Positions 1 through 64,000 of a stretch of 64,000 nucleotides of DNA are shown here, piece by piece. Below the pieces are notes generated by a model. That model had not been told where the DNA came from. It did no database searches and saw only the letters and a program-made list of their open reading frames with translations. How positions within the stretch are numbered: position 1 is the first letter of the stretch; every line of letters starts with the position of its first letter. Source of the stretch: an uncultured Actinomycetes bacterium (GTDB lineage Bacteria; Actinomycetota; Thermoleophilia; UBA2241); the NCBI GenBank assembly GCA_963709345.1, contig CAVPVX010000007.1, positions 256,001 to 320,000 of the forward strand. Direction: 5' to 3'. The position numbers were made by a program, and so were the translations under genes.

Positions 1-216
1 TAAGATTACTTCACTCCTCTTTTCCGGTCAACGCAGTGCAGGACGGCGCCCCGCGCCGGCGACAGCGGCGCGCACTATCGTGCACCCTGCCGGTGGAGCA
101 ACGTCACCTGCGCAACGCATCGTGAGCCTGTGCGCCCGAGGGGAACACCCGTAGCATCCGTGCTGTGGCGCGCCGGCCGGCCGCCCTCCAGACAACTCCG
201 ACCCGTGGGGGCATCC

Positions 217-1008
217 GTGAACGAATCGACCACGCTCACCAACCGCGAGCGCCGCGAGAACGTGGCGTTCCTCGGGCAGGCGTTCCTCGCCGCCCAGAAG
301 CTGCCGGCCGAGATCCTCGACGCCGAAGCCCGCGACCGCTTCTCGTCGCAGCCCGACGAGCAGAGCCGGCTGTTCTACACACTCCTATGCTACGGGGCGC
401 TGGCGGCCCAGCCGGCGCCCGAGGCGGTCGTCGACGCCGACTGGCGCCGTCTTCTCAGCGCAGGCACGGTGGAAGCGCTGTACTCGGACGAGTTCGACCT
501 CAAGCGCTACGCCCTCGACCCTCCCGTCTCGCGCAACGACAGCAAGGGCAAGATCATCGACTTCATGCGGCTCGCGGAGGCGCGAGAGACCTGGAGCAGG
601 CTGCTGCCGCAGCCGGCCGACCCCGACGTCGCCGTCGACGTCCTCCACGCGGCCTCCGGCGGCGCGCTCAAGTCGCGGGCCTTCTGGGTCGTCCGCGAGA
701 TGCGCCGCTACGGTCTCTGGGACGACGAGGCGCTGGACCGCTTCGCCTGCGTCCCCGACGGGCGGGTGCGCAAGCGCGCCGTGCGCATGGGTCTCATCGA
801 CCTGCCCGAGAAGGCGGATACTTTCGCCGACATGAAGGCGGTCTCCCGCGCGTTGCATGCGGTGATGCGGCTCGGCGAGTCGCCGGACGGGTGCTTCGAC
901 TTGCCGATCGGTATGGCCGACCAGCGCTGCGAGGTGTGCGACGCGGCGCGCATGGCCGCGTGCCCGATGCCGCACTGCCGCTGGCGCCGGGAGCACGCTG
1001 CCGCCTGA
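217..1008 (+). CDS. Hypothetical protein, distantly HhH-GPD/EndoIII-like DNA glycosylase with C-terminal Cys cluster
   Basis: VPDGRVRKRAVRMGLI resembles the PvDxhvxRvxxRlGl motif of HhH-GPD proteins; C-terminal CEVC..CPMPHC; GTG start at 217 chosen over ORF start 130. Confidence 0.5.
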   Translation: MNESTTLTNRERRENVAFLGQAFLAAQKLPAEILDAEARDRFSSQPDEQSRLFYTLLCYGALAAQPAPEAVVDADWRRLLSAGTVEALYSDEFDLKRYALDPPVSRNDSKGKIIDFMRLAEARETWSRLLPQPADPDVAVDVLHAASGGALKSRAFWVVREMRRYGLWDDEALDRFACVPDGRVRKRAVRMGLIDLPEKADTFADMKAVSRALHAVMRLGESPDGCFDLPIGMADQRCEVCDAARMAACPMPHCRWRREHAAA

Positions 1009-1022
1009 GACAGATCGGCGGC

Positions 1023-1068
1023 GATGACACGGCGGGCGAAGGCGGCGGCCCTCGCCCGCCGTGTCATC
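1023..1068. terminator. 17-bp GC-rich hairpin after the first gene
   Basis: gatgacacggcgggcga ... tcgcccgccgtgtcatc perfect inverted repeat. Confidence 0.65.
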
Positions 1069-1186
1069 TACTGGTACTGACCACCCACTTGCGGTGGCTA
1101 CGCCCGATGGGCTCCGAGGCCTCCGCAGGACATAGTACAGATAGCGAGCGCGCACTGCGTTCGCATGAACGGAGAAAGGGGCCGTG

Positions 1187-1330
1187 ATGGGTGCTCGTGA
1201 GTTGCCGGCCCAGGGAGCGGTCGCACGGGTGACCGCGTTCCGCATCGCGCTGGTGATCGGGACCATCGCCCTGGTGGTCGCGATCGTGCGCGGACGACGC
1301 ACGGCGCCGAGTGTGCCGACCGCAGACTGA
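1187..1330 (+). CDS. 47-aa single-TM small membrane protein
   Basis: Purine-rich RBS (gaaagggg); MGARELPAQGAVARVTAFRIALVIGTIALVVAIVRGRRTAPSVPTAD has a hydrophobic helix followed by basic residues; not in ORF track. Confidence 0.45.
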   Translation: MGARELPAQGAVARVTAFRIALVIGTIALVVAIVRGRRTAPSVPTAD

Positions 1331-1384
1331 GAGCTGAAGCGCGCCGTCCGAGCGGGTTCGTGAGCGAGGCTTTGGCGGCGTGGT

Positions 1385-3853
1385 TCAGCGTACCGTGAGG
1401 GCGGTCGCCACCGGGGCGACCTGGCAGTTCCCAGCTCGATCCCGAGCCGTGAACGTGAGCGTGTAGGCGCCGCGGCGCGGCGGCTTCCACACCAAGACGT
1501 TTCGCACCCCCGCCTTCACCCAGCCGAGCGACAAGGTCGCGGTGTCCCGGCCACGGCTGTCGACGACCGCAACGGTGACCCTCACTTTGGGACTGAACGC
1601 ATCGTCGACTCGGTAGGCGATCCTCGCTCTCCCGCCCGAGGCGACACGCGCGGACGCCGGCGCGACGATCCGAGGCTTCGTCAGGTCCACGGTGACCGCC
1701 TCCGTGAGCGACGACGTGCCGACCGCCCCGGCCGCGGTCACGACCAGGTGGTATGCCCCACTGGTCGCCGAGCCACCGCCGTCCAGCGCCCCATCCCACA
1801 CCACCGACCCGCCGCCTGACGGCAGGGTCGCGACAGGGCGGCCCGCGCGAACGACCGAGCAGGTCACTTCAGCCGGACGAGCCAGCTTGAAGCCGAGCGT
1901 CACCGAGTCGTGCCTGCCGTCGCCGTTCGGGGAGAGCGTCTCGCGAGAGAGCGACACGAACCGCAGCGTGCGATCCACCACCACGTAGCGCCGCAGCGTC
2001 GTCGAATTGCCGGCTGGGTCCCGCACCTCGAGGGCGAGCCTCGCTGAGCCCTCGGGGGCCGCGACCAGAGCGCCCCCGTCGCTTATCCGGCCGTCCCAGG
2101 TCACGCGCTGGACGCGCGCGCCCACCGTCGTCCACGACGTGAGCCTGCGCAGTACGGCTCCCGACGACGACAACACGGAGACGCGCGCCGCCGCGGTCTC
2201 GGACGGCTCGAACCGCAGTGTCGTGCGATCGGCGTGGCCGTCGCCGTTCGGGCTGAAGGGGTCAGGCGAGATCCGGACGTTGTCGACGGCGGGCGGCTTC
2301 GTGTCCAACCGCACGACGCCGGTCGCCGGTCGTGCGGTTCCGCTGGGGCCGGTCGCCGTGGCCACAACCGTGTACCGGCCGTCCGGAAGACGTCGACCTC
2401 CGACATCCTTGCCGTCCCAGACAACGTCGGCGAGGGTCCCGTCGCCGGCGACATGCCACACGGTCTCCCCGCCGGCGGCACGGACCTCCAGCCGCCACGA
2501 CACCATCCGCGACACCGTGAAGCCGATCGCCGCGCCGTCGAGCACGCCGTCGCCGTTGGGGCTGATGGCAGGGTGTTCGACGACGAACCCGTAGATCTTG
2601 GGGTGACCTCTGCGGGCCACGACCTGGCGGACGGTAGGCAGCATCGCGTAGAACCGGTTGCCGGGGCAGTCCGTGTGATTGGCGTCGCGGTGCCCGGCGA
2701 TCGCCGGTAGCTTCACTCGCTGGCCGGTCTTGTATTTCTCGCCGGCGCCGCAGACGAGAGTCGCTGTGCTCCGTGGGTCGATGTGATGCACGTCGAGCTT
2801 CCACTCGAGGAGACGCTCGAGCGACGTCAACGCCGACGACGACGGCGTGACGGCGGAGTACGTGCCGATCACGGAGATACCGGTGCTGCCCGTGTTGTAG
2901 CCCAAGGTCTGGGCGCCGATCACGCCTCTCGTGACACCGCCGTACCTGCCCTCGTAGATGACCCCGTACCGATCGATGAGGAAGTTGTAGGCGACGTCGC
3001 TCCAGCCCAGCGCGCGAGTGTGGTAGTGATACACACCGCGCACGATCGCCGGCGCTTGGGAAGCGCTGTAGCTGTTGCCGCTCGCCGTGTGATGGATGAA
3101 GGCCATCTTGACGGGCGCGTAGGAGGGCGAGCCCCTGCGCCACGACTCATTCGCGCCCCATTTGGCGCGGCTCACGATTCGGGGCTTCGCGATCACGGCG
3201 CCGGCCGGAGAGGCCGGGTCGATGGCCGCGACGGCGGCGGCCGCCCGCCTCAGCACGCCGAGAACGGTGGCGGACCGATCCGCGTCCTCGGTGCTGTTGA
3301 TGGCGACCACCTCGACGTCGCGGAGACTGACCGGCGCACCCGGCGCACCGGTCGCGGCGATCTCGACGAACCGGCCGACTCCGGTCCAGATGGGCTCGGT
3401 GAAGGCTTGCTGGACGCCGCCCTCCTCGGCCGCGCGTTCGAGCGCCACCGAATACCAGCGGCTCCACGTTCGGCCGTCCTCGCTCGTGCGGAGATGGACG
3501 GTGACGGCTCCCCTGCGGCCGGGAGGACGACACGTGACGCCGAGCATGGTGAAGCGCATCCCGGCGTCGAGCCGGGACGGAGCGGCGCCTGCGGAAGGGA
3601 CGAGTGTCTGGGTCCTCGCGCCGGCCTCGACCGCCCGCGCCTCTGCGCCGGTCTCCTCGTGCGGCCCGGCGGCGACGACCAGAGGAGTCGGCACCGTGAG
3701 AGACGCGGAGCGCACGGGAGGCGTGCTCACCCAAGCAGCGGCGGCGGCGCTGACGCGGGGCGCCGCCCAGACGGCGCTCAGCGCCCCCATGACGGCCAGC
3801 ACACAGACGGCCGCCACGCGCGCGGCCCTGGTGTGAGGATGAATCCGCGCCAT
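1385..3853 (-). CDS. Secreted N-acetylmuramoyl-L-alanine amidase (PGRP-like) with FlgD/Ig-like C-terminal repeats
   Basis: Signal peptide; SRAKWGA, FIHHTA, GWSDVAYNFLID, GHRD..TDCPG motifs; three SPNGDG..D Ig-like modules; RBS ggag before ATG 3853. Confidence 0.85.
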   Translation of the reverse strand: MARIHPHTRAARVAAVCVLAVMGALSAVWAAPRVSAAAAAWVSTPPVRSASLTVPTPLVVAAGPHEETGAEARAVEAGARTQTLVPSAGAAPSRLDAGMRFTMLGVTCRPPGRRGAVTVHLRTSEDGRTWSRWYSVALERAAEEGGVQQAFTEPIWTGVGRFVEIAATGAPGAPVSLRDVEVVAINSTEDADRSATVLGVLRRAAAAVAAIDPASPAGAVIAKPRIVSRAKWGANESWRRGSPSYAPVKMAFIHHTASGNSYSASQAPAIVRGVYHYHTRALGWSDVAYNFLIDRYGVIYEGRYGGVTRGVIGAQTLGYNTGSTGISVIGTYSAVTPSSSALTSLERLLEWKLDVHHIDPRSTATLVCGAGEKYKTGQRVKLPAIAGHRDANHTDCPGNRFYAMLPTVRQVVARRGHPKIYGFVVEHPAISPNGDGVLDGAAIGFTVSRMVSWRLEVRAAGGETVWHVAGDGTLADVVWDGKDVGGRRLPDGRYTVVATATGPSGTARPATGVVRLDTKPPAVDNVRISPDPFSPNGDGHADRTTLRFEPSETAAARVSVLSSSGAVLRRLTSWTTVGARVQRVTWDGRISDGGALVAAPEGSARLALEVRDPAGNSTTLRRYVVVDRTLRFVSLSRETLSPNGDGRHDSVTLGFKLARPAEVTCSVVRAGRPVATLPSGGGSVVWDGALDGGGSATSGAYHLVVTAAGAVGTSSLTEAVTVDLTKPRIVAPASARVASGGRARIAYRVDDAFSPKVRVTVAVVDSRGRDTATLSLGWVKAGVRNVLVWKPPRRGAYTLTFTARDRAGNCQVAPVATALTVR

Positions 3854-3929
3854 TCCGCTCCCAGCAGACTGCAGTGGCATCAGGGTACCACGGCTCTCGC
3901 GCAGGGCGGCGCTCCCGCCGGCACGCAAC

Positions 3930-3962
3930 GGGCGGCGGGGCGCTCGTCGCGCCCCGCCGCCC
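3930..3962 (-). terminator. Hairpin downstream of radical SAM gene
   Basis: gggcggcggggcgc-tcgtc-gcgccccgccgccc. Confidence 0.6.
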
Positions 3963-3989
3963 GGACACCTTTGACTCGAGGCCGTGCGC

Positions 3990-5372
3990 CTACGTCACCG
4001 GCGCCGACTCCTCGGTCGCTTCGGGAGCCCGCTCACCGTTCATGCAGCTCCAGATGGGATCGTAGAGGCGCTCGACGTCTGAGGAGTACACGTCGAGCTC
4101 AGCCTGCAGATCGGTGATCATGACGTCGCCGCCGGGATGGGTCGGCCGAGCCCCGGTCGCCGCCATGATCTCGCGTGACTGGTGTGGATTGTCGATCCAC
4201 ATACAGGGCATCAGCAGGTTGTGGTTGAACGGCTGACGACTGCGGATCTCCTGGAAGAACGGCGAGTTGAAAGCATCCAGGAGGCTCACGTCACGGACGT
4301 TGTCGGTGGCGAAGTGCGTGAAGATGCATGGCTCCACCCACCCGTCACTGTTGATGTGCATGTAGTGCCTGCCGGCGATACACCCGCTCACCCAGGGCGC
4401 ATCGCCCCAGAAATCGACGGGGAAGAGCGGCTTGGTGTCGCGGATACGATGGATGGCGAGCCGGAACCCGTTACGCTCCTCCGGCGTCAGCATCATGCTC
4501 AGGTCCGGGTGACGCCCCAAGGGCATGTACAGGAAGTTCCAGCTGAGCATGGCTCCCTTGGCGATCAGCGGATCGACGAACTCGTCGCTCATGATGTGCT
4601 GCCAGTTCTTGCGCATCACAGTGCTTGAATAGCCGAAGAGGACACCGGCCTCGCCCAGCTGATCCATGGTCTCCAGGACCTGGTCGTACACGCCGCGCCC
4701 GCGCCGCTGGTCGGTCATCTCGCGATTGCCCTCCAGGCTCAGCATCGGGGCGATGTTCCCGATCTCGGCGAGCCCGTCGATCATGTCTTGATCGAGGAGC
4801 GTGCCGTTCGTGAAGACCTGGAAGTATGCGTCCTTGTTCTCGCGCGCGAAGTCCAGCAACTCGTCCCACATGAAGGGCTCGCCGCCGAGCATCGTGAAGA
4901 GGTAGACGCCCATGTCGTTGCCCTCGTCCACGATCTTCTGCATCAGCCCGCGATCCAGATCCTGATCGGGCGAGTACTCGGCCGCGTAGCACCCCGCACA
5001 GGTGAGATTGCAGCGCATGGTGGGGCTCATGAGGATCGTCGTCGGGGCGTGCATGCCGGTCGAGTCCACGAGCTCTCTGCGCTTTGCGACGCCGCGAAGC
5101 AATGTATTCACAATAAGACATTCGATGAAGCTGTCGCGGCAACGCGGGCTGAGCTTCGAGGTCACGTGTCTGGCGATGAGCAACGCCGGGTGGTCGTCCT
5201 CGACCTTCTCGGTGACGAAACGCACTGAGCCCTTGTACTGTTCCGGGGTGATCTTCTCCGCAAGCTGGAACGCCTTGACGATCTTCGCTTTGTCGTCGCT
5301 GGCGGCCAGCTTGAGCATCTGGTTGATCGCCTGCCTCTGCACGGCCGTATAGAGGCCGTCCGTACGGCTCAT
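3990..5372 (-). CDS. Radical SAM protein with SPASM/twitch-type C-terminal Cys, function unknown
   Basis: CNLTCAGC (CxxxCxxC), GGEPF, TNGTL, GCIAG..HINSDGWVEPC; RBS gggagggg before ATG 5372. Confidence 0.88.
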   Translation of the reverse strand: MSRTDGLYTAVQRQAINQMLKLAASDDKAKIVKAFQLAEKITPEQYKGSVRFVTEKVEDDHPALLIARHVTSKLSPRCRDSFIECLIVNTLLRGVAKRRELVDSTGMHAPTTILMSPTMRCNLTCAGCYAAEYSPDQDLDRGLMQKIVDEGNDMGVYLFTMLGGEPFMWDELLDFARENKDAYFQVFTNGTLLDQDMIDGLAEIGNIAPMLSLEGNREMTDQRRGRGVYDQVLETMDQLGEAGVLFGYSSTVMRKNWQHIMSDEFVDPLIAKGAMLSWNFLYMPLGRHPDLSMMLTPEERNGFRLAIHRIRDTKPLFPVDFWGDAPWVSGCIAGRHYMHINSDGWVEPCIFTHFATDNVRDVSLLDAFNSPFFQEIRSRQPFNHNLLMPCMWIDNPHQSREIMAATGARPTHPGGDVMITDLQAELDVYSSDVERLYDPIWSCMNGERAPEATEESAPVT

Positions 5373-5885
5373 CCATCCCCTCCCTTCTCTCGGGTGTGCG
5401 TGCGCACCGCGGTGCGCACACGCTTGTCGTGCCGGCACACGGCGAGGGAGCGAGCGGACGGCGGCGGTCTCTCGGCCGGGCGCCTCGACGCATCGGCTCT
5501 CCCCCGACGGCCTCCGGACGTCTATGCACCTACTGTATCACTCGTGCGAGAGGGTCTCCGGCCTCCGGCCGTCGCTCTGCGCATGCCGCCAGAGGTTCGC
5601 GCCCGCCCATTGGTTGTCGAAGGCCAGAACGACCACATCGTCACGCGAGAGGGGGTGACGGGCGGCGGCCGTGGCGGCCCCGGAGGACCGGAGAGCCAAC
5701 GCCCGGGACCGCCCCCTTCAGGACCGTGACGCTCACCGCGTCCAGTTGCCGGGCTGGCCGGCCGCGCCAGGTCGCGCTCCACACCGGCGCGGGCGGCCGC
5801 ACTTCGAGTCCCTGATGAGCCTCTCGCGATGCTCGTGCGTCGCCAGACTGGCGACACTTGCTGTGTCAATTCGCCTACCAAGGCC

Positions 5886-5913
5886 TCACCTTCTGCACGC
5901 CGGCTGCCGATAC
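5886..5913 (+). promoter_or_regulatory. Possible sigma-28 (FliA/WhiG)-type promoter
   Basis: GCCGATAC at 5906-5913 matches the GCCGATAA -10 consensus and sits just before the riboswitch 5' end; -35 match (TCAC) is weak. Confidence 0.4.
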
Positions 5914-5921
5914 CCACCTTG

Positions 5922-6000
5922 AACGACAAAGGCAAACCTGTCGCGAGGCAGGGACGCAAAGCCAGAGGTCTTGGATGATCAAGATAGCTCGGTTGCCGAA
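5922..6000 (+). ncRNA. Cyclic di-GMP-I (GEMM-I) riboswitch
   Basis: AAGGCAAACC-TGTC-GCGA-GGCA-GGGACGCAAAGCC...GGTTGCCGAA reproduces the GEMM-I core with a GNRA loop; G at the position equivalent to G20 suggests c-di-GMP rather than cGAMP. Confidence 0.88.
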
Positions 6001-6138
6001 TCCGAACTCCGCACTCGCGGATCTCGCCTTCAGCATCTCGCGCGAGGCCAGCGTCCTCCTCCCGACCGGAGCGCCGTCCAGCAACGTCCGCCGGCCTTGA
6101 GCAAGTCGGCAGGCCCAAGGAGCACTGGTGTGGAGGCG

Positions 6139-7886
6139 ATGAAGATGAGACCAAGGTATTTCGTTCTCGCCGTAGCGCTGCTCTGCCTCCTGGTCTTGCC
6201 CGGCACGGCACTGGCCAAGGCCAAGAGCGACGACGACAAGATCGACCAGAGCGTCACGACAGTCCTCAAAGCCACGGGCGGTGATGACGCCGTGCCCGTC
6301 GTGGTGTACACGGAGCCCGATGAGGCGACGGTCGTAGCTGCTGCCGTGCCCGACGTCGTCGAGACCACGGAGATCCCGGCCTTCGATGCCGTCGCCGCTT
6401 ACCTGCTGCCCGACGAGATCGACGCGCTCTCCCTTGACGATTCCGTCCTCATGATCGTCGCCGACAACCCAGTCTTCGGCTTCGACTACGCCAGCTCGCT
6501 CGACATCACCAATCTCGCGATCGGGCTGGATGCAGTCGCATCACCGGCCGAGGGCGGCCCGGACGGCAGCGGCGTGGGCGTCGCCGTCATCGACAGTGGC
6601 ATCACGACGACGTCCGACCTGGGCGACAGCCGCATCGTCGGCTGGAAGGACTTCGTCGACAAGAGAAGGCGGCCGTACGACGACGCCGGACACGGGACCT
6701 TCGTGGCCGGCCTCATCGCCGGAGACGGCACCGCCTCGCTCCCGCTCGACCAGGGCGGCTACGCGACGATGCAGTTCCGCGGCGTCGCCCCGGCGGCCAA
6801 CATCATCGGCGTCAAGGTCCTGGACAGCAACGGCAGCGGGTCGCGCATCCGCGGTCATGTCGGCCATCGTCTGGACGGTCGCCCACAGGAACGCCTACAA
6901 CATCCGCGTGATGAACCTGTCGCTCGGGGCCAACCCGGTCGCCCCCGTGGAGTTCGACCCCATCGCGCGGGCCGTGGAGTTCGCCTGGAAGCACGGCGTG
7001 ACGGTCGTCTGCGCCGCCGGCAACGAGGGCGAGTTCGGCCCCGGCGGGATCCTGTCTCCGGGCAACAGCCCCTACGTCCTGACGGTCGGCGCCAGCGATA
7101 CCCGCCAGACGGCAACGCTCGACGACGACGCCGTCACCTACTACAGCTCGGTCGGGCCGACGCTCTTCGACGAGTTCGCCAAGCCCGACGTCGTGGCGCC
7201 GGGTAACCGGCTCATCTCGACGAGGGTGCCGGGCTCGTACATCGACGTCAACTACCCGCAGAACCTGATCCCGGTGGGAAGCTACGCGCCCACGGCGCCG
7301 GCAGACACTGAAGCCGAGCTATCTGATGCTGTCCGGCACCAGCACGTCCGCGCCGGTCACAGCCGGCGCAGCGGCGCTGATGCTCGGCGCCGACCCAAGC
7401 CTGACCCCCGACGACGTCAAGCTGCGCCTCATGGCCACGGCCGACCCCCTGCCCGGAGCGACCCGCCACCAGCAAGGCGCAGGCCTGATCGACGTCGACG
7501 AGGCTCTGGCCGACACCTCGAGGTCCGAAGGGTATGCTCTCTCTGAAGACCTCGGTGACGGCACGACGATACTCAGCAAGAACGTCTATGCCGCCTGGGA
7601 CACGACGGCATGGAAGAAGTACGGATGGACGAAGTTCCGCTGGACGAAGTTCCGCTGGACGAAGTTCCGCTGGGTGAAGTTCCGCTGGACGGACACCGAA
7701 GTGGAAGCGACGAAGTTCCGGTGGGTGAAGTTCCGCTGGACGGACGTGGGAGCGACGAAGTTCCGCTGGACAGACGTGGGATGGACCAAGTTCCGGTGGA
7801 CGTCCGACTACCAGGCGACCAAGTTCCGGTGGACGGAGTACGACTGGACCAAGTTCAGATGGACGATCCTCATCGAAGGACAGTGA
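6139..7886 (+). CDS. Secreted S8 subtilisin-like serine protease with C-terminal KFRW repeats; two +1 frameshifts (~6840, ~7311)
   Basis: Signal peptide MKMRPRYFVLAVALLCLLVLPGTALA; VAVIDSG and HGTFVAG in frame 1, AAGNEG and KPDVVAPG in frame 2, SGTSTSAP in frame 3; removing one base at each junction gives a continuous 581-aa protein. Confidence 0.85.
7626..7862 (+). repeat. Ten coding repeats of [T/V]KFRW (15-bp core acgaagttccgctgg)
   Basis: Directly visible tandem and spaced repeats with synonymous variation. Confidence 0.95.
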
Positions 7887-9415
7887 CCCTGGACTCAGCT
7901 GAAGTCATCGACGGTAACGAGACGGCCGTGCGGAAACGCACGGCCGTCTCGCTCTACGTGGGCCTCGTCTGCCTCGCGGCCGCAGCCGTCTCAGCGGCAG
8001 CCGGCTTGAGCGAGCCCGCGCCGTTCACGCTCAACATCGTGGCGTTCATGATCCTCGCCACGCTCACCGACCTCCGAGAGATCAAGCTGCCGCTGGTCGG
8101 CGATGTGACTCTGTCGTTCGTGCCGGTGCTCGCCGCCCTCGTCGCCCTCGGGCTGTGGCCGGCGATGGCGGTCGCGGCCGTCAGCGGCGTGACCGCCGCC
8201 TGGGTGACGCGCGACCCGCTCAAGATCGCCTTCAACATCGGGAACTACGTGATCTCCACCTATCTGGCCGGCCTCCTGTATCTGGCGTTGGCGCCCGAAG
8301 GCGGCGACTTCATGACCAAGGTCCTCCCCACCTTCGGAGCGACGATCGTGGACTTCGCCGTCCACACGGCGCTCCTCGCCGGCGTGATCGCCCTCTCGAC
8401 GCAGGACCACGCCGTCAAGGTGTGGCGCACCAACTACCAGTGGGCGCTGCCGGGGTATCTCGCCGGCTCGACGCTGGCCCTGCTCGTAGCGGCCCTCTAT
8501 CTCTGGCTCGGGGTGCCGGGGATGCTGCTCGGGATCCCGCCGCTCTATCTCATCTACTACTCGTACGACATCTACGTGAAACGGGCCCGGGAGCGCCAGA
8601 CATTCGACGCCGAGCGAGACGACTTCCACGAGGAGCTCGCCGCTTCGGTGCACCTGCACGACGAGCTGCGCACGACGCAGCTGAAGGTGGCCGCCGAGAT
8701 CGAGCGCGCCCGCCGTATCCAGACCGACCTCCTCCCCACCGGCACGCCCGACATCGAAGGCCTGGAACTCGACCAACGGATCGAGTTCCTCGGCGAGATG
8801 GGGGGCGACTACTACGACTACATCCCCTTCGGCGACGGCCGTCTCGCGATCGTGTGCGGCGACGTCATGGGCAAGGGCCTCGCCGCCGCCCTGATCATGG
8901 CCATGGCGCGCTCGCTGCTGCACAACGCAATTGCTCCCGACAAGAGCCCGGGCGAGATCATGGCCGAGGTGAACGACGGCCTTGCACGCGACCTCGAGGG
9001 CCAGCGCCTGCCGTACTTCCTGACGCTGGCCATCGCGGCGTACGACCCCGCCGGCCACAGCCTCGTGGTCGCCGGCGGGGGGCACAACCCGGTCCTGATC
9101 GCCGACGCCGACGGGATCCGACAGGTGCCGTCTCAGGGGGCCGCCCTCGGCGTGCGCACGGGACTCAGCTACCCTGAGGACGACATCGCCCTCGGCACGG
9201 GAGCCACGGTCGCCCTGTACACCGACGGACTGACCGAGGCGCGCAATGCCGCCGGCGAACTGTACGGCCCGGAGCGGCTCGAGGCGTCGCTCGAACGGTG
9301 TCGGACGCGGCCCGTTCGTGACACACTTGAAGACATGTGGAGCGACGTCGCCGCGTTCCGCGGCGAGAGGGTAGCAACGGACGACGCGACGCTCCTGCTC
9401 GCGCGCTTCGTTTGA
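7883..9415 (+). CDS. Membrane-sensor PP2C/SpoIIE (RsbU-like) Ser/Thr phosphatase
   Basis: About 7 N-terminal TM helices with KIAFN motif (MASE9-like), coiled coil, then ARRIQ..LLP, GGDYYD, GDVMGKG, YTDGL, DDAT; GTG overlaps the protease stop (GTGA). Confidence 0.9.
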   Translation: MTLDSAEVIDGNETAVRKRTAVSLYVGLVCLAAAAVSAAAGLSEPAPFTLNIVAFMILATLTDLREIKLPLVGDVTLSFVPVLAALVALGLWPAMAVAAVSGVTAAWVTRDPLKIAFNIGNYVISTYLAGLLYLALAPEGGDFMTKVLPTFGATIVDFAVHTALLAGVIALSTQDHAVKVWRTNYQWALPGYLAGSTLALLVAALYLWLGVPGMLLGIPPLYLIYYSYDIYVKRARERQTFDAERDDFHEELAASVHLHDELRTTQLKVAAEIERARRIQTDLLPTGTPDIEGLELDQRIEFLGEMGGDYYDYIPFGDGRLAIVCGDVMGKGLAAALIMAMARSLLHNAIAPDKSPGEIMAEVNDGLARDLEGQRLPYFLTLAIAAYDPAGHSLVVAGGGHNPVLIADADGIRQVPSQGAALGVRTGLSYPEDDIALGTGATVALYTDGLTEARNAAGELYGPERLEASLERCRTRPVRDTLEDMWSDVAAFRGERVATDDATLLLARFV

Positions 9416-9458
9416 GGCGGCGGGACCGCTGAGCACCGAACGACAGGGGTCGCGGCAG

Positions 9459-10232
9459 ATGCCCGACACGACGGCCGGCATGCCGGCCTCTCTTCAGGTC
9501 TACCGGTACAGAGCCGGCGCCGCGCGCGTCGAGGCCGTGGTCGGCGAGATGGAGCCGGATCTCCCCCACGAAGACCTTGTCGCGCATGCCACGGAGGCGA
9601 TGACGCAGGGCACCTTCATGTGCTACGCCGTACCGCAGAGAGACGATTTCGTCGCCGACGAGATCTGCTTCATCCCCCAGGGCGACCGCTGCGACATCCT
9701 CAGCATCAAGACCAACGGCTGGCAGCGCCACCACGGCGATCACCGTCGAAGCCTCGTGGAGATCCTCAACAACATGGCCGCGGCCGTCGCCTGCGGCAAG
9801 CTCCGCATACTCGACGAAGACGAGCTCCGCGTCGAAGTGGAGCGGGGGGAGCCGGCGCTCCACTTCGACATCGACAGAACGGCCGACCTCCAGACGGCCC
9901 GGGAGGCCGTCGACGCGCTGCTGCAGGAGGCGGGTCTCGACGACATCAACCGGCAGCGCACGATCCTCTGCATCTCAGAGGCCGTGACCAACATGCTGCT
10001 GCACGGCGGCGGTCACGGCTCCATGACACTACGCACGCTCGACGACCGCCTCCGGATAGTGGTGGCCGACTCGGGTCCCGGCCTCAACTTCCTGAACTGG
10101 ATCGACCCGCCCTCCAAAGGCGGTCAGGCGTCGATGGGCTACGGCTACAAGATCATCCTCGACTACCTCGACGCCGTCGGCCTGCGCACGACCCCGGTGG
10201 GAACTACGTTACTATTGGACCGCACGATCTAA
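9459..10232 (+). CDS. RsbW-like anti-sigma factor/Ser kinase (HATPase_c_2) with extra N-terminal domain
   Basis: ISEAVTNMLLHG (N box), VADSGPG (G1), MGYGYKII (G2). Confidence 0.8.
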   Translation: MPDTTAGMPASLQVYRYRAGAARVEAVVGEMEPDLPHEDLVAHATEAMTQGTFMCYAVPQRDDFVADEICFIPQGDRCDILSIKTNGWQRHHGDHRRSLVEILNNMAAAVACGKLRILDEDELRVEVERGEPALHFDIDRTADLQTAREAVDALLQEAGLDDINRQRTILCISEAVTNMLLHGGGHGSMTLRTLDDRLRIVVADSGPGLNFLNWIDPPSKGGQASMGYGYKIILDYLDAVGLRTTPVGTTLLLDRTI

Positions 10233-10249
10233 CCGAAGCGGGAGATCAC

Positions 10250-10561
10250 ATGCTGCGCACATCCGTCGCCCAAGGCCCGGCGCCCACCGTCTACCTCGCC
10301 GGCGAGATGGACCTCGACTGCGCCGACGCGCTGCGTGAGGCCGTCGCCGACGCCGCGAAGGGCGCCGAGGTGGTGGCTCTCGACTTCGCGAGCGTGGAGT
10401 TCATCGACTCCTCGGGCACGGGGATCTTCGTGCGTCTGTGCCTCGACCTCAAGAGCCAAGGCACGCCGCTTGTGGCACGCAACCTCTCGCCGGCCGTGCG
10501 CGGCGTGTTCGACATGCTGCGCGTGCGCGAGCTCGTGGGCGACGAGGTCTTCCCCGGCTGA
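10250..10561 (+). CDS. STAS-domain anti-anti-sigma factor (RsbV-like)
   Basis: LAGEMD..LDFASVEFIDSSG phospho-Ser motif; 103 aa; RBS ggag. Confidence 0.9.
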   Translation: MLRTSVAQGPAPTVYLAGEMDLDCADALREAVADAAKGAEVVALDFASVEFIDSSGTGIFVRLCLDLKSQGTPLVARNLSPAVRGVFDMLRVRELVGDEVFPG

Positions 10562-10582
10562 GCGCGGAGCCGCGCTCAGCCG

Positions 10583-10879
10583 TCAGACGCGCTGCAGGGG
10601 CCCCACCCCGGCCAGCAGCACCACGGTCGCCGCGTCGACGCAGTCGCTGACACTGGCGACGCACGCGTCCCCGCTCAGGCGGTCTCCGTCACGAGTCACC
10701 ATCGTGAACGCCATCGACGACCCGGCCGCAAGATGCTCACGGAACTCATCCGGATCTGACGGGGATTCGATTCGCAAGCACCACGACGCCATCGTGCTCC
10801 CCTCACTCTGCAGGCGCGCACGGAAGAAGCCGAGTTCGCGGCGGTCGTGACTGACTCTGAGCAGTCGCCGCGCGTCCAT
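10583..10879 (-). CDS. Hypothetical protein (98 aa)
   Basis: ATG ORF filling the gap downstream of the 10906-11361 gene; no recognised motif. Confidence 0.45.
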   Translation of the reverse strand: MDARRLLRVSHDRRELGFFRARLQSEGSTMASWCLRIESPSDPDEFREHLAAGSSMAFTMVTRDGDRLSGDACVASVSDCVDAATVVLLAGVGPLQRV

Positions 10880-10905
10880 CTACCCGCGCTTCGCGAAGAC
10901 GAGGT

Positions 10906-11361
10906 TCACCGCGCCTCGGGGTGCAGCTCGTCTTCTTCCTCGCGAAGGACGGCCTCGAAGGCGACGGCGTCACGAGACGGCTCGGCGTCCTCGTCCGCTT
11001 CGGTGACGGTCGCGCCGTCGTCCGCGATCGCGACGACCCGTTCCTCGGGCGGCCGCCGGTCCGCGAAGACCCGTTCGCCGGCCTTTGAGACAAGCACGGG
11101 CGCCGAGAAGCCGAGCAGGAGAATGCTCACGAAGACGACCACGGCGAGCCAGAACCACGAGAACGCCAGCGCCGCCACCACGGCGGCGACCACGCACACG
11201 GCCACGGCGCACACGAGGACCCAGACGGCGCCGCCGGAAAGGCGGCGCACCAGGCCGTCGGTCACGCGCGTGCCGACGAAGACGACGACCATGAAGACCG
11301 CCCAGAGAACGAGAAGCGCCGGAGCGGCGACGGAGAACGCGCTCTGTTCAGCGGCGATCAT
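10906..11361 (-). CDS. Membrane protein (3 TM, acidic tail)
   Basis: Three long hydrophobic segments followed by a D/E-rich C-terminus. Confidence 0.65.
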   Translation of the reverse strand: MIAAEQSAFSVAAPALLVLWAVFMVVVFVGTRVTDGLVRRLSGGAVWVLVCAVAVCVVAAVVAALAFSWFWLAVVVFVSILLLGFSAPVLVSKAGERVFADRRPPEERVVAIADDGATVTEADEDAEPSRDAVAFEAVLREEEDELHPEAR

Positions 11362-11543
11362 GAAGAGGCGTTCGCGCCGGGACGGCGCGTCCCTGCATGC
11401 CGTGGTGAGCCGCGCAGAGGCCGCCGGGTGAAGTCGGTGAGCACGCCCTCAAGGCGTGAGAGTATCGGCCCACGCGGGAGGCTCGCGTGAGACGCGAGCG
11501 ATGACCGCTCGGGTGGCCGTCTCACCGACAGATGGAGGAGCTC

Positions 11544-12089
11544 ATGGCGCGGACGTGGCTTTCGATCCAAGTCGACCTGGTGCAGGGGCATGGCCGGCAC
11601 CTCTGGCCGCGGCCGGGGCGGATCTTCGCCGCCGCCCGCTCCCATACGTTCGCGCAGCTCGCCGAGGCGATCGACGACGCGTTCGCGCGCTGGGATCGCG
11701 CCCACCTCCATGAGTTCAGCCTCGCCGATGGGACGCGCCTCACGACGCCGTACGAGGACTGGGAGGAACTCGGCCCGGTGATCGACGATCGCGCGACCAA
11801 GCTCAGCCGGCTCCAGCCGGGCGAGCAGTTCGTCTATGTATTCGACTTCGGCGACGACTGGGCTCACCTCTGCACGGTCGGCGACAGACGTATCGACCCT
11901 CTCGAGATGGTCGGGATCGTGCCCCGTGAGCCTCTCCCATATTGGGGCTGGGGCGACATCCCCGACCAGTACCGACGCCGCTGGGATGGGGACGACGGAG
12001 AGTCGGACCCGCCGCAGGATCCCGGACTCTCCGATCTGCCCGCACTGCAGCCATGGTGGGGAGTCGAGGGACCCAAACACAAGCGCTGA
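11544..12089 (+). CDS. pRiA4b ORF-3 / IS1096 passenger TnpR-like protein
   Basis: TFAQLAEAIDDAFARWDRAHLHEF and FVYVFDFGDDWAH motifs; RBS ggagga. Confidence 0.8.
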   Translation: MARTWLSIQVDLVQGHGRHLWPRPGRIFAAARSHTFAQLAEAIDDAFARWDRAHLHEFSLADGTRLTTPYEDWEELGPVIDDRATKLSRLQPGEQFVYVFDFGDDWAHLCTVGDRRIDPLEMVGIVPREPLPYWGWGDIPDQYRRRWDGDDGESDPPQDPGLSDLPALQPWWGVEGPKHKR

Positions 12090-12204
12090 CGCAAGCTGCC
12101 GGCTCACCCTGAGAGGAATGCCAGGTCCGTCAAGGCCGTGAATGAGCGCATCCGCTCCATCCGCTTCGCTGCTGCTCGGCCCTCCCATGCGGCGCAGGCG
12201 CTGC

Positions 12205-12285
12205 TCCGGAGCCAGGCGCAGCGCCGTCTCGGCGGTCACGCGGCGCTTGCGCAGGACGATGGAGACGCTCGTCCTCGGCGGATGG
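12205..12285 (-). pseudogene. HigA-type antitoxin remnant
   Basis: IVLRKRRVTAETALRLA matches the HigA IvxGkrxiTaetAlRLa signature; no start or N-terminal part found. Confidence 0.45.
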
Positions 12286-12441
12286 TCGGGGTCATGGGTC
12301 TGGGGAGTCCTTGCCGTCATCTTCGCGATCGTCGGCGTGGTCATCAACCTCATCCGCAAGGGAACGTTCCGCGATCTCCAGGCGACGGTCGGCGGCTGGT
12401 CATCGCTCCGCTCATGCCGCCGCCGATCCGCGAGGATCGCG

Positions 12442-13154
12442 TCACCCGAGGGCACGCCGACGGCGCTGCGGACGCTGCTGCTTCGTGTGAAAGGTGGGCA
12501 CGTTCTGGCTCGAAGCCGGAACGATGCCCGGCCGCGGGTCCGCTTGCCTTCCACAGGGCGCTTGCGGCCCAACGAAGGGCAGACCGAGAGCCGCCATTCT
12601 GCCGAAGACGGTGTCGTATCGCCCGGCCCAATGCTTGCTGCTCCGCTCACCGTATCCGTGGTAGATGTTGAGGTCGCCCGCCGCGATGACGCGATGCCCG
12701 CGCTCGCTCCCGACGAAGACCGAGAGGTCGGAGATGAGGCGGTGGACCGAGCCATCGGCGTAGATCCAGTTGCTGTGCGTCGTGCTGTGAGGCCTCTCCC
12801 AGGCTGCATACATGGACACGACCACAAGGGGGTCGCCCTCACGCGGCGTCACCAGCGCAGCGGCCAAGGTCCCCGACCGGCTCACCGCAAGGTCGCCCCC
12901 GTTGGCCTCGTCCACCGTCGAAGACTCAAGCCATGCCACCTGGACGCGGTCGGTCAACTTCACGACCGCGGTCCGCCAATGTCGTCTTCCCACGCCGGCG
13001 GTTCTCCAGGGGGCGGGATCGACCCCGACGCGTCGGGCAACGTCGCCAGCGGTTCGCAGGCCTCCTGTAGCAGGGCGATGTCGGCGTCAGTCTCGAGAAG
13101 CCGACGCCACGCCTCGTGCCGCTGAGCGATGTTCCAGGTGATGATCTTCATCAT
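12442..13154 (-). pseudogene. Endonuclease/exonuclease/phosphatase (EEP) family gene, frameshifted (~13050) and apparently 3'-truncated
   Basis: MKIITWNI, DIALLQEA in one frame; VIAAGDLN and PTF in the next; final LDY/SDH motifs not seen. Confidence 0.75.
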
Positions 13155-13195
13155 GCTCCTCGCAGCCGCCGAGGCGAATGGTGTTGCCTCACCGA

Positions 13196-13687
13196 CTAGC
13201 CTCTTTGTCCGTGGGCCGATCGGCCCTCGCTCACGCCACGCATGAACTCCATGACCGCCGGCCAGTCCGGGAACCGCGACGAGCCGAAGTGGATGAACCC
13301 GTCGCCGAACGCGTCGGCGCCGTTGTTCGGCCGGTTGTCGATCATGAAGTCGCCGCGGTTGAGGTCCTTGTGATGGCTCAGGATGAGCCGCTTGTGCGCG
13401 GCCTCGCCGAGGTGCCTCTGGATCCACCTCACTTTGTCCGACCAAGCCGACGGGTTCTTCCAGGGCGCGGTGGAGAGTACGTAGGTGTCGAATCTCTCCG
13501 CCAACTCCAGATAGGCGTCGATGGCGCCCGGCATCGGGCCCATCAGCGCGAAGATGCCGGGGATCTCGTCTGCGTTGTCTGCGAACTTGTCCTGCGTCTC
13601 GGCCGCGACGCGCTCCAGTCCGGACGCGAAGTCGACGAGCACGCCGTCCATGTCGACGTAGACGATCTTCTTCTTGCGTTCCTCCAT
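13196..13687 (-). CDS. 5'(3')-deoxyribonucleotidase (NT5C/HAD family)
   Basis: VYVDMDGVLVDF, LSTAPW, KVRWI, KDLNRGDFMIDN. Confidence 0.88.
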   Translation of the reverse strand: MEERKKKIVYVDMDGVLVDFASGLERVAAETQDKFADNADEIPGIFALMGPMPGAIDAYLELAERFDTYVLSTAPWKNPSAWSDKVRWIQRHLGEAAHKRLILSHHKDLNRGDFMIDNRPNNGADAFGDGFIHFGSSRFPDWPAVMEFMRGVSEGRSAHGQRG

Positions 13688-13788
13688 CGGCGCACCTTCC
13701 TGTCGGAGTTCTCTCAAAGCGGCTTCGAGCCGCCGGCGTCAGACTCGGCTGGCTCCCTTGTTCTCGCCGCTGGCATCAGGTGATCCGC

Positions 13789-14928
13789 TCAGGCAGAGCC
13801 GTACTGATCCAGCAGAGCGACGACCTCCGCGCGACCACGCATCTCGGCCATGTCCCTCGGCGTGTAGCCCTGCGCCTCGGGGGCCGGAGCGGCGCCTCGC
13901 TCAAGCAAAAAGCGCACAAGCTCGACGTGCCCAAGCTCGGCGGCGCGGTGCAGCGAGGTGAAGCCGCGGTCGTCACGGGCGTCAACGTCGGCGCCGTGCA
14001 CGGCCAGGAAGTCCACCTTCTCGAGGCTACCGTCTTGCACCGCGAACATCAGCGGGGTCGCGCCCTGCTCCGACTGGGCGTCAACCGGAGAGCCGAGTTC
14101 GAGGAGCAAGGCCATCATCGTCGCATCAGGCACGGCAGTGGCCCAGTGTAGCGGCGTGAGGCCGTCGGGCGCCAGGAGGTCGACGGGCACCCCGGCCGAC
14201 ACCTGAGCCTCGACCCCGGCGGCGTCGCACTCGGCGACGGCGATGTGCAGCAGCGAGTACGTGCGCAGCGGCACATCGGGATCCTGCAGGGGCACGGGAT
14301 GCGGCGTGGCGAACGACGCGCGATTGCCGAACATCGCGAAGCACCACATCGCCGCCCTGCCGGGATCCGCCTCGAGGCCCGGCGCAAGCGGAGCCGGATA
14401 CTCGCCGCGAAGCGCGTGACTCCTGAGCAGGAAGTCGAGCACGCGGCACGTCAGTTCCGGCGCCTCGTCCTCGGACGTGAACGTCCCGCGGACCGAGACC
14501 ACTGCGACGCGGTCCGCGCGCTGTTCGAGCTGTGCGATCGCGGCGACGCGCCGCTTCCATCCGCGCACGAAAAGGATCTGCCCGCCGTGGCAGAAGAGCG
14601 CCCACTTGTGTTCCATCGCCTCTGGAGTGAAGAGCACGCCGTCGGCAAGGAGACGGTCGACAGGGTAGCTGAGCTCGACCGGAACGACGCTCGTCACCGC
14701 CGGCTCCTCTCCGATGAAGCCGGCGCCGTCATCTCCCCGATAGGACACCGCGTTCGCCGCGCACTGCTGGTCGGTCGTGGTCGACATCACCGTCTGCGTG
14801 AGCGGCCGGACGTCGATGACCGGGACGCCCCACGGGTTGCGGTCGGCGTCGACCCACCCGATGTCGGAGAACTGGGAGAGGTCGGCCTCTTCGCCGGACC
14901 CTCCCGGACCGCCGCCGATCCCGGTCAC
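13789..14928 (-). CDS. Ankyrin-repeat protein with unknown N-terminal domain
   Basis: DGLTPLHWA, QGATPLMFA, RGFTSLHRAA, QGYTPRDMA ankyrin repeats; GTG overlapping upstream stop, RBS ggagga. Confidence 0.82.
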   Translation of the reverse strand: MTGIGGGPGGSGEEADLSQFSDIGWVDADRNPWGVPVIDVRPLTQTVMSTTTDQQCAANAVSYRGDDGAGFIGEEPAVTSVVPVELSYPVDRLLADGVLFTPEAMEHKWALFCHGGQILFVRGWKRRVAAIAQLEQRADRVAVVSVRGTFTSEDEAPELTCRVLDFLLRSHALRGEYPAPLAPGLEADPGRAAMWCFAMFGNRASFATPHPVPLQDPDVPLRTYSLLHIAVAECDAAGVEAQVSAGVPVDLLAPDGLTPLHWATAVPDATMMALLLELGSPVDAQSEQGATPLMFAVQDGSLEKVDFLAVHGADVDARDDRGFTSLHRAAELGHVELVRFLLERGAAPAPEAQGYTPRDMAEMRGRAEVVALLDQYGSA

Positions 14929-15209
14929 GTCTCCTCCTCCCCGGCTGATCCGTCGTCCACGGGCAGCAGCCGCTCGAAGAACGCGACGGCGTGCATCATC
15001 TCGTCCATGTCGAAGACCAGGTGCGGCCGGGCGAGATAGCCGACCTGTTCGGCCAGCGGACCCTTCACGATCACCGACGCGGGCGACGTCAGCCAACTCG
15101 TCTCCCGCTCGATGAAGTCCTTGAAAGCCAGGACCTGCGGCTTTCTCGGACCGAGCAGGTCGAAGAGGGCGCCGTACATCGCGTCCAGGTTGTCGAGCGT
15201 CAGGGTCAT
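14925..15209 (-). pseudogene. Short chimeric ORF: N-terminus of an HD-type hydrolase joined to an unrelated tail
   Basis: ETSWLTSPAS resembles the start of the WLtaPAStrfH motif but the following His residues are absent. Confidence 0.4.
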
Positions 15210-16457
15210 GTGAGCGTCTTCGCGTGGTCGAGGAGCCTCACCACGTCCCGCCACTCGGGGTCGTCGTCACCGAGCTCGTCCACTTCGTCTGGGATGAGAT
15301 ACGCGACGGCGGGGCCCTTCTTGTCGTAGGGCTTCTCACCGTCCAGCCAGCGAGCGTTTGGGCCCTTGTAGCCGGCAAGCGACGCGACCGGGATCTCTCG
15401 AAGGGCCGTCGCCGGCTGCCCGTCGGTGCGCCGCTTGAGCACCAGGCCGATACCGCCTGGCTGGGGGTGGATCTGAGCGATGTTCATCTTCCTGGCGTAG
15501 CTGAGGTTCACGTACTGCGACTTGCGGCCGCGCTCCTCGAAGCCGCCGATCCGGACTATCCGATTGGCGAACGCGGCGCGATCTCCGAAGACCTCCTCGA
15601 TCGTCGCGCTCGGCTGCCACGCCGCGGCCCAGCCTTGGGTTCCTGACGGCGACGCCGACTCCCGCGGAGATGTCGCCGCGCGCGGCCGCGCCGGCGCGCG
15701 CGAGGCCGTGCGCAGATCTGACACGGCCTCGAGCCCGAGCGCCCCAAGCTGCTCGATGAGCGCCGTTTGCACGGCCGCATCGTTGGACGAGACGTGGTGC
15801 GCGCCATCGGCCGAGTACCCGACGAAGATCACGACCAGCCTCTTGCCGGCCGGCAAGTGCAGTTCCTGGCAGATCTCGAGCGCTCGCGAGATGGTCGTCG
15901 CTCCTCGCGTCCCTCGGGAGTCGTAGAACTCGACCGCCCATCCCTGCTGGAGGTCGTGCAGGGCGAGCTCGCGATACAGCTTGGAGACGTCACTCGTCCC
16001 CGTCAGCGTCCCAACACTGTGGTCCACCATCTCCGGGTCGATTACCTTGTCGAACGGCTTGTTCTTGCCGAGCTCGAACGCGAACAGGGCGGTCAGTCGT
16101 TCCGCACACCTGTCCTCAAGATCGCACGACGGAGCGGGCGGTCGGGCCAGGGCAAGGTCGAAACGGGCGCCCTCGCGCCGTCTCGCCGCCGCTGATGTAC
16201 TTCGCCACTGTGTAGTGCTCGGACTGCAGGAGTAGCGTGGGATAGCCCGTCCGCGGATCGTCGTCGTCGAGGCGATCTCCGCCATTCACGTGAAGGCGTG
16301 CGTAGAGGTAGTCGCGAATGCCCGTGTCCCCGTGAAAGCCGAACGGATGAGTCAGCAGCTTCGCGACGGTCTCCAACACGGAGGCCATGGTGATCTGTTC
16401 GCAGAAGCTCTCGAAGTCGGCGTCATCCGCCGCTTGGTTTTGGCCGTCGTCAGTCAT
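15206..16457 (-). CDS. Hypothetical protein with PD-(D/E)xK-like nuclease motif; one +1 frameshift at ~16171
   Basis: ORFs 16116-16457 and 15206-16285 join at GGETARG/ARFDLAL; SEHY..RFDLAL..AFELGKNK pattern. Confidence 0.55.
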
Positions 16458-16579
16458 TGCGCGTGTCCCAAGCCGTTCCTGGTCGGGGTGTTCGATCCCG
16501 GGTCATCGTATGGGCACCTTAGCAGGGGCCTCGGACGGAGGCCTCACGAGCTGCGTGCTGCCGGCGCACGAGACTCCGG

Positions 16580-16918
16580 TCAGGCTCCCAGGATCTCGTT
16601 CAGGCCCTCGATCACCCGCGCGACCTCCTCCGGTGAGACGGCCCCGAGCTTGCGGCCGATGCGGTGCACCGAGAGCGTGCGGATCTGGCTGATCTTGATC
16701 CACGCCGGCTTGGGAAGCTGCGCGGGGCCCACCTCCAGAGTCAGGGGGAAGCCGGCTCGCGGAGGCTGAGTCGTCAACGCCACCGCGATCACCGTGCCTG
16801 AGCGCTCGTTGAAGACGTCGGCGCTCAGGATGAGGACGGGCCGCCGGCCCGCCTGCTCGTGCCCGCGCGTCGGGCTCAGATCCGCCCAGCGGACCTCGCC
16901 CCTCAGTAGTCTGGCCAC
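16580..16918 (-). CDS. mazF: MazF/PemK family endoribonuclease toxin
   Basis: [38 protein letters not shown]. Confidence 0.93.
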
Positions 16919-17145
16919 TCGGCCAGCTCCCCACTCATGCCTTCCTCGGCGAGAGCCTGCTCGAGGCCCGGGTCGAGCTTCGCACACTCCTGCGCCAGGC
17001 GACTGTGAGCCAATCGCGAGAGCTTCTCGTCCAAGGCTTCCTGGATGGCCTGGCTACGATTGGGAAAGCGGTGCTCGGACACCAGCCTGTCAAGCGCGCC
17101 GAGCGTCTCTTCGTCGATCGTGATGGCGATCTTGGCTCGTCCCAT
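16903..17145 (-). CDS. Ribbon-helix-helix (CopG-type) antitoxin
   Basis: [28 protein letters not shown]; overlaps toxin start; RBS ggaggt. Confidence 0.9.
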
Positions 17146-17158
17146 GAGGTACCTCCGA

Positions 17159-17177
17159 GTATGATGATATATCATAC
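17159..17177. promoter_or_regulatory. Palindromic operator of the TA operon
   Basis: GTATGAT-gatat-ATCATAC immediately upstream of the antitoxin RBS. Confidence 0.65.
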
Positions 17178-17443
17178 CCGCTGCGCTTTCAAGGGACCGC
17201 TGAAGCGCGACCTCTCCACCGTCATGTTCATCCGTTCGGTCCATGCGGCCTGGAGCCTAGCCGGAGTCGCCATACGGCACGACGATGACAATCAGGCAGC
17301 AGCGGTGACGTTCTGCGCCTAATCACCCCTGGCGGCAAGCGAACCGAGCAACAGCGGACTGGGCTGGTCGGAGGGGAAGGCGCAGCACAGTGATGGCGCG
17401 CGCCGCGAAGCGCTCTTGCACAGGACACCCGGCCGTCGTCGAT

Positions 17444-17660
17444 CTACAGCTCGACGCCCGCCCGCAGCTTACGGATCACGTCCTTGAAGGTTTCCAGGTT
17501 CTCGCCGACGGCCGTCAGCGGGACGTTCGGCTCGTAGAGCGGCCACCGGTGACTTGGGCGAAGGACTGCGAGGCGCGTTTCAGCACCGCCAGCTGGCGCT
17601 CGCGCACGCTGGTGTGCAAAGCCAGCTCGGCCTTCAGCGCCTTGGCGCTGCCAAACATGC
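17444..17660 (-). pseudogene. Gene fragment abutting the tRNA 3' end
   Basis: Coding-like stretches in two frames (KALKAELALHTSVRERQLAVL / PLYEPNVPLTAVGENLETFKDVIRKLRAGVEL*). Confidence 0.3.
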
Positions 17661-17678
17661 TGGATGTCGAGGGAATTG

Positions 17679-17754
17679 TGGTGGCGAGGGTCAGAATTGA
17701 ACTGACGACACCACGATTTTCAGTCGTGTGCTCTACCAACTGAGCTACCTCGCC
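17679..17754 (-). tRNA. tRNA-Phe (GAA)
   Basis: GGCGAGGTAGCTCAGTTGGTAGAGCACACGACTGAAAATCGTGGTGTCGTCAGTTCAATTCTGACCCTCGCCACCA; 76-nt cloverleaf with encoded CCA. Confidence 0.97.
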
Positions 17755-17788
17755 ACCGGAAGAAAGAAGCGCTCGAAAGAGCCTCGCC

Positions 17789-17817
17789 ATGCTACCCGTG
17801 AGCCTGCGGGTGGTCAA
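17789..17817 (-). promoter_or_regulatory. sigma-70-type promoter of tRNA-Phe
   Basis: TTGACC-N17-TAGCAT on the minus strand. Confidence 0.65.
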
Positions 17818-17828
17818 CCGGGCCGGCC

Positions 17829-18542
17829 TCAGCCATCCGAGGTATCCAGCTCGGAGTCGAGCTGCACCTGGTCGGCCTCATCGTCGGGGAGGAAGACCTT
17901 GATGAGCTCCCGCTCCTTGCCCGGCTCCAGGAGGCACAGAACGTAGTCGCCGGGCAAGATCTCCGTGGAACCTCTGACCAGGAGGGCGTGGCCGGCACGG
18001 ACGATGGCCGCGAGCAGCACGCCGACGGGCAAGGCGATGTCCTGCACGTACGTGTTCGCGAAGGGGGAGTTCTCGCTGACCTCGAGCTCCACCAGCTCGA
18101 CGTTCTGCTTGCGCAACGAGAGCAGGTGCACGAACTTGTGCACCGGCAACTCGTGCATGATCAGATTGAGCATGGCCGTCGTCGCGCACACCGTCGACTC
18201 GACGCCCAGCAGATCGAAGCTCGGCTGGTTGAAGGGGTTGTTCACGCGGGCGACGATCTTGGGTACCCCGAACTTGAGCTTCGCGACCTGCGAGATGATG
18301 ATGTTGTCCTCGTCGTCACCCGTGACCGCGACGATCATGTCGCAGCGGCCGATCCCGGCCTTCTCGAGGACCCAGATCTCGGTGCCGTCGCCAAAGACGA
18401 GCGACTCCTCCAGCAGCTCCTCCTCGATGAGGTCGTAGCGCGTCTTGCGCTGCTCGACCAGGACGATCTCGTGGCCCAGCTTGCGCAGTTGCCGCGCCGT
18501 GTTCAGCCCGACCTTGCCGCCTCCTACGATGAGCACGAACAT
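17829..18542 (-). CDS. trkA: TrkA/KtrA-type K+ uptake regulatory protein (RCK_N + RCK_C)
   Basis: IVGGGKVG, GDGTE, AVTGDDEDN, VARVNNP; C-terminal RCK_C. Confidence 0.9.
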   Translation of the reverse strand: MFVLIVGGGKVGLNTARQLRKLGHEIVLVEQRKTRYDLIEEELLEESLVFGDGTEIWVLEKAGIGRCDMIVAVTGDDEDNIIISQVAKLKFGVPKIVARVNNPFNQPSFDLLGVESTVCATTAMLNLIMHELPVHKFVHLLSLRKQNVELVELEVSENSPFANTYVQDIALPVGVLLAAIVRAGHALLVRGSTEILPGDYVLCLLEPGKERELIKVFLPDDEADQVQLDSELDTSDG

Positions 18543-18545
18543 CGC

Positions 18546-18968
18546 TCAGCCCTCCGCTGCGGGGAGTTGACAGGCACGCACCGCGTCGAACAGGGCGACG
18601 CGCACGTCTCGGGTCGGACACACGGTGCGGATGCCGGCCTGCGCGAAGAGCTCGGCGCGCAGCGGATCGTAGACGCGAGCGACCGCGCACTTGATGCCGT
18701 ACCTCTTCTGGGCGATCTGGGCGATCACGATGTTGGTGTTGTCGCCGTCGGTGCAGGCGACGAAAGCGATGGCGCGCTCGATGCCGGCCCGGCGGAGGGA
18801 ATCCCAGTCGAGCGCCCGGCCGACGACGAACTCGCCGGGGAAGTCGTCACCCAGCAGATGGAAGGCATCCGGGCTGTCGTCGATGATCGAGACGTCGAAA
18901 CCCTGATTGACGAGGTCGCGAGCCAGCCCCGAGCCGACGCGCCCGCAGCCGGCGATGACTACATGCAT
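18546..18968 (-). CDS. TrkA-N (RCK_N only) protein
   Basis: IAGCGRVG, TDGDNTN, ARVYDPLRAE. Confidence 0.88.
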   Translation of the reverse strand: MHVVIAGCGRVGSGLARDLVNQGFDVSIIDDSPDAFHLLGDDFPGEFVVGRALDWDSLRRAGIERAIAFVACTDGDNTNIVIAQIAQKRYGIKCAVARVYDPLRAELFAQAGIRTVCPTRDVRVALFDAVRACQLPAAEG

Positions 18969-18978
18969 GGTTCACCTC

Positions 18979-21162
18979 TCATTGGCGGGCCGATGAGTCA
19001 CCGGCGGAGTGAGGGCCCGGACCGCTGTCGTCGCCCGGCTGCGGCCGGGTGGACGGAGTATCGCCGTCTGCCTCCCCGGACCCCTCGACGGGATACCCCT
19101 TGAGGACGATGTCCAGAAGCACCTCGCAGGGAGCGTGGTCGACCACGTAGTCGGTGGTGCGGCCGAAGACGCGGTCGGCGATGCGCCGCTTGCGCATGGT
19201 CCCGAGGATGATGACCTCCGACCGGCGGATGGCCGCTTCCTCGACGATCGCCTTGCCCGCCGAGCGGGCCGTCACGACGGTGGGCGTGAACTTCACCTTG
19301 AACTGTTTTGCGATGAGCGCCGCGGCGGCGAGGACTCGGTTCGCGCGAGCGCGTTCTTCCACCAGCCGCGCGTCCAGCGGCAGGTTGAGCGGCACCTCGA
19401 TCACGTAGAGGCCGTCGATGGCCGACTTCTTCTCGGTCGCGAGCTGGCAGGCGAGCACCATCATCTCGTCCGTGATCCTGGAGCCGACGATCGGCACGAG
19501 GATCTGATCGTAGTCGATGTCTTCCTGCATCGTCGTCGGCATCTTCGTCCTGCCGACGCTCCGCGTGATCGAGTACCCCCGGGCTCGCCGGTACACGACG
19601 TACATGGCGAGCCCGACCGCGAGCCAGGCGAAGCCGATCAGGCGGCTGTAGCCCTGGAAGGCGACGATGATCAGCCACACGCTGAAGGTGCCGAGGCCGC
19701 CGAAGACCGCCGTGAGCGGCAGGAGGCCGCCGCGGAAACGCACGTTGAACGGCGGCCGCCAGGGCCGCTCGAGGTTCGGCTCCTTGTACCGAAGGACGAT
19801 CAGCGAGACGTGCGCCGCGGTGAACGAGATCATCGAGCCGAACACGTAGAGGTCGGCGAGCAGCCCTATCTTTCCGGGCAGGATGAGCAGGCACGCGACC
19901 GCCCCGAAGACGATGATCGAGATGTACGGCGTCAGGCGCCGGGCGTGCATGCGCGCCAGCACGGGCGGCAGCTGCTTGTGCTGGCCGAGCGAGTAGGTGA
20001 GCCGTGAGACGCCGATGAGCCCGGCGTTGGTCGCGATCAGCAGGATGGTGGCGGCGAGGATCGCGACCCAGGGCGCCAGTACTACCTTGAGCCACCCGAC
20101 GCTCTCGGGCATGAACAGCACCATGCCCAGGACGGGATCCTCCGCGTAGTTGCTGCCCAACTGCGTACCGTAGAGGCGCGTCACGCTCGCGCCGTCCACC
20201 ACCTCGACCTCGCCCTTGGGCTCCTGCGCCGGAATGACCGTGACGTCACCCTGCGTCTCGACAGGCGCGTACACGACGGCTTCCGGGTCGTCGGCGAGCA
20301 CCCACGTCCCCTTGGGCTCGCCCGGGACGACCTCCACAGGAACGGTGAGACCCGTCGCGGAGTCGACCGGTACGGTGTTGGCGCCCACACGCATCACCGA
20401 GAGGCCGGCGAGCGGCATACCGATGTAGACGATCAGTACGACGACGATGACGTAGTTGATGGCGCGCGGGACGTCCCGGCCGGGGTTGGACGCCTCCTCG
20501 GCCATGTTCGACACGGTCTCGATGCCGGTGTAGGCCACGGTGCCGATCGCCAGCCCGTAGAGGAACTCGCGCCACGTGGGCGCCACGCCCCAGTTGATCT
20601 GCTCGATCAGGATGCGAGGCTGGAGAAGCAGGACCAGCGCGATGACCATGATGAGCACCTGGGTCGCGAGATCCAGCATGGCCAGAAGGATGTTGAGCCG
20701 CGCCGCCTCCTTGATGCCGACGACGTTGATGACGACGAGGAGCAGAGCCGCGGCGATGCCCCCGATGGAACTGTACGGCCACTCCTTGAGGATGGGCCAG
20801 AAGTTTGAAAGGTAGAACGGTACGAACAGAGCCGAGATGGCGATGGTGGCGATGTAGACGAGCATCTGCCCCCAGCCGATGCCGAAGCTGACCAGTTCGT
20901 TGAAGGCCCGCCGCGCGAAGCTGGCGGCGCCGCCGGCCTCGGGCATCGCCGCTGTCGCCTCCGCGTAGGTCCAGGCGGTGGTCACGAACAGGACGCCGGT
21001 GATGACGAAGACGAGAGGCGTGGCGCCCATGGCCGCGGCCGCCACCACGCCGAGGGCGTAGTAGATCGATGAGCCGACGTTGCCGTATGCGGTGCTGAAC
21101 AGCGCCGGTACGCCGAGCACCCGGTGCAGATCCTCGCCCTCTCTGTGCTTACGTCGTGCCAT
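18979..21162 (-). CDS. APC-family permease fused to C-terminal universal stress protein domain
   Basis: YGNVGSSIYY, YTGIET, many TM helices; C-terminal ILVP..FGRTTDYVVDHAPCEV. Confidence 0.9.
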   Translation of the reverse strand: MARRKHREGEDLHRVLGVPALFSTAYGNVGSSIYYALGVVAAAAMGATPLVFVITGVLFVTTAWTYAEATAAMPEAGGAASFARRAFNELVSFGIGWGQMLVYIATIAISALFVPFYLSNFWPILKEWPYSSIGGIAAALLLVVINVVGIKEAARLNILLAMLDLATQVLIMVIALVLLLQPRILIEQINWGVAPTWREFLYGLAIGTVAYTGIETVSNMAEEASNPGRDVPRAINYVIVVVLIVYIGMPLAGLSVMRVGANTVPVDSATGLTVPVEVVPGEPKGTWVLADDPEAVVYAPVETQGDVTVIPAQEPKGEVEVVDGASVTRLYGTQLGSNYAEDPVLGMVLFMPESVGWLKVVLAPWVAILAATILLIATNAGLIGVSRLTYSLGQHKQLPPVLARMHARRLTPYISIIVFGAVACLLILPGKIGLLADLYVFGSMISFTAAHVSLIVLRYKEPNLERPWRPPFNVRFRGGLLPLTAVFGGLGTFSVWLIIVAFQGYSRLIGFAWLAVGLAMYVVYRRARGYSITRSVGRTKMPTTMQEDIDYDQILVPIVGSRITDEMMVLACQLATEKKSAIDGLYVIEVPLNLPLDARLVEERARANRVLAAAALIAKQFKVKFTPTVVTARSAGKAIVEEAAIRRSEVIILGTMRKRRIADRVFGRTTDYVVDHAPCEVLLDIVLKGYPVEGSGEADGDTPSTRPQPGDDSGPGPHSAGDSSARQ

Positions 21163-21214
21163 GACCGCTAGCTTCGACCTCCACGTGGATCACGCGTTTC
21201 CGCCTCCGGCGCCA

Positions 21215-21376
21215 TCACGAGAGCATGCGCCAGCGCACCACGCTGAAGGCGACGAGCAGCACTCCGGCGATGAGCTGGACCGATACGGGCCACACCCCGC
21301 CCCACGCCCCACGCGCAATCAGGAGCACCCCAAGTGCCCCGCTGACGATCGTGGTGATCTTTCGTATGGTCCACAT
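21215..21376 (-). CDS. 53-aa two-TM membrane protein
   Basis: MWTIRKITTIVSGALGVLLIARG..LIAGVLLVAFSVVRWRMLS directly upstream of the permease. Confidence 0.55.
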   Translation of the reverse strand: MWTIRKITTIVSGALGVLLIARGAWGGVWPVSVQLIAGVLLVAFSVVRWRMLS

Positions 21377-21502
21377 GGCAAGGGGATGGCCGACCCGCCG
21401 TAGGCGAGCCGGCCGATGTGCTCCGAATCTACCACCCGGAGCACCCTTGGACAAGCAGGGCGCGCAGGCGATCCCGGCACGCCGGCGTGCCGGCCGCCGA
21501 CG

Positions 21503-21539
21503 AAAGCGCGGCGGGCGGCCGAAGGGCCACCCGCCGCGC
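21503..21539 (-). terminator. Intrinsic terminator after hppA
   Basis: gcgcggcgggtggcc-cttc-ggccgcccgccgcgc followed by ttt on the minus strand. Confidence 0.6.
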
Positions 21540-21581
21540 CGTCGACGCGGGGTCTCCCCCACGTTCACACGAGTGATTGCT

Positions 21582-23738
<2,157 letters not shown>

Positions 23739-23802
23739 TGCGTAGCTCCTTTCTACAACCCCTCACCACGCGAGCGTCGGGCGACGCCCGTGGTACTTGC
23801 CC

Positions 23803-24672
<870 letters not shown>

Positions 24673-24941
24673 GACTGCCTCCCTCTCGACAATGCGCCGC
24701 GGGAAGTATACAGGGCTGGCCACCGGGCACAAGCCCGGCACTCCGGGGTGACCGCCATTCGGAAAACGTGACCACATCGCGAGACTGCGACACGGACTCC
24801 ACACTCCCCGCAGTCCGCATCGGCGCCACAAAGCGACCGGAACGGATGAGGTGATAGTCTTCGGTGGCAGACGTGTACGATGACGGTCAGCGAGCCCGGC
24901 CGGCGTGTTCTGCGGCGGGCCTCTCTCGCGCAAAGGAGCGA

Positions 24942-25643
24942 ATGGTGCCGAAGAACAAGGTAGTCCCCATCGCGGAGGCGTTGTCCCACGTCGAGAGCGG
25001 CATGAGCATCGCCGTCGGCGGCTTCATCGGCCAGGGCGACCCGCTCACGATCATCGACCACCTCAAGACCATGGACGTGAGAGACCTCACGCTCTACGCC
25101 AACGACGCCGGCTACCGCGAGCGCGGCATCCTCGAGCTCGCGCGGCAGGGCAAGGTCAGGAAGATCGTCGCCAGCCACGTCGGTACCACCCCGTGGGTCG
25201 GCACGGCGATGATGGAAGGCAAGCTGGAAGTCGAGCCGGTCCCGCAGGGCACGCTGGCCGAGATGATGCGCTGCGGCGGCGCCGGTCTCGGCGGCTTCCT
25301 CACCCCGACCGGCGTCGGCACCATCGCCCAGGACGGCAAGGAGACCGTCGAGCTGGACGGGCGGACGTACATCCTCGTCCCATCCCTGCACTGCGACGTC
25401 GCCATCATCCGCGCCCACCAGGGCGACACCTGGGGCAACCTCACCTACCGCGGCACCTCGCGCAACTTCAACGTGCCGGCCGCGACGTGCGCCGACTACG
25501 TCATCGCCGAGGTCGAGAACCTCTACTGCCTCGGCGAACTGGACCCCAACCACGTGCACACTTCCGGCATCTTCGTCGACGCCGTGGTCCGTGCCGACAT
25601 CGACTACTGCGTGCTGCGTGAGGAGGCGATCACCAGTGTCTGA
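24942..25643 (+). CDS. Acyl/3-oxoacid CoA-transferase subunit A
   Basis: IAVGGF, PQGTLAE, GGFLTPTGVGT, GNLTY, NFN. Confidence 0.92.
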   Translation: MVPKNKVVPIAEALSHVESGMSIAVGGFIGQGDPLTIIDHLKTMDVRDLTLYANDAGYRERGILELARQGKVRKIVASHVGTTPWVGTAMMEGKLEVEPVPQGTLAEMMRCGGAGLGGFLTPTGVGTIAQDGKETVELDGRTYILVPSLHCDVAIIRAHQGDTWGNLTYRGTSRNFNVPAATCADYVIAEVENLYCLGELDPNHVHTSGIFVDAVVRADIDYCVLREEAITSV

Positions 25644-26304
25644 CGCGAAGAGGATCATCGCCGCCCGCGCCGGCGGCGAGCTCAAGGACGGGCAGATCAT
25701 CAACCTGGGCATCGGCCTGCCGACACTCGTGGCGAACTACGTCCCGGCGGGCGTCGACGTCATCATCCAGACCGAGAACGGCGCCATCGGCGTGGGTCCG
25801 CGCCCCGACGAGGGCTGCGAGGACCGCGACCGGGCCAACGCCGGCAACGCGCCGATCACCCTCATCTGCGGCGGCAGCTACTTCGACTCGGCGACCTCCT
25901 TCGGCATGATCCGCGGCGGCCACCTCGACGCCACCTTCCTCGGCACGCTCCAGGTCGACGAAGAGGGAAACATCGCCAACTGGACCGTGCCGGGCAAGAT
26001 GCTCGCCGGCATGGGCGGCGCGATGGACCTCATCACCGGCGCCAAGATCGTGCACATCGTCACGGAGCACTGCTCCAAGGACGGCGCCTCCAAGCTCATG
26101 AAGAAATGCAGCTTCCCGCTCACGGGCGCCAAGGAGTGCGACGTGATCATCACCGAGCGCGCGCTCTTCCGCCGCTACCCGGACAAGGGATTCGTGCTCG
26201 AAGAGGTCGCGAAGGGCTACTCCCTCGACGACATCGCCGCCTGCACCGACATGACCTACACGGTGGCCGACGACGTGAAGCTCGACGCGTACGGAGGGGC
26301 CTGA
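25636..26304 (+). CDS. Acyl/3-oxoacid CoA-transferase subunit B
   Basis: NLGIGLPT, QTENG (catalytic Glu), IRGGHLD, GMGGAMDL. Confidence 0.92.
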   Translation: MSDAKRIIAARAGGELKDGQIINLGIGLPTLVANYVPAGVDVIIQTENGAIGVGPRPDEGCEDRDRANAGNAPITLICGGSYFDSATSFGMIRGGHLDATFLGTLQVDEEGNIANWTVPGKMLAGMGGAMDLITGAKIVHIVTEHCSKDGASKLMKKCSFPLTGAKECDVIITERALFRRYPDKGFVLEEVAKGYSLDDIAACTDMTYTVADDVKLDAYGGA

Positions 26305-26333
26305 CGCCGCAGGCGATCAGGCACACGAGTCCG

Positions 26334-26380
26334 GCGGACGGCCGGCGTCTCCTCGCGGAGCCGCCGGCCGTCCGCGTTTT
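26334..26380 (+). terminator. Intrinsic terminator
   Basis: gcggacggccggcg ... cgccggccgtccgc followed by gtttt. Confidence 0.7.
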
Positions 26381-26439
26381 CGTCCATCCGCCACGCGGTA
26401 TCTGTCCTGCACGAGCGCACACCGCGAAGGGAGCACGCC

Positions 26440-26643
26440 GTGACCAAGCTGAAGAACGACTTCAGCCGCAAGGAGTGGAAGGACTGTTGCGGCAAAGGCT
26501 GCAAGAAGTGCGACATCGCCCAGGCGTACATCGGCGAGTACGGCCGCAAAGCGGGTCTCGAGAAGCTGAACGCCGACCGCAAGAGAGTCAAGAAGGGCGG
26601 CAAGAAGAACAAGAAGGGCGGCAAGAAGAAGGTGAAGGCCTGA
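26440..26643 (+). CDS. Small Lys-rich protein with CCGxGCxxC motif
   Basis: RBS aagggag; 67 aa with 20 Lys; strong AAG/GGC codon usage. Confidence 0.75.
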   Translation: MTKLKNDFSRKEWKDCCGKGCKKCDIAQAYIGEYGRKAGLEKLNADRKRVKKGGKKNKKGGKKKVKA

Positions 26644-26665
26644 CGCCGGGCCACGGGGCCTGCCG

Positions 26666-28243
26666 GTGACGCTCGCCGCGGCAGCGCACGACGGCGCGTC
26701 CTCCGAGACCGTCGCCTACCTGGACATCGGCACCAACAGCGCGCGCCTCATGGTGGTACGCATCGAGGCCGACCGCTCGTGGAGCGTGGTGACGATGCAG
26801 AAGGAGTCCGTGCGCCTCGGCGAGGGCGAATTCGGCGAGACCCGCGCGCTCCGGCCGGAAGCCATGGAGCGCGCGGCTGCCGTGTGTGCCCGCTTCGCCG
26901 ACCTCGCGCGGGTGCACCGCGCCACCCGCTTCGTCGCCGTGGCCACCGCCGCTACGCGCGAGGCCGGGAACCGGGCGGAGTTCGTGCGCCTCCTGCGAGA
27001 GACCGCCGGCCTCGACCTGCGCGTGGTCTCCGGCAAGGAGGAGGCGCGCCTCGTGTACCTGGGCGTGCTCAGCCGCGTCCACGTCGACGGGCGTGCCCTC
27101 GTCATCGATATCGGTGGCGGAAGCACCGAGATCGCCGTCGGCGACGCCGACGGAGCCGACCTTGTCGATTCCATCGCCCTGGGCGCCATCCGCCTGACGG
27201 CGGAATCTCCCCCGCCGCGACGTGACGGTAGCGTGCCGGCCCCGGCATACGACGAGATGAGACACCGCGTGCGCCTGGCCGGGGCCCACGCGCTGCGCGC
27301 CCTCGGGCGGCCCGGCGCCGCGGCCTACGCCACGTCGGGCACGGCGGTGAACCTCGCCGCTGTCGCCGCCAAGTCCCTGCATGACCGCACCCCGCACCGA
27401 GACGAGCCGCTCACGCGCGCCGATCTCCGCACGCTGGCGAAGCGCCTCCGCACCATGTCCGCGGACGAACGACGGCGCGTGCCCGGGCTGACGCCGGCGC
27501 GAGCCGACATCGTCGTGGCCGGCGCCGCGATACTCGAGACGCTCATGGACGAGCTCAGGCTCGGGCAGGTGACGGCGCTCGACGACTGCGGCCTGCGCGA
27601 GGGCCTGCTCCTGGACGACCTTGCGCGCGGCGACCACGGCGAGAGCTTCCTGGAGACCGGCGTGCGCGAGCGCAGCGTCCTGCAACTGGCACGCGCAACG
27701 TCGTTCGACGAGGCGCACGCCCGCCACGTCGCCGCGCTCGCCCTCGAGCTCTTCGACAGCGCCCGAGACGCCGGCCTGCACCATCTCGGTCCGCATGAAC
27801 GGGAACTGCTCGGATACGCGGCGCTGCTGCACGACATCGGCACGTTCCTCAGCTACACCCGCCATCATCAGCACACCTACTACCTGGTGAGGAACGCCGA
27901 GCTCGTCGGCTTCGACCAGAACGAGATCGGCATCCTCGCCGCGACGACGTACTTCCACCGCAAGGCCCGACCGGCCGGCCGGTACGAGGCGTTCACGGAC
28001 CTCGACCGGGCGTCGCGCAAGGTGGTGCGCAGACTCAGCGCGTACCTGCGCCTCGCGGAGTATCTTGACCGCGGGCACACGGGGTCGGTCGCGCACGCCC
28101 GTCTGTCCGGCGCGACGGACGGCGCGCTGCGTCTGGAGCTGACCCCGGCAGGCGATTGGCGCCTGGAGCGCTGGGCTCTCGAGCGCCGCCGGGAGAGCCT
28201 CGAGAAAGCCCTCGGCAAGAGACTCGAGACCGTGGTCGTCTGA
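26666..28243 (+). CDS. ppx: Ppx/GppA exopolyphosphatase with HD domain
   Basis: DIGTNS, VRLG, ATAATREA, EEAR, DIGGGSTE, GLREG, LLHDIG. Confidence 0.93.
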   Translation: MTLAAAAHDGASSETVAYLDIGTNSARLMVVRIEADRSWSVVTMQKESVRLGEGEFGETRALRPEAMERAAAVCARFADLARVHRATRFVAVATAATREAGNRAEFVRLLRETAGLDLRVVSGKEEARLVYLGVLSRVHVDGRALVIDIGGGSTEIAVGDADGADLVDSIALGAIRLTAESPPPRRDGSVPAPAYDEMRHRVRLAGAHALRALGRPGAAAYATSGTAVNLAAVAAKSLHDRTPHRDEPLTRADLRTLAKRLRTMSADERRRVPGLTPARADIVVAGAAILETLMDELRLGQVTALDDCGLREGLLLDDLARGDHGESFLETGVRERSVLQLARATSFDEAHARHVAALALELFDSARDAGLHHLGPHERELLGYAALLHDIGTFLSYTRHHQHTYYLVRNAELVGFDQNEIGILAATTYFHRKARPAGRYEAFTDLDRASRKVVRRLSAYLRLAEYLDRGHTGSVAHARLSGATDGALRLELTPAGDWRLERWALERRRESLEKALGKRLETVVV

Positions 28244-28266
28244 CCGCCGGAGCCGGTCTGCCTGCG

Positions 28267-30117
28267 TCAGATCTCGGCGATCACCGTTGCCAGCTTACGG
28301 CTGAAATCGCTGCCGGCCACGATCGGCCAGACGTCGGGGAACCCGAGGACGAGGCCCTCCATCTCTTCCTGCCGCGCCGCCAGGTAGCGCGCGGCGCCGG
28401 GCGCCACGATCACCTCGATGGGACCCGGCAGGTCGTGCCCGGCATGGCGCCACGTCCCCCAGGTGATGTAGTCCCGCAGAACGCCGCTGGTGACCACGGC
28501 GTCCTGCAGGTCGCCGAGGTGGTCCTGCAGCCGCTTGACGCGCTTGATCAGCGGGCGGGCGCCCGGGCCGAGCACGCCCTCGAAGAACTCGAGCGTGTAC
28601 CGCAGGCCCTTGCACGCCTTGCGCAGCGCGTGGAACTGGGGAAGCGGGGTCTCGAGACCGCCGAACTGCCCCTCGAAGGCCCAGACCACGGCCATGTCCT
28701 TGTAGAGGACGCCGGGCAGGACCTGCGCGACGCGCTGGGGGCGCGGACCCGCGACCTCTCGCGGGGCGAGCGCCTCCACGGGGCAGTCGAGCAGTTCCGT
28801 CGCCCTCTCGACGAAAGCCCGATAGCGGCGTCCGTCGAGGTAGGTGACGAGATGCTCTCGCTGCCGGTCGCGCTCGGCCTTCCACGCCGCGAGCAGGCCG
28901 TCAAGGTCGCCGGCGCGATCGTCGGGAAGCCCGTCCAGATACACCTGGGTCTTCTCGTTGAAGACGTCGAGGTCGCGGACCGCGCCGAGCGTGCGCCCGG
29001 TGCGCCGCAGGCCTTTGAGGACCGGACGCAGCACCTGCGGGTCGAGGTAGTCGGCGAAGACGCGGAGCGCCATGCGCATGCGCCGCGTGGAGACGCGCAT
29101 GTCGTGGAGCTCCTCGGGATCCTCGCCGAGCCGCGTGCCCTCTTCGTGCTCGAGCATCTTCGCGAGGTGAAAGTGCAGCGTCTTGGCCGCGGCCTCCGTC
29201 ATCGTGTCCGACGGCAGGATGTCCGGGCGCTTCTTCTGCGCCGCGGCCGGGGCGGCCGCCGAGGCCGCGCCGGGATCGACGGCCTCGTCGCCGTAGATGC
29301 CCACGCGCTCCACACGGTAGCGCGCCAGCCAGTAGCGCACGCGCCGGTCGGACAGGCCGGCGATGCGCCCCGCCTCCACCTGCGACAGCCCGCGGTCGAG
29401 CGCCAGGAGCGCCTGGGCACGGCGAGCGCGCGCTCCCTCACCGGCGGCGTGCATCTCGTGAAGCGAGCGCTCCTCCGGCGTGAAGAGGATGCCGTCGTCA
29501 GCGGCGCCCGCCAACTCGAGAGCGCGCGTGAACTTGGCGCGGCCTTCGGAGATCAGGTCCCACTCGTCGCGCAGCACGATCGCGAGAGCCGTGACGTCGT
29601 CTTCGGTGCCGTGGCCGCGCGCCTCTACCTCGACCTCGAGCCAGGCGCGCTCGCCATCGGGCGTCGCGGCGGTCACCCGGTCGAGGCTGAGCTCAGCGGT
29701 CTCCCGGCCGTCCCGGCTCACCACCCTGGCTGTGCGGACCTGGGCCAGCGTGAGCAGCGGCTCGAGCGGCTCGCCGGCGGCCAGCAGTTCGACCCGTTCG
29801 CGGAGCGGACCCTCAGGCCACTCCGCAACGGGCACGTCGGCCGCGACCAGCGCCTCGAGTTCTTCGCGGCGCAGCACACCCTCGGACGGTGCTGCCAACT
29901 GCTTGAGCGTGAAGCGCACGCCGTCACCGGTCTCACGCCGGCGGAAGTAGTACCCCGAACCGAGGAAGCGCCGCTCCGGCGTGTCGAGAAACGTGTCGCG
30001 GTCGTGACGCGTCTCGCCGGGCGCGATGTCGTAGCCGGCGAGCGTCTCCGCCGCCTCGAGGCGCGCGAACACGGCGTCGTCCGGCACGAGGAACTTGGCT
30101 TCGACCTCCATCGTCAT
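28267..30117 (-). CDS. CYTH + HTH + CHAD domain protein
   Basis: EVEAKF, DT, EVEVE (CYTH); central HTH; LHDMRVSTRRMR, RDLDV, HALRKACKGLRY, LQDHLGDLQD (CHAD). Confidence 0.88.
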   Translation of the reverse strand: MTMEVEAKFLVPDDAVFARLEAAETLAGYDIAPGETRHDRDTFLDTPERRFLGSGYYFRRRETGDGVRFTLKQLAAPSEGVLRREELEALVAADVPVAEWPEGPLRERVELLAAGEPLEPLLTLAQVRTARVVSRDGRETAELSLDRVTAATPDGERAWLEVEVEARGHGTEDDVTALAIVLRDEWDLISEGRAKFTRALELAGAADDGILFTPEERSLHEMHAAGEGARARRAQALLALDRGLSQVEAGRIAGLSDRRVRYWLARYRVERVGIYGDEAVDPGAASAAAPAAAQKKRPDILPSDTMTEAAAKTLHFHLAKMLEHEEGTRLGEDPEELHDMRVSTRRMRMALRVFADYLDPQVLRPVLKGLRRTGRTLGAVRDLDVFNEKTQVYLDGLPDDRAGDLDGLLAAWKAERDRQREHLVTYLDGRRYRAFVERATELLDCPVEALAPREVAGPRPQRVAQVLPGVLYKDMAVVWAFEGQFGGLETPLPQFHALRKACKGLRYTLEFFEGVLGPGARPLIKRVKRLQDHLGDLQDAVVTSGVLRDYITWGTWRHAGHDLPGPIEVIVAPGAARYLAARQEEMEGLVLGFPDVWPIVAGSDFSRKLATVIAEI

Positions 30118-30596
30118 CCACTCCCCAGAAGGGGCGGCGTGAGCAGCCACACGAGCTCTCCGCCGCCGGGTCGCGGAGCGTCGAGGTCGACCCTCGCCAG
30201 CCCGCCTTTCTTCAGCACCACCGCGCCGCCGCCGATGAGCTCGCCGACGGTGGCGCTGAGGTCGGGTTCGTGCCCGACCACCATCAGGGACTCGACGGGA
30301 GCATACGCCGCGATCAGCTTCGCCAGACGGCGCACGTCGAATCCGTGCGCGAGAGCGGCATCCTCGGAGGGGCTCTCGCCGAGACCGAGCTCGCCGGCGA
30401 CGATCTCGGCCGTCCGCCGGGCGCGCGCCAGAGGGCTGGTCACGATCCGCTCGACGGTGACGCCCATCTCCTTCAGCGCGCGCGCTTCGCGACGCATCGC
30501 CGCTTCGCCCTCGGGCGTCAGCGGCCGCTCGTCGTCGTCGCCGACCCACGCGGCTCGCCCGCCTGCCTTCCCGTGACGCAGGACGTACAGCCGCAT
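30114..30596 (-). CDS. sixA: Phosphohistidine phosphatase SixA
   Basis: LRHGKA, RPLT, SPLARARRTA, VGHEP. Confidence 0.9.
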   Translation of the reverse strand: MRLYVLRHGKAGGRAAWVGDDDERPLTPEGEAAMRREARALKEMGVTVERIVTSPLARARRTAEIVAGELGLGESPSEDAALAHGFDVRRLAKLIAAYAPVESLMVVGHEPDLSATVGELIGGGAVVLKKGGLARVDLDAPRPGGGELVWLLTPPLLGSG

Positions 30597-30598
30597 CA

Positions 30599-32770
30599 CT
30601 ACGTCTCGTCCTCGTCGATCGCCGCCTCGCGCGCCTGCGACAGAAACCACTCCTGGGCGTTCAGCGGGTCTTCCCCGTCGGACGGCACGACGTGCGTCCA
30701 GGCTCCGTCGGCGCCCAGCACCCGCGTCTTCTGATTGTCGGCGAGATACGTGGGCAGGATCTCGTCGCGGATCCGCGCCCGGATGCCGGCGTCCTGCACC
30801 GGGAAGATGACCTCCACGCGCCGGTTGAGATTGCGCGGCATGAGGTCGGCGCTCCCCAGGAGCACCTCGTCGTCGCCGCCGTTGCGGAACCAGTACACGC
30901 GGCTGTGCTCGAGAAAGCGCCCGACGACGCTGCGCTCGGTGATCGTCTCGCTGACGCCCGGCACGCCCGGCCGCAGGCAGCACATGCCGCGCACGTTGAG
31001 CTCGATCTTCACGCCCGCCTGCGAGGCTCGGTAGAGCCTGCGGATCATCGGCTTGTCGACCAAGGAGTTCATCTTGAAGATGATGTGCGCCTCTTCCCCG
31101 CGCTCCGCGAACGCGATCTCGCGGTCGATGCGCGCGGCGATGCCCTGACGCAGGTTGATGGGCGCGACCAGCAGCTTGCGATAGTCGGTCGCCTGCCCGC
31201 CGCCGGTGAGGTGATTGAAGACAAGCGTCGCGTCGGCGCCGATGTCGTCGTCGGCGGTGAAGTAGCCGAGGTCGGTGTACTGCTTCGTCGTCACGCTGTT
31301 GTAGTTGCCGGTACCGAGGTGCGTGTAGCGGCGGATCCTCTCGCCCTCGCGGCGCACGACGAGCAGCGACTTGCAGTGCGTCTTGAGGCCGAGAAGGCCG
31401 TAGACCACGTGCGCACCCTCGCGCTCGAGCGCCTTGGCCCAGCCGATGTTGCTCTCCTCGTCGAAGCGCGCCTTGAGCTCGACGAGGACGGCGACCTGCT
31501 TGCCGTTGGCCGCGGCCTCCATGAGCTGCTCGACCGCCGGGGCATTGCGGCCGCAGCGATAGAGCGTCTGCTTGATGGCGAGGACGTCGGGGTCGTCGGC
31601 CGCGGCGCGGAGGAACTCGACCACGGGGTCGAACGAGTCGTAGGGGTGGTGAAGGAGCACGTCGCGCTGGCGGATGGCGGCGAAGATGTCGCTGCCCTCG
31701 AGCCCCTGCAGCGACGGCGGGACGGACTGGACCAGCGGCGGGTACTTGAGATCGGGGCGGTCGATGCTGCCGGCGCCCCACAGGCTGCTGAGCCCGAGCG
31801 GCGACTTGACCGAGTAGACGTCGGTCTCCTCGAGCTCCAGGTTCTCGGCAAGGATGCCGCGCACCCGCTCGGGCATGGTCTCGTCGATCGTGACCCGGAT
31901 GACGGAGCCGAAGCGCCGGCGGCGCACGAACTGCTCGATCGTCTCGAGCAGGTCGTCGGCCTCCAGCTCCTGGATCGCGAGTTCGGCGTCGCGAGTCACG
32001 CGGAAGGCGTGGGACTCGAGCACTTCCATGCCCGGGAACAGAGACGCGAGGTTCGCGGCGATCAGCTGCTCGAGCCAGGTGAACCACTGCGCGTCGGGGC
32101 CTGCGGCGTCCGCCGTCGCGCCCGCGGGGGCCGGCATCGGCACCAGGCGCGGCAGGGTGTCCGGCACCTTGACGCGTGCGAAGTGCTCGTCGCCGTTGGC
32201 GTCGCGCGCGAGGACCCCGAGATTGTGGCTCATGTTCGAGATGTGGGGGAACGGACGCCCCGGGTCGAACGCCAGCGGCGTGAGCACCGGGAACACCTTC
32301 GCCTCGTAGTACCCGTCGAGCGCGGCTCGCTGCGCCTCGTCGAGACTGCCGTAGTCGACGATGTGGATGCCGGCGGCGTCGAGTTCGGGACGGAGCTCGC
32401 TGAAGCACTGGCGCGCCGCCTTCATGATGCCCCACGCCCGCTCCTGGGCGAGGGGCAGCAGCTTCTGCGGCGTGTAGCCGTCGGCCGAGGAGTCGGTGAC
32501 GCCGGCCTCGACCTGCTGGCGCAGGCCGGCGATGCGCACCATGAAGAACTCGCCGAGGATGGACCCGACGATACCGACGAACTTCACCCGCTCAAGCAGC
32601 GGGTTACGGGTGTCGCGAGCCTCATCGAGCACACGCTCGAAGAAGTCGAGCATGCTGAGCTCGCGGTTGATGTACAGCGCCGGGTCGCGAAGATCCGCGT
32701 CGGTCGGCTCCACCGGCAGCGTCGCGTCGACGGAGAACTCCTCCTGCGACGCCGGCGTGGTCTGCTTCAC
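30599..32770 (-). CDS. ppk1: Polyphosphate kinase 1 (start uncertain)
   Basis: NRELS, LHHPYDSF, IKQTLYR, ELKARFDEE, KTHCK, GTGNYN, RFLEHSR, GSADLMPRNLNRRVE. Confidence 0.96.
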   Translation of the reverse strand: MKQTTPASQEEFSVDATLPVEPTDADLRDPALYINRELSMLDFFERVLDEARDTRNPLLERVKFVGIVGSILGEFFMVRIAGLRQQVEAGVTDSSADGYTPQKLLPLAQERAWGIMKAARQCFSELRPELDAAGIHIVDYGSLDEAQRAALDGYYEAKVFPVLTPLAFDPGRPFPHISNMSHNLGVLARDANGDEHFARVKVPDTLPRLVPMPAPAGATADAAGPDAQWFTWLEQLIAANLASLFPGMEVLESHAFRVTRDAELAIQELEADDLLETIEQFVRRRRFGSVIRVTIDETMPERVRGILAENLELEETDVYSVKSPLGLSSLWGAGSIDRPDLKYPPLVQSVPPSLQGLEGSDIFAAIRQRDVLLHHPYDSFDPVVEFLRAAADDPDVLAIKQTLYRCGRNAPAVEQLMEAAANGKQVAVLVELKARFDEESNIGWAKALEREGAHVVYGLLGLKTHCKSLLVVRREGERIRRYTHLGTGNYNSVTTKQYTDLGYFTADDDIGADATLVFNHLTGGGQATDYRKLLVAPINLRQGIAARIDREIAFAERGEEAHIIFKMNSLVDKPMIRRLYRASQAGVKIELNVRGMCCLRPGVPGVSETITERSVVGRFLEHSRVYWFRNGGDDEVLLGSADLMPRNLNRRVEVIFPVQDAGIRARIRDEILPTYLADNQKTRVLGADGAWTHVVPSDGEDPLNAQEWFLSQAREAAIDEDET

Positions 32771-32982
32771 CGCCTGCCGCCCGTGGTGCTCGTCGGCGCG
32801 TGTACGGTCATCGGCCCCCCTCACGGCACTCCTCCTCACTGCCGGAGCGGCATGCGCCCCGGCTCCCGTCGTCCGGAGTTGACAGTATACGCCCCGTTCG
32901 TGGGTTTTCGGCGCGCACCGTACGCGCCGCGGCCGGTGGGACCGTCAGTGCGGTCTCACCGGCCGGCGAAGCGCTCGTGGCT

Positions 32983-33216
32983 TCAGACGAGGTTCTCGAC
33001 CCGGTCGACGCCGGGCACCACGTTCTTGAGGTGCCGCTCGACGCCGTTCGTGAGCGTGAGTTGCGACATGGGGCAGCCTGCGCAGGCGCCCTGGAGGCGT
33101 ACCTGCACGACGCCGTCGTCCAGCACGTCGATGAGCTCGATGTCGCCACCGTCGGCCTGGAGGGCGGGACGGATGTCGCCAAGGGCCTTCTCGACCTGTT
33201 CCTTGATCTCTGTCAT
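32983..33216 (-). CDS. NifU/NfuA-like Fe-S carrier
   Basis: IRPALQADGGDIEL..GACAGCP. Confidence 0.92.
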   Translation of the reverse strand: MTEIKEQVEKALGDIRPALQADGGDIELIDVLDDGVVQVRLQGACAGCPMSQLTLTNGVERHLKNVVPGVDRVENLV

Positions 33217-33224
33217 AGGTGTGT

Positions 33225-33671
33225 TCACCTCCTCGTCGCCTGCCGGCGGCCGGGAGAGGCGGATACACGTCGCCGTGGATCGGCCAGGGCCGCGAACGTC
33301 ACAGCCTGCAGCTCCTCGGTCAGGAGCACTTCGACACCGTGCCAGAAGTCGTGGGTGTCGCACACGTCGCCGGCGCACGGCTCCGCCCGCTGGCGGCAGC
33401 GGCAGAGCAGGATGGGGCCTTCGGCGGCTTCGTAGACCTCGCGCACGGTGATGCGGTCGGCGGGGCGGGCAAGCATGACGCCGCCCTGCTGGCCGCGCTG
33501 CGTGCGCACCAGGCCGGCACGCGCCAGATCGCCGATGACCTTCGCGAGGCGCGGCACGGGGATGTGCTGCGCAGCGGCGATGTCGCCGGTGTGCAGCACC
33601 GTGCCGAACTCGTACCTGGAGAGCTCGTGGACCGCGCGCACCGCGTAATCCGCTTGCGTGGACAGCTTCAT
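33225..33671 (-). CDS. Rrf2 family transcriptional regulator (Cys-containing)
   Basis: YAVRAV, LARAGLVRTQRGQQGG, VYEAAEG, four Cys in the C-terminal half. Confidence 0.9.
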   Translation of the reverse strand: MKLSTQADYAVRAVHELSRYEFGTVLHTGDIAAAQHIPVPRLAKVIGDLARAGLVRTQRGQQGGVMLARPADRITVREVYEAAEGPILLCRCRQRAEPCAGDVCDTHDFWHGVEVLLTEELQAVTFAALADPRRRVSASPGRRQATRR

Positions 33672-33687
33672 GGTCTCTTTTTACCCG

Positions 33688-33709
33688 AAGTAGAAGAAAA
33701 TATCCACTT
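33688..33709. promoter_or_regulatory. Candidate Rrf2 autoregulatory operator
   Basis: AAGTAGA-N8-TCCACTT imperfect inverted repeat in an AT-rich patch just upstream of the Rrf2 start. Confidence 0.45.
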
Positions 33710-33744
33710 TGACCCGTGGCCGCCTCGCCACAGGCGGCGGGCGG

Positions 33745-34545
33745 TCAGACCTCGTCCCAGGCCCAGAGCAGGTTCTCGCGGTGGACGGCCTCGTACACGG
33801 CGTCGACCGCCGCCGTGCCGGCGGCGTCGAGGAACCGTGCCGGCGACAGGTCGAGCTCGCCGCGCGGGACTCCCCGCGCCTTCTCGGCCGCCACGGCCCT
33901 GTACACGCCAAGGATGTAGCTCTCATTGGCGTCGATGATGGTCTTGTCCATGGCCTTGCCGTGACTGGGAACGACGAGGTCGACGGGCAGCTGCTTGAGT
34001 CGGCGCAGCGTCGTCACCCACTTCTCCATTCCGTCTCGCTGCGCGAAGTTCGGCAGCGGCCACTCGACGGTGTCGCCGCCAAAAAGGATGCGCGCGCGCG
34101 TGAGGAACACCACCAGCGAGTCCTCGCTGTGCCCGGGGGTGTGGATCAGGTGGACCGACTCGTCGCGGTCCGCGTAGGTCAGCCGGTCGCCGAAGGTGAT
34201 CCCCGGCAGCGGCACCCCCTCCGCGGGCGGCAGGCGAACCATCTCGTACGCGCCGTCGAGCTGCGTCTGGATGAGCCGCGGACACACCTGCTGCGCCACG
34301 ATGTCCGCGTGGGCGAACGCCGCGTTGCCGTACACGTGGTCCCAGTGGTGGTGTGTGTTGACCACGACGAGACGGCGGCCGCTCGCGGAGACCGCCAGGA
34401 AGTCCAGGACGGGGCGCATGTCGTCGGGAGTCGTCAGGGTGTCGACGACGAAGGCGCGGCGCTCCGTCAGGATCACTCCGCAGACCGTAGGGAAGCCCTC
34501 GGCCGCGATCGCATGCGTCCAGATGCCCGGCGTCAGTTCCTTCAT
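33745..34545 (-). CDS. MBL-fold metallo-hydrolase
   Basis: NTHHHWDHVYGN, TPGHSED, FGGD, VPSHG. Confidence 0.9.
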   Translation of the reverse strand: MKELTPGIWTHAIAAEGFPTVCGVILTERRAFVVDTLTTPDDMRPVLDFLAVSASGRRLVVVNTHHHWDHVYGNAAFAHADIVAQQVCPRLIQTQLDGAYEMVRLPPAEGVPLPGITFGDRLTYADRDESVHLIHTPGHSEDSLVVFLTRARILFGGDTVEWPLPNFAQRDGMEKWVTTLRRLKQLPVDLVVPSHGKAMDKTIIDANESYILGVYRAVAAEKARGVPRGELDLSPARFLDAAGTAAVDAVYEAVHRENLLWAWDEV

Positions 34546-34590
34546 CTCGCGTCCCGTCTGTCTGCGGCTGCGTTGCCCCGCCGGGGCCGG

Positions 34591-35814
34591 TCAGCCGACC
34601 TCGTGGATGCTCTCGGGCGCCAGCGTCAGGCGCTCCGGGGCGCTCCCGGTCACGACCCATGTGTTCTCGATACCCACCGCCCCCAGCCCGGGCAGCACGA
34701 ACTTCGGTTCGAGCGCGAACACCATACCCTCCTCGAGTTCGAGCGCGCTGCCCGTGAGGACGGGGAGCTCGTCGAGCTCGATGCCGAGGCCGTGGCCCAC
34801 GTACGGCACCTGGCCTGCGCCGGAGCCCATGAACCGCTCCGCAAGACCCGCCTCCGCGGCGGCGGCCACCGCCGCCTCCCAGACCGCGCGGCACGCCGCC
34901 CCGGGGCGCGCCGCGCCCACCGCCGCCGCCTGGACGGCGAGCGCCGCGTCGTGCGCCCGGCGCAGAGGCGCCGGCAGCGGGCCGATGGAGAAGGTGCGCG
35001 TGAAGTCGGCCATGTAGCCGTCGCGCACGGGGACGAAGTCGAAGACGATGGGCTCGCCGCGGCCGATGCGCCTGAAGCTCGCTCCTTGCGCTACGGAAGG
35101 GCTGAGGCCGGTGCCGGCGAGCGGTGTGTCCAGGTAGCTCGGCACGCAGCCGCTGACGCCGGTCAGCAGCTGCCCGTAGAACATCTCCTGATTGAAGCCG
35201 CGCATGCGGATGTAGCCCTCGTGGCCCAGACGGCGCGCCTCGGCCTCGACCCGGCCGGCGAACTCCACCTCCGTGAGGCCTTCGCGCAGGATCCCCGGGA
35301 TCAGGGCGCAGACGTCGTCGGCGACCTTCGCGGCGGCACGGATGCGCGCGACCTCCCAGGCGGACTTGACGGCGCGCCGGCGCACGATGTCGCGGCCGAC
35401 GTCCTCGAATACTGCGTCAGGCAGCAGGCGCTCGATCGCACGAAAGCGACTCACGGGCAGCACATCGAGCTCCAGCCCGACTCGCGCGGGCAGGTTCCCG
35501 TAGCGTTCCCTCAGAGCGTCGGGCAGCGCCTTTGGCGAGGCCGCTTCGACGATGCCGCCGAGCGCCGACTCGAGCCGCGCGCGCTCCGCCACCTTGCGCA
35601 CGAAGAGCGTCGCGTCGCCGACGGCCGGCACGTAGAGGTGCCCCTGCTGGATCGTGCCGGCGTAGTAGTACAGGTCGGCGTTCTGCACGATGACGGCCGC
35701 GTCCAGCCCGCGAGCGGCGAGCACGGTCTGGAGGTCCGCCAGTCGGGCCGCCAGCTCAGCCGCGGGGACCAGCGTTGCCGCGGGTTCGACGTAGCGCAGT
35801 TCGTCGCTGGTCAC
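34591..35814 (-). CDS. Xaa-Pro peptidase (M24 family)
   Basis: RAVKSAWE, DFTRT, GHGLGIELDE, FALEPK, GIENT. Confidence 0.9.
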   Translation of the reverse strand: MTSDELRYVEPAATLVPAAELAARLADLQTVLAARGLDAAVIVQNADLYYYAGTIQQGHLYVPAVGDATLFVRKVAERARLESALGGIVEAASPKALPDALRERYGNLPARVGLELDVLPVSRFRAIERLLPDAVFEDVGRDIVRRRAVKSAWEVARIRAAAKVADDVCALIPGILREGLTEVEFAGRVEAEARRLGHEGYIRMRGFNQEMFYGQLLTGVSGCVPSYLDTPLAGTGLSPSVAQGASFRRIGRGEPIVFDFVPVRDGYMADFTRTFSIGPLPAPLRRAHDAALAVQAAAVGAARPGAACRAVWEAAVAAAAEAGLAERFMGSGAGQVPYVGHGLGIELDELPVLTGSALELEEGMVFALEPKFVLPGLGAVGIENTWVVTGSAPERLTLAPESIHEVG

Positions 35815-35827
35815 GAGACCGCCGCCG

Positions 35828-36805
35828 CTAGAGGACGAAGGACGTGACCCGCCACCACGCGACCGCGACGAGCACGAGGGCGATGCCGACGATGGCCAGG
35901 GTGTCGCCCGTGCCGAACCTGGCGCGCGGGTCCTTGCGGCCGCCGAGCATGAGCGCGTACATCGTCGCGGCGCCCACCAGCAGTCCGCCGATGTGCGCCT
36001 GCCAGGAGATCCGACCGGCCGAGAAGGTGAACACGAGGTTGATCACGAGCAGGAACACGACGTTGTTGAGCAGGGCGCGCGACTGGAAGTCGCGGCCGCG
36101 ATTGAGGAACGCGTGCACGGCGAGCGCGCCGAAGATGCCGAAGATCGCCCCGGAGGCGCCGACGACGAGGGAGTTCGCCGGCGCCGCCACGAGGACGAGC
36201 ACCGAGCCCGCGAACCCCGAGAGGAAGTAGAGGATGACGAACTTGACGCGCCCGACCGCCGCCTCCACGAACCCGCCGATCGCCCACAGCGCCCACATGT
36301 TGAAGGCGAGATGCAGGATGCCGTCGTGGAGGAACATGGAGGTGAAAAGACGCCAGTACTCATGATCGACCAGTACGTACGGGATGTACAACGCCCCGAT
36401 ATCGGCCATCGCCTGGCCGGAGCCGCCCCCCATGATGCGCGAGGCGCCGGTGACGAGCTCGACGACGAACATGATGAAGTTGAGCGCCAGGAGGATCTTG
36501 GTCGCCGACCAGCCGGCCGGCGCGCCGACGCCCCCCGAACTCCAGCGCGAACGGATCTGGCCGCGCGTGATGACCGTGGGGCGCGTGCCCCCCGCGTTCT
36601 GCTGCCGCATGCAGTCCGGGCAGCGGAAGCCGACGGGCGCCGGGATCATGCACTCGTGGCAGATGGGGTTACCGCAGTTCGTGCACGACACGCCGGTCTC
36701 GCGGTCGGGGTGCCGGTAGCAGTACCGGACCTCGAGGTCGCCGGGCATCTGCGTGTCGAAGTCCGGGGGCAGGTCGCCGCCGGCCGGTCGCAGAGGGCTG
36801 CTCAC
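35828..36805 (-). CDS. Rhomboid intramembrane protease with N-terminal Cys/His zinc finger
   Basis: CYRHP..CTNC..CHEC..CPDC; WRLFTSMFLH, HLAFNM, GASG, AHIGG. Confidence 0.92.
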   Translation of the reverse strand: MSSPLRPAGGDLPPDFDTQMPGDLEVRYCYRHPDRETGVSCTNCGNPICHECMIPAPVGFRCPDCMRQQNAGGTRPTVITRGQIRSRWSSGGVGAPAGWSATKILLALNFIMFVVELVTGASRIMGGGSGQAMADIGALYIPYVLVDHEYWRLFTSMFLHDGILHLAFNMWALWAIGGFVEAAVGRVKFVILYFLSGFAGSVLVLVAAPANSLVVGASGAIFGIFGALAVHAFLNRGRDFQSRALLNNVVFLLVINLVFTFSAGRISWQAHIGGLLVGAATMYALMLGGRKDPRARFGTGDTLAIVGIALVLVAVAWWRVTSFVL

Positions 36806-37248
36806 GCCGGCGCTCCCGCAACGTCGGGGAGGCGCGCGAAGAGGTCGCGCAGCCATGCCGGCATGGCGATGGCGCGGCCCGTCTCGCGCTCGCACACCGC
36901 GAGCCGCGTGAAGCCGGTTACGAGCAGCAGGCCGTCGTCGCGCGTGACCTCGTAGTCGAAGGCGAAGGAAGCCGGGCCGACGGAGTCCAGGCCGGCCGAG
37001 ACGGTGAGGAGATCGTCGAGGCGCGCGGGGCGCAGGTACTTGAGCCGCGCCTCGACGACCGGCAGCAGGAGGCCGCGTGCCTCGATGTCGGTGATGGGGT
37101 GGCCGAGCGCGCGGAGAAGCTCCACGCGCACGACCTCGAAATAGGTGAGGTAGTTGCCGTAGTAGACGACGCCGGCGGCGTCGGTCTCGGCGTAGCGCAC
37201 GCGCACGCGCGTCGCGAATCGGGGCTGTGACGGCTGCGGCGTGCTCAC
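36802..37248 (-). CDS. Acyl-CoA thioesterase (YbgC/FadM hotdog family)
   Basis: VRYAETDAAGVVYYGNYL..FEVVR. Confidence 0.9.
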   Translation of the reverse strand: MSTPQPSQPRFATRVRVRYAETDAAGVVYYGNYLTYFEVVRVELLRALGHPITDIEARGLLLPVVEARLKYLRPARLDDLLTVSAGLDSVGPASFAFDYEVTRDDGLLLVTGFTRLAVCERETGRAIAMPAWLRDLFARLPDVAGAPA

Positions 37249-37332
37249 GCCCCCGAGTGTAGCACGGCGCCGGGGACGGTACGCACCACCGGCCCCGCGC
37301 TCCCCGCCTCGCCGGCCGCGGCCCCGGACGGC

Positions 37333-37366
37333 GGGAGGGCGGGGCGCCGAAGCGCCCCGCCCTCCC
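37333..37366 (-). terminator. Hairpin after aminotransferase
   Basis: gggagggcggggcgc-cgaa-gcgccccgccctccc. Confidence 0.65.
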
Positions 37367-37391
37367 GGACGGACCAGCCTGAGGCCTGGGA

Positions 37392-38666
37392 TCAGGCGAA
37401 CGCCACCTTGGCGGCCTCGTCGAAGATCCCGAGTGCGACGTCCATGTCCGCGTCGCTGATGTTGAGCTGCGGGAGGAAGCGCACGCAGTTGCCGAAGGCG
37501 CCGGCGCCCATGAGGATGAGCTTGCGCTTGCTGCACTCGGCGATGAAGGCCTTGGACGCCGCGGCGTTGGGCTCTTTGGTGCCGGGGTTGACGCACTCGA
37601 TGGCGGCCATGAGGCCCTTGCCGCGCACCTCGCCGATGCACGGGTACTGCGCCTGCTTGTCACGGAAGAAGCCCATGAGCTTCTCGCCCTGCTTGGCGGC
37701 GTTCGCCAGCGTGCCGTCTTCTTTCATCGCGGCGATGGTGGCGACGGCGGCGGCGCACGCCACGGCGTTACCGCCGTAGGTGCCGCCCATTGAACCGGGC
37801 AGGCACTTGTCCCAGAGCTCGTGGCCGGCGGCGATGGCGCCCAGCGGGTAGCCCGAGGCGATGCCCTTGGCGACGGTGACGATGTCCGGCCTCACGCCGT
37901 AGTGCTCGTGGCAGAACCAGGCGCCGGTGCGGCCCATGCCGGCCTGGATCTCGTCGATGACAAGGCAGGCGCCGATCTCGTCGGCGATGAGGCGCAGCTC
38001 CTGCATGAACTCCTTGGTCGGGACGATGAAGCCGCCCTCGCCCTGGATCGGCTCGACGATGATCGCGGCCACATCGTCGCCGTAGATCTCGGCGCGCAGC
38101 ACGCGGCGCACGTCCTCGATCGCGTACGCGGTCGGGTCTTCGCTGGCGGGAGTGCGGAACGGATAGCAGTACCGCGCGTGGTAGATGCCGCCGACAAGAG
38201 GCTCGTGGTGGCCGCGGTAGTGCACCGCCGAGTCGGTGAGCGCCATGGTGAGGTGTGTGCGGCCGTGGAAGGCGCCTTGGAACGCGATGACGCCCGGCCG
38301 GCGCGTGACCTGCTTGGCCAGCTTGATCGCGTTCTCGACCGCCTCGGCGCCCGAGTTGGCGAACATGACCTCGCCCATGCCGTCCGGCAGGATCTCGACG
38401 AGGTCCTTGGCCAGCTCGAGCATCGGGCCGTGGCGGTAGATGTTCATCTGCGCGTGCGGCACCTTCGCCGCCTGCTCCTGCACCGCTTTGACGACCTTGG
38501 GGTGGCAGTGGCCGGTGTTGACCACGGCGATGCCCATGACGAAGTCGAGCCACTTGCTGCCGTCCGTGGCGTAGACCCAACTGCCTTCGGCGTGATCGAT
38601 CGTGATCGGCGCGACCGGACCGAGGAAGTGGGGCATGTGTTCCATGTGCGCGGGCTTGTCCGACAT
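37392..38666 (-). CDS. Class III PLP aminotransferase (4-aminobutyrate aminotransferase-like)
   Basis: NSGAEAVENA, AFHGRT, EPIQGEGG, DEIQAGMGRTG, AKGIASG, GTYGGN. Confidence 0.92.
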   Translation of the reverse strand: MSDKPAHMEHMPHFLGPVAPITIDHAEGSWVYATDGSKWLDFVMGIAVVNTGHCHPKVVKAVQEQAAKVPHAQMNIYRHGPMLELAKDLVEILPDGMGEVMFANSGAEAVENAIKLAKQVTRRPGVIAFQGAFHGRTHLTMALTDSAVHYRGHHEPLVGGIYHARYCYPFRTPASEDPTAYAIEDVRRVLRAEIYGDDVAAIIVEPIQGEGGFIVPTKEFMQELRLIADEIGACLVIDEIQAGMGRTGAWFCHEHYGVRPDIVTVAKGIASGYPLGAIAAGHELWDKCLPGSMGGTYGGNAVACAAAVATIAAMKEDGTLANAAKQGEKLMGFFRDKQAQYPCIGEVRGKGLMAAIECVNPGTKEPNAAASKAFIAECSKRKLILMGAGAFGNCVRFLPQLNISDADMDVALGIFDEAAKVAFA

Positions 38667-38915
38667 GTAGTGACCTCCAGCTCAGACCGTACTTCTACCA
38701 AGACGTGACGGCCCGGCGACGGGCGCCGGCCCAGCGAGAGACGCGCGACGCAGCCGACGGGAACAGGCCGCTCGAACCCCATGGCTCGCTGCGCTCACTG
38801 TACCAGAGCCAGAAGGGCTCACACGCTCCAATGCACCACGTGCGGGACACGATGTCCGCGTTTCCTTTGGACAACATGTCCAATGCGCGACTCTGTTGAC
38901 TTGTGCGCGAGTGTG

Positions 38916-38944
38916 TTGACAGGGACGCTTCGAGGCGAGAGAAT
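38916..38944 (+). promoter_or_regulatory. sigma-70-type promoter of the rex/hydrogenase operon
   Basis: TTGACA-N17-GAGAAT. Confidence 0.65.
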
Positions 38945-38961
38945 CGTGACGGAATTCACAG
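38944..38961. promoter_or_regulatory. Candidate Rex operator 1
   Basis: TCGTGAC-GGAA-TTCACAG versus consensus TTGTGAA-N4-TTCACAA; abuts the -10 box. Confidence 0.65.
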
Positions 38962-39017
38962 CGTTCCTTCTGTAACGGCGCCCGCGCCGCGAGACCACGA
39001 GCATCCCGGGAGCCCAC

Positions 39018-40058
39018 GTGGTATCGAGAAAGACCGTGTCACGCATGAGTCGCTACCGGCGGCTGCTCACCTCGCTGCGCCAGAGCGGCGTGGAGAGCAT
39101 CTACTCTCACCAGCTCGCGAGACACGCCGTCGTCAGCGCCGCCCAGGTGCGCCGTGACCTCATGGCCATCGGGTACTCCGGCAGTCCCAACAAGGGCTAC
39201 GACGTCGACGCCTGCATCGACAGCATCGGCTGCTTCCTCGACGGCACCGGGCGACAGGAAGTCGCGCTGGTCGGGGTCGGCAACCTCGGGCGCGCCGTGC
39301 TCGCCCATTTTGCCGGGAAGAGCCCTGCGGTGGCTATCGTGGCCGCCTTCGACGTCGACCCGGCGCTCACGGACACGGTCATCCACGGCGTGCGCTGCTT
39401 CGACGCCTCGCGCATCGAGACGCTCGTGCGCGACCTCTGCACAGAGATCGCCGTGCTCACCGTGCCCGGCGAGAGCGCCCAGCAGGTCGCCGACACGCTC
39501 GTCCTCGCCGGGGTCAAGAGCCTCATCAGTTTCGCCCCGGTTCCCCTGCATCTACCCAACGAAGTCTTCGTCGAGTACATGGACATCACCGCGGCGCTTG
39601 AATCGGCTGCGTACTTCGCCCGGCTGGGCGGGCGCGAGGAACCGCCCACGAACGGCGACGGCGACATCGAACCCATGGTCAAGAAGCTCGAATCCCTTCT
39701 GGCGAGGTCACGGATGAAACTGGAAGATCTGGCCCGCGGTATCGGAGCCGTCATCATCACCCCCGGGAAGCCGGGCGGCACCACGGTCGCGAAGATCTAC
39801 GCGGGCGACCGGGTCAGCGACCTGCTGAACGAGGCGTCAGACGAGACGCTCCTCGTCAGCAACCTCGCGAGCGTCCAGATGCTGCGCGTCGCGGAGCTCA
39901 TGGACGTGCCCGGCATCTGCTTCGTCAACGGCGTAGAACCGGACGACGAGATGGTCCAGCTCGCCAGGGAGAACGCCACGCTCCTCATGGTGTCGCCGCA
40001 GGGTGTGTTCGAGACCTGCGGCCTCATCTACCAGCACCTCGGCGGAGACCTCGCCTGA
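39018..40058 (+). CDS. rex: Redox-sensing repressor Rex fused to C-terminal DRTGG-like domain
   Basis: SRYRR, AAQVRRDL, KGYDV, VGVGNLG, FAPVPL (Rex); YAGDRVSDLL..AELMDVPGICFVNG (DRTGG-like). Confidence 0.88.
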   Translation: MVSRKTVSRMSRYRRLLTSLRQSGVESIYSHQLARHAVVSAAQVRRDLMAIGYSGSPNKGYDVDACIDSIGCFLDGTGRQEVALVGVGNLGRAVLAHFAGKSPAVAIVAAFDVDPALTDTVIHGVRCFDASRIETLVRDLCTEIAVLTVPGESAQQVADTLVLAGVKSLISFAPVPLHLPNEVFVEYMDITAALESAAYFARLGGREEPPTNGDGDIEPMVKKLESLLARSRMKLEDLARGIGAVIITPGKPGGTTVAKIYAGDRVSDLLNEASDETLLVSNLASVQMLRVAELMDVPGICFVNGVEPDDEMVQLARENATLLMVSPQGVFETCGLIYQHLGGDLA

Positions 40059-40061
40059 GCC

Positions 40062-41630
40062 ATGGAGCACCTGGTCTACGACATCCGCAGCGGAGACTTC
40101 ACCAGCGCCGGCGCCGCGTCGCGCGACCTCAAGCAGCACCTCAAGCGCATCGGCGCGGAGAGCGACGCCGTCCGCCGCGCGATGATCGCCGCGTACGAGG
40201 CCGAGATGAACGTGGTGATCCATACCGCCGACGGCGGACGGCTCGAGGCGGCGGTCAGCGACGGCCAGCTCGACGTCGACGTCGTCGACCGCGGACCGGG
40301 CATCACCGACGTGAGCGAGGCCATGCGCGAGGGCTGGTCGACGGCCACCGCCGAAGCCCGGGCGCTCGGCTTCGGGGCGGGTATGGGTCTGCCCAACATC
40401 GAGCGCAACAGCGACCGCATGACTCTCTCGTCGGTGGTTGGAGAGGGCACGCGCGTGAGCTTCTCCGTCGCGCTCCGTCCGGAGGCCGCAGACCAGGGAG
40501 CGCGGCCGTCGTCGCTCGGCGTCGCCGCCGAACTCTGCACCGAGTGCCGGCACTGCCTGACGGCCTGTCCGACGGCCGCCATCCGCGTGCGCGAGGCGCG
40601 GCCGTCGGTCCTCGACCATCTCTGCATCGACTGCACCTGCTGCATAGCCGCCTGCGCGCCCGGCGCGCTGACGATGCTGGACGCACCCGGCGGGTTCGGC
40701 GGCGACGATGCCGTGCTGGTCGTCCCCCCCGCGCTGCTCGCCGGATTCGGCGAGCACTCGGTCGAGGCGGTCACCGAAGAGCTGCGCGGCCTCGGCTACA
40801 CCGAGGTCGTCTCGGCGCACAGCTACGAGGACGACCTCCGCCGGGCGGTGCTCGAGTTCGCCGGCGAGTGCGGCGAAGGAGCGCCCGTCATCTCCCCCGT
40901 CTGCCCCGCCGTCGTCAATCTGATCGAGGTCAAGTTCCCATCGCTCGTCGGGCACCTCGCCCCCTTGGCATCGCCCTGGGAGGCGGCGCAGGCCGACCTC
41001 TCGGGCCGCGCCGTGACCTTCGCCGTCTCATGTCCGAGCCAGCGTAGCGCGCTCCTCGCGCAGCAGCCGACCGCCCAGCGCGACACCGTGACCGTGAGCG
41101 CCGTGCGCGACGCCGTGCTGCCGCGTCTTGCGGCACGCCCCGCTCCGACCGCCTGTACCAACACCACGCGCCCGCAGGCCGCCGGCGCCGACGATCTGCT
41201 CCTCGTGACCGGCGTCTCCCATGTCCTCGCTGTGCTCGAGGCCGTGGAGGACGGTCGCCTGCCCGGCGTCACCGCCGTCGAGCCGTACATCTGCGACGGC
41301 GGCTGCTTCGGCTCGCCGCTGCTCGGCGAAGACGCCTACGTCGCCGCCTGGCGCTGGGCCGCCGTCGGCGGCGCCACGGCCGGAGACCGCGCTTGCCACC
41401 CGCGCACGCGACCGTACCGGCCCCGCCCCGGCATCCGCCTCGATGCCGACATGGCCGTCGCCATCCGCAAGCTCACGGAACTCGATGCCGAGACCCGAGC
41501 GCTGCCCGGCAAGGACTGCGGCGTCTGTGGCGCCCCCACGTGCGCCGCGCTCGCCGAAGACATCGTCATGGGGCGCGCGGTACGTGCCCTCTGCCCGTGC
41601 GTCGCCCCAGAGGAAGAGAGGCTGTCATGA
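40062..41630 (+). CDS. Anti-sigma-type Ser/Thr kinase fused to 2[4Fe-4S] + degenerate hydrogenase-like + FeS domains
   Basis: AYEAEMNVVIH, DRGPGI, GFGAGMGLPNI; CTECRHCLTAC, CIDCTCCIAAC; SPVCPAVV, ICDGGCFG; LPGKDCGVCGAPTC. Confidence 0.85.
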   Translation: MEHLVYDIRSGDFTSAGAASRDLKQHLKRIGAESDAVRRAMIAAYEAEMNVVIHTADGGRLEAAVSDGQLDVDVVDRGPGITDVSEAMREGWSTATAEARALGFGAGMGLPNIERNSDRMTLSSVVGEGTRVSFSVALRPEAADQGARPSSLGVAAELCTECRHCLTACPTAAIRVREARPSVLDHLCIDCTCCIAACAPGALTMLDAPGGFGGDDAVLVVPPALLAGFGEHSVEAVTEELRGLGYTEVVSAHSYEDDLRRAVLEFAGECGEGAPVISPVCPAVVNLIEVKFPSLVGHLAPLASPWEAAQADLSGRAVTFAVSCPSQRSALLAQQPTAQRDTVTVSAVRDAVLPRLAARPAPTACTNTTRPQAAGADDLLLVTGVSHVLAVLEAVEDGRLPGVTAVEPYICDGGCFGSPLLGEDAYVAAWRWAAVGGATAGDRACHPRTRPYRPRPGIRLDADMAVAIRKLTELDAETRALPGKDCGVCGAPTCAALAEDIVMGRAVRALCPCVAPEEERLS

Positions 41631-41980
41631 AGCTCGACGACATTGCCAGCGAGCTCGGATTCACCGAGCTCACACCCGACGCGGCCGGCAACCGGGAGAC
41701 CGAGATCGACCACGGGTACGCCTCCGACCTGCTCAGCGATGTGCTGGCGCACGCGCCGGAGGACGGGCTGCTCGTCACCCTGCAGGTCCACCTGAACGTC
41801 ATCGCGGTCGCCAGCCACGCCGAACTCGCCGCCGTGGTCTTCGCCGGCGGTCGCAGGCCCGACGACAACGTGCTCGCGAAGGCTGTCGCGGAGGGCCTCT
41901 CCCTGTATTCGTCGCCGGCTGACACCTTCGACATCGTCGGCCGCCTCTACGCCCTCGGGGTGAAAGGGACTCATGCGTGA
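41627..41980 (+). CDS. DRTGG-domain protein
   Basis: GYASDLLSDVLA..VTLQVHLNVIAVA. Confidence 0.85.
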   Translation: MKLDDIASELGFTELTPDAAGNRETEIDHGYASDLLSDVLAHAPEDGLLVTLQVHLNVIAVASHAELAAVVFAGGRRPDDNVLAKAVAEGLSLYSSPADTFDIVGRLYALGVKGTHA

Positions 41981-42717
41981 ACGTCTGCACTGCAGACCTG
42001 CACGTCCACACGGCGCTGTCACCGTGCGCCGCGAACGACATGACGCCGCCGGCCATCGTCGCCACGGCGATCGCTGAAGGCCTGGACATGATCGCCATCT
42101 GCGACCACAACAGCGCGCGCAACGCCGGGGCCGTACAGGAAGCCGCCGGCGAGCGCCTCGCCGTACTCGCGGGCATGGAGATCACCTCGGCGGAGGAGTG
42201 CCACGTGGTCGGCCTCTTCCCTTCCGCCGCCGCCGCCGAGGCCGCCGCGGCCGAGGTGGGCGCCGGGCTGGCGCCGGCCGACGACGGGTACGAGACGTTC
42301 TTCGGCGAGCAGTTCGTCGTCGACGCCGGCGGCAGGGAGACCGGGCGCGAACACCTCGCCCTGGCCACGGCGACCTCACTCGACGTCGACGCCGTCGTCG
42401 ACCTCGTGCACCGGCACGGCGGCCTCGCCATGGCAGCGCACATCGACCGCAAGAGCTTCGGCGTGATCGGCCAGCTCGGGTTCTTCCCGGCCGAAGCGGG
42501 CTTCGATGCGGTCGAGCTTTCACGCCACATCACGCCGGGCTCCGGGCGCGAGGCCGAGTTCGCGGTCCACGGGCTGCCCGTGCTGCACTCATCGGATGCG
42601 CACTATCGCGACGACATCGGCGCGGTGTGCACGACCATCCACTGCGAGCGGGCAAGCTTCGACGAACTGGCCCTGGCCCTGTGCGGTCGCGACGGACGGA
42701 GCGTGGGCGATGCATGA
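41977..42717 (+). CDS. PHP-domain phosphoesterase
   Basis: DLHVHTALSPC, ICDHN, GMEI, AHIDR, SSDAH. Confidence 0.9.
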   Translation: MNVCTADLHVHTALSPCAANDMTPPAIVATAIAEGLDMIAICDHNSARNAGAVQEAAGERLAVLAGMEITSAEECHVVGLFPSAAAAEAAAAEVGAGLAPADDGYETFFGEQFVVDAGGRETGREHLALATATSLDVDAVVDLVHRHGGLAMAAHIDRKSFGVIGQLGFFPAEAGFDAVELSRHITPGSGREAEFAVHGLPVLHSSDAHYRDDIGAVCTTIHCERASFDELALALCGRDGRSVGDA

Positions 42718-43204
42718 CCTCTCGCTCTACCTCCTCGACATCCTCGAGAACTCCGTGCGCGCGGGGGCCACGGTGATCGCGACGGGTATCGCCGCCGACC
42801 GCGGCAACGACGAGCTCTCGATCAGCGTCGAGGATGACGGCCCGGGCCTGCCGGTCGAGCCGGAGCAGGCCCTCGACCCCTTCTTCACGACCAAGACGAA
42901 CAAGAGGACCGGCCTCGGCCTCAGTCTCTTCCGCCAGGCGGCGGAAGGCGCCGGCGGCGGGCTGAGCGTCGGCCGCTCCGATGAACTCGGCGGCGTCTCG
43001 GTCCGCGTCTGGATGCGGCTGGACGACGTCGACCGTCCACCGCTCGGCGACGTCGCCGCCACGATCGCCACCATGGTCGTCACCAACCCCGGCATCGAGT
43101 TCCGCGTCGACCTTGCCGACGGCGATGCACACCGCTCACTGCGCGGACCCGAAGTGCCCCAGGGCCTCCCGGCGCTCGTCGCCTTTCAGGAGGCCACCCG
43201 TTGA
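42710..43204 (+). CDS. Stand-alone HATPase_c (histidine kinase-like ATPase)
   Basis: DILENSVRAGA, DDGPG, DPFFTTK, GLGLSL, DRPPLGD. Confidence 0.85.
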   Translation: MHDLSLYLLDILENSVRAGATVIATGIAADRGNDELSISVEDDGPGLPVEPEQALDPFFTTKTNKRTGLGLSLFRQAAEGAGGGLSVGRSDELGGVSVRVWMRLDDVDRPPLGDVAATIATMVVTNPGIEFRVDLADGDAHRSLRGPEVPQGLPALVAFQEATR

Positions 43205-43318
43205 CCAGCGAGCCCAACGGAAGGCGGTGGTAGCACCGTCTACGAGGCGGGCCTACGGCCCGAGACCAGGACCTCATCTGCGAAGCGATCGCAGTGGAAC
43301 CAAGCGAAGGAGAGGCGA

Positions 43319-43861
43319 ATGAGTGAAGAAGTGAGGCCGTGCGCCTGCTGTGACTGCGACGAGGAACCGACCGAGGAAGAACTCCTCGAGCGGCTCGACG
43401 CCGTCATCGCCGAGTACAAGGGCAAGCCGGGCGCCCTGATCCCGGTGCTGCAGCTGGCCCAGGGCATCTTCGGCTACCTGCCCGAGGTCGCGCTGAAGCA
43501 TGTCGCGCGCGAACTGCGCAAGCCGTACAGCGAGGTCGCCGGCGTGGTCGGCTTCTACTCGTTCTTCACCACCGTGCCGCGCGGCAAGCACCTGATCCGC
43601 ATCTGCATGGGCACCGCCTGCTACGTGCGCGGCGGCGTCGCGGTGCTCGACGCGTTCAAGAAGGGGCTCGGCATCGACATCGGCGGCACCACCGAGGATC
43701 GCCTCTTCTCGCTGGAGATCGGCCGCTGCTTCGGCGCCTGCGGTCTCGCCCCCGTCATCATGATCGACGACGACGTCCACCACCGCGTCAAGCCGAAGCG
43801 CGTCGGCGAGATCCTCGCCCAGTACGCCGAGGAACCCGTCCTGGCCGAGAGGAGTGCCTGA
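43319..43861 (+). CDS. hydC: NuoE-like [2Fe-2S] hydrogenase subunit
   Basis: LIPVLQLAQ, FYSFF, CMGTAC, CFGACGLAP. Confidence 0.92.
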   Translation: MSEEVRPCACCDCDEEPTEEELLERLDAVIAEYKGKPGALIPVLQLAQGIFGYLPEVALKHVARELRKPYSEVAGVVGFYSFFTTVPRGKHLIRICMGTACYVRGGVAVLDAFKKGLGIDIGGTTEDRLFSLEIGRCFGACGLAPVIMIDDDVHHRVKPKRVGEILAQYAEEPVLAERSA

Positions 43862-43862
43862 C

Positions 43863-44234
43863 ATGGCCGACAAGATCACCAGCCCCGACCAGCTCAAGTC
43901 GCTGGCCGCGAAGGCCAAGACCGACATCGACCTGCGTGAAGGCCGCAAGGAGACGCAGGTGACCGTGCACATGGGCACCTGCGGCATCGCCGCCGGCGCC
44001 CGCGAGATCGTCGCCGCGTTCATGACCGAGCTCGCCGCCGCTGGCGTCACCTCGGCCAGCCTGCACCAGTCCGGCTGCGCCGGACTCTGCGAAGAAGAGC
44101 CGATGGCGACCATCACCCTGGCCGACGGCACGATGTACCGCTACGGCCTGCTCGACAAGGCGAAGGTCCACACCATCGTGGAAGACCATCTCGTCGGCGG
44201 CACCCCCGTCGACGCGTACCTGATCAAGACCTGA
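43863..44234 (+). CDS. hydD: Thioredoxin-like [2Fe-2S] ferredoxin subunit
   Basis: MGTCGIAAGA, GCAGLCEEEP. Confidence 0.85.
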   Translation: MADKITSPDQLKSLAAKAKTDIDLREGRKETQVTVHMGTCGIAAGAREIVAAFMTELAAAGVTSASLHQSGCAGLCEEEPMATITLADGTMYRYGLLDKAKVHTIVEDHLVGGTPVDAYLIKT

Positions 44235-44251
44235 GAGCGAGTGAACTGACT

Positions 44252-47305
<3,054 letters not shown>

Positions 47306-47322
47306 GCAAGGAGAGCACCAGG

Positions 47323-49098
47323 ATGCCAACCCTGACCATTGACGACACCAAGGTCGAGGTGCCGGAGGGCACCACGGTCCTTCAGGCCGCCCGCCAGGCC
47401 GGCGTGAAGATCCCCACCCTCTGCTACCTCGAAGACGTCCAGTCCATCGGCGCCTGCCGCGTCTGCCTCGTCGAGGTGGAGGGCGCCCGCACGCTGGTCG
47501 CCTCGTGCAGCCAGCCGGCCTCCGACGGCATGGTCGTCAGGACCAACACCGGCAAGGTGCGCGACGGCCGCAAGATGGTCGTCGAGCTGATCCTCTCGGA
47601 GCACGACGGCGACTGCAAGACCTGCGGCCGGTCCGCCGACTGCGAGCTGCGCACGCTCGCCGACGAGCTGGGCATCGGCGACCTGCGCTACGAAGGCGAG
47701 AAGACCTTCAGGATGATCGACGAGAGCACCCCGGCGCTGATCCGTGACACCGGCAAGTGCATCAGTTGCCGGCGCTGCGTGACGGTCTGCAACGAGATCC
47801 AGGAAGTGGGCGGCCTGTTCGCCCAGGGCCGCGGCTTCGCCACGCTCATCGGCCCGGCCTTCGCGCAGAACCTGAGCGACGTCGTCTGCGTGCAGTGCGG
47901 CCAGTGCGCCGCCGTGTGCCCCGTCGGCGCCATCCAGGAGCGCAACGAGATCGACCGGGTCTGGGACGCCCTCGAGGACCCGACCAAGACCGTCATCGTG
48001 CAGACCGCGCCGGCGATCCGCGCCGCGCTCGGCGAGTGCTTCGACTACCCGGCCGGCACCCTGGTGACCGGCAAGATGGTCGCCGCCCTGCGCCGACTCG
48101 GCTTCGACGCCGTCTTCGACACCGACTTCACCGCCGACCTCACGATCATGGAGGAAGGCACGGAGCTGCTCGTGCGCCTGAAGAAGGCACTGGTCGACGG
48201 CGAGTCCGTCGCCCTGCCGCAGTTCTCCAGCTGCTCGCCGGGCTGGATCAACTACATGGAGCATTTCAATCCCGAGATGCTCGACAACCTGAGCACGTGC
48301 AAGAGCCCACAGCAGATGTTCGGCGCGGTCGCCAAGACCTACTACGCAGAGAAGATCGGCGTGAAGCCGGAGGACATGGTCGTCGTCTCGATCATGCCCT
48401 GCACGGCCAAGAAGTTCGAGGCCGCGCGCCCGGAGATGAACGACAGCGGCGTGCAGGACGTCGACATCGTGCTCACCACGCGCGAACTCGGCGCCTTCAT
48501 CAAGCAGGCCGGCATCGACTTCCGCAGCCTGCCCGACGAGGAGATGGACGCGCCGCTGGGCATGAGCACCGGCGCCGCCGACATCTTCGCCAACACCGGC
48601 GGCGTCATGGAGGCGGCACTGCGCACGGCGTGGGCGATCGTCACCGACTCCGAACCATTCCCGTTCCCGAACCTGCACGTCGAGCCGATCGAGGGCCTCG
48701 ACGGCGTCAAGACCGCGACCGTCAAGGTCACCGGCGCCAAGGGCGACTGGGCGTTCCTCGAGGGCGCCGACCTCAAGGTCGCCGTGGCTCACGGCCTCGG
48801 CAACGCGCAGAAGGTCATCGACCAGATCAAGAGCGGCGAAGCTGAGTACCACTTCGTCGAGGTCATGACCTGCCCCGGCGGCTGCATCGGCGGCGGCGGG
48901 CAGCCCCGCCTCACCACCAACGCCGTGCGTGAGGCGCGCATCGCCGCCATCTACCGCGAGGACGAGGGCCGCGAGCTGCGCCAGTCGCACGAGAACCCCG
49001 CCGTCTGCGAGCTCTACGAGGAGTACCTCGGGGCGCCCTGCGGCGAGATCTCGCACCACCTCCTGCACACCCACTACTTCGAGCACGACCGCGTCTGA
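47323..49098 (+). CDS. hydA: [FeFe]-hydrogenase catalytic subunit 1 (group A)
   Basis: [2Fe-2S], His-ligated and 2[4Fe-4S] motifs; H-cluster motifs SSCSPGW, MPCTAKKFE, EVMTCPGGCIGGGGQP. Confidence 0.96.
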   Translation: MPTLTIDDTKVEVPEGTTVLQAARQAGVKIPTLCYLEDVQSIGACRVCLVEVEGARTLVASCSQPASDGMVVRTNTGKVRDGRKMVVELILSEHDGDCKTCGRSADCELRTLADELGIGDLRYEGEKTFRMIDESTPALIRDTGKCISCRRCVTVCNEIQEVGGLFAQGRGFATLIGPAFAQNLSDVVCVQCGQCAAVCPVGAIQERNEIDRVWDALEDPTKTVIVQTAPAIRAALGECFDYPAGTLVTGKMVAALRRLGFDAVFDTDFTADLTIMEEGTELLVRLKKALVDGESVALPQFSSCSPGWINYMEHFNPEMLDNLSTCKSPQQMFGAVAKTYYAEKIGVKPEDMVVVSIMPCTAKKFEAARPEMNDSGVQDVDIVLTTRELGAFIKQAGIDFRSLPDEEMDAPLGMSTGAADIFANTGGVMEAALRTAWAIVTDSEPFPFPNLHVEPIEGLDGVKTATVKVTGAKGDWAFLEGADLKVAVAHGLGNAQKVIDQIKSGEAEYHFVEVMTCPGGCIGGGGQPRLTTNAVREARIAAIYREDEGRELRQSHENPAVCELYEEYLGAPCGEISHHLLHTHYFEHDRV

Positions 49099-49147
49099 GA
49101 CACGGATGACGCGGCGTGGACGACGAGGCGGGCTTCACGGCCCGCAG

Positions 49148-49182
49148 CGGAGGCGGCCCCGGGCATCCCGGGGCCGCCTCCG
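49148..49182 (+). terminator. Hairpin after hydA1
   Basis: cggaggcggccccggg-cat-cccggggccgcctccg. Confidence 0.7.
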
Positions 49183-49234
49183 GGGGCGCGCAGCCGGAGA
49201 GACGACCGGCGAGCGGCTATACTGAAGGCAGACC

Positions 49235-49642
49235 ATGAGCGCAGAGCAAGCCCTGATACTGATCGTCGACGACGACTACGACTTCCTCGAGATCAACCGC
49301 ATCATCCTCGAGGGGGCGGGTCACCGCGTCGTCACCGCCACGAACCCGGCGGAGGCCCATGAGCGCATCGAAGCCGAGGCTCCGGACCTCGTGATCACCG
49401 ACCTCATGATGACCAGCATCGACGCCGGCTTCGCCTTCGCGGCGCAGCTCAAGAACGACCCTCGCACCGCCGCTGTGCCGATCATCATCAGCACCTCCGT
49501 CAGCAGCCAACTCGGGCTCAACTTCCGTCCCGACTCCGACGAGGACCTCGCGAAGATGAACGTCGACGCCTACTTCGACAAACCCATCGACGCCCAGGCG
49601 CTCGTCGCCAAGGTCGCCGAGCTTCTCGGCCGCGCCGGCTGA
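49235..49642 (+). CDS. Stand-alone response regulator receiver
   Basis: ILIVDDD, PDLVITDLMM, FDKP; TATACT -10-like box at 49218. Confidence 0.9.
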   Translation: MSAEQALILIVDDDYDFLEINRIILEGAGHRVVTATNPAEAHERIEAEAPDLVITDLMMTSIDAGFAFAAQLKNDPRTAAVPIIISTSVSSQLGLNFRPDSDEDLAKMNVDAYFDKPIDAQALVAKVAELLGRAG

Positions 49643-49664
49643 CGCGCGCAGCCACGGTCACGCA

Positions 49665-51719
49665 ATGAACGAAGACCAAGTCCCCTACCTCCAACTCGTC
49701 ACCACCATCGGCGAGAAGTGCCGCGGCTGCTACACCTGCGTGCGGGAGTGCCCGGCCAAGGCGATCCAGATCCTCGACGGCCAGGCGAGCGTCATCCAGA
49801 CGCGCTGCATCGGATGCGGCAACTGCGTGACCGTCTGCAGCCAGAACGCGAAAGAGGTGCTCAGCGGCATCGAGACGACCGAGGGACTCCTCGCTGGGCC
49901 GTTGCCCGTAGCGGCGATCGTCGCTCCGAGCTACTCGGCCGAGTTCACGGAATGCGACACGGCCGCCCTGGTCGGCGCACTGCGCGACCTCGGCTTCGAC
50001 TACGTCCACGAAGTCAGCTTCGGGGCCGACCTGGTCGCCGCCGAATACGCGCGCCTCCTGGCGCAGGACGACGGACGCTACGTGGCGACGTCGTGCCCCG
50101 CGGTCGTGAGCTACACCCGCAAGTACCATCCCGACCTGTTGGACCACCTCGCCCCCATCGTCTCGCCGATGCTCGCCATTGCCCGCGTTCTCCGCAAGAA
50201 GTATGGGCCCGACATGAAGATCGTCTTCATCGGGCCCTGCATCGCCAAGAAGGGCGAGGCTCGCTACGCACAGTTCGCGGGAGAGGTCGAGGAGGCACTC
50301 ACCTACGTCGAGCTTCGCACGATGTTCGCTGCCCACGGCGTCAGCCTGCTTGGGCGCGACGGCGCGGACTGCGACTTCGACCCCCCACACGGCAGCCTCG
50401 GCGCCCTCTTCCCCATCAGCCGCGGGCTGCTGCAGGCGGCCGATCTCTCTGAGGATCTGCTGACCGGAGACATCGTCAGCGCCGACGGCCGCCAGAACCT
50501 CGTCGAGGCCATCTCGGACTTCGAATCCGGCGAGACGGACGCCCGTCTGCTCGACATCCTGTGCTGCGAGGGCTGCATCATGGGCGCCGGCTTCAGCACC
50601 GAAGACCCCATCTTCAAGCGCCGCTCCGACGTGAGCGCCGAGACGCGGGCCCGCCAGGTGGGCTTCGACGGGGCCGCCTGGGAAGCGGCGACGGCCGAGT
50701 ACGCCGACGTCGACCTGTCACGCGACTTCGCGCCCTTCGACCAGCGCTTCGACGACATGCCGACGCCCGATGAGGTCAGCGAGCTCCTCGCGCGCATGAA
50801 CAAGTTCGCCCCCGAGGACGAGCTCAACTGCGGCGCCTGCGGCTACGAGAGCTGCCGCGACCACGCGGTGGCGATCTGGCAGGGGCTCGCCGAAGTCGAG
50901 ATGTGCCTGCCGTACTCCGTCGAGGAGTTGCACAAGACGGTCAGCGAACTGCAGGAGTCGCATCTCTCTCTCGAGACCACCAAGGAGGCCCTCGTCAAGA
51001 GCGAGAAGCTCGCCAGCATGGGCCAGTTGGCAGCCGGCATCGCGCATGAGGTGAACAACCCGCTCGGCATCCTCCTGCTTCACGCCAACCTGCTGCTCGA
51101 GGATTGCGAGGATGATCAGGCGGTGACCGAGGACGTCAAGCTCATCGTCAACCAGGCGAACCGCTGCAAGAAGATCATTTCGGGCCTGCTCAACTTCGCC
51201 CGGCAGAGCCGCGTGGTGCGCCAGCCGACTGACGTCACCGACCTGGTCGCCGAGGTGCTGCGCACGAGCCCGATCGAGGACGGCGTCTCGATCGAGGTCG
51301 TCGACCACCTGGACGACGCGGTCGCCGAGCTCGACGGCGATCAGGTCGTCCAGGTGCTCACCAACCTGCTCACCAACGCCCAGCACGCGATGCCGGAAGG
51401 CGGCACGATCTTGGTGACGCTGGACGGCACGGAAGAGAACGTCGTCGTCTCGGTCAAGGACGAGGGCACGGGCATCGCCAAGGAGCACCTCGACAAGCTG
51501 TTCAGCCCCTTCTTCACGACCAAGCAGGTCGGCAAGGGCACCGGCCTCGGGTTGGCGGTCACCCACGGCATCGTGAAGATGCACCGCGGCCAGATCACCG
51601 TCGAGTCGAACCCCGACCCGGCCGCCGGGCCCACCGGGACCACATTCACCATCGTACTGCCGCGTTACGAGACCGAGACCACCGCCCCCGCCAGCTTGCA
51701 GGAGATCACGGAGGCCTGA
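49665..51719 (+). CDS. Sensory [FeFe]-hydrogenase-like (group C type) domain fused to histidine kinase
   Basis: 2[4Fe-4S]; ATSCPAVV, GPCIAKKGE, ILCCEGCIMG; NCGACGYESC; AHEVNNPL, TNLLTNA, DEGTG, GTGLGL. Confidence 0.9.
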   Translation: MNEDQVPYLQLVTTIGEKCRGCYTCVRECPAKAIQILDGQASVIQTRCIGCGNCVTVCSQNAKEVLSGIETTEGLLAGPLPVAAIVAPSYSAEFTECDTAALVGALRDLGFDYVHEVSFGADLVAAEYARLLAQDDGRYVATSCPAVVSYTRKYHPDLLDHLAPIVSPMLAIARVLRKKYGPDMKIVFIGPCIAKKGEARYAQFAGEVEEALTYVELRTMFAAHGVSLLGRDGADCDFDPPHGSLGALFPISRGLLQAADLSEDLLTGDIVSADGRQNLVEAISDFESGETDARLLDILCCEGCIMGAGFSTEDPIFKRRSDVSAETRARQVGFDGAAWEAATAEYADVDLSRDFAPFDQRFDDMPTPDEVSELLARMNKFAPEDELNCGACGYESCRDHAVAIWQGLAEVEMCLPYSVEELHKTVSELQESHLSLETTKEALVKSEKLASMGQLAAGIAHEVNNPLGILLLHANLLLEDCEDDQAVTEDVKLIVNQANRCKKIISGLLNFARQSRVVRQPTDVTDLVAEVLRTSPIEDGVSIEVVDHLDDAVAELDGDQVVQVLTNLLTNAQHAMPEGGTILVTLDGTEENVVVSVKDEGTGIAKEHLDKLFSPFFTTKQVGKGTGLGLAVTHGIVKMHRGQITVESNPDPAAGPTGTTFTIVLPRYETETTAPASLQEITEA

Positions 51720-51722
51720 GCG

Positions 51723-52940
51723 ATGACCGTCGAGCCGACAGCACGTGAAAGCCTCATGGACCCGCAGCAGGTCACCCTCCGGGTGGTGATGGTCGACGAC
51801 GAGGAGGCCCTCTGCCTCGGCGTGCGGCGCATCATCCAGAAGTACAAGGTCCACGTCCCGGACGTCCTCGTCGACGCCGACTACGGGTTCCGCTACTTCA
51901 CGAGCGGCGAGGACTACCTCTCGTACCTGAACGACGGCGGCGCCGTCGACCTGCTGCTCCTCGACCTCAAGCTCCCCGGCGTCGGCGGCATGGACGTCCT
52001 CGACGCCATGAGCGCCCAAGGCCGCGAGGTGCTCACGATCATGATCACCGCCTACGCGACCTTCGAGACCGCCGTCAAGGCGACCAAGCTCGGCGCCTAT
52101 GACTTCCTCGCCAAGCCGTTCACACCCGACGAGCTACGCTACGCGCTGCGCAAGGCGACCAGCCAGCTCATCCTGAGCAAACAGGCGCTCAAACTGGCGG
52201 AGGAGAAGCGCGAGATCCGCTTCAACTTCATCTCGGTCCTGGCGCACGAGCTCAAGGCGCCGCTGAACGCGGTGGAGGGCTACCTCAACATCCTGCGCAC
52301 CACCGAGGCCGACCAGAACCTCCAGATGGTCGAGCGCAGCATCGTGCGTGTCGACGGCATGAAGAAGCTCATCATGGACCTCCTCGACCTCACCCGCATC
52401 GAGTCGGGCCAGCGCGAGCGCCAGATCAAGCGGCTCGACCTGCACGAGCTGGCCAAGGCGTCGATGGAGCTGTTCGCGGTCGACGCCGAGCGCCGCGGCA
52501 TCACCGTCAAGCTCGAAGGCGAGGGTGTCGAGCTCATGGCCGACCCCGGCGAGGCTGAGATCGTCCTCAACAACCTCATCTCCAACGCGGTCAAGTACAA
52601 CCGTGACGAAGGTGAAGTGACCGTGCGGCTCAGTCGCAAAGGCGACGCCGTCTCGATCGCCGTCACCGACACCGGCATCGGCCTCACAGCGGAAGAGGCC
52701 GGCAAGCTCTTCAGCGAGTTCACGCGCATCAAGAACGAGCAGACGGTGAAGATCCTTGGCAGTGGCCTCGGCCTCAGCACGGTGCGCAAGATCGCCAACA
52801 TGTACGACGGCGAAGCGCGCGTACAGAGCGAGCAAGGCGTGGGCAGCACCTTCACGGTAACGCTCCACGACGCGCCGCCCGCCGGCGGCGCGGCGCCCAC
52901 CGACGACGCGGCCCTGACGGCCGCGGCGCCGTCCGCCTGA
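51723..52940 (+). CDS. Hybrid receiver-histidine kinase
   Basis: VDDEE, LLDLKLP, AKPF; AHELKAPL, NNLISNAVKY, DTGIG, GSGLGL. Confidence 0.92.
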   Translation: MTVEPTARESLMDPQQVTLRVVMVDDEEALCLGVRRIIQKYKVHVPDVLVDADYGFRYFTSGEDYLSYLNDGGAVDLLLLDLKLPGVGGMDVLDAMSAQGREVLTIMITAYATFETAVKATKLGAYDFLAKPFTPDELRYALRKATSQLILSKQALKLAEEKREIRFNFISVLAHELKAPLNAVEGYLNILRTTEADQNLQMVERSIVRVDGMKKLIMDLLDLTRIESGQRERQIKRLDLHELAKASMELFAVDAERRGITVKLEGEGVELMADPGEAEIVLNNLISNAVKYNRDEGEVTVRLSRKGDAVSIAVTDTGIGLTAEEAGKLFSEFTRIKNEQTVKILGSGLGLSTVRKIANMYDGEARVQSEQGVGSTFTVTLHDAPPAGGAAPTDDAALTAAAPSA

Positions 52941-53022
52941 CGTCGCCGATACGCTCGCGACGCGTCTCCGGCGCCCGGCTTGCCCAAGCCCCCGGGTGGT
53001 GTGCGATACTAACGTCACGTGC

Positions 53023-53040
53023 TCGTGACCCCTTGCACAA
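53023..53040. promoter_or_regulatory. Candidate Rex operator 2
   Basis: TCGTGAC-CCCT-TGCACAA; same left arm as operator 1; upstream of the second hydrogenase operon. Confidence 0.6.
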
Positions 53041-53258
53041 GCGGCCGCGATGCGTTAGAAACGCCGAGTAGCTGAGGCCAGGTCGAACGGGGATTCTGTG
53101 AAGTGAACGGCCAGCACTTATCGTCGTATCCCTTGCGCGCTCTCGCCGTGACGGCGCCTGCCGTCATGCCCGGGTCCGCGATACGGAGACGGCGATGACT
53201 GGCTGTGTGGGCGTGCCATCCGGCGACGCCAGGGGAACGGTAACCGACAGAGGAGTAC

Positions 53259-53633
53259 GTGGTGCCCAAGATCCTTATCGTTGACGACGACCCGGACATC
53301 GTCGATGCCGGCAGACTGGTCCTCGAACGCGAGGGCTACGAGGTCGTAGGCGCGCCCAACCGCGCCGACGGCATGAAGCAACTCGAGGAGAGCAAGCCCG
53401 ACCTCCTCATCCTGGACGTGATGATGGAGGAGCCGGACGACGGCCTCCGCATGGCGCGCGAGATCCGCAAGAGCGGCAACAACGTGCCGATCATCATGCT
53501 CACCAGCGTCAACGCCGCCATGGGCCTCAACATCGACAAGGACGGCGAGATCGTCCCGGTCGACGAGTTCCAGCCCAAGCCGGTGGAGCCACAGACGCTG
53601 GTCGCCAAAGTCAAGAAGCTCCTCGAGCAGTGA
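53259..53633 (+). CDS. Stand-alone response regulator receiver
   Basis: ILIVDDD, PDLLILDVMM, QPKP; RBS gaggag. Confidence 0.9.
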   Translation: MVPKILIVDDDPDIVDAGRLVLEREGYEVVGAPNRADGMKQLEESKPDLLILDVMMEEPDDGLRMAREIRKSGNNVPIIMLTSVNAAMGLNIDKDGEIVPVDEFQPKPVEPQTLVAKVKKLLEQ

Positions 53634-53644
53634 GAGGACGAGAG

Positions 53645-54142
53645 ATGCCCGTGACCAACCAAGAGCAGCTCCGCACCGACGTTCTCGCCCTGGTCGACAA
53701 ACTCGGCCCCGGCAGAAGCTCTCTCATCCCGATCCTCCGGGATGTCAAGAGCCACCACCACGAGATCGACAGCGAATCGATGCAGACCATTGCCGACATC
53801 CTCGACATCCACCCCGTCGAGGTCTACAGCGTGGCGTCGTTCTACGCATTCCTGCACGGCGCCCCCGAGGGCCGCTTCGTCGTGCGCCTGTGCGGCACCC
53901 TGTCGTGCGATTTTGCCGGCAAGGCCGCCGTCGCCGAGGCGCTCACCGATGAGCTCGGCATCGACTTCGACGCGACCACCGAAGACGGCGTCTTCACGCT
54001 CGAATGGGCGAGCTGCGTCGGCATGTGCGACCAGGGCCCGGCCCTGCTCGTGAACGACGAGGTCCACACGCGGGTCACGCCGGAGTCGGTGCGCGAGATC
54101 GTCGCCGCCTGCCGGTCCGCCGCTGCGACCCAGGAGGGCTGA
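53645..54142 (+). CDS. hydC: NuoE-like subunit of hydrogenase 2
   Basis: VASFYAF, CGTLSC, CVGMCDQGP. Confidence 0.9.
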   Translation: MPVTNQEQLRTDVLALVDKLGPGRSSLIPILRDVKSHHHEIDSESMQTIADILDIHPVEVYSVASFYAFLHGAPEGRFVVRLCGTLSCDFAGKAAVAEALTDELGIDFDATTEDGVFTLEWASCVGMCDQGPALLVNDEVHTRVTPESVREIVAACRSAAATQEG

Positions 54143-54145
54143 GCA

Positions 54146-55342
54146 GTGGCAACGGCGATCGAGACCAAGGGCAACGCCCTCACCTACGAGACCATCGAGG
54201 CCGAGGCCGGCCTCAAGGCCGCGCTGGCCATGAGCCGCGCCGACCTCGTCGACTTCGTGCGCGACAGCGACCTCAAGGGCCGCGGCGGCGCCGGATTCCC
54301 GACGGGCATGAAGTGGGGCTTCTGCGCGGCGGAGAAGGCCGACCAGAAGTACATCATCTGCAACGCCGACGAGGGCGAGCCCGGCACCTTCAAGGACCGC
54401 GTCATCCTCACCCGGTTCGCCGACCTCGTCTTCGAGGGAATGACCATCGGCGGCCGCGCCATCGGCGCGTCGCTCGGCATCATCTACCTGCGCGCCGAGT
54501 ACACCTACCTGCGCCCGCACCTCAACGAGGTCATCAAGCAGCGCCGTGAGAAGGGCCTTCTCGGCCATGACGTCATGGGCGTCGAAGGTTTCGACTTCGA
54601 CATCATCACCGCCATCGGCGCCGGCGCCTACGTGTGCGGCGAAGAGACCGCCCTTATCGAGAGCCTCGAGGGCTTCCGCGGTGAGCCGCGCAACCGCCCG
54701 CCCTTCCCCGTGGTCGCAGGTCTGCTCAACAACCCGACGGTCGTGAACAACGTGGAGACGCTGGCCTCGGTGGCGGCGATCCTCGCCAAGGGCGCCGACT
54801 GGTTCAAGGGGTTCGGCACCGACAAGTCGACCGGCTACAAGCTCTTCAGCATCAGCGGCGACTGCGACAAGCCCGGCGTGTACGAGTTCCCGTGGGGCAT
54901 CACCGTCGCGGAACTGCTCAAGGAGGTCGGCGGCGAAGGCGCCAAGGCCGTCCAGATCGGCGGCGCGAGCGGCATCTGCGTGCCCGCGAGGGACTTCAGC
55001 CGCGCGCTGGCATTCGAAGACATCCCCACCGGCGGCTCGGTGATGGTCATCGGCCCGAGCCGCGACATCCTCGACGTCGCCGAGAACTTCCTCGAGTTCT
55101 TCGTCGAGGAGAGCTGCGGCCAGTGCACGCCGTGCCGCCTCGGCAACCCCCAGATGCTCAAGGTCGTCCAGCTGCTCAAGCAGGGCTCCTGCCCGCCTGA
55201 GTTCCTGGCCGACGTCAAGGCTCTGGGCGAGACCATGAAGGTCGCCTCGAAGTGCGGCCTCGGGCAGACCAGCCCGAGCGCCTTCCTCTCGATACTCGAG
55301 GGCTTCGAAGACGAGATCAGCAACCGCGCCCCGAGCGCCTGA
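54146..55342 (+). CDS. hydB: Short NuoF-like subunit of hydrogenase 2 (non-bifurcating-type motifs)
   Basis: GRGGAGFPTG, NADEGEPGTFKDR, GAYVCGEET, GGASG, ESCGQCTPCR; no extra N- or C-terminal FeS domains. Confidence 0.9.
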   Translation: MATAIETKGNALTYETIEAEAGLKAALAMSRADLVDFVRDSDLKGRGGAGFPTGMKWGFCAAEKADQKYIICNADEGEPGTFKDRVILTRFADLVFEGMTIGGRAIGASLGIIYLRAEYTYLRPHLNEVIKQRREKGLLGHDVMGVEGFDFDIITAIGAGAYVCGEETALIESLEGFRGEPRNRPPFPVVAGLLNNPTVVNNVETLASVAAILAKGADWFKGFGTDKSTGYKLFSISGDCDKPGVYEFPWGITVAELLKEVGGEGAKAVQIGGASGICVPARDFSRALAFEDIPTGGSVMVIGPSRDILDVAENFLEFFVEESCGQCTPCRLGNPQMLKVVQLLKQGSCPPEFLADVKALGETMKVASKCGLGQTSPSAFLSILEGFEDEISNRAPSA

Positions 55343-55361
55343 CGAGAGCGAGGGAGTGAGC

Positions 55362-57293
55362 ATGAGCAATCCCACCACGCCGATCCATCGCGCGCCGCTC
55401 TCGCAGCAGCACCGGCGCGTCATCACCACCACCAGCCCGGACGCCATCGGCGCCCTGGTCAGCGTCACCATCGACGGCGTCGAGGCCAAGGTACCGTTCG
55501 GCACCACGATCCTCGAGGCATCCAAGAACGCCGGCGTCAACATCCCGACGCTGTGCGACCACCCGGACCTCAACGTTGCCGGCGTCTGCCGCATGTGCGT
55601 CGTCGAAGTCGAGGGCCAGCGAACGCTGCAGCCCGCCTGCACGTTCCCGGTCGTCAACCAGATGAAAATCAAGACGCACACGCGCAAGGTCCGCATGGCC
55701 CGCAAGCACGTGCTCGAGCTGCTGCTCAGCGAGCACTGCGGCGAGTGCTACAGCTGCGTGCGCAACGGCAACTGCGAGCTGCAGTCCCTGGCCGAGGAGT
55801 ACGGCATCACCGAGTTCGCCTTCGGGCACCCGAGCGAGCCGCTCTACGAGCAGGACACGTCCAGTTACTCCGTGATGCGCGACATGAACAAGTGCATCCG
55901 CTGCCGCCGCTGCATCCGCACCTGCATCGACGTGCAGGAGGTCGGCGTGCTCGAGGCCATCGGCCGCAGCAACAAAGTCACGATCGAGACCTTCGAAGAC
56001 ATGCCGCTCGGCTCCGTGGTCTGCATCAACTGCGGCCAGTGCGTCAACCGCTGCCCGGTCGGCGCCCTGTACGCCAAGGACGAGACCGACGAAGTCTGGG
56101 CCGCGATCGACGATCCCGACAAGCATGTGGTCATCCAGACCGCCCCGGCGCCACGTTCGGCGATGGGGGAGGTCTTCGGCCTCGAGCCCGGCACGCCGGT
56201 CACCTTCGAGATGAACACGGCGCTGCGCCGGGCCGGCTTCGACATGGTGTTCGACACCAACTTCACCGCCGACCTCACCATCATCGAGGAGGGCACGGAG
56301 CTCATCCTCCGGCTCTACAAGGCGCTGGTGCTGGGTGACAAGGACGTCGCCCTGCCGCAGTTCACCAGCTGCTCGCCCGGCTGGGTCAAGTACCTCGAGC
56401 ACTTCTACCCCGAGTACCTGCCCAACGCCTCGAGCGCCAAGAGCCCACAGCAGATGTTCGGCGCGCTCATCAAGACGTACTACGCCGAGAAGCTGGGCCT
56501 GGACCCGGCGAACATCGTGAGCTGCGCGCTCATGCCCTGCTCGGCCAAGAAGTACGAGTGCAACCGTCCCGAGATGGTCGACTCCGGCTTCCAGGACGTC
56601 GACTATGGGCTCACGACGCGCGAGCTTGGCAAGATGTTCAAGGAGGCCGGCCTGCACGTGCCCAGCCTGCCCAAGAGCGACTTCGACGACCCCTTCGGCA
56701 CCGCCACCGGCTCCGGCGTCATCTTCGGCGCCACCGGCGGCGTCATGGAGAGCGCCCTGCGCACCGTCATCGAGCTCGTCACCGGACTCAAGGTCGAGAG
56801 CATCTACGACCACGGCGACATCATCCCGGTGCGTGGCTTCGAGGGCGTCAAGTACGCCGAGCTCACCATCCCCCAGGTCGGCCCGGTGCCCGAGATCCTC
56901 GCGCACCTCGTGCCGGATTGGGAGTGGCTGAACGGCGCCACCCTCAAGGTGGCCGTCGCCCACGGCACCGCCAACGCCAAGAAGGTCATGGACGACATCA
57001 AGGCCGGCGGCAAGTTCAGCGAGTGCCACTTCATCGAGATCATGGCCTGCCCCGGCGGTTGCCTGGGCGGCGGTGGCCAGCCGATCCCGACCAGCCCCGA
57101 GATCCGCGCGGCGCGCGCCAAGGCGATCTACGCCGAGGACCACGCCTACGACGTCCGCAAGTCCTACGAGAACCCGGCGGTCGCCGCTTCCTACGCCGAG
57201 TTCCTCACCGACGGCCCGTGCGGGCACAAGAGCCACAAGCTCCTGCACACCGACTACACGGCCCGCGGCAAGCACATCCCGCAGGACGACTGA
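55362..57293 (+). CDS. hydA: [FeFe]-hydrogenase catalytic subunit 2 (group A)
   Basis: FTSCSPGW, MPCSAKKYE, EIMACPGGCLGGGGQP plus F-cluster motifs. Confidence 0.96.
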   Translation: MSNPTTPIHRAPLSQQHRRVITTTSPDAIGALVSVTIDGVEAKVPFGTTILEASKNAGVNIPTLCDHPDLNVAGVCRMCVVEVEGQRTLQPACTFPVVNQMKIKTHTRKVRMARKHVLELLLSEHCGECYSCVRNGNCELQSLAEEYGITEFAFGHPSEPLYEQDTSSYSVMRDMNKCIRCRRCIRTCIDVQEVGVLEAIGRSNKVTIETFEDMPLGSVVCINCGQCVNRCPVGALYAKDETDEVWAAIDDPDKHVVIQTAPAPRSAMGEVFGLEPGTPVTFEMNTALRRAGFDMVFDTNFTADLTIIEEGTELILRLYKALVLGDKDVALPQFTSCSPGWVKYLEHFYPEYLPNASSAKSPQQMFGALIKTYYAEKLGLDPANIVSCALMPCSAKKYECNRPEMVDSGFQDVDYGLTTRELGKMFKEAGLHVPSLPKSDFDDPFGTATGSGVIFGATGGVMESALRTVIELVTGLKVESIYDHGDIIPVRGFEGVKYAELTIPQVGPVPEILAHLVPDWEWLNGATLKVAVAHGTANAKKVMDDIKAGGKFSECHFIEIMACPGGCLGGGGQPIPTSPEIRAARAKAIYAEDHAYDVRKSYENPAVAASYAEFLTDGPCGHKSHKLLHTDYTARGKHIPQDD

Positions 57294-57306
57294 CACCACC
57301 CGCGTC

Positions 57307-57342
57307 CAGGAGGCGCCGCCGCTTCGGCGGCGGCGCCTCCTG
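57307..57342 (+). terminator. 16-bp hairpin with UUCG loop after hydA2
   Basis: caggaggcgccgccgc-ttcg-gcggcggcgcctcctg. Confidence 0.75.
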
Positions 57343-57463
57343 CGTGTGTCGCGTCGACAGGTGACCTGATGCGGGATGCCGGGCCGATGAATCCCGAGCG
57401 CCGAGGCGTCTGCATCGTTTACACTACGAGCGGGTAGATAATCCGCAGCGGGCAACGAGGTCA

Positions 57464-58828
57464 ATGGGAGCAGACAAACAGCAGCGACGGCCCTCCGTCA
57501 CGTACGTCGACCCGTTCCGAGACGCCGACGCGCTCAAGCCCATCGGAGCCAAGGAACGTGCTCTTCTCCGCACCGTGAACCAGAAGATCGCGGCGCGCCC
57601 CTCCCTGCGAGCAATCGTCGACTATCTCTTCGAAAAGACTCAGGCGCTGATTCCGTGCGACCGCATGGGCCTCGCCTTCGTCGACGAACGCGGGGAGCTC
57701 GTTACCAGCTACTACAACCGGGCCTCCTACGAGCCGCTGCGCATCGGCCAAGGCTATCGCGAAGTCCTGCAGGGCAGTTCGCTGCACGAGGTCATGCAGA
57801 ACGGGTTGCCGCGCATCATCAGTGACCTCGAGGACTACGTGCGGGAGCACCCCCGAAGCCGCTCCTCGAAGCTCCTCATCAAGGAGGGCGTGCGCTCGAG
57901 CCTGACGTGCCCCCTCAGCGTCGAGGGGCGCGTCGTCGGCTTCATCTTCCGCAGCTCCCGCGAAGCTCACGCGTACGGCCCCGGCCACATCGAGCTGCAG
58001 ATGGCGATCACCGAGCGCCTCAGCCAGGCGGTCGAGAAGGCCTGGCGGATCGAGCAGCTCGAGGAGGCCAACTACGCCTACACGCAGATGCTGGGATTCG
58101 TCAGTCACGAGCTCAAGAGCCCCGTCGCCTCGATGGTGACGGACGCACAGATCCTCAGCCAGGGCTACCTCGGCGATCTCACCCCCGAACAACTGGCCAA
58201 GGTCACCAGCATGGAGCGCAAGGGCCAGTACCTGCTCAGCCTCGTCCGTGAGTACCTGGACCTCGCGCGTGTGGAGGGCGGAGAGCTCACCCTCGCCACG
58301 CGCCCGCGAGTGGACGTGATGGAGGCCGTCGTCGACGAGGCCGTCGAGCTCGTTCGGCCGCAGATCGACGCCCACGGGATGCAGCTGATGGCATGCGTGC
58401 CGACTCCCCCACTCCCGCTCGTCTGCTGCGACTCGACGCTCCTGCGCATCGTCCTCGTGAATCTTCTCGACAACGCCGTCAAGTACGGCAACGAAGGCGG
58501 GGAGATCCACCTGACGGCCGAGGTGTCGCCGAACACCACCAAGAAGGGCGAGAAGCTCCGCGTCAGCGTCTGGAACGCAGGCCCCGGCTTCAGCCAGTCC
58601 CAGCAGGACAAGCTCTTCCGTCGCTTCTCGCGGCTTGACGACCCCGCGCTCAAGAGCCGGCGCGGCACGGGCGTCGGGCTCTACAACGCCTGGCGCATCA
58701 TCCAGCTGCACAAAGGCCGGCTCACCGCCGAGTCAAAGCACGGGGAGTGGGCAGAGTTCGCATTCGAGATCCCGGCGTCGGCCGAGTGCGCCGAGCCGGA
58801 AGCTGTCGACCGAGGGAGCAGCGCATGA
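57464..58828 (+). CDS. GAF-domain histidine kinase
   Basis: GAF-like region (EGVRSSLTCPL), SHELKSP, NLLDNAVKY, GTGVGL. Confidence 0.9.
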   Translation: MGADKQQRRPSVTYVDPFRDADALKPIGAKERALLRTVNQKIAARPSLRAIVDYLFEKTQALIPCDRMGLAFVDERGELVTSYYNRASYEPLRIGQGYREVLQGSSLHEVMQNGLPRIISDLEDYVREHPRSRSSKLLIKEGVRSSLTCPLSVEGRVVGFIFRSSREAHAYGPGHIELQMAITERLSQAVEKAWRIEQLEEANYAYTQMLGFVSHELKSPVASMVTDAQILSQGYLGDLTPEQLAKVTSMERKGQYLLSLVREYLDLARVEGGELTLATRPRVDVMEAVVDEAVELVRPQIDAHGMQLMACVPTPPLPLVCCDSTLLRIVLVNLLDNAVKYGNEGGEIHLTAEVSPNTTKKGEKLRVSVWNAGPGFSQSQQDKLFRRFSRLDDPALKSRRGTGVGLYNAWRIIQLHKGRLTAESKHGEWAEFAFEIPASAECAEPEAVDRGSSA

Positions 58829-60228
58829 CAGCATTGCCGGAGAAGGGCACGTTCATCGACGAGGCGGCGATCGACGACGCCATGCTCGCCGCCTCTACCA
58901 AGGACGCAGGGCGCGTCCGCGAGATCCTCGCCAAAGCCCTGGAGCTCAAGGGACTCGCTATGGACGAGGTGGCGGTGCTCACCTCCGTGAGCGACCCCCA
59001 ACTGCTGTCTGAGCTCTTTGAGACGGCGCGCGACGCCAAGGACGCGATCTACGGCTCGCGACTGGTGCTCTTCGCCCCGCTCTACATCAGCAACCTCTGC
59101 AACAACGACTGCCTCTACTGTGCCTTTCGCGTGCGCAACAAGGCGCTCAAGCGACGCGCCCTCACCCAGGACGAGATCCGCCGCGAGGTCGAGGCGCTGG
59201 TCGACCAGGGTCACAAGCGCATCCTGCTCGTCGCAGGCGAGTCGTATCCCAAGCAGGGCGGCTTCCAGTACGTGCTCGACAGCATCGCGACCATCTACGA
59301 CGTCAAGCGCGGCAACGGCGAGATCCGCCGCATCAACGTCAACGTCGCGCCCTTGAGTGTCGACGATTTCCGCGCTCTCAAGGCGACCGGCATCGGCACC
59401 TTCCAGCTCTTCCAGGAAACGTACCATCGCGCGACCTACGCGTCCGTCCACGTCGGCGGCAAGAAGAGGGACTACGACTGGCGCGTCACCGGCATGCACC
59501 GCGCCATGGAAGCCGGCATCGACGACGTCGGCATCGGCGTCCTCTTCGGCCTCGCCGACTGGCGCTTCGAGATCCTGGCGATGCTGCAGCACATCCACGA
59601 ACTCGAGCGCGCCTTCGGCGTCGGCCCGCACACGATCAGCATGCCGCGCCTCGAGCCCGCCAGCGGCTCGGACATGGCGAGCAAACCGCCGCTCCCGGTG
59701 AGCGACATCGACTTCCGCAAGCTCGTCGCCATCCTCCGCCTCGCGGTGCCTTACACGGGCATGATCATGAGCACGCGCGAGACGGCCAACCTCCGCCGCG
59801 AGACCTTCGCTCTCGGCGTCAGCCAGATCAGCGCCGGCAGCCGTACCAATCCCGGCGGCTACGAAGAGGACGAGGAGTTCGACGCCGCGCAGTTCCAGCT
59901 TGGCGACCACCGCTCGCTGGACGAGGTGATCCGTGACGTCGCCGAGCTTGGGTACGTCCCGAGCTTCTGCACCGCCTGCTACCGCCTCGGGCGCACGGGC
60001 ATGGACTTCATGGATCTCGCCAAGCCGGGCGACATCAAGCACCACTGCGACCCGAACGCTCTGAGCACCTTCGAGGAGTACCTGCTCGACTACGGCAGCG
60101 AGGAGACCCGCGCCATCGGCAAGGCGCTCATCACGCGGAAGGTCGCGGAGATGGACGACGTCCGCCGCGCCCACACCCAGAAGATGCTCGACAAAGTGCG
60201 CGCCGGCGACCGCGACGTGCTCTGCTGA
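58825..60228 (+). CDS. hydG: [FeFe]-hydrogenase maturase HydG
   Basis: FAPLYISNLCNNDCLYC, FQETYH, GPHTIS, PSFCTACYR..C. Confidence 0.96.
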   Translation: MTALPEKGTFIDEAAIDDAMLAASTKDAGRVREILAKALELKGLAMDEVAVLTSVSDPQLLSELFETARDAKDAIYGSRLVLFAPLYISNLCNNDCLYCAFRVRNKALKRRALTQDEIRREVEALVDQGHKRILLVAGESYPKQGGFQYVLDSIATIYDVKRGNGEIRRINVNVAPLSVDDFRALKATGIGTFQLFQETYHRATYASVHVGGKKRDYDWRVTGMHRAMEAGIDDVGIGVLFGLADWRFEILAMLQHIHELERAFGVGPHTISMPRLEPASGSDMASKPPLPVSDIDFRKLVAILRLAVPYTGMIMSTRETANLRRETFALGVSQISAGSRTNPGGYEEDEEFDAAQFQLGDHRSLDEVIRDVAELGYVPSFCTACYRLGRTGMDFMDLAKPGDIKHHCDPNALSTFEEYLLDYGSEETRAIGKALITRKVAEMDDVRRAHTQKMLDKVRAGDRDVLC

Positions 60229-60296
60229 ACACGGCGCCGACGGACGGCCCCCGAGCGCGACCGAAGCGTCATGACCATGACACGAAAGGAAGCACT

Positions 60297-60557
60297 GTGA
60301 ACGACGACCACATCATCCTCGGCATCCACATCACCAACCGGCTGAAGAATGCCGCCTCCGTGCAGAAGGTCTTCACCGAGTACGGCTGCAACATCAAGAC
60401 GCGGATCGGGCTCCACGACGTGGACGAGAACGTCTGCTCGCCCAGCGGCGTCGTCCTCATCGAGTTCTTCGGCTCGGACGACGAGGCCACCGCGATGATG
60501 GCGAAGCTGAACGAGGCAGAGGGCGTGCAGGTCCAGAAGATGGTGTTCAACCACTGA
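60297..60557 (+). CDS. Iron-only hydrogenase system regulator-like protein (TM1266/ACT-like)
   Basis: VQKVFTEYGCNIKTRIGLH; position between maturases. Confidence 0.7.
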   Translation: MNDDHIILGIHITNRLKNAASVQKVFTEYGCNIKTRIGLHDVDENVCSPSGVVLIEFFGSDDEATAMMAKLNEAEGVQVQKMVFNH

Positions 60558-60579
60558 GCGCGACGCCCCGGACAGACCG

Positions 60580-62010
60580 ATGAGCAACGGCGTGCGCCTC
60601 GAGCGCGACATGCTCGGTGAGATCGCCGTGCCGGCGGGCAGCCTGCACGGCGCGCACACCGAGCGGGCGCTCGAGAACTTCCCGCTCGCCGGGCGGCCGG
60701 TGCACCTCGAGCTGGCGCGCGCGTACGGCATGGTCAAGCTGGCCTGCGCGCGCACCAACCGGGCGCTCGGCGTGTGGGCCGGCGACGACGCCAAGGCCGA
60801 CGCCATCGAGCGCGCCTGCCGTGAGCTGGCCGACGGGCTGCTCGACGACCACATCGTCGTCGACCGCCTGCAGGGCGGCGCCGGGACGAGCACCAACATG
60901 AACGTGAACGAAGTGCTGGCCAATCGCGCCCTGCAGATCCTCGGCGAGACGCCCGGCGAGTACGAGCGCGTCTCGCCGCTCGACGACATCAACCTCCACC
61001 AGAGCACGAACGACACCTACCCCACCGCGCTCAGGCTGGCGGCCATCGAGCTGCTCCACAAGCTGGAGGAGCAGATCGTCTCGCTGCAGGAGGCCTTCCA
61101 GGCCAAGGAGCAGGAATTCGCGCACGTCGTCAAGGTGGGCCGCACGCAGTATCAGGACGCCGTGCTCACGACCCTCGGCCGCGAGATGGGCGCCTACGCC
61201 GAGGCGCTGGGCCGCGACCGCTGGCGCATCTACAAGTGCGAGGAGCGCCTGCGCGTCGTGAACCTCGGCGGCACCGCCATCGGCACCGGCTTCGCGGCGC
61301 CGCGCCAGTACGTCTTCCGCGTGGTCGACACGCTGCGCGAGCTCACCAGCATCGGCTTCGCCCGCGCCGAGAACCTCACCGAAGCGACGCAGAACGCCGA
61401 CGTCTTCGTCGAGGTCTCGGGGATCCTCAAGGCGCACGCCGCGACCCTGCTCAAGCTCGCCGGCGACCTGCGGCTGCTGAGCTCCGGGCCGGAGGCGGGG
61501 CTCGGCGAGATCCGGCTGCCGCGGCGGCAGGCCGGCTCGAGCATCATGCCGGGCAAGGTCAACCCCGTCGTCCCCGAGGCCGTCAGCCAAGCGGCGCTGC
61601 TGGTGTTCGGCTACGACACCACCATCGCCACGGCCGCCGGCCTCGGCAGCCTCGAGCTCAACGCCTTTCTGCCACTCATCGCCGCCTGTCTGCTGCAGAG
61701 CCTCGGGCTGCTGGCGCACTCAGACGAAATCCTGCGCCGGTTCTGTGTCGAGGGCATCGAGGCCGACGAGGAGCGCTGCGCGACGCACGTGCGCGTCTCC
61801 AGCGCCGCCGCGACGGCGCTCGTCCCCGAACTGGGCTACGACGCGGCCTGCGGCGTCGTCCGCAGGGCCGCTGAGCGTGGGGAGACTATCCGCGACGTCG
61901 TCGTCGACGACGGCCTGCTCTCGGCGGACAGGTACGACGAACTGCTCTCGGCCGAAGCCGTCTGCCGTCTGGGCACGCCCCAGACGCGCGGCGCCGGCGT
62001 GGAGGACTGA
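60580..62010 (+). CDS. aspA: Aspartate ammonia-lyase (fumarase/aspartase superfamily)
   Basis: GAGTSTNMNVNEV, QSTNDTYPT, GRTQYQDA, GSSIMPGKVNP. Confidence 0.85.
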   Translation: MSNGVRLERDMLGEIAVPAGSLHGAHTERALENFPLAGRPVHLELARAYGMVKLACARTNRALGVWAGDDAKADAIERACRELADGLLDDHIVVDRLQGGAGTSTNMNVNEVLANRALQILGETPGEYERVSPLDDINLHQSTNDTYPTALRLAAIELLHKLEEQIVSLQEAFQAKEQEFAHVVKVGRTQYQDAVLTTLGREMGAYAEALGRDRWRIYKCEERLRVVNLGGTAIGTGFAAPRQYVFRVVDTLRELTSIGFARAENLTEATQNADVFVEVSGILKAHAATLLKLAGDLRLLSSGPEAGLGEIRLPRRQAGSSIMPGKVNPVVPEAVSQAALLVFGYDTTIATAAGLGSLELNAFLPLIAACLLQSLGLLAHSDEILRRFCVEGIEADEERCATHVRVSSAAATALVPELGYDAACGVVRRAAERGETIRDVVVDDGLLSADRYDELLSAEAVCRLGTPQTRGAGVED

Positions 62011-62054
62011 GACGTGATCGCGGCTTCGCGGCGCTCTCACAAGGAGGAGGGCTC

Positions 62055-63362
62055 ATGGGCCTGATGGACGCACCCCGCGGCATGCGCCTGCACATCGGCA
62101 TCTTTGGCCGGCGCAACGTCGGCAAGAGCAGCCTGCTGAACGCGATCACCCGCCAGGACGTCAGCATCGTGAGCGACTTCGCCGGCACCACGACCGACCC
62201 TGTCGAGAAGCCGATGGAGTTGCTGCCGCTCGGCCCCATACTCTTCATCGACACGGCCGGGATAGACGACGTCGGCGTGCTCGGCGAGCTGCGCGCGAAG
62301 AAGACCACGCAGGTCTTCGACCGCACCGATCTGGGCGTGCTGGTCACCGAGGCCGGAAGCTGGGGCGAGTACGAAGACGGCATCCTCGACGAGTTCCAGG
62401 AGCACAAGACGCCGGTCGTGGTCGTCTTCAACAAGAGCGACCTCGTGAGCAAGCCGGCGCCGGTCAAGCGCCTGCAGGACCTCAAGATCACACCCGTGAT
62501 GACCGCCGCCAGCGAGGGGCGCGGGGTCCTCGACTTCCGCCAGGCGCTGCTCGACGCGGCGCCGCCGGACTTCATCGACAACCCGTCGATCCTCGGCGAC
62601 CTCGTCAATTCCGGCGACCTCGCCGTGCTCGTCGTGCCGATCGACAAGGAGGCGCCGCGCGGCCGCCTGATCCTGCCGCAGGTGCAGAGCATCCGCGACC
62701 TCATGGACAGTGACGCGATGGCGCTCGTGGTGAAGGAGCGCGAGCTCCGCAACGCCATCGACCGCCTCAACCGGCCGCCGAAGCTGGTGGTCACCGACTC
62801 GCAGGCGTTTCTCAAGGTCGCCGCAGACACGCCGCCCGAGGTCCCGATGACGAGTTTCAGCATCCTCTTCGCACGCTTCAAGGGCGACCTCGTCAGCCAG
62901 GTCGAGGGCACCCTGGCGGTCGACGACCTGAAGAGCGGCGCCAACATCCTCATCGCCGAGGCCTGCAGCCACCACCCCATCGCCGAGGACATCGGGCGCG
63001 TCAAGATCCCCCGCTGGCTGACCCAGTACGTCGGCGGCAAGCTGAACATCGAGCACATGCAGGGCCACGACTTCCCCGACGACCTCTCGCGCTGGGACCT
63101 CGTGATCCACTGCGGCGCCTGCACCTTCAATCGCCGGGCGATGCTCGGCCGCATCCTGCGCTGCCGGCAACAGGGCGTGCCGATCACCAACTACGGCCTC
63201 GTGATCGCCTTCAGCCTCGGCATCTTCGAGCGCGCGCTCCAGCCCTTCCCCGCCGCCCTCGAGGCGTTGCGGGCGGCCCACGCGCGACGGGCCGGGCACG
63301 CACCGGCGGAGCCGGTGACCGCCGGCCTGCCCGACGACGCCGCCGTCGACGACCTGTGCTGA
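62055..63362 (+). CDS. hydF: [FeFe]-hydrogenase maturase GTPase HydF
   Basis: GRRNVGKSS, GTTTDPV, DTAG, NKSD, EACSHH, HCGAC. Confidence 0.96.
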   Translation: MGLMDAPRGMRLHIGIFGRRNVGKSSLLNAITRQDVSIVSDFAGTTTDPVEKPMELLPLGPILFIDTAGIDDVGVLGELRAKKTTQVFDRTDLGVLVTEAGSWGEYEDGILDEFQEHKTPVVVVFNKSDLVSKPAPVKRLQDLKITPVMTAASEGRGVLDFRQALLDAAPPDFIDNPSILGDLVNSGDLAVLVVPIDKEAPRGRLILPQVQSIRDLMDSDAMALVVKERELRNAIDRLNRPPKLVVTDSQAFLKVAADTPPEVPMTSFSILFARFKGDLVSQVEGTLAVDDLKSGANILIAEACSHHPIAEDIGRVKIPRWLTQYVGGKLNIEHMQGHDFPDDLSRWDLVIHCGACTFNRRAMLGRILRCRQQGVPITNYGLVIAFSLGIFERALQPFPAALEALRAAHARRAGHAPAEPVTAGLPDDAAVDDLC

Positions 63363-63417
63363 TGGCGGCGCCCCGCTTCTCGCTCGCAGCCGGCCGGCAC
63401 CGGACGCGCACGCCGCG

Positions 63418-64000
63418 ATGACGCCCGCCTCCCCCGCGCTCCCGCCGCTCGGCGTCGCCGACGCCCTGAGCCGCGACGCCATCGAGCACTGGTTGCGCGA
63501 GACCGACCAGGCGCGGCTCGAGACGCTCTGGGCGCTCGCGGACGAGACGCGTCATCGCTACGTGGGCGAGGCGGTCCACCTCCGCGGCCTCATCGAGGTG
63601 AGCAACTACTGCGTGCGCGGCTGCACGTACTGCGGCATCCGCGCCGCCAATCGAGATGTGGAACGGTATCGCCTCTCCGGCGACACCATCGTCGCGAGCG
63701 CCCACAAGGCCGTCGACTTCGGTTACGGCACCATCGTGATGCAGGCCGGCGAGGACTACGGCCTCGAGGCCGAGTGGATGGCCGCCGTGCTACGGCGCAT
63801 CCGCGCCGAGACGTCCGTGTCTGCGATCACGCTCAGCCTCGGCGAGCGTTCCGATGAAGACCTGGCGCTCTGGCGCGAGGCCGGGGCCGACCGCTACCTG
63901 CTGCGCTTCGAGACATCCAACGATGCTCTGTACCGCCACATACATCCCGACCTGCCCGGCAGGGTGAGCGACCGCATGGCGATCCTGCGGCGCCTGCAGG
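63418..64000 (+). CDS. hydE: [FeFe]-hydrogenase maturase HydE (runs off window end)
   Basis: My translation from ATG 63418: HLRGLIEVSNYCVRGCTYCGIR, QAGED, TLSLGE, GADRYLLRFET. Confidence 0.92.
   Translation, partial: MTPASPALPPLGVADALSRDAIEHWLRETDQARLETLWALADETRHRYVGEAVHLRGLIEVSNYCVRGCTYCGIRAANRDVERYRLSGDTIVASAHKAVDFGYGTIVMQAGEDYGLEAEWMAAVLRRIRAETSVSAITLSLGERSDEDLALWREAGADRYLLRFETSNDALYRHIHPDLPGRVSDRMAILRRLQ

Follow-up and report, generated by a model that had tools for sequence, protein, structure and literature searches.

Co-variation of a subtilase tail peptide and the adjacent MASE9 sensor suggests a cognate pair in a riboswitch-led Thermoleophilia operon

A 64,000-nucleotide stretch of DNA (the window) from a metagenome-assembled genome of the Thermoleophilia carries an operon in which the tryptophan-periodic tail of a secreted S8 protease and the membrane sensor domain encoded beside it appear to be exchanged or kept as one cassette, such that close relatives would use different peptides. 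From sequence comparisons we infer that the peptide of the tail forms a cognate pair with the neighbouring sensor, with allelic specificity groups. The evidence for this pairing is new here, and a literature search that covered few subscription journals and, of bioRxiv preprints, the main text found this protease-tail/MASE9 system nowhere described.

The operon begins with a c-di-GMP-I riboswitch, followed by the secreted S8 protease with ten KFRW units, a MASE9-PP2C protein, an RsbW-like kinase and a STAS protein (Table 1). The original prediction had listed a riboswitch, this protease, a PP2C phosphatase, an RsbW-like kinase and a STAS protein, and all of them were confirmed by profile matches or motifs. 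It had also proposed that the protease and phosphatase genes are translationally coupled, and indeed the GTG start of the sensor gene at 7883 overlaps the protease stop codon (GTGA), with GAAGGA just 5′ of it. The arrangement is not due to chance, because identical gene order is kept in 22 of 24 congeners, the STAS gene follows the RsbW gene in 104/104 loci with room for it, and the riboswitch was matched in 84 of the 92 family loci having enough upstream DNA; the loss of gene order that would have spoken against the prediction was not observed. The sensor is present in 71 of the 89 genomes of the host family.

Table 1. Features of the operon and their positions in the window
Feature	Position	Strand	Basis or remark
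c-di-GMP-I clan riboswitch aptamer (predicted)	5922..6001	+	Rfam covariance score 73.4 bits, cut-off 59
S8 (AprX-like) subtilase	6139..7886	+	ATG 6139 to TGA 7886, three frames; each piece matches Peptidase_S8 in order
Sec-type signal peptide of the S8 protease	about 6139-6216	+	by inspection
Variable cassette (linker, tail, MASE9)	7501..8550	+	DNA identity to closest relative 0.50-0.68, versus 0.80-0.97 either side
Protease tail	7596..7886	+	Trp every fifth residue; ten K-F-R-W units and acidic spacers
MASE9 membrane sensor, linker and PP2C/SpoIIE phosphatase	7883..9415	+	MASE9 26.7 bits (cut-off 24.3); SpoIIE 158.7 bits
RsbW-like Ser kinase	9459..10232	+	HATPase_c_2 with N, G1 and G2 boxes
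STAS (RsbV-like) protein	10250..10561	+	F[IV]DSSG phosphoacceptor motif

The riboswitch heads the operon as a predicted c-di-GMP aptamer, its covariance score above the Rfam cut-off placing it in the c-di-GMP-I group. The best model was the GGC variant, and the window has A where the consensus of that variant has G (CGCAAAG versus CGCGAAg); by the usual numbering, this A would be the canonical letter. Folding of the leader was no better than that of shuffles (z -0.42), and searches of the leader for a promoter and a terminator gave no match, nor was an expression platform found there.

The subtilase is ordered as a Sec-type signal peptide, prodomain, catalytic domain, linker and Trp-periodic tail. 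It belongs to Peptidase S8, with the Asp-His-Ser triad and the oxyanion Asn lying within the PF00082 domain (IDSG at 6589, HGT at 6691, AGNEG at 7016 and GTSTS at 7335), and all three motifs occur in 110 of 120 homologues. As assembled, the window's own protease gene is broken: two single surplus bases, near 6838-6840 and near 7311, spread it over three frames. These frameshifts are probably assembly errors. Uninterrupted homologues exist in relatives, split genes were also found for 16 of 139 tested orthologues in the window's assembly, and a near-identical contig shows one gap in the stretch covering the second break site. None of the listed sequencing runs contains half of the window's stretch, and no RNA data set containing it is listed. 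The breaks are not general, and the case in which they were real in all strains, which the original prediction had named as fatal to it, does not hold. A further frameshift test, based on S8 parts sharing one frame, was dropped since the parts had been cut at the window's own breaks.

Exactly ten KFRW units were found in the tail (Lys codons 7632-7851); the copies differ synonymously in their codons, and the residue that follows is T in eight units and V in two. Across the family, tails contain 4-14 copies of a pentapeptide K/R-F/Y-x-W-T/S/A, which in the window is KFRWT. Among units preceding a spacer, the residue after Trp agrees with the locus type in 289/289 whereas the residue before Lys does so in only 172/289, and the ends of the pentapeptide unit are set by this difference. 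The tail of one locus (L275) is a single unit, possibly an assembly collapse, and was set aside. The conserved tail end, EGQ-stop, overlaps the ribosome site and start of the sensor gene, and it was rejected as a peptide motif because it encodes these two elements.

Across 87 loci, tail and sensor varied together as a single cassette with sharp boundaries. The closest relative of the window is about 90% identical to it on both flanks and 59% identical in MASE9, and it carries a different tail motif. Close pairs that share a motif exceeded those with different motifs in identity by 0.18-0.30 across sensor residues 1-240, whereas this gap was about 0 both for the protease core and for the sensor from residue 241 onward; the MASE9 domain itself spans residues ~19-240. 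The tail motif matched that of the nearest neighbour in 78/84 cases when neighbours were defined by MASE9, compared with 56/84 for the protease core and 56/84 for PP2C, and the 15 motif states required 16 parsimony changes on the MASE9 tree, 24 on the S8 tree and 26 on the PP2C tree. When 34 of the 87 rows were submitted to AU tests, a KFRWT clade was rejected for both S8 (p 0.00095) and PP2C (p 2e-28), and for MASE9 a sister relationship between the window and its closest relative was rejected (p 3e-91). More than one tail motif was present in 5 of 15 flank-defined groups; the 28 pairs with the same motif had MASE9 identities of 0.88-1.00, and none of the 17 pairs with different motifs exceeded 0.84. 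The survey of Trp-tailed S8 proteases with adjoining MASE-type sensors that had been suggested as a check finds that tail and MASE9 co-vary.

Joint variation of peptide and sensor as one cassette is a likeness to staphylococcal agr, which comprises the AgrB peptidase, the thiolactone peptide AgrD and the histidine kinase AgrC. As in agr, the processing enzyme, peptide and membrane receptor would share an operon, and the specificity groups would be set by a variable cassette that starts in the last part of the enzyme gene and takes in the sensor domain. The likeness is not membership, since the operon does not contain the AgrB, thiolactone AgrD and AgrC set; unlike agr, its candidate peptide is linear, lacks a Cys ring and is repeated in several copies within the tail of the protease itself, its enzyme is a subtilase, its proposed receptor is MASE9 and its output would be a PP2C partner switch. 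In toxin-immunity systems, too, the carrier is conserved while its C-terminal tip and the gene next to it vary, and the KFRW units are cationic and aromatic, as would suit a membrane-active or toxic Trp-rich peptide with MASE9 as a self-recognition or immunity sensor of the polymorphic-toxin kind. To this explanation we give very little credence: a good number of alleles are only weakly charged (KYAW, KFAW), more distant S8 proteases have neutral or acidic tails (e.g. IIVWG, ALWGD), and throughout the family the MASE9-type partner is fused to signalling enzymes.

The pairing extends to single residues. The F/Y of the tail matches sensor A/G188 in 87/87 loci and G/S191 in 86/87, and the F/Y-188 switch amounts to five changes when those columns are left out of tree building; a perfect column was reached by 0 of 1500 simulated traits. 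Only three independent F/Y pairs fall on starred branches, too few for a sign test (p 0.25). A non-Thr residue after Trp matches sensor His74 in 87/87 loci, and Asp74 occurs only together with tail Arg and Thr (27 loci); His74 changes twice and Asp74 once. The specificity columns were picked by scanning about 490 positions against eight traits. The resulting rules agreed with 23/23 held-out loci, which are kin of the training set, and five of six blind tail predictions were right; exceptions are a KVRWT tail with G188/S191 (L187) and a KYRWT tail with Val74 (L211). These matches may reflect a peptide-receptor code partly readable from sensor residues 74, 188 and 191.

The five-residue Trp spacing of the tail continues through the spacers (970 of 1042 gaps), which could be a structural register. 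Such a strict register, together with a weak match to Pentapeptide_4 below the cut-off (E 0.015), would suit a tail that serves as a structural repeat (a surface anchor or stacked strands), its match to MASE9 reflecting physical linkage only, given that tail and MASE9 adjoin and a single recombination tract would carry both. We consider this improbable, however, because the protease core is equally close to the tail yet has no motif association, and residue 188, some 550 bases from the tail, switches with F/Y within different MASE9 clades. A homologue's tail also has no predicted fold (pLDDT about 25, from a shallow alignment), which counts as weak evidence because the protease model is poor overall (pLDDT 56). 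That the tail unit is the ligand of MASE9, by one route or another, is what we judge probable.

The sensor is a member of MASE9 (PF20972), over the Pfam cut-off and with the eight membrane helices and short outer loops of the described family. Its predicted structure (pLDDT 87) models as an ECF S-component fold with a six-helix core, matching 4m5c (Z 14.0, rmsd 3.6, 188 aligned) and RibU (Z 13.4, rmsd 3.3, 158 aligned; Foldseek E 9.6e-4). All of the 15 best VIA matches (Z 14.0-9.1) belong to S-components or to transition-metal transporter subunits of similar type; the chance Z of helical bundles can near 13, and the S-component family nonetheless fills the top ranks. Lys and Arg per segment number 2.4 at the N-terminus, 2.0 in L1, 1.95 in L3, 2.1 in L5 and 3.4 at the C-terminus, against 0.4, 0, 0.75 and 0 in the alternate loops, and an equal bias was seen in 141 distant MASE9 domains. 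On this bias, MASE9 would not have the 5TMR-type topology (first helix N-out, pocket loops outside, sixth core helix running into the cytoplasmic domain); judged from loop charge alone, it is apparently inverted relative to S-components, with its pocket and co-varying face in the cytoplasm. As described by Partipilo and Slotboom (PMC11109136), in the text of which 'MASE' occurs 0 times, 5TMR receptors likewise place an additional helix ahead of a six-helix S-component core and are fused to signalling domains including SpoIIE; unlike them, MASE9 has an extra last helix, seemingly sits the other way up, and its proposed ligand is a gene-encoded peptide.

Because the loop charges place the pocket face in the cytoplasm, we do not favour simple detection of the peptide outside the cell. 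The original prediction had the adjacent sensor detect released tail peptides as a self-encoded quorum or kin signal. The matched pair across 87 loci and the allelic specificity groups fit that proposal, while the simple outside sensing it implied is disfavoured. Binding of a released peptide from outside or at the membrane interface would require the inverted topology to be wrong or the pocket to open sideways, and we think it rather unlikely. Cationic Trp-rich peptides do partition into membranes. Against this stand the Lys and Arg bias, repeated in the distant domains, and the extra last helix, which connects to the cytoplasmic enzyme. S-components and 5TMR receptors bind ligand on the outer face (PMC11109136), and Galperin and Chou put the ligand-binding site of MASE9 inside the membrane (bioRxiv 10.1101/2021.11.05.467447), both of which favour binding from outside or at the membrane interface.

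According to the model we propose, the riboswitch-led operon would make, as read from its sequence, a secreted subtilase with a multi-copy pentapeptide tail, and the protease would cut its own tail into free pentapeptides. These may then re-enter cells through an Opp-type importer, the weakest step. In favour of it, the host genome has 13 SBP_bac_5 matches, although these do not adjoin the operon; against it, no importer was found among the conserved neighbours. Inside, the pentapeptides would bind the cognate MASE9 at its cytoplasm-facing pocket, as the co-variation strongly suggests, and by what is known of the families binding would switch the PP2C fused to MASE9, an enzyme that works against the RsbW-like kinase at the serine of STAS. 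We put this reading, a re-imported pentapeptide signal with specificity groups, at just short of an even chance. Equal co-variation would arise if the sensor read the tail unit as part of the intact protease, in the cytoplasm and no later than its export, so that the cell monitors its own secretion or protease expression in a non-social way. The cytoplasmic pocket face, the translational coupling of the two genes, leaderless Trp peptides upstream of other MASE9 genes and the fact that a protein's C-terminal tail passes Sec last all fit this alternative. We nevertheless regard it as unlikely, since one matched pair suffices in each genome checked and the wealth of alleles that close relatives carry at a single locus is better explained by between-strain selection.

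RRNPP systems (Rap-Phr, PlcR-PapR, Rgg-SHP, ComR-XIP) use short linear peptides from exported precursors that are imported and sensed inside the cell, as the re-import model would have it, and the small genes that precede MASE9 genes elsewhere are similar in shape to RRNPP precursors. The receptor here differs in being integral to the membrane rather than a soluble TPR protein (no TPR match was found), and the precursor is a ~580 aa protease.

The downstream proteins resemble RsbU/RsbV/RsbW and SiaABC-type switches, with a PP2C carrying metal-binding Asp motifs, a HATPase_c_2 kinase and a STAS protein with the DSSG serine, all conserved; the NCBIfam scores of the partner-switch proteins were all far under the cut-offs. 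In Rsb-type switches the kinase sequesters a sigma factor. Unlike in those systems, neither the operon, as originally predicted, nor the 14 largest flank clusters contained a recognisable sigma factor gene, and the kinase has an extra, unexplained N-terminal ~135 aa before HATPase_c_2, for which an Atlas search gave no match. The host genome has further STAS and HATPase_c_2 genes. As to the output, a sigma factor in trans would be a guess.

MASE9 is an orphan sensor. The Streptomyces MASE9 protein HdgA is one for which activating signals were thought missing in tests (PMC6205966). In the consulted text of the MASE9 preprint (bioRxiv 10.1101/2021.11.05.467447) no ligand is named, no PP2C fusion is listed, although Figure S5 of the supplement may list more architectures, and 'peptidase' and 'protease' occur 0 times. 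The co-variation described here names a candidate ligand class for this sensor, with residue-level predictions; if correct, agr and RRNPP would be joined by a further architecture of peptide signalling, from lineages for which we found no such system described. More broadly, and with slightly less confidence than in the model for the window, MASE9 may be a widespread peptide-receptor family on an inverted vitamin-transporter fold, whose ligands would be Trp-ended pentapeptides encoded beside the receptor gene in multi-copy subtilase tails, signal-like mini-genes or leaderless mini-genes, whose outputs would be phosphatases, kinases and c-di-GMP enzymes, and which in the Thermoleophilia family would form, with its peptides, swappable kin-recognition groups partly specified by the residue code.

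MASE9 was found in 131 of 301 Actinomycetota genomes and, in a second phylum, in 23 of 151; no MASE9 relative was found in the plasmid collection. Among other actinobacterial MASE9 genes, 55 of 103 loci show a very small, signal-like gene on the upstream side, against 13/103 in a reverse-strand control that is not clean, as some such loci hold real-looking divergent peptide genes; 43 of the 55 end in an aromatic residue (background 34/545). Loci with both an S8 gene and a mini-gene numbered 0/103, which is partly a geometric effect. Two leaderless Trp peptide types also occur upstream of other MASE9 genes, one of 36-39 aa with STTWS twice (nine loci) and one of 10 aa ending V(K/R)W(G/S) (four loci).

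The operon in the window (Table) is a real, conserved and previously undescribed system, and its anatomy is as the original prediction had drawn it; it comprises an Rfam-recognised aptamer, a subtilase matching PF00082 in pieces, a tail of ten KFRW units, a GTGA overlap at which the sensor gene starts, a MASE9-SpoIIE sensor, an HATPase_c_2 kinase and a STAS protein. All catalytic motifs of the subtilase are present in the window gene, and the tail units differ from one another in silent-site codon choice. A literature search, outside which most subscription journals lay, found no description of the system.

Table. Features of the operon, its surroundings and a related host gene (G000, host genome; C7, contig)
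Feature	Position	Strand	Remarks
Radical SAM/SPASM gene	3990-5372	minus	divergent from riboswitch; clusters in 40 loci
c-di-GMP-I clan aptamer	5922-6001		Rfam
Subtilase gene, three frames	6139-7886		each piece matches PF00082, in order
Sensor, MASE9 + SpoIIE			directly after protease gene, GTGA overlap
HATPase_c_2 kinase			after sensor
STAS protein	10250-10561		after kinase
98 aa ORF	10583-10879	minus	convergent on operon; retained in 22 loci
tRNA gene	17682-17754	minus	
Second MASE9 gene, HD-GYP output	G000:C7:708557-706879	minus	outside window; two mini-genes precede

The named relatives are uncultured Thermoleophilia. Of 24 congeners, 22 gave long DNA matches to the operon, and 16 genomes of the same class but outside the family gave none; a sensor orthologue is present in 71 of 89 family genomes (29 of the 32 high-quality ones). 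Two nearly complete congeners of 1.7-1.8 Mb (G497, G498) gave no sensor match at the cut-off used. Kinase was followed by STAS in all 104 loci with enough room, every one with F[IV]DSSG, and the riboswitch was matched in 84 of 92 loci. The genomic position of the operon is stable: the same flanking genes, the radical SAM gene and the small ORF, recur. The radical SAM gene might have a part in modifying the Trp/Lys peptides. The small ORF has no NCBIfam or Pfam match, and neither a sigma factor gene nor an importer gene was recognised in the 14 largest flank clusters.

Each of the two breaks in the window protease reflects one extra base relative to two relatives. Intact homologues are common, all three catalytic motifs being present in 110 of the 120 listed, so the proviso that the frameshifts might occur in all strains does not hold. 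Errors are frequent in the host assembly: of 139 orthologues of genes in the closest relative, 16 are split, and the 17 shifts counted over 54,656 residues include five that fall in four adjacent genes. At the assembly-wide rate two shifts in one gene would arise by chance about 1-2% of the time (Poisson); errors cluster, however. A 263-base contig from another sample covers the second break site; it differs by a single substitution and a single gap, which may or may not fall at the break. The frameshifts are most probably assembly errors, and a true signal-null allele in this strain is possible.

We examined 141 family loci and kept 87 in which the protease C-half, MASE9 and PP2C were each near-full, a tail was detected and the MASE9 sequence was distinct from the others. 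Their tail motifs fall into ten four-letter types, or 15 counting the residue after Trp. The closest relative (L012/L019 in genome G004; motif KFKWS) shares 89% identity with the window over the protease core, 90% over PP2C and only 59% over MASE9, with a dip in DNA identity at about 7501-8550, while a more distant congener with KFRWT has a MASE9 89% identical. Among 333 close pairs, the excess identity of same-motif over different-motif pairs stayed level at 0.18-0.30 throughout sensor residues 1-240, disappearing on both sides. Nearest neighbours in MASE9 predicted the motif in 78 of 84 cases, against 56 of 84 for the tail's own protease core, and the motif changes needed numbered 16 on the MASE9 tree (minimum 14), 24 on the S8 tree and 26 on the PP2C tree. 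Five of 15 flank-defined groups held more than one motif. In AU tests MASE9 rejected the flank topology and both flanks rejected the MASE9 grouping, on 34 of the 87 rows, hand-picked to span genus-level types, with groups named post hoc and unstarred support within the subset for the MASE9 clade tested. Such a pattern would be expected either from recombination or from long-lived balanced alleles.

Within this cassette, tail Phe/Tyr tracks sensor Ala/Gly188 in 87/87 loci and Gly/Ser191 in 86/87. On a tree built without columns 188 and 191 the trait changes five times, so the switch recurs within different MASE9 clades; none of 1500 simulated five-change traits gave a perfect column. Next to a Tyr hydroxyl, a residue of smaller size together with a hydroxyl donor would make chemical sense. 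His74 accompanies all 19 tails with Ser or Ala after Trp and none of the 68 others, and Asp74 is limited to Arg + Thr tails (27 loci). Held-out loci, kin among them, fitted for residue 188 and His74 in 23/23 cases, and of tails read after prediction 5/6 were as predicted, the miss being L187 (KVRWT); L211 has Val74 alongside KYRWT. Independent Phe/Tyr pairs on starred branches number only three (p 0.25), and many columns were scanned. The tail sequences fix the unit boundaries, as K-F-R-W-T in the window. Across 150 diverse MASE9 domains residue 161 (window 8363-8365) is Asn in 144, but it is His in 25/25 KFRWT receptors. The comparative evidence for a putative peptide-receptor pair is good, and the pentapeptide is probably the MASE9 ligand, all routes taken together. 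Two readings fit this evidence less well than the ligand routes: that the repeat is structural and matches MASE9 through linkage alone, which is very improbable, and that tail and sensor form a toxin-immunity pair, which is the most improbable of all.

The predicted MASE9 model (pLDDT 87) ranked ECF S-components at the top in two structure searches. The S-component pocket lies in H4-H6 beneath loop L1, and residues 74, 161, 188 and 191 fall within L1, H5 and the beginning of H6. One additional helix is present at each end of MASE9. An S-component fold has been described in 5TMR receptors, in a paper that does not mention MASE (PMC11109136); the preprint defining MASE9 likewise describes the periplasmic segments as short, and it gives no ligand (bioRxiv 10.1101/2021.11.05.467447). 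Lys/Arg counts place the N-terminus, L1, L3, L5 and the C-terminus on one side, that of the phosphatase, with the same bias in 141 distant MASE9 members; the co-varying face is therefore probably cytoplasmic. The predicted peptide signal to the adjacent sensor is supported as a peptide-receptor pair by cassette and residue co-variation, while sensing from outside is less favoured on this orientation and is improbable. Sensing of the tail unit before export is unlikely too, if a little less so. Release by the protease and re-import, in which the freed pentapeptide would re-enter the cell and bind MASE9, is the tentative first choice, with a likelihood somewhat short of even. The host genome has 13 SBP_bac_5 matches, none adjoining the operon; some lie within about 3-11 kb of other PP2C or STAS genes (G000:C4:14295-20035, C7:561549-574289, C11:186712-190594). 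The operon resembles agr in its cassette behaviour and RRNPP in having a short linear peptide, yet it lacks defining features of both.

Both mini-genes upstream of the host HD-GYP MASE9 gene end in KMH: one is leaderless, 24 aa long, and contains GGKMH three times, and the other is signal-like and 26 aa long. For the best 110 of about 209 MASE9 matches in a draw of Actinomycetota genomes, 103 with enough upstream DNA, a basic, hydrophobic 17-40 aa ORF lay within 650 bases upstream in 55 and a tailed S8 in 7. Of the 55 mini-ORFs, some clearly spurious detector matches, 43 have an aromatic C-terminal end and 38 Gly-Ala-like residues before a short end, mostly of 4-5 residues; among 545 background host genes, 34 had such an ORF and 11 an aromatic end. 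S8 lay upstream of 12 of 30 MASE9 matches from the phylum to which an acidobacterial genome belongs, and none of the 30 passed the mini-gene filter. The tail is Trp-periodic in each of the 19 upstream S8 proteins, and S8-linked MASE9 domains occupy two regions of a tree that is weakly resolved. About 15 proteins resembling P0141 (about 460 aa, no Pfam match) share its two MASE9-like stretches.

On looser, uncontrolled inspection, many of the other actinobacterial loci showed Trp peptides, both divergent and leaderless. Signal-like peptide genes on the opposite strand, divergent from MASE9, encode an end that contains Gly-Ala and Trp (L036, L037, L085, L117, L143, L145). Before MASE9 kinases stand leaderless peptides of 36-39 aa with STTWS twice (L045, L048, L052, L094, L100, L101, L109, L115, L141) or of 10 aa with V(K/R)W(G/S) at the C-terminus (L133, L147, L148, L164). 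At L033, L035, L042, L044, L111, L112, L135 and L142 the mini-gene occurs in two or three tandem copies, which may be another means of raising peptide dose.

What the first reader, a model, noticed from the sequence alone, without database searches (positions are those of the whole stretch)
7626..7862. Ten-copy [T/V]KFRW peptide array under protein-level selection
Seen: four tandem copies, then six copies mostly separated by short acidic spacers (TDTEVEA, TDVGA, TDVGW, TSDYQA, TEYDW). Codons vary synonymously (cgc/cgg/aga, acg/acc) while KFRW is invariant. Inference: either a multi-core precursor (identical cores plus acidic spacers, fused to its own protease), a cationic-aromatic membrane-active peptide, or a Trp-ladder beta-solenoid/amyloid-like anchor.
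Basis: partly seen in the sequence, partly recalled or inferred. Interest (0 to 1): 0.7.

Follow-up and report, generated by a model that had tools for sequence, protein, structure and literature searches.

The report
Tryptophan-periodic repeat tail on secreted protease
The ten KFRW repeats are real and conserved: they form the tail of a secreted subtilisin-type protease, one variant of a tryptophan-every-fifth-residue tail common in actinobacterial proteases, and most likely hold the enzyme on a surface instead of being released as peptides.

Summary
Ten [T/V]KFRW units lie at 7629-7862 in one frame, and the only codon changes within KFRW are synonymous. They form the C-terminal tail of a signal-peptide-bearing S8 subtilase (about 6139-7886). 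The tail is kept in 21 of 24 same-genus genomes, with dN/dS of 0.04-0.16. The "acidic spacers" are mostly pentads too, so Trp recurs every fifth residue along the whole tail.

The tail resembles pentapeptide repeats below threshold. It is the cationic variant of a Trp-period-5 tail found on S8 peptidases in 66 of 74 loci across Actinomycetota. AlphaFold2 gave no confident fold.

A c-di-GMP-I-GGC riboswitch (5922-6001) precedes the gene. A PP2C/RsbW/STAS module follows it.

The neighbouring radical SAM gene is not coupled to the tail, so the RiPP reading is unsupported. The window's gene has two one-base insertions, and contigs from other runs lack both.

Best reading: a non-catalytic binding or retention module. 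Its function is inferred, not shown.

The parts
5922..6001 (+). c-di-GMP-I-GGC riboswitch aptamer (Rfam RF03167) in the 5' leader of the protease operon
   Evidence: It scores 73.4 bits against a gathering score of 59, E 1.7e-15, and matches the full model 1-80. The same element lies upstream of the orthologous gene in 12 of 14 relatives' loci. It is 92% identical across 13 copies.
6139..7886 (+). S8 (subtilisin-family) peptidase gene, read in three frames in this assembly. It encodes a signal peptide, a propeptide, the catalytic domain and the repeat tail. The start is ATG 6139 or ATG 6145, and the stop is TGA 7884-7886.
   Evidence: Pfam PF00082 matches three frames. The nearest NCBIfam family is mycosin, far below its cut-off. 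tblastn with an intact ortholog covers all three pieces at 68-72% identity. The sequence shows the motifs VAVIDSG, HGTFVAG, AAGNEGE and SGTSTSAP.
6139..6216 (+). Predicted Sec signal peptide (MKMRPRYFVLAVALLCLLVLPGTALA, followed by KAK)
   Evidence: Read from the sequence. It has basic residues, then a hydrophobic stretch, then ALA. This is inferred; no signal-peptide predictor was run.
6838..6841 (+). First frameshift site: one extra base in gcgggtcgc
   Evidence: The frame changes here. One contig in each of runs X2, X3 and X4 bridges the site, and each lacks one base at 6838-6841.
7313..7313 (+). Second frameshift site: one extra base (gaa g ccg)
   Evidence: The frame changes here. Contigs from X1 (263 bases, one other difference) and X4 lack this base.
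7530..7628 (+). Conserved linker or N-terminal cap of the tail (GYALSEDLGDGTTILSKNVYAAWDTTAWKKYGW)
   Evidence: G, L, S, D, G, G, T, I, L, Y, W, W, K, Y, G and W are invariant in 10 of 10 aligned tails. Several of these positions are nearly invariant in 61 full-length family members.
7629..7862 (+). The finding: ten [T/V]KFRW units with the spacers TDTEVEA, TDVGA, TDVGW, TSDYQA and TEYDW
   Evidence: W-W spacings are multiples of 5 in 12 of 14 cases here, and in all cases in 7 of 10 tails compared.
7863..7883 (+). Conserved C-terminal end, TILIEGQ (family pattern [TS][IV]L[ILVT][EQN]GQ, then stop)
   Evidence: All nine tails printed end this way, as do the more distant family members TKFAW, TKYAW and SKYAW.
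7883..9415 (+). PP2C/SpoIIE-type phosphatase with an N-terminal MASE9 membrane domain. Its GTG start overlaps the protease stop codon (GTGA).
   Evidence: Pfam PF07228 at 2.2e-46 and PF20972 at 6.3e-06. It is syntenic in 14 of 14 loci. The overlap is read from the sequence.
9459..10232 (+). RsbW/RsbA-like anti-sigma-factor kinase
   Evidence: NCBIfam NF041045 at 6.5e-13, below its cut-off. Syntenic in 14 of 14 loci.
10250..10561 (+). STAS-type anti-sigma-factor antagonist (assigned by eye, not by a family scan)
   Evidence: The ORF is. It is 77-92% identical and syntenic in 14 of 14 loci. The STAS label comes from my reading of the sequence and not from any call.
3990..5438 (-). Divergently transcribed radical SAM/SPASM gene (start uncertain). 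It is a neighbour and is not shown to be part of the system.
   Evidence: Pfam PF04055, PF13186 and PF13353. It reaches no NCBIfam family cut-off. It is adjacent in 13 of 14 loci but uncoupled from the tail across genomes.

Best explanation
The KFRW array is the C-terminal, non-catalytic repeat module of a Sec-secreted S8 subtilase. It is not a set of separate peptides.

The module has three parts:
- a conserved cap, GYALSED..W..W.KYGW;
- about 17 consecutive five-residue units, with Trp in the fifth place, a hydrophobic residue (F; Y, V or I in relatives) in the third, and Thr or Ser in the first;
- a conserved end, TILIEGQ.

Cationic units (TKFRW) alternate with acidic or neutral ones (TDVGW, TEYDW). 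The tail is strongly basic (pI 10, 24 K+R against 14 D+E, 15 Trp), whereas the catalytic part of an ortholog is acidic.

It is the cationic, Phe-centred variant of a Trp-every-fifth-residue tail that many Actinomycetota S8 peptidases carry. Its pattern matches the pentapeptide-repeat register: T=A, K=D/N, F=L, R=x, W=x.

Most likely mechanism (inferred): after export and propeptide removal, the tail forms a repetitive beta structure, or an extended sticky strand. This displays rows of Trp with Lys and Arg. Through stacking and charge these bind a repetitive anionic or glycan polymer of the cell envelope or matrix. The protease is thereby kept at the producer's surface or on its substrate.

In most of this genus, expression is set by a c-di-GMP-I-type riboswitch. 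The gene is co-transcribed with a membrane PP2C / anti-sigma kinase / STAS switch. That places it among surface and aggregation functions.

Shown here: the anatomy, conservation, purifying selection, fusion to S8, the riboswitch, the operon, and the spread of Trp-period-5 tails. Inferred: the fold, the binding partner, and retention as the purpose.
For: - Anatomy and codons.
- The tail is present in 21 of 24 same-genus genomes. It was not found in 16 other genomes of the class, where only the S8 part matched.
- 104 metagenome proteins match the tail region alone, and all carry PF00082.
- dN/dS is 0.04-0.16 for the cap plus the first three units, against eight relatives.
- Unit number varies from 6 to 13. 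The unit type is TKFRW, TKFKW, SKFKW, TKFAW or TKYAW, while Trp, the period and both caps are kept.
- All W-W spacings are multiples of 5 in 7 of 10 tails.
- Likeness to pentapeptide repeats:
  - PF13599 at E 0.0025 for the window's tail.
  - 8 of 61 family members match PF13599 and 2 of 61 match PF00805 at E<=0.01.
  - The fragment P0105 passes the PF00805 cut-off, 25.1 against 20.2 bits.
  - The tail profile retrieves canonical pentapeptide-repeat proteins; 21 of the 64 hits I scanned carry PF00805.
  - hhalign against such proteins gives probability 97% in the register T/A-K/D-F/L-R/R-W/x, over only 22 columns.
- Wider class: 15 of the 64 scanned hits are S8 peptidases with other Trp-period-5 tails. 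66 of 74 S8 loci from Acidimicrobiia, Actinoplanes, Blastococcus, Geodermatophilus, Frankiaceae and others end in such arrays.
- Charge split, measured on an ortholog: catalytic part pI 4.5, tail pI 9.9-10.
- Riboswitch.
- The only other near-threshold copy in the genome lies upstream of a type IV pilin gene, which is another surface function.
Against: - No confident fold. AlphaFold2 gives the tail a pLDDT of about 24 in a full-length ortholog with 61 sequences, and a mean of 35 for the tail alone with 10 sequences. A canonical pentapeptide-repeat helix is usually predicted well.
- The window's tail is below the Pfam cut-off (18.3 against 38 bits). 53 of 61 family members show no pentapeptide hit at E<=0.01.
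- Repetitive composition inflates profile scores, so searches are weak evidence.
- The period is broken in some tails. In the window the TDTEVEA spacer has 7 residues and TSDYQA has 6. In L020 six-residue TKDVDW units give only 14 of 21 spacings as multiples of 5.
- Many tails of the wider class (WTASR, WSGTR, WSSTS, WYGGS) have no hydrophobic centre, so they do not fit the pentapeptide pattern.
- Net charge is not conserved across the wider class; WTGID and WADVS are acidic. Charge cannot be the general principle.
- No binding partner, localisation or expression data exist.
- The gene is out of frame in this assembly.
Confidence: 0.5

Rival explanations
1. The tail is an intrinsically disordered sticker tail. 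It does not fold. Evenly spaced Trp, with Lys and Arg, act as cation-pi stickers. They make the enzyme adhere to surfaces, or condense with anionic polymers such as wall polymers, extracellular DNA or humic matter. The purpose is the same (retention) but the physics differs.
For: - Two AlphaFold2 runs give very low confidence for the tail.
- The wider class keeps only the Trp spacing. The rest is small, polar residues (WSGTR, WSSTS, WYGGS), which is typical of low-complexity regions.
- Unit number changes freely, from 6 to 13.
Against: - The cap motifs at both ends are conserved, and the third position is strictly hydrophobic in this clade.
- The likeness to pentapeptide repeats is consistent in register.
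- dN/dS is as low as 0.04, which is unusually strict for a disordered linker.
Confidence: 0.22
2. The tail is a self-processed multi-copy peptide precursor. The protease, or a partner, cuts after Trp and releases TKFRW-type pentapeptides. These act as signals, perhaps sensed by the co-transcribed MASE9-PP2C switch, or as cationic antimicrobial peptides.
For: - Cores are identical within a genome and differ between species, while the spacers vary.
- The operon is coupled to a membrane sensor phosphatase, with an overlapping stop and start.
- From general knowledge, not from a call: subtilases accept large hydrophobic residues before the cut, and Bacillus Phr pentapeptides are released by subtilisin-type proteases.
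Against: - The spacers keep the same 5-residue register, and four cores follow each other with no spacer.
- The caps are conserved.
- Trp-period-5 tails sit on S8 peptidases in 66 of 74 loci. Next to them RsbW was found in 0 of 74, STAS in 0 of 74, and a PP2C in only 5 of 74.
- No free-standing short form was seen. The short hits are contig fragments of S8 genes.
Confidence: 0.07
3. The tail is the substrate of a radical SAM enzyme. The divergent rSAM/SPASM enzyme would cross-link Trp with Lys (W-T-K or K-x-x-W), as in streptide, darobactin or triceptide maturation.
For: - The rSAM/SPASM gene is adjacent and divergent in 13 of 14 loci.
- It has generic similarity to peptide-modifying rSAM families, all far below their cut-offs.
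- The W-x-K and K-x-x-W spacings resemble known cross-link motifs. This is recalled knowledge and was not tested.
Against: - G003 has the tail, but the rSAM was not found with this query (93% complete genome).
- G027, from another family, has a 63% identical rSAM, but no tail was found there with the query.
- The rSAM sits next to Trp-period-5 S8 loci in 0 of 74 cases.
- Family variants lack the Lys (WTGVR) or the Arg (TKFAW).
- The riboswitch faces the protease operon only.
- The rSAM appears to be co-transcribed with a cell-wall amidase-like gene instead (the assignment is by eye).
Confidence: 0.03
4. The tail is a self-assembling, amyloid-like or oligomerising domain that builds a protease-decorated fibre or layer.
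For: The units are highly regular, aromatic-rich repeats. Nothing else supports it.
Against: High net charge (24 K+R in 122 residues) and frequent Asp and Gly units disfavour amyloid. No relative of known functional amyloids appeared in the Pfam scans.
Confidence: 0.04
5. In this particular genome the gene is a dead pseudogene, so the tail is not made here.
For: Two frame changes fall within 1.75 kb. The four neighbouring genes align over nearly their whole length (about 94-100% of each query) with relatives and without frame breaks.
Against: - Both changes are single extra bases.
- Every contig from other runs that bridges them lacks that base: three for the first site and two for the second. 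One is 263 bases long with a single other difference.
- No stop codons or other damage lie within the three pieces, which stay 68-72% identical to an intact ortholog.
- Frame breaks also occur in other genes of related assemblies, which points to assembly error (L016, L019, L026, L027).
Confidence: 0.1

Closest known systems
Pentapeptide-repeat proteins (Pfam PF00805, PF13599; right-handed quadrilateral beta-helix, e.g. MfpA, Qnr, Rfr, SV2 luminal domain)
   Same: - Tandem five-residue units.
- A small residue (T or S) two places before a central hydrophobic residue (F).
- Alignment consistent in register, T/A-K/D-F/L-R/R-W/x.
- Canonical members with Trp in the fifth place (WADLR) are retrieved by the tail profile.
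- The only two PDB hits, both non-significant, were the SV2C luminal domain (which I recall as pentapeptide-repeat) and HalA.
   Different: - Below the Pfam cut-off for the window's tail and for most family members.
- Lys replaces the usual Asp or Asn.
- Trp is invariant at position 5.
- The tail is extracellular and fused to a protease.
- No beta-helix was predicted.
- Some tails break the period.
Trp-period-5 C-terminal tails of Actinomycetota S8 peptidases (unnamed; no Pfam model hit them)
   Same: The architecture is the same: signal peptide, S8 domain, then a C-terminal array with Trp every fifth residue. It was found in 66 of 74 loci, including Actinoplanes, Blastococcus aggregatus, Geodermatophilus chilensis and Acidimicrobiia MAGs. 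It was also found in 15 of 64 scanned profile hits.
   Different: - Their units are mostly small and polar with Arg (WTASR, WSGTR, WAARA, WSSTS), without the Phe centre and without Lys.
- They lack the GQ end.
- No riboswitch was found with model R1.
- They have no partner-switch operon.
C-terminal extensions of secreted or surface subtilases in general (wall-anchored lactocepin-type proteases, PPC and P-domains, the mycosin membrane anchor)
   Same: Each is a non-catalytic C-terminal module on an exported S8 protease that positions or regulates the enzyme. Mycosin is the nearest NCBIfam model.
   Different: - Mycosin scores 41-59 bits per piece against a cut-off of 279.
- No transmembrane helix, LPXTG, SLH, PPC or P-domain match appeared in Pfam.
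- The comparison with lactocepin and PPC domains is from recalled knowledge.
Aromatic-repeat polymer-binding modules (choline-binding repeats; the Trp-rich glucan-binding sheet of plant ESV1/LESV)
   Same: Regularly spaced aromatic residues on a repetitive beta structure bind a repetitive polymer. The ESV1/LESV preprint 10.1101/2023.06.09.544376 was seen only as a search listing and the start of its abstract.
   Different: No sequence similarity was found; there was no PF01473 hit. The repeat length and pattern differ. This is an analogy only.
Multi-core peptide precursors and rSAM-cross-linked RiPPs (streptide, darobactin, triceptides)
   Same: Repeated identical short motifs that contain Trp and Lys, with an rSAM/SPASM gene next door.
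   Different: - The array is fused to the C-terminus of a 580-residue enzyme, not to a short leader peptide.
- The rSAM is not coupled to the tail across genomes.
- The rSAM reaches no family cut-off.

Membership tests
Peptidase S8 (subtilase) | Match to PF00082 above the cut-off, and the Asp-His-Ser catalytic motifs | tested here: met
   PF00082 scores 44.7, 59.9 and 33.8 bits in the three frame pieces, against a cut-off of 21.8. An intact ortholog scores 151.8 bits. The motifs DSG, HGT and GTS are visible. Caveat: there are two one-base frame breaks in this assembly.
Type VII secretion mycosin (TIGR03921) | Score above the equivalog cut-off of 278.75 bits | tested here: not met
   The three pieces score 58.8, 43.6 and 41.1 bits. 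No C-terminal transmembrane helix is seen in the sequence.
Pentapeptide repeat (PF00805 / PF13599) | Pfam score above the gathering cut-off | tested here: not met
   The window's tail scores 18.3 bits against 38 for PF13599. 8 of 61 family members reach E<=0.01 for PF13599 and 2 of 61 for PF00805. One close fragment, P0105, does pass PF00805 with 25.1 against 20.2 bits.
Pentapeptide repeat (PF00805 / PF13599) | Five-residue period with a small residue at i-2 and Leu or Phe at i | tested here: met
   T/S-K-F-R/K-W units; 7 of 10 tails are strictly period 5. hhalign places T on A and F on L.
Pentapeptide repeat (PF00805 / PF13599) | Right-handed quadrilateral beta-helix fold | tested here: inconclusive
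   AlphaFold2 gives the tail a pLDDT of about 24 and 35. No fold search was run because the models are unusable.
c-di-GMP-I-GGC riboswitch (RF03167) | Covariance-model score above the gathering score, located in the 5' leader of a gene | tested here: met
   73.4 against 59 bits, full length, 138 bases upstream of the ATG. It is present in 12 of 14 orthologous loci. Ligand binding was not tested. The ligand of this variant class is not known to me.
RiPP multi-core precursor with rSAM maturase | Maturase co-occurs with the precursor across genomes | tested here: not met
   G003 has the tail, and no rSAM was found with this query. G027 has the rSAM, and no tail was found. The rSAM is beside the wider tail class in 0 of 74 loci.
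RiPP multi-core precursor with rSAM maturase | Cores released or modified (mass shift, cleavage) | not testable with these tools
   This needs mass spectrometry.
Choline-binding / cell-wall-binding repeats (PF01473 and similar) | Pfam match | tested here: not met
   No such family appeared at E<=10 for the tail or at E<=0.01 in 61 family members.
Cationic antimicrobial peptide / functional amyloid | Activity on membranes; cross-beta fibres | not testable with these tools
   No computational test is available here. Composition alone is not a test.

The most novel reading that the evidence does not exclude
The tail is a polyprotein of pentapeptide signals. Under control of the cyclic-dinucleotide riboswitch, the secreted subtilase cuts its own tail after each Trp. 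This releases many copies of a species-specific pentapeptide: TKFRW, TKFKW, SKFKW, TKFAW or TKYAW. The co-transcribed membrane MASE9-PP2C phosphatase senses the peptide and feeds the RsbW/STAS partner switch. This would be a self-contained enzyme-plus-pheromone-plus-receptor operon in an uncultured Thermoleophilia genus.
Probability: 0.05. Interest if true: 0.85.

Novelty: new variant of a known kind. Interest (0 to 1): 0.5.

Why it matters
Secreted proteases are costly public goods, and how monoderm Actinomycetota keep them at the cell is poorly known.

This work shows that a tail with Trp at every fifth residue is a common, unnamed C-terminal module of actinobacterial S8 peptidases. It was found in 66 of 74 loci, including cultured Actinoplanes, Blastococcus and Geodermatophilus. 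No Pfam model hit these tails, and no paper was found for the motif.

The KFRW form is its most regular and most cationic variant. It is tied to a c-di-GMP-type riboswitch of a variant class whose ligand is, to my knowledge, unsettled.

If the tail is a polymer-binding Trp ladder, it would be a new kind of surface-retention or carbohydrate-binding repeat. It would also give a handle on the c-di-GMP regulon of Thermoleophilia. The cultured relatives make the idea directly testable.

Tried and rejected
- **Structure prediction.** AlphaFold2 on a full-length intact ortholog with 61 sequences modelled the S8 core, but the tail had a pLDDT of about 24. AlphaFold2 on the window's tail with 10 sequences gave a mean pLDDT of 35. 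No fold search was run on such models.
- **Self-association.** A job with two copies of the tail returned no answer: score 0.00, with the partner's fold uncertain. This counts neither for nor against.
- **ESM Atlas.** No usable hit.
- **PDB sequence searches.** Only non-significant hits: phage gp7 at E 0.52, and HalA and SV2C at E about 0.7.
- **Literature.**
  - No listed paper holds TKFRW or WTKFRW. The KFRW hits are unrelated, for example the MgrB signal peptide.
  - None of the 15 papers listed for 'pentapeptide repeat' with subtilase terms contained 'pentapeptide repeat'.
  - The Trp-ladder and Trp-rich searches gave thrombospondin, cytokine-receptor and ESV1 papers only.
  - The paper that defined the c-di-GMP-I-GGC class (PNAS 2017) is not held. 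What I say of its ligand is therefore recall.
- **RNA evidence.** No RNA holder was listed among the sequencing runs.
- **Riboswitch outside the genus.** Model R1 found its positive control (the pilin leader, 45.9 bits). It found nothing upstream of the 74 wider-class loci, nor in L022 and L025. The model was built from 92%-identical copies and may miss distant aptamers.
- **Other frames.** The long + frame 7610-9415 (EVPLD repeats) and the minus-strand ORF 7586-7789 (QRNFV repeats) are by-products of the repeat. The same wrong-frame text appears in frameshifted database entries P0104, P0110 and P0111.
- **** failed on a size limit and was repeated.
Full report
**1. The observation**

In frame 0 the window reads ...AAWDTTAWKKYGW TKFRW TKFRW TKFRW VKFRW TDTEVEA TKFRW VKFRW TDVGA TKFRW TDVGW TKFRW TSDYQA TKFRW TEYDW TKFRW TILIEGQ, then stop. 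The ten units lie at 7629-7862.

Inside KFRW all differences between copies are synonymous:
- Arg is CGC x6, CGG x3 and AGA x1.
- Lys (AAG), Phe (TTC) and Trp (TGG) never vary.
- Position 1 is ACG x5, ACC x3 and GTG x2, the last giving Val.

Tandem Repeats Finder sees the array at periods 15 and 30. A six-frame scan of the 3.11 Mb genome finds no other run of five or more Trp at period 5. A protein search of the genome with the tail finds only this locus.

**2. What carries it**

The tail ends an S8 subtilase gene (about 6139-7886). Pfam PF00082 matches in three different frames, at profile positions 1-97, 96-212 and 236-288. The nearest NCBIfam model is mycosin, far below its cut-off.

Comparison with an intact ortholog places the two frame changes at 6838-6841 and at 7313. 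Each is consistent with a single extra base.

Contigs from four other public runs were laid on 6700-7900.
- The one contig in each of X2, X3 and X4 that bridges the first site lacks one base there.
- One contig each in X1 and X4 lacks the base at 7313. The X1 contig is 263 bases long with a single other difference.

Frame breaks also occur in other genes of related assemblies (L016, L019, L026 and L027). I therefore read the two breaks as probable assembly errors. A strain-specific pseudogene is not excluded.

The N-terminus looks like a Sec signal peptide. This is read from the sequence and is inferred. Two of 61 family members match the I9 propeptide family.

**3. Conservation**

With the last 186 residues as query, 21 of 24 genomes of the same genus have the tail, mostly in open frames of 519-819 residues; three of the 21 (G001, G011, G012) show it only in shorter frames of 146-265 residues. 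In 16 other genomes of the class only the S8 part matched.

A search scoring only the tail region of an intact ortholog found 104 proteins. All carry PF00082, and the few that are named are Thermoleophilia MAG peptidases.

Across these proteins:
- The unit number is 6-13.
- The unit is TKFRW, TKFKW, SKFKW, TKFAW or TKYAW.
- The cap GYALSED..G.G.TIL..Y..W...W.KYGW and the end [TS][IV]L[ILVT][EQN]GQ are kept.

For the cap plus the first three units, dN/dS between the window and eight relatives is 0.04-0.16, with dS of 0.9-1.8. Protein-level selection is therefore shown.

**4. The register**

The "acidic spacers" are mostly pentads themselves (TDVGW, TNVAW, TDYEW, SDFDS). In 7 of 10 tails every W-W spacing is a multiple of 5. 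The window has 12 of 14, because TDTEVEA has 7 residues and TSDYQA has 6. One relative, with six-residue TKDVDW units, has 14 of 21.

The pattern is small residue (T/S), then K/D/E, then hydrophobic (F/Y/V/I), then R/K/A/D/G, then W. This is the pentapeptide-repeat pattern A-[D/N]-[L/F]-x-x with Trp in the last place.

Evidence for that likeness:
- PF13599 at E 0.0025 for the window's tail, which is below the cut-off.
- 8 of 61 family members match PF13599 and 2 of 61 match PF00805 at E<=0.01.
- One close fragment passes the PF00805 cut-off.
- A profile of ten tails, searched against 1.84 billion representatives, gave 551 hits at E<=0.001. I chose 64 of the 150 listed for a Pfam scan, favouring long proteins and clear arrays. 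Of these, 21 carry PF00805 and 15 are S8 peptidases.
- hhalign against six canonical repeat proteins gives 97% probability in the expected register, over 22 columns only.

Repetitive sequence inflates such scores, so I treat this as a pattern-level likeness and not as membership.

**5. Fold**

AlphaFold2 modelled the S8 core of a full-length ortholog but left the tail at a pLDDT of about 24. The tail alone gave a mean of 35. The fold is unresolved. A beta-solenoid, a hairpin stack and a disordered sticker strand all remain possible.

**6. A wider class**

The 15 S8 hits have other Trp-period-5 tails, such as WTKYA, WNALR, WASVR, WTGVS, WADVS, WTAMR, WDGIS and WTAVR. The named ones come from Thermoleophilia and Acidimicrobiales MAGs.

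I scanned one genome per species with an alignment of these proteins. That returned 74 loci, and 66 of them end in such arrays. They include Actinoplanes nipponensis, Blastococcus aggregatus DSM 4725, Geodermatophilus chilensis, Pseudosporangium ferrugineum, many Acidimicrobiia and two Chloroflexota MAGs. Three of the eight exceptions run off their contig.

In that class only the Trp spacing is constant. Many units have no hydrophobic centre, and the net charge varies. A surface protein of Firmicutes type (P0121: signal peptide, Flg_new repeats and an SPKTG sorting-like end) also carries WSK.D arrays.

**7. Context**

A c-di-GMP-I-GGC riboswitch aptamer lies at 5922-6001, 138 bases before the ATG. 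It is present in 12 of 14 orthologous loci. It was not found in the two most divergent loci, either at Rfam's gathering score or with my own model.

The only other near-threshold copy in the genome (57.5 bits) precedes a type IV pilin gene.

Downstream, the protease stop overlaps the GTG of a MASE9-PP2C phosphatase. An RsbW-like kinase and a STAS protein follow. All three are syntenic in 14 of 14 loci.

The wider class has none of this: RsbW in 0 of 74 loci, STAS in 0 of 74, PP2C in 5 of 74, and no riboswitch found.

**8. The radical SAM neighbour**

A divergent rSAM/SPASM gene (3990-5438, minus strand) is adjacent in 13 of 14 loci. However:
- G003 has the tail and no rSAM was found there with this query.
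- G027, from another family, has a 63% identical rSAM and no tail was found there with the query.
- None of the 74 wider-class loci has the rSAM.
- Family variants lack the Lys or the Arg.

On the minus strand the rSAM is followed after 61 bases by a large secreted protein. By eye this looks like a cell-wall amidase. The RiPP reading is not supported.

**9. Verdict**

The array is a selected, structural repeat module of an exported protease. It is the cationic Phe-centred variant of a widespread, undescribed Trp-period-5 tail.

The most likely role is binding to a repetitive envelope or matrix polymer, which would retain the enzyme. In this genus it is expressed under cyclic-dinucleotide control. 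The function and the fold are inferred.

I found no paper on the motif.

Noticed in passing
window 5922-6001 (+): A c-di-GMP-I-GGC variant riboswitch (73.4 bits) sits in the leader of the protease / PP2C / RsbW / STAS operon. It is conserved in 12 of 14 orthologous loci. The ligand of this variant class is, to my knowledge, not settled.
   Followed up: partly
G000:C7:105613-105687 (-), locus L035 1496-1580: A second aptamer of the same type lies just under Rfam's cut-off (57.5 against 59 bits) and scores 45.9 bits with my model. It lies directly upstream of a type IV pilin gene with the GFTLIELLIV motif. The variant riboswitch therefore seems to control two surface functions in this genome.
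   Followed up: partly
window 6838-6841 and 7313: There are two single-base insertions in the protease gene of this assembly. Contigs from other runs lack both. Related assemblies show similar frame breaks in rSAM, S8 and PP2C genes (L016, L019, L026, L027). This suggests indel-prone assemblies in this genus.
   Followed up: yes
window 1385-5438 (-): A radical SAM/SPASM gene has a 130-residue N-terminal extension that matches no family. After 61 bases it is followed by an 847-residue secreted protein that looks like an N-acetylmuramoyl-L-alanine amidase with Ig-like repeats (by eye). The rSAM is about 80% identical across the genus. Paralogues at 41-54% identity occur in the class.
   Followed up: partly
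loci L036-L109 (genome contigs): S8 peptidases with C-terminal Trp-every-fifth-residue arrays (WTASR, WSGTR, WAARA, WSSTS, WYGGS, WGGRT and others) occur in 66 of 74 loci across Actinomycetota, including cultured Actinoplanes, Blastococcus, Geodermatophilus and Pseudosporangium. No Pfam model matched these tails in the members scanned.
   Followed up: partly
protein P0121 (749 aa, metagenome): A surface protein of Firmicutes type has a signal peptide, Listeria-Bacteroides repeats and an SPKTG sorting-like end. It carries a WSKFD/WSKID/WGKCD period-5 array at residues 162-253. Trp-period-5 arrays are therefore not confined to proteases.
   Followed up: no
L018 18011-18099 (-); L023 19708-19810 (+): A c-di-GMP-II-GAG variant riboswitch (55.5 bits) lies about 8 kb from the operon in one relative. 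A PYLIS_3 (pyrrolysine insertion sequence, mttB) match of 59.6 bits lies in another.
   Followed up: no
window 7610-9415 (+) and 7586-7789 (-): The repeat is open in two other frames (EVPLD and QRNFV repeats). This makes the PP2C ORF appear 90 codons too long. Database entries P0104, P0110 and P0111 contain this wrong-frame text after frameshifts.
   Followed up: yes
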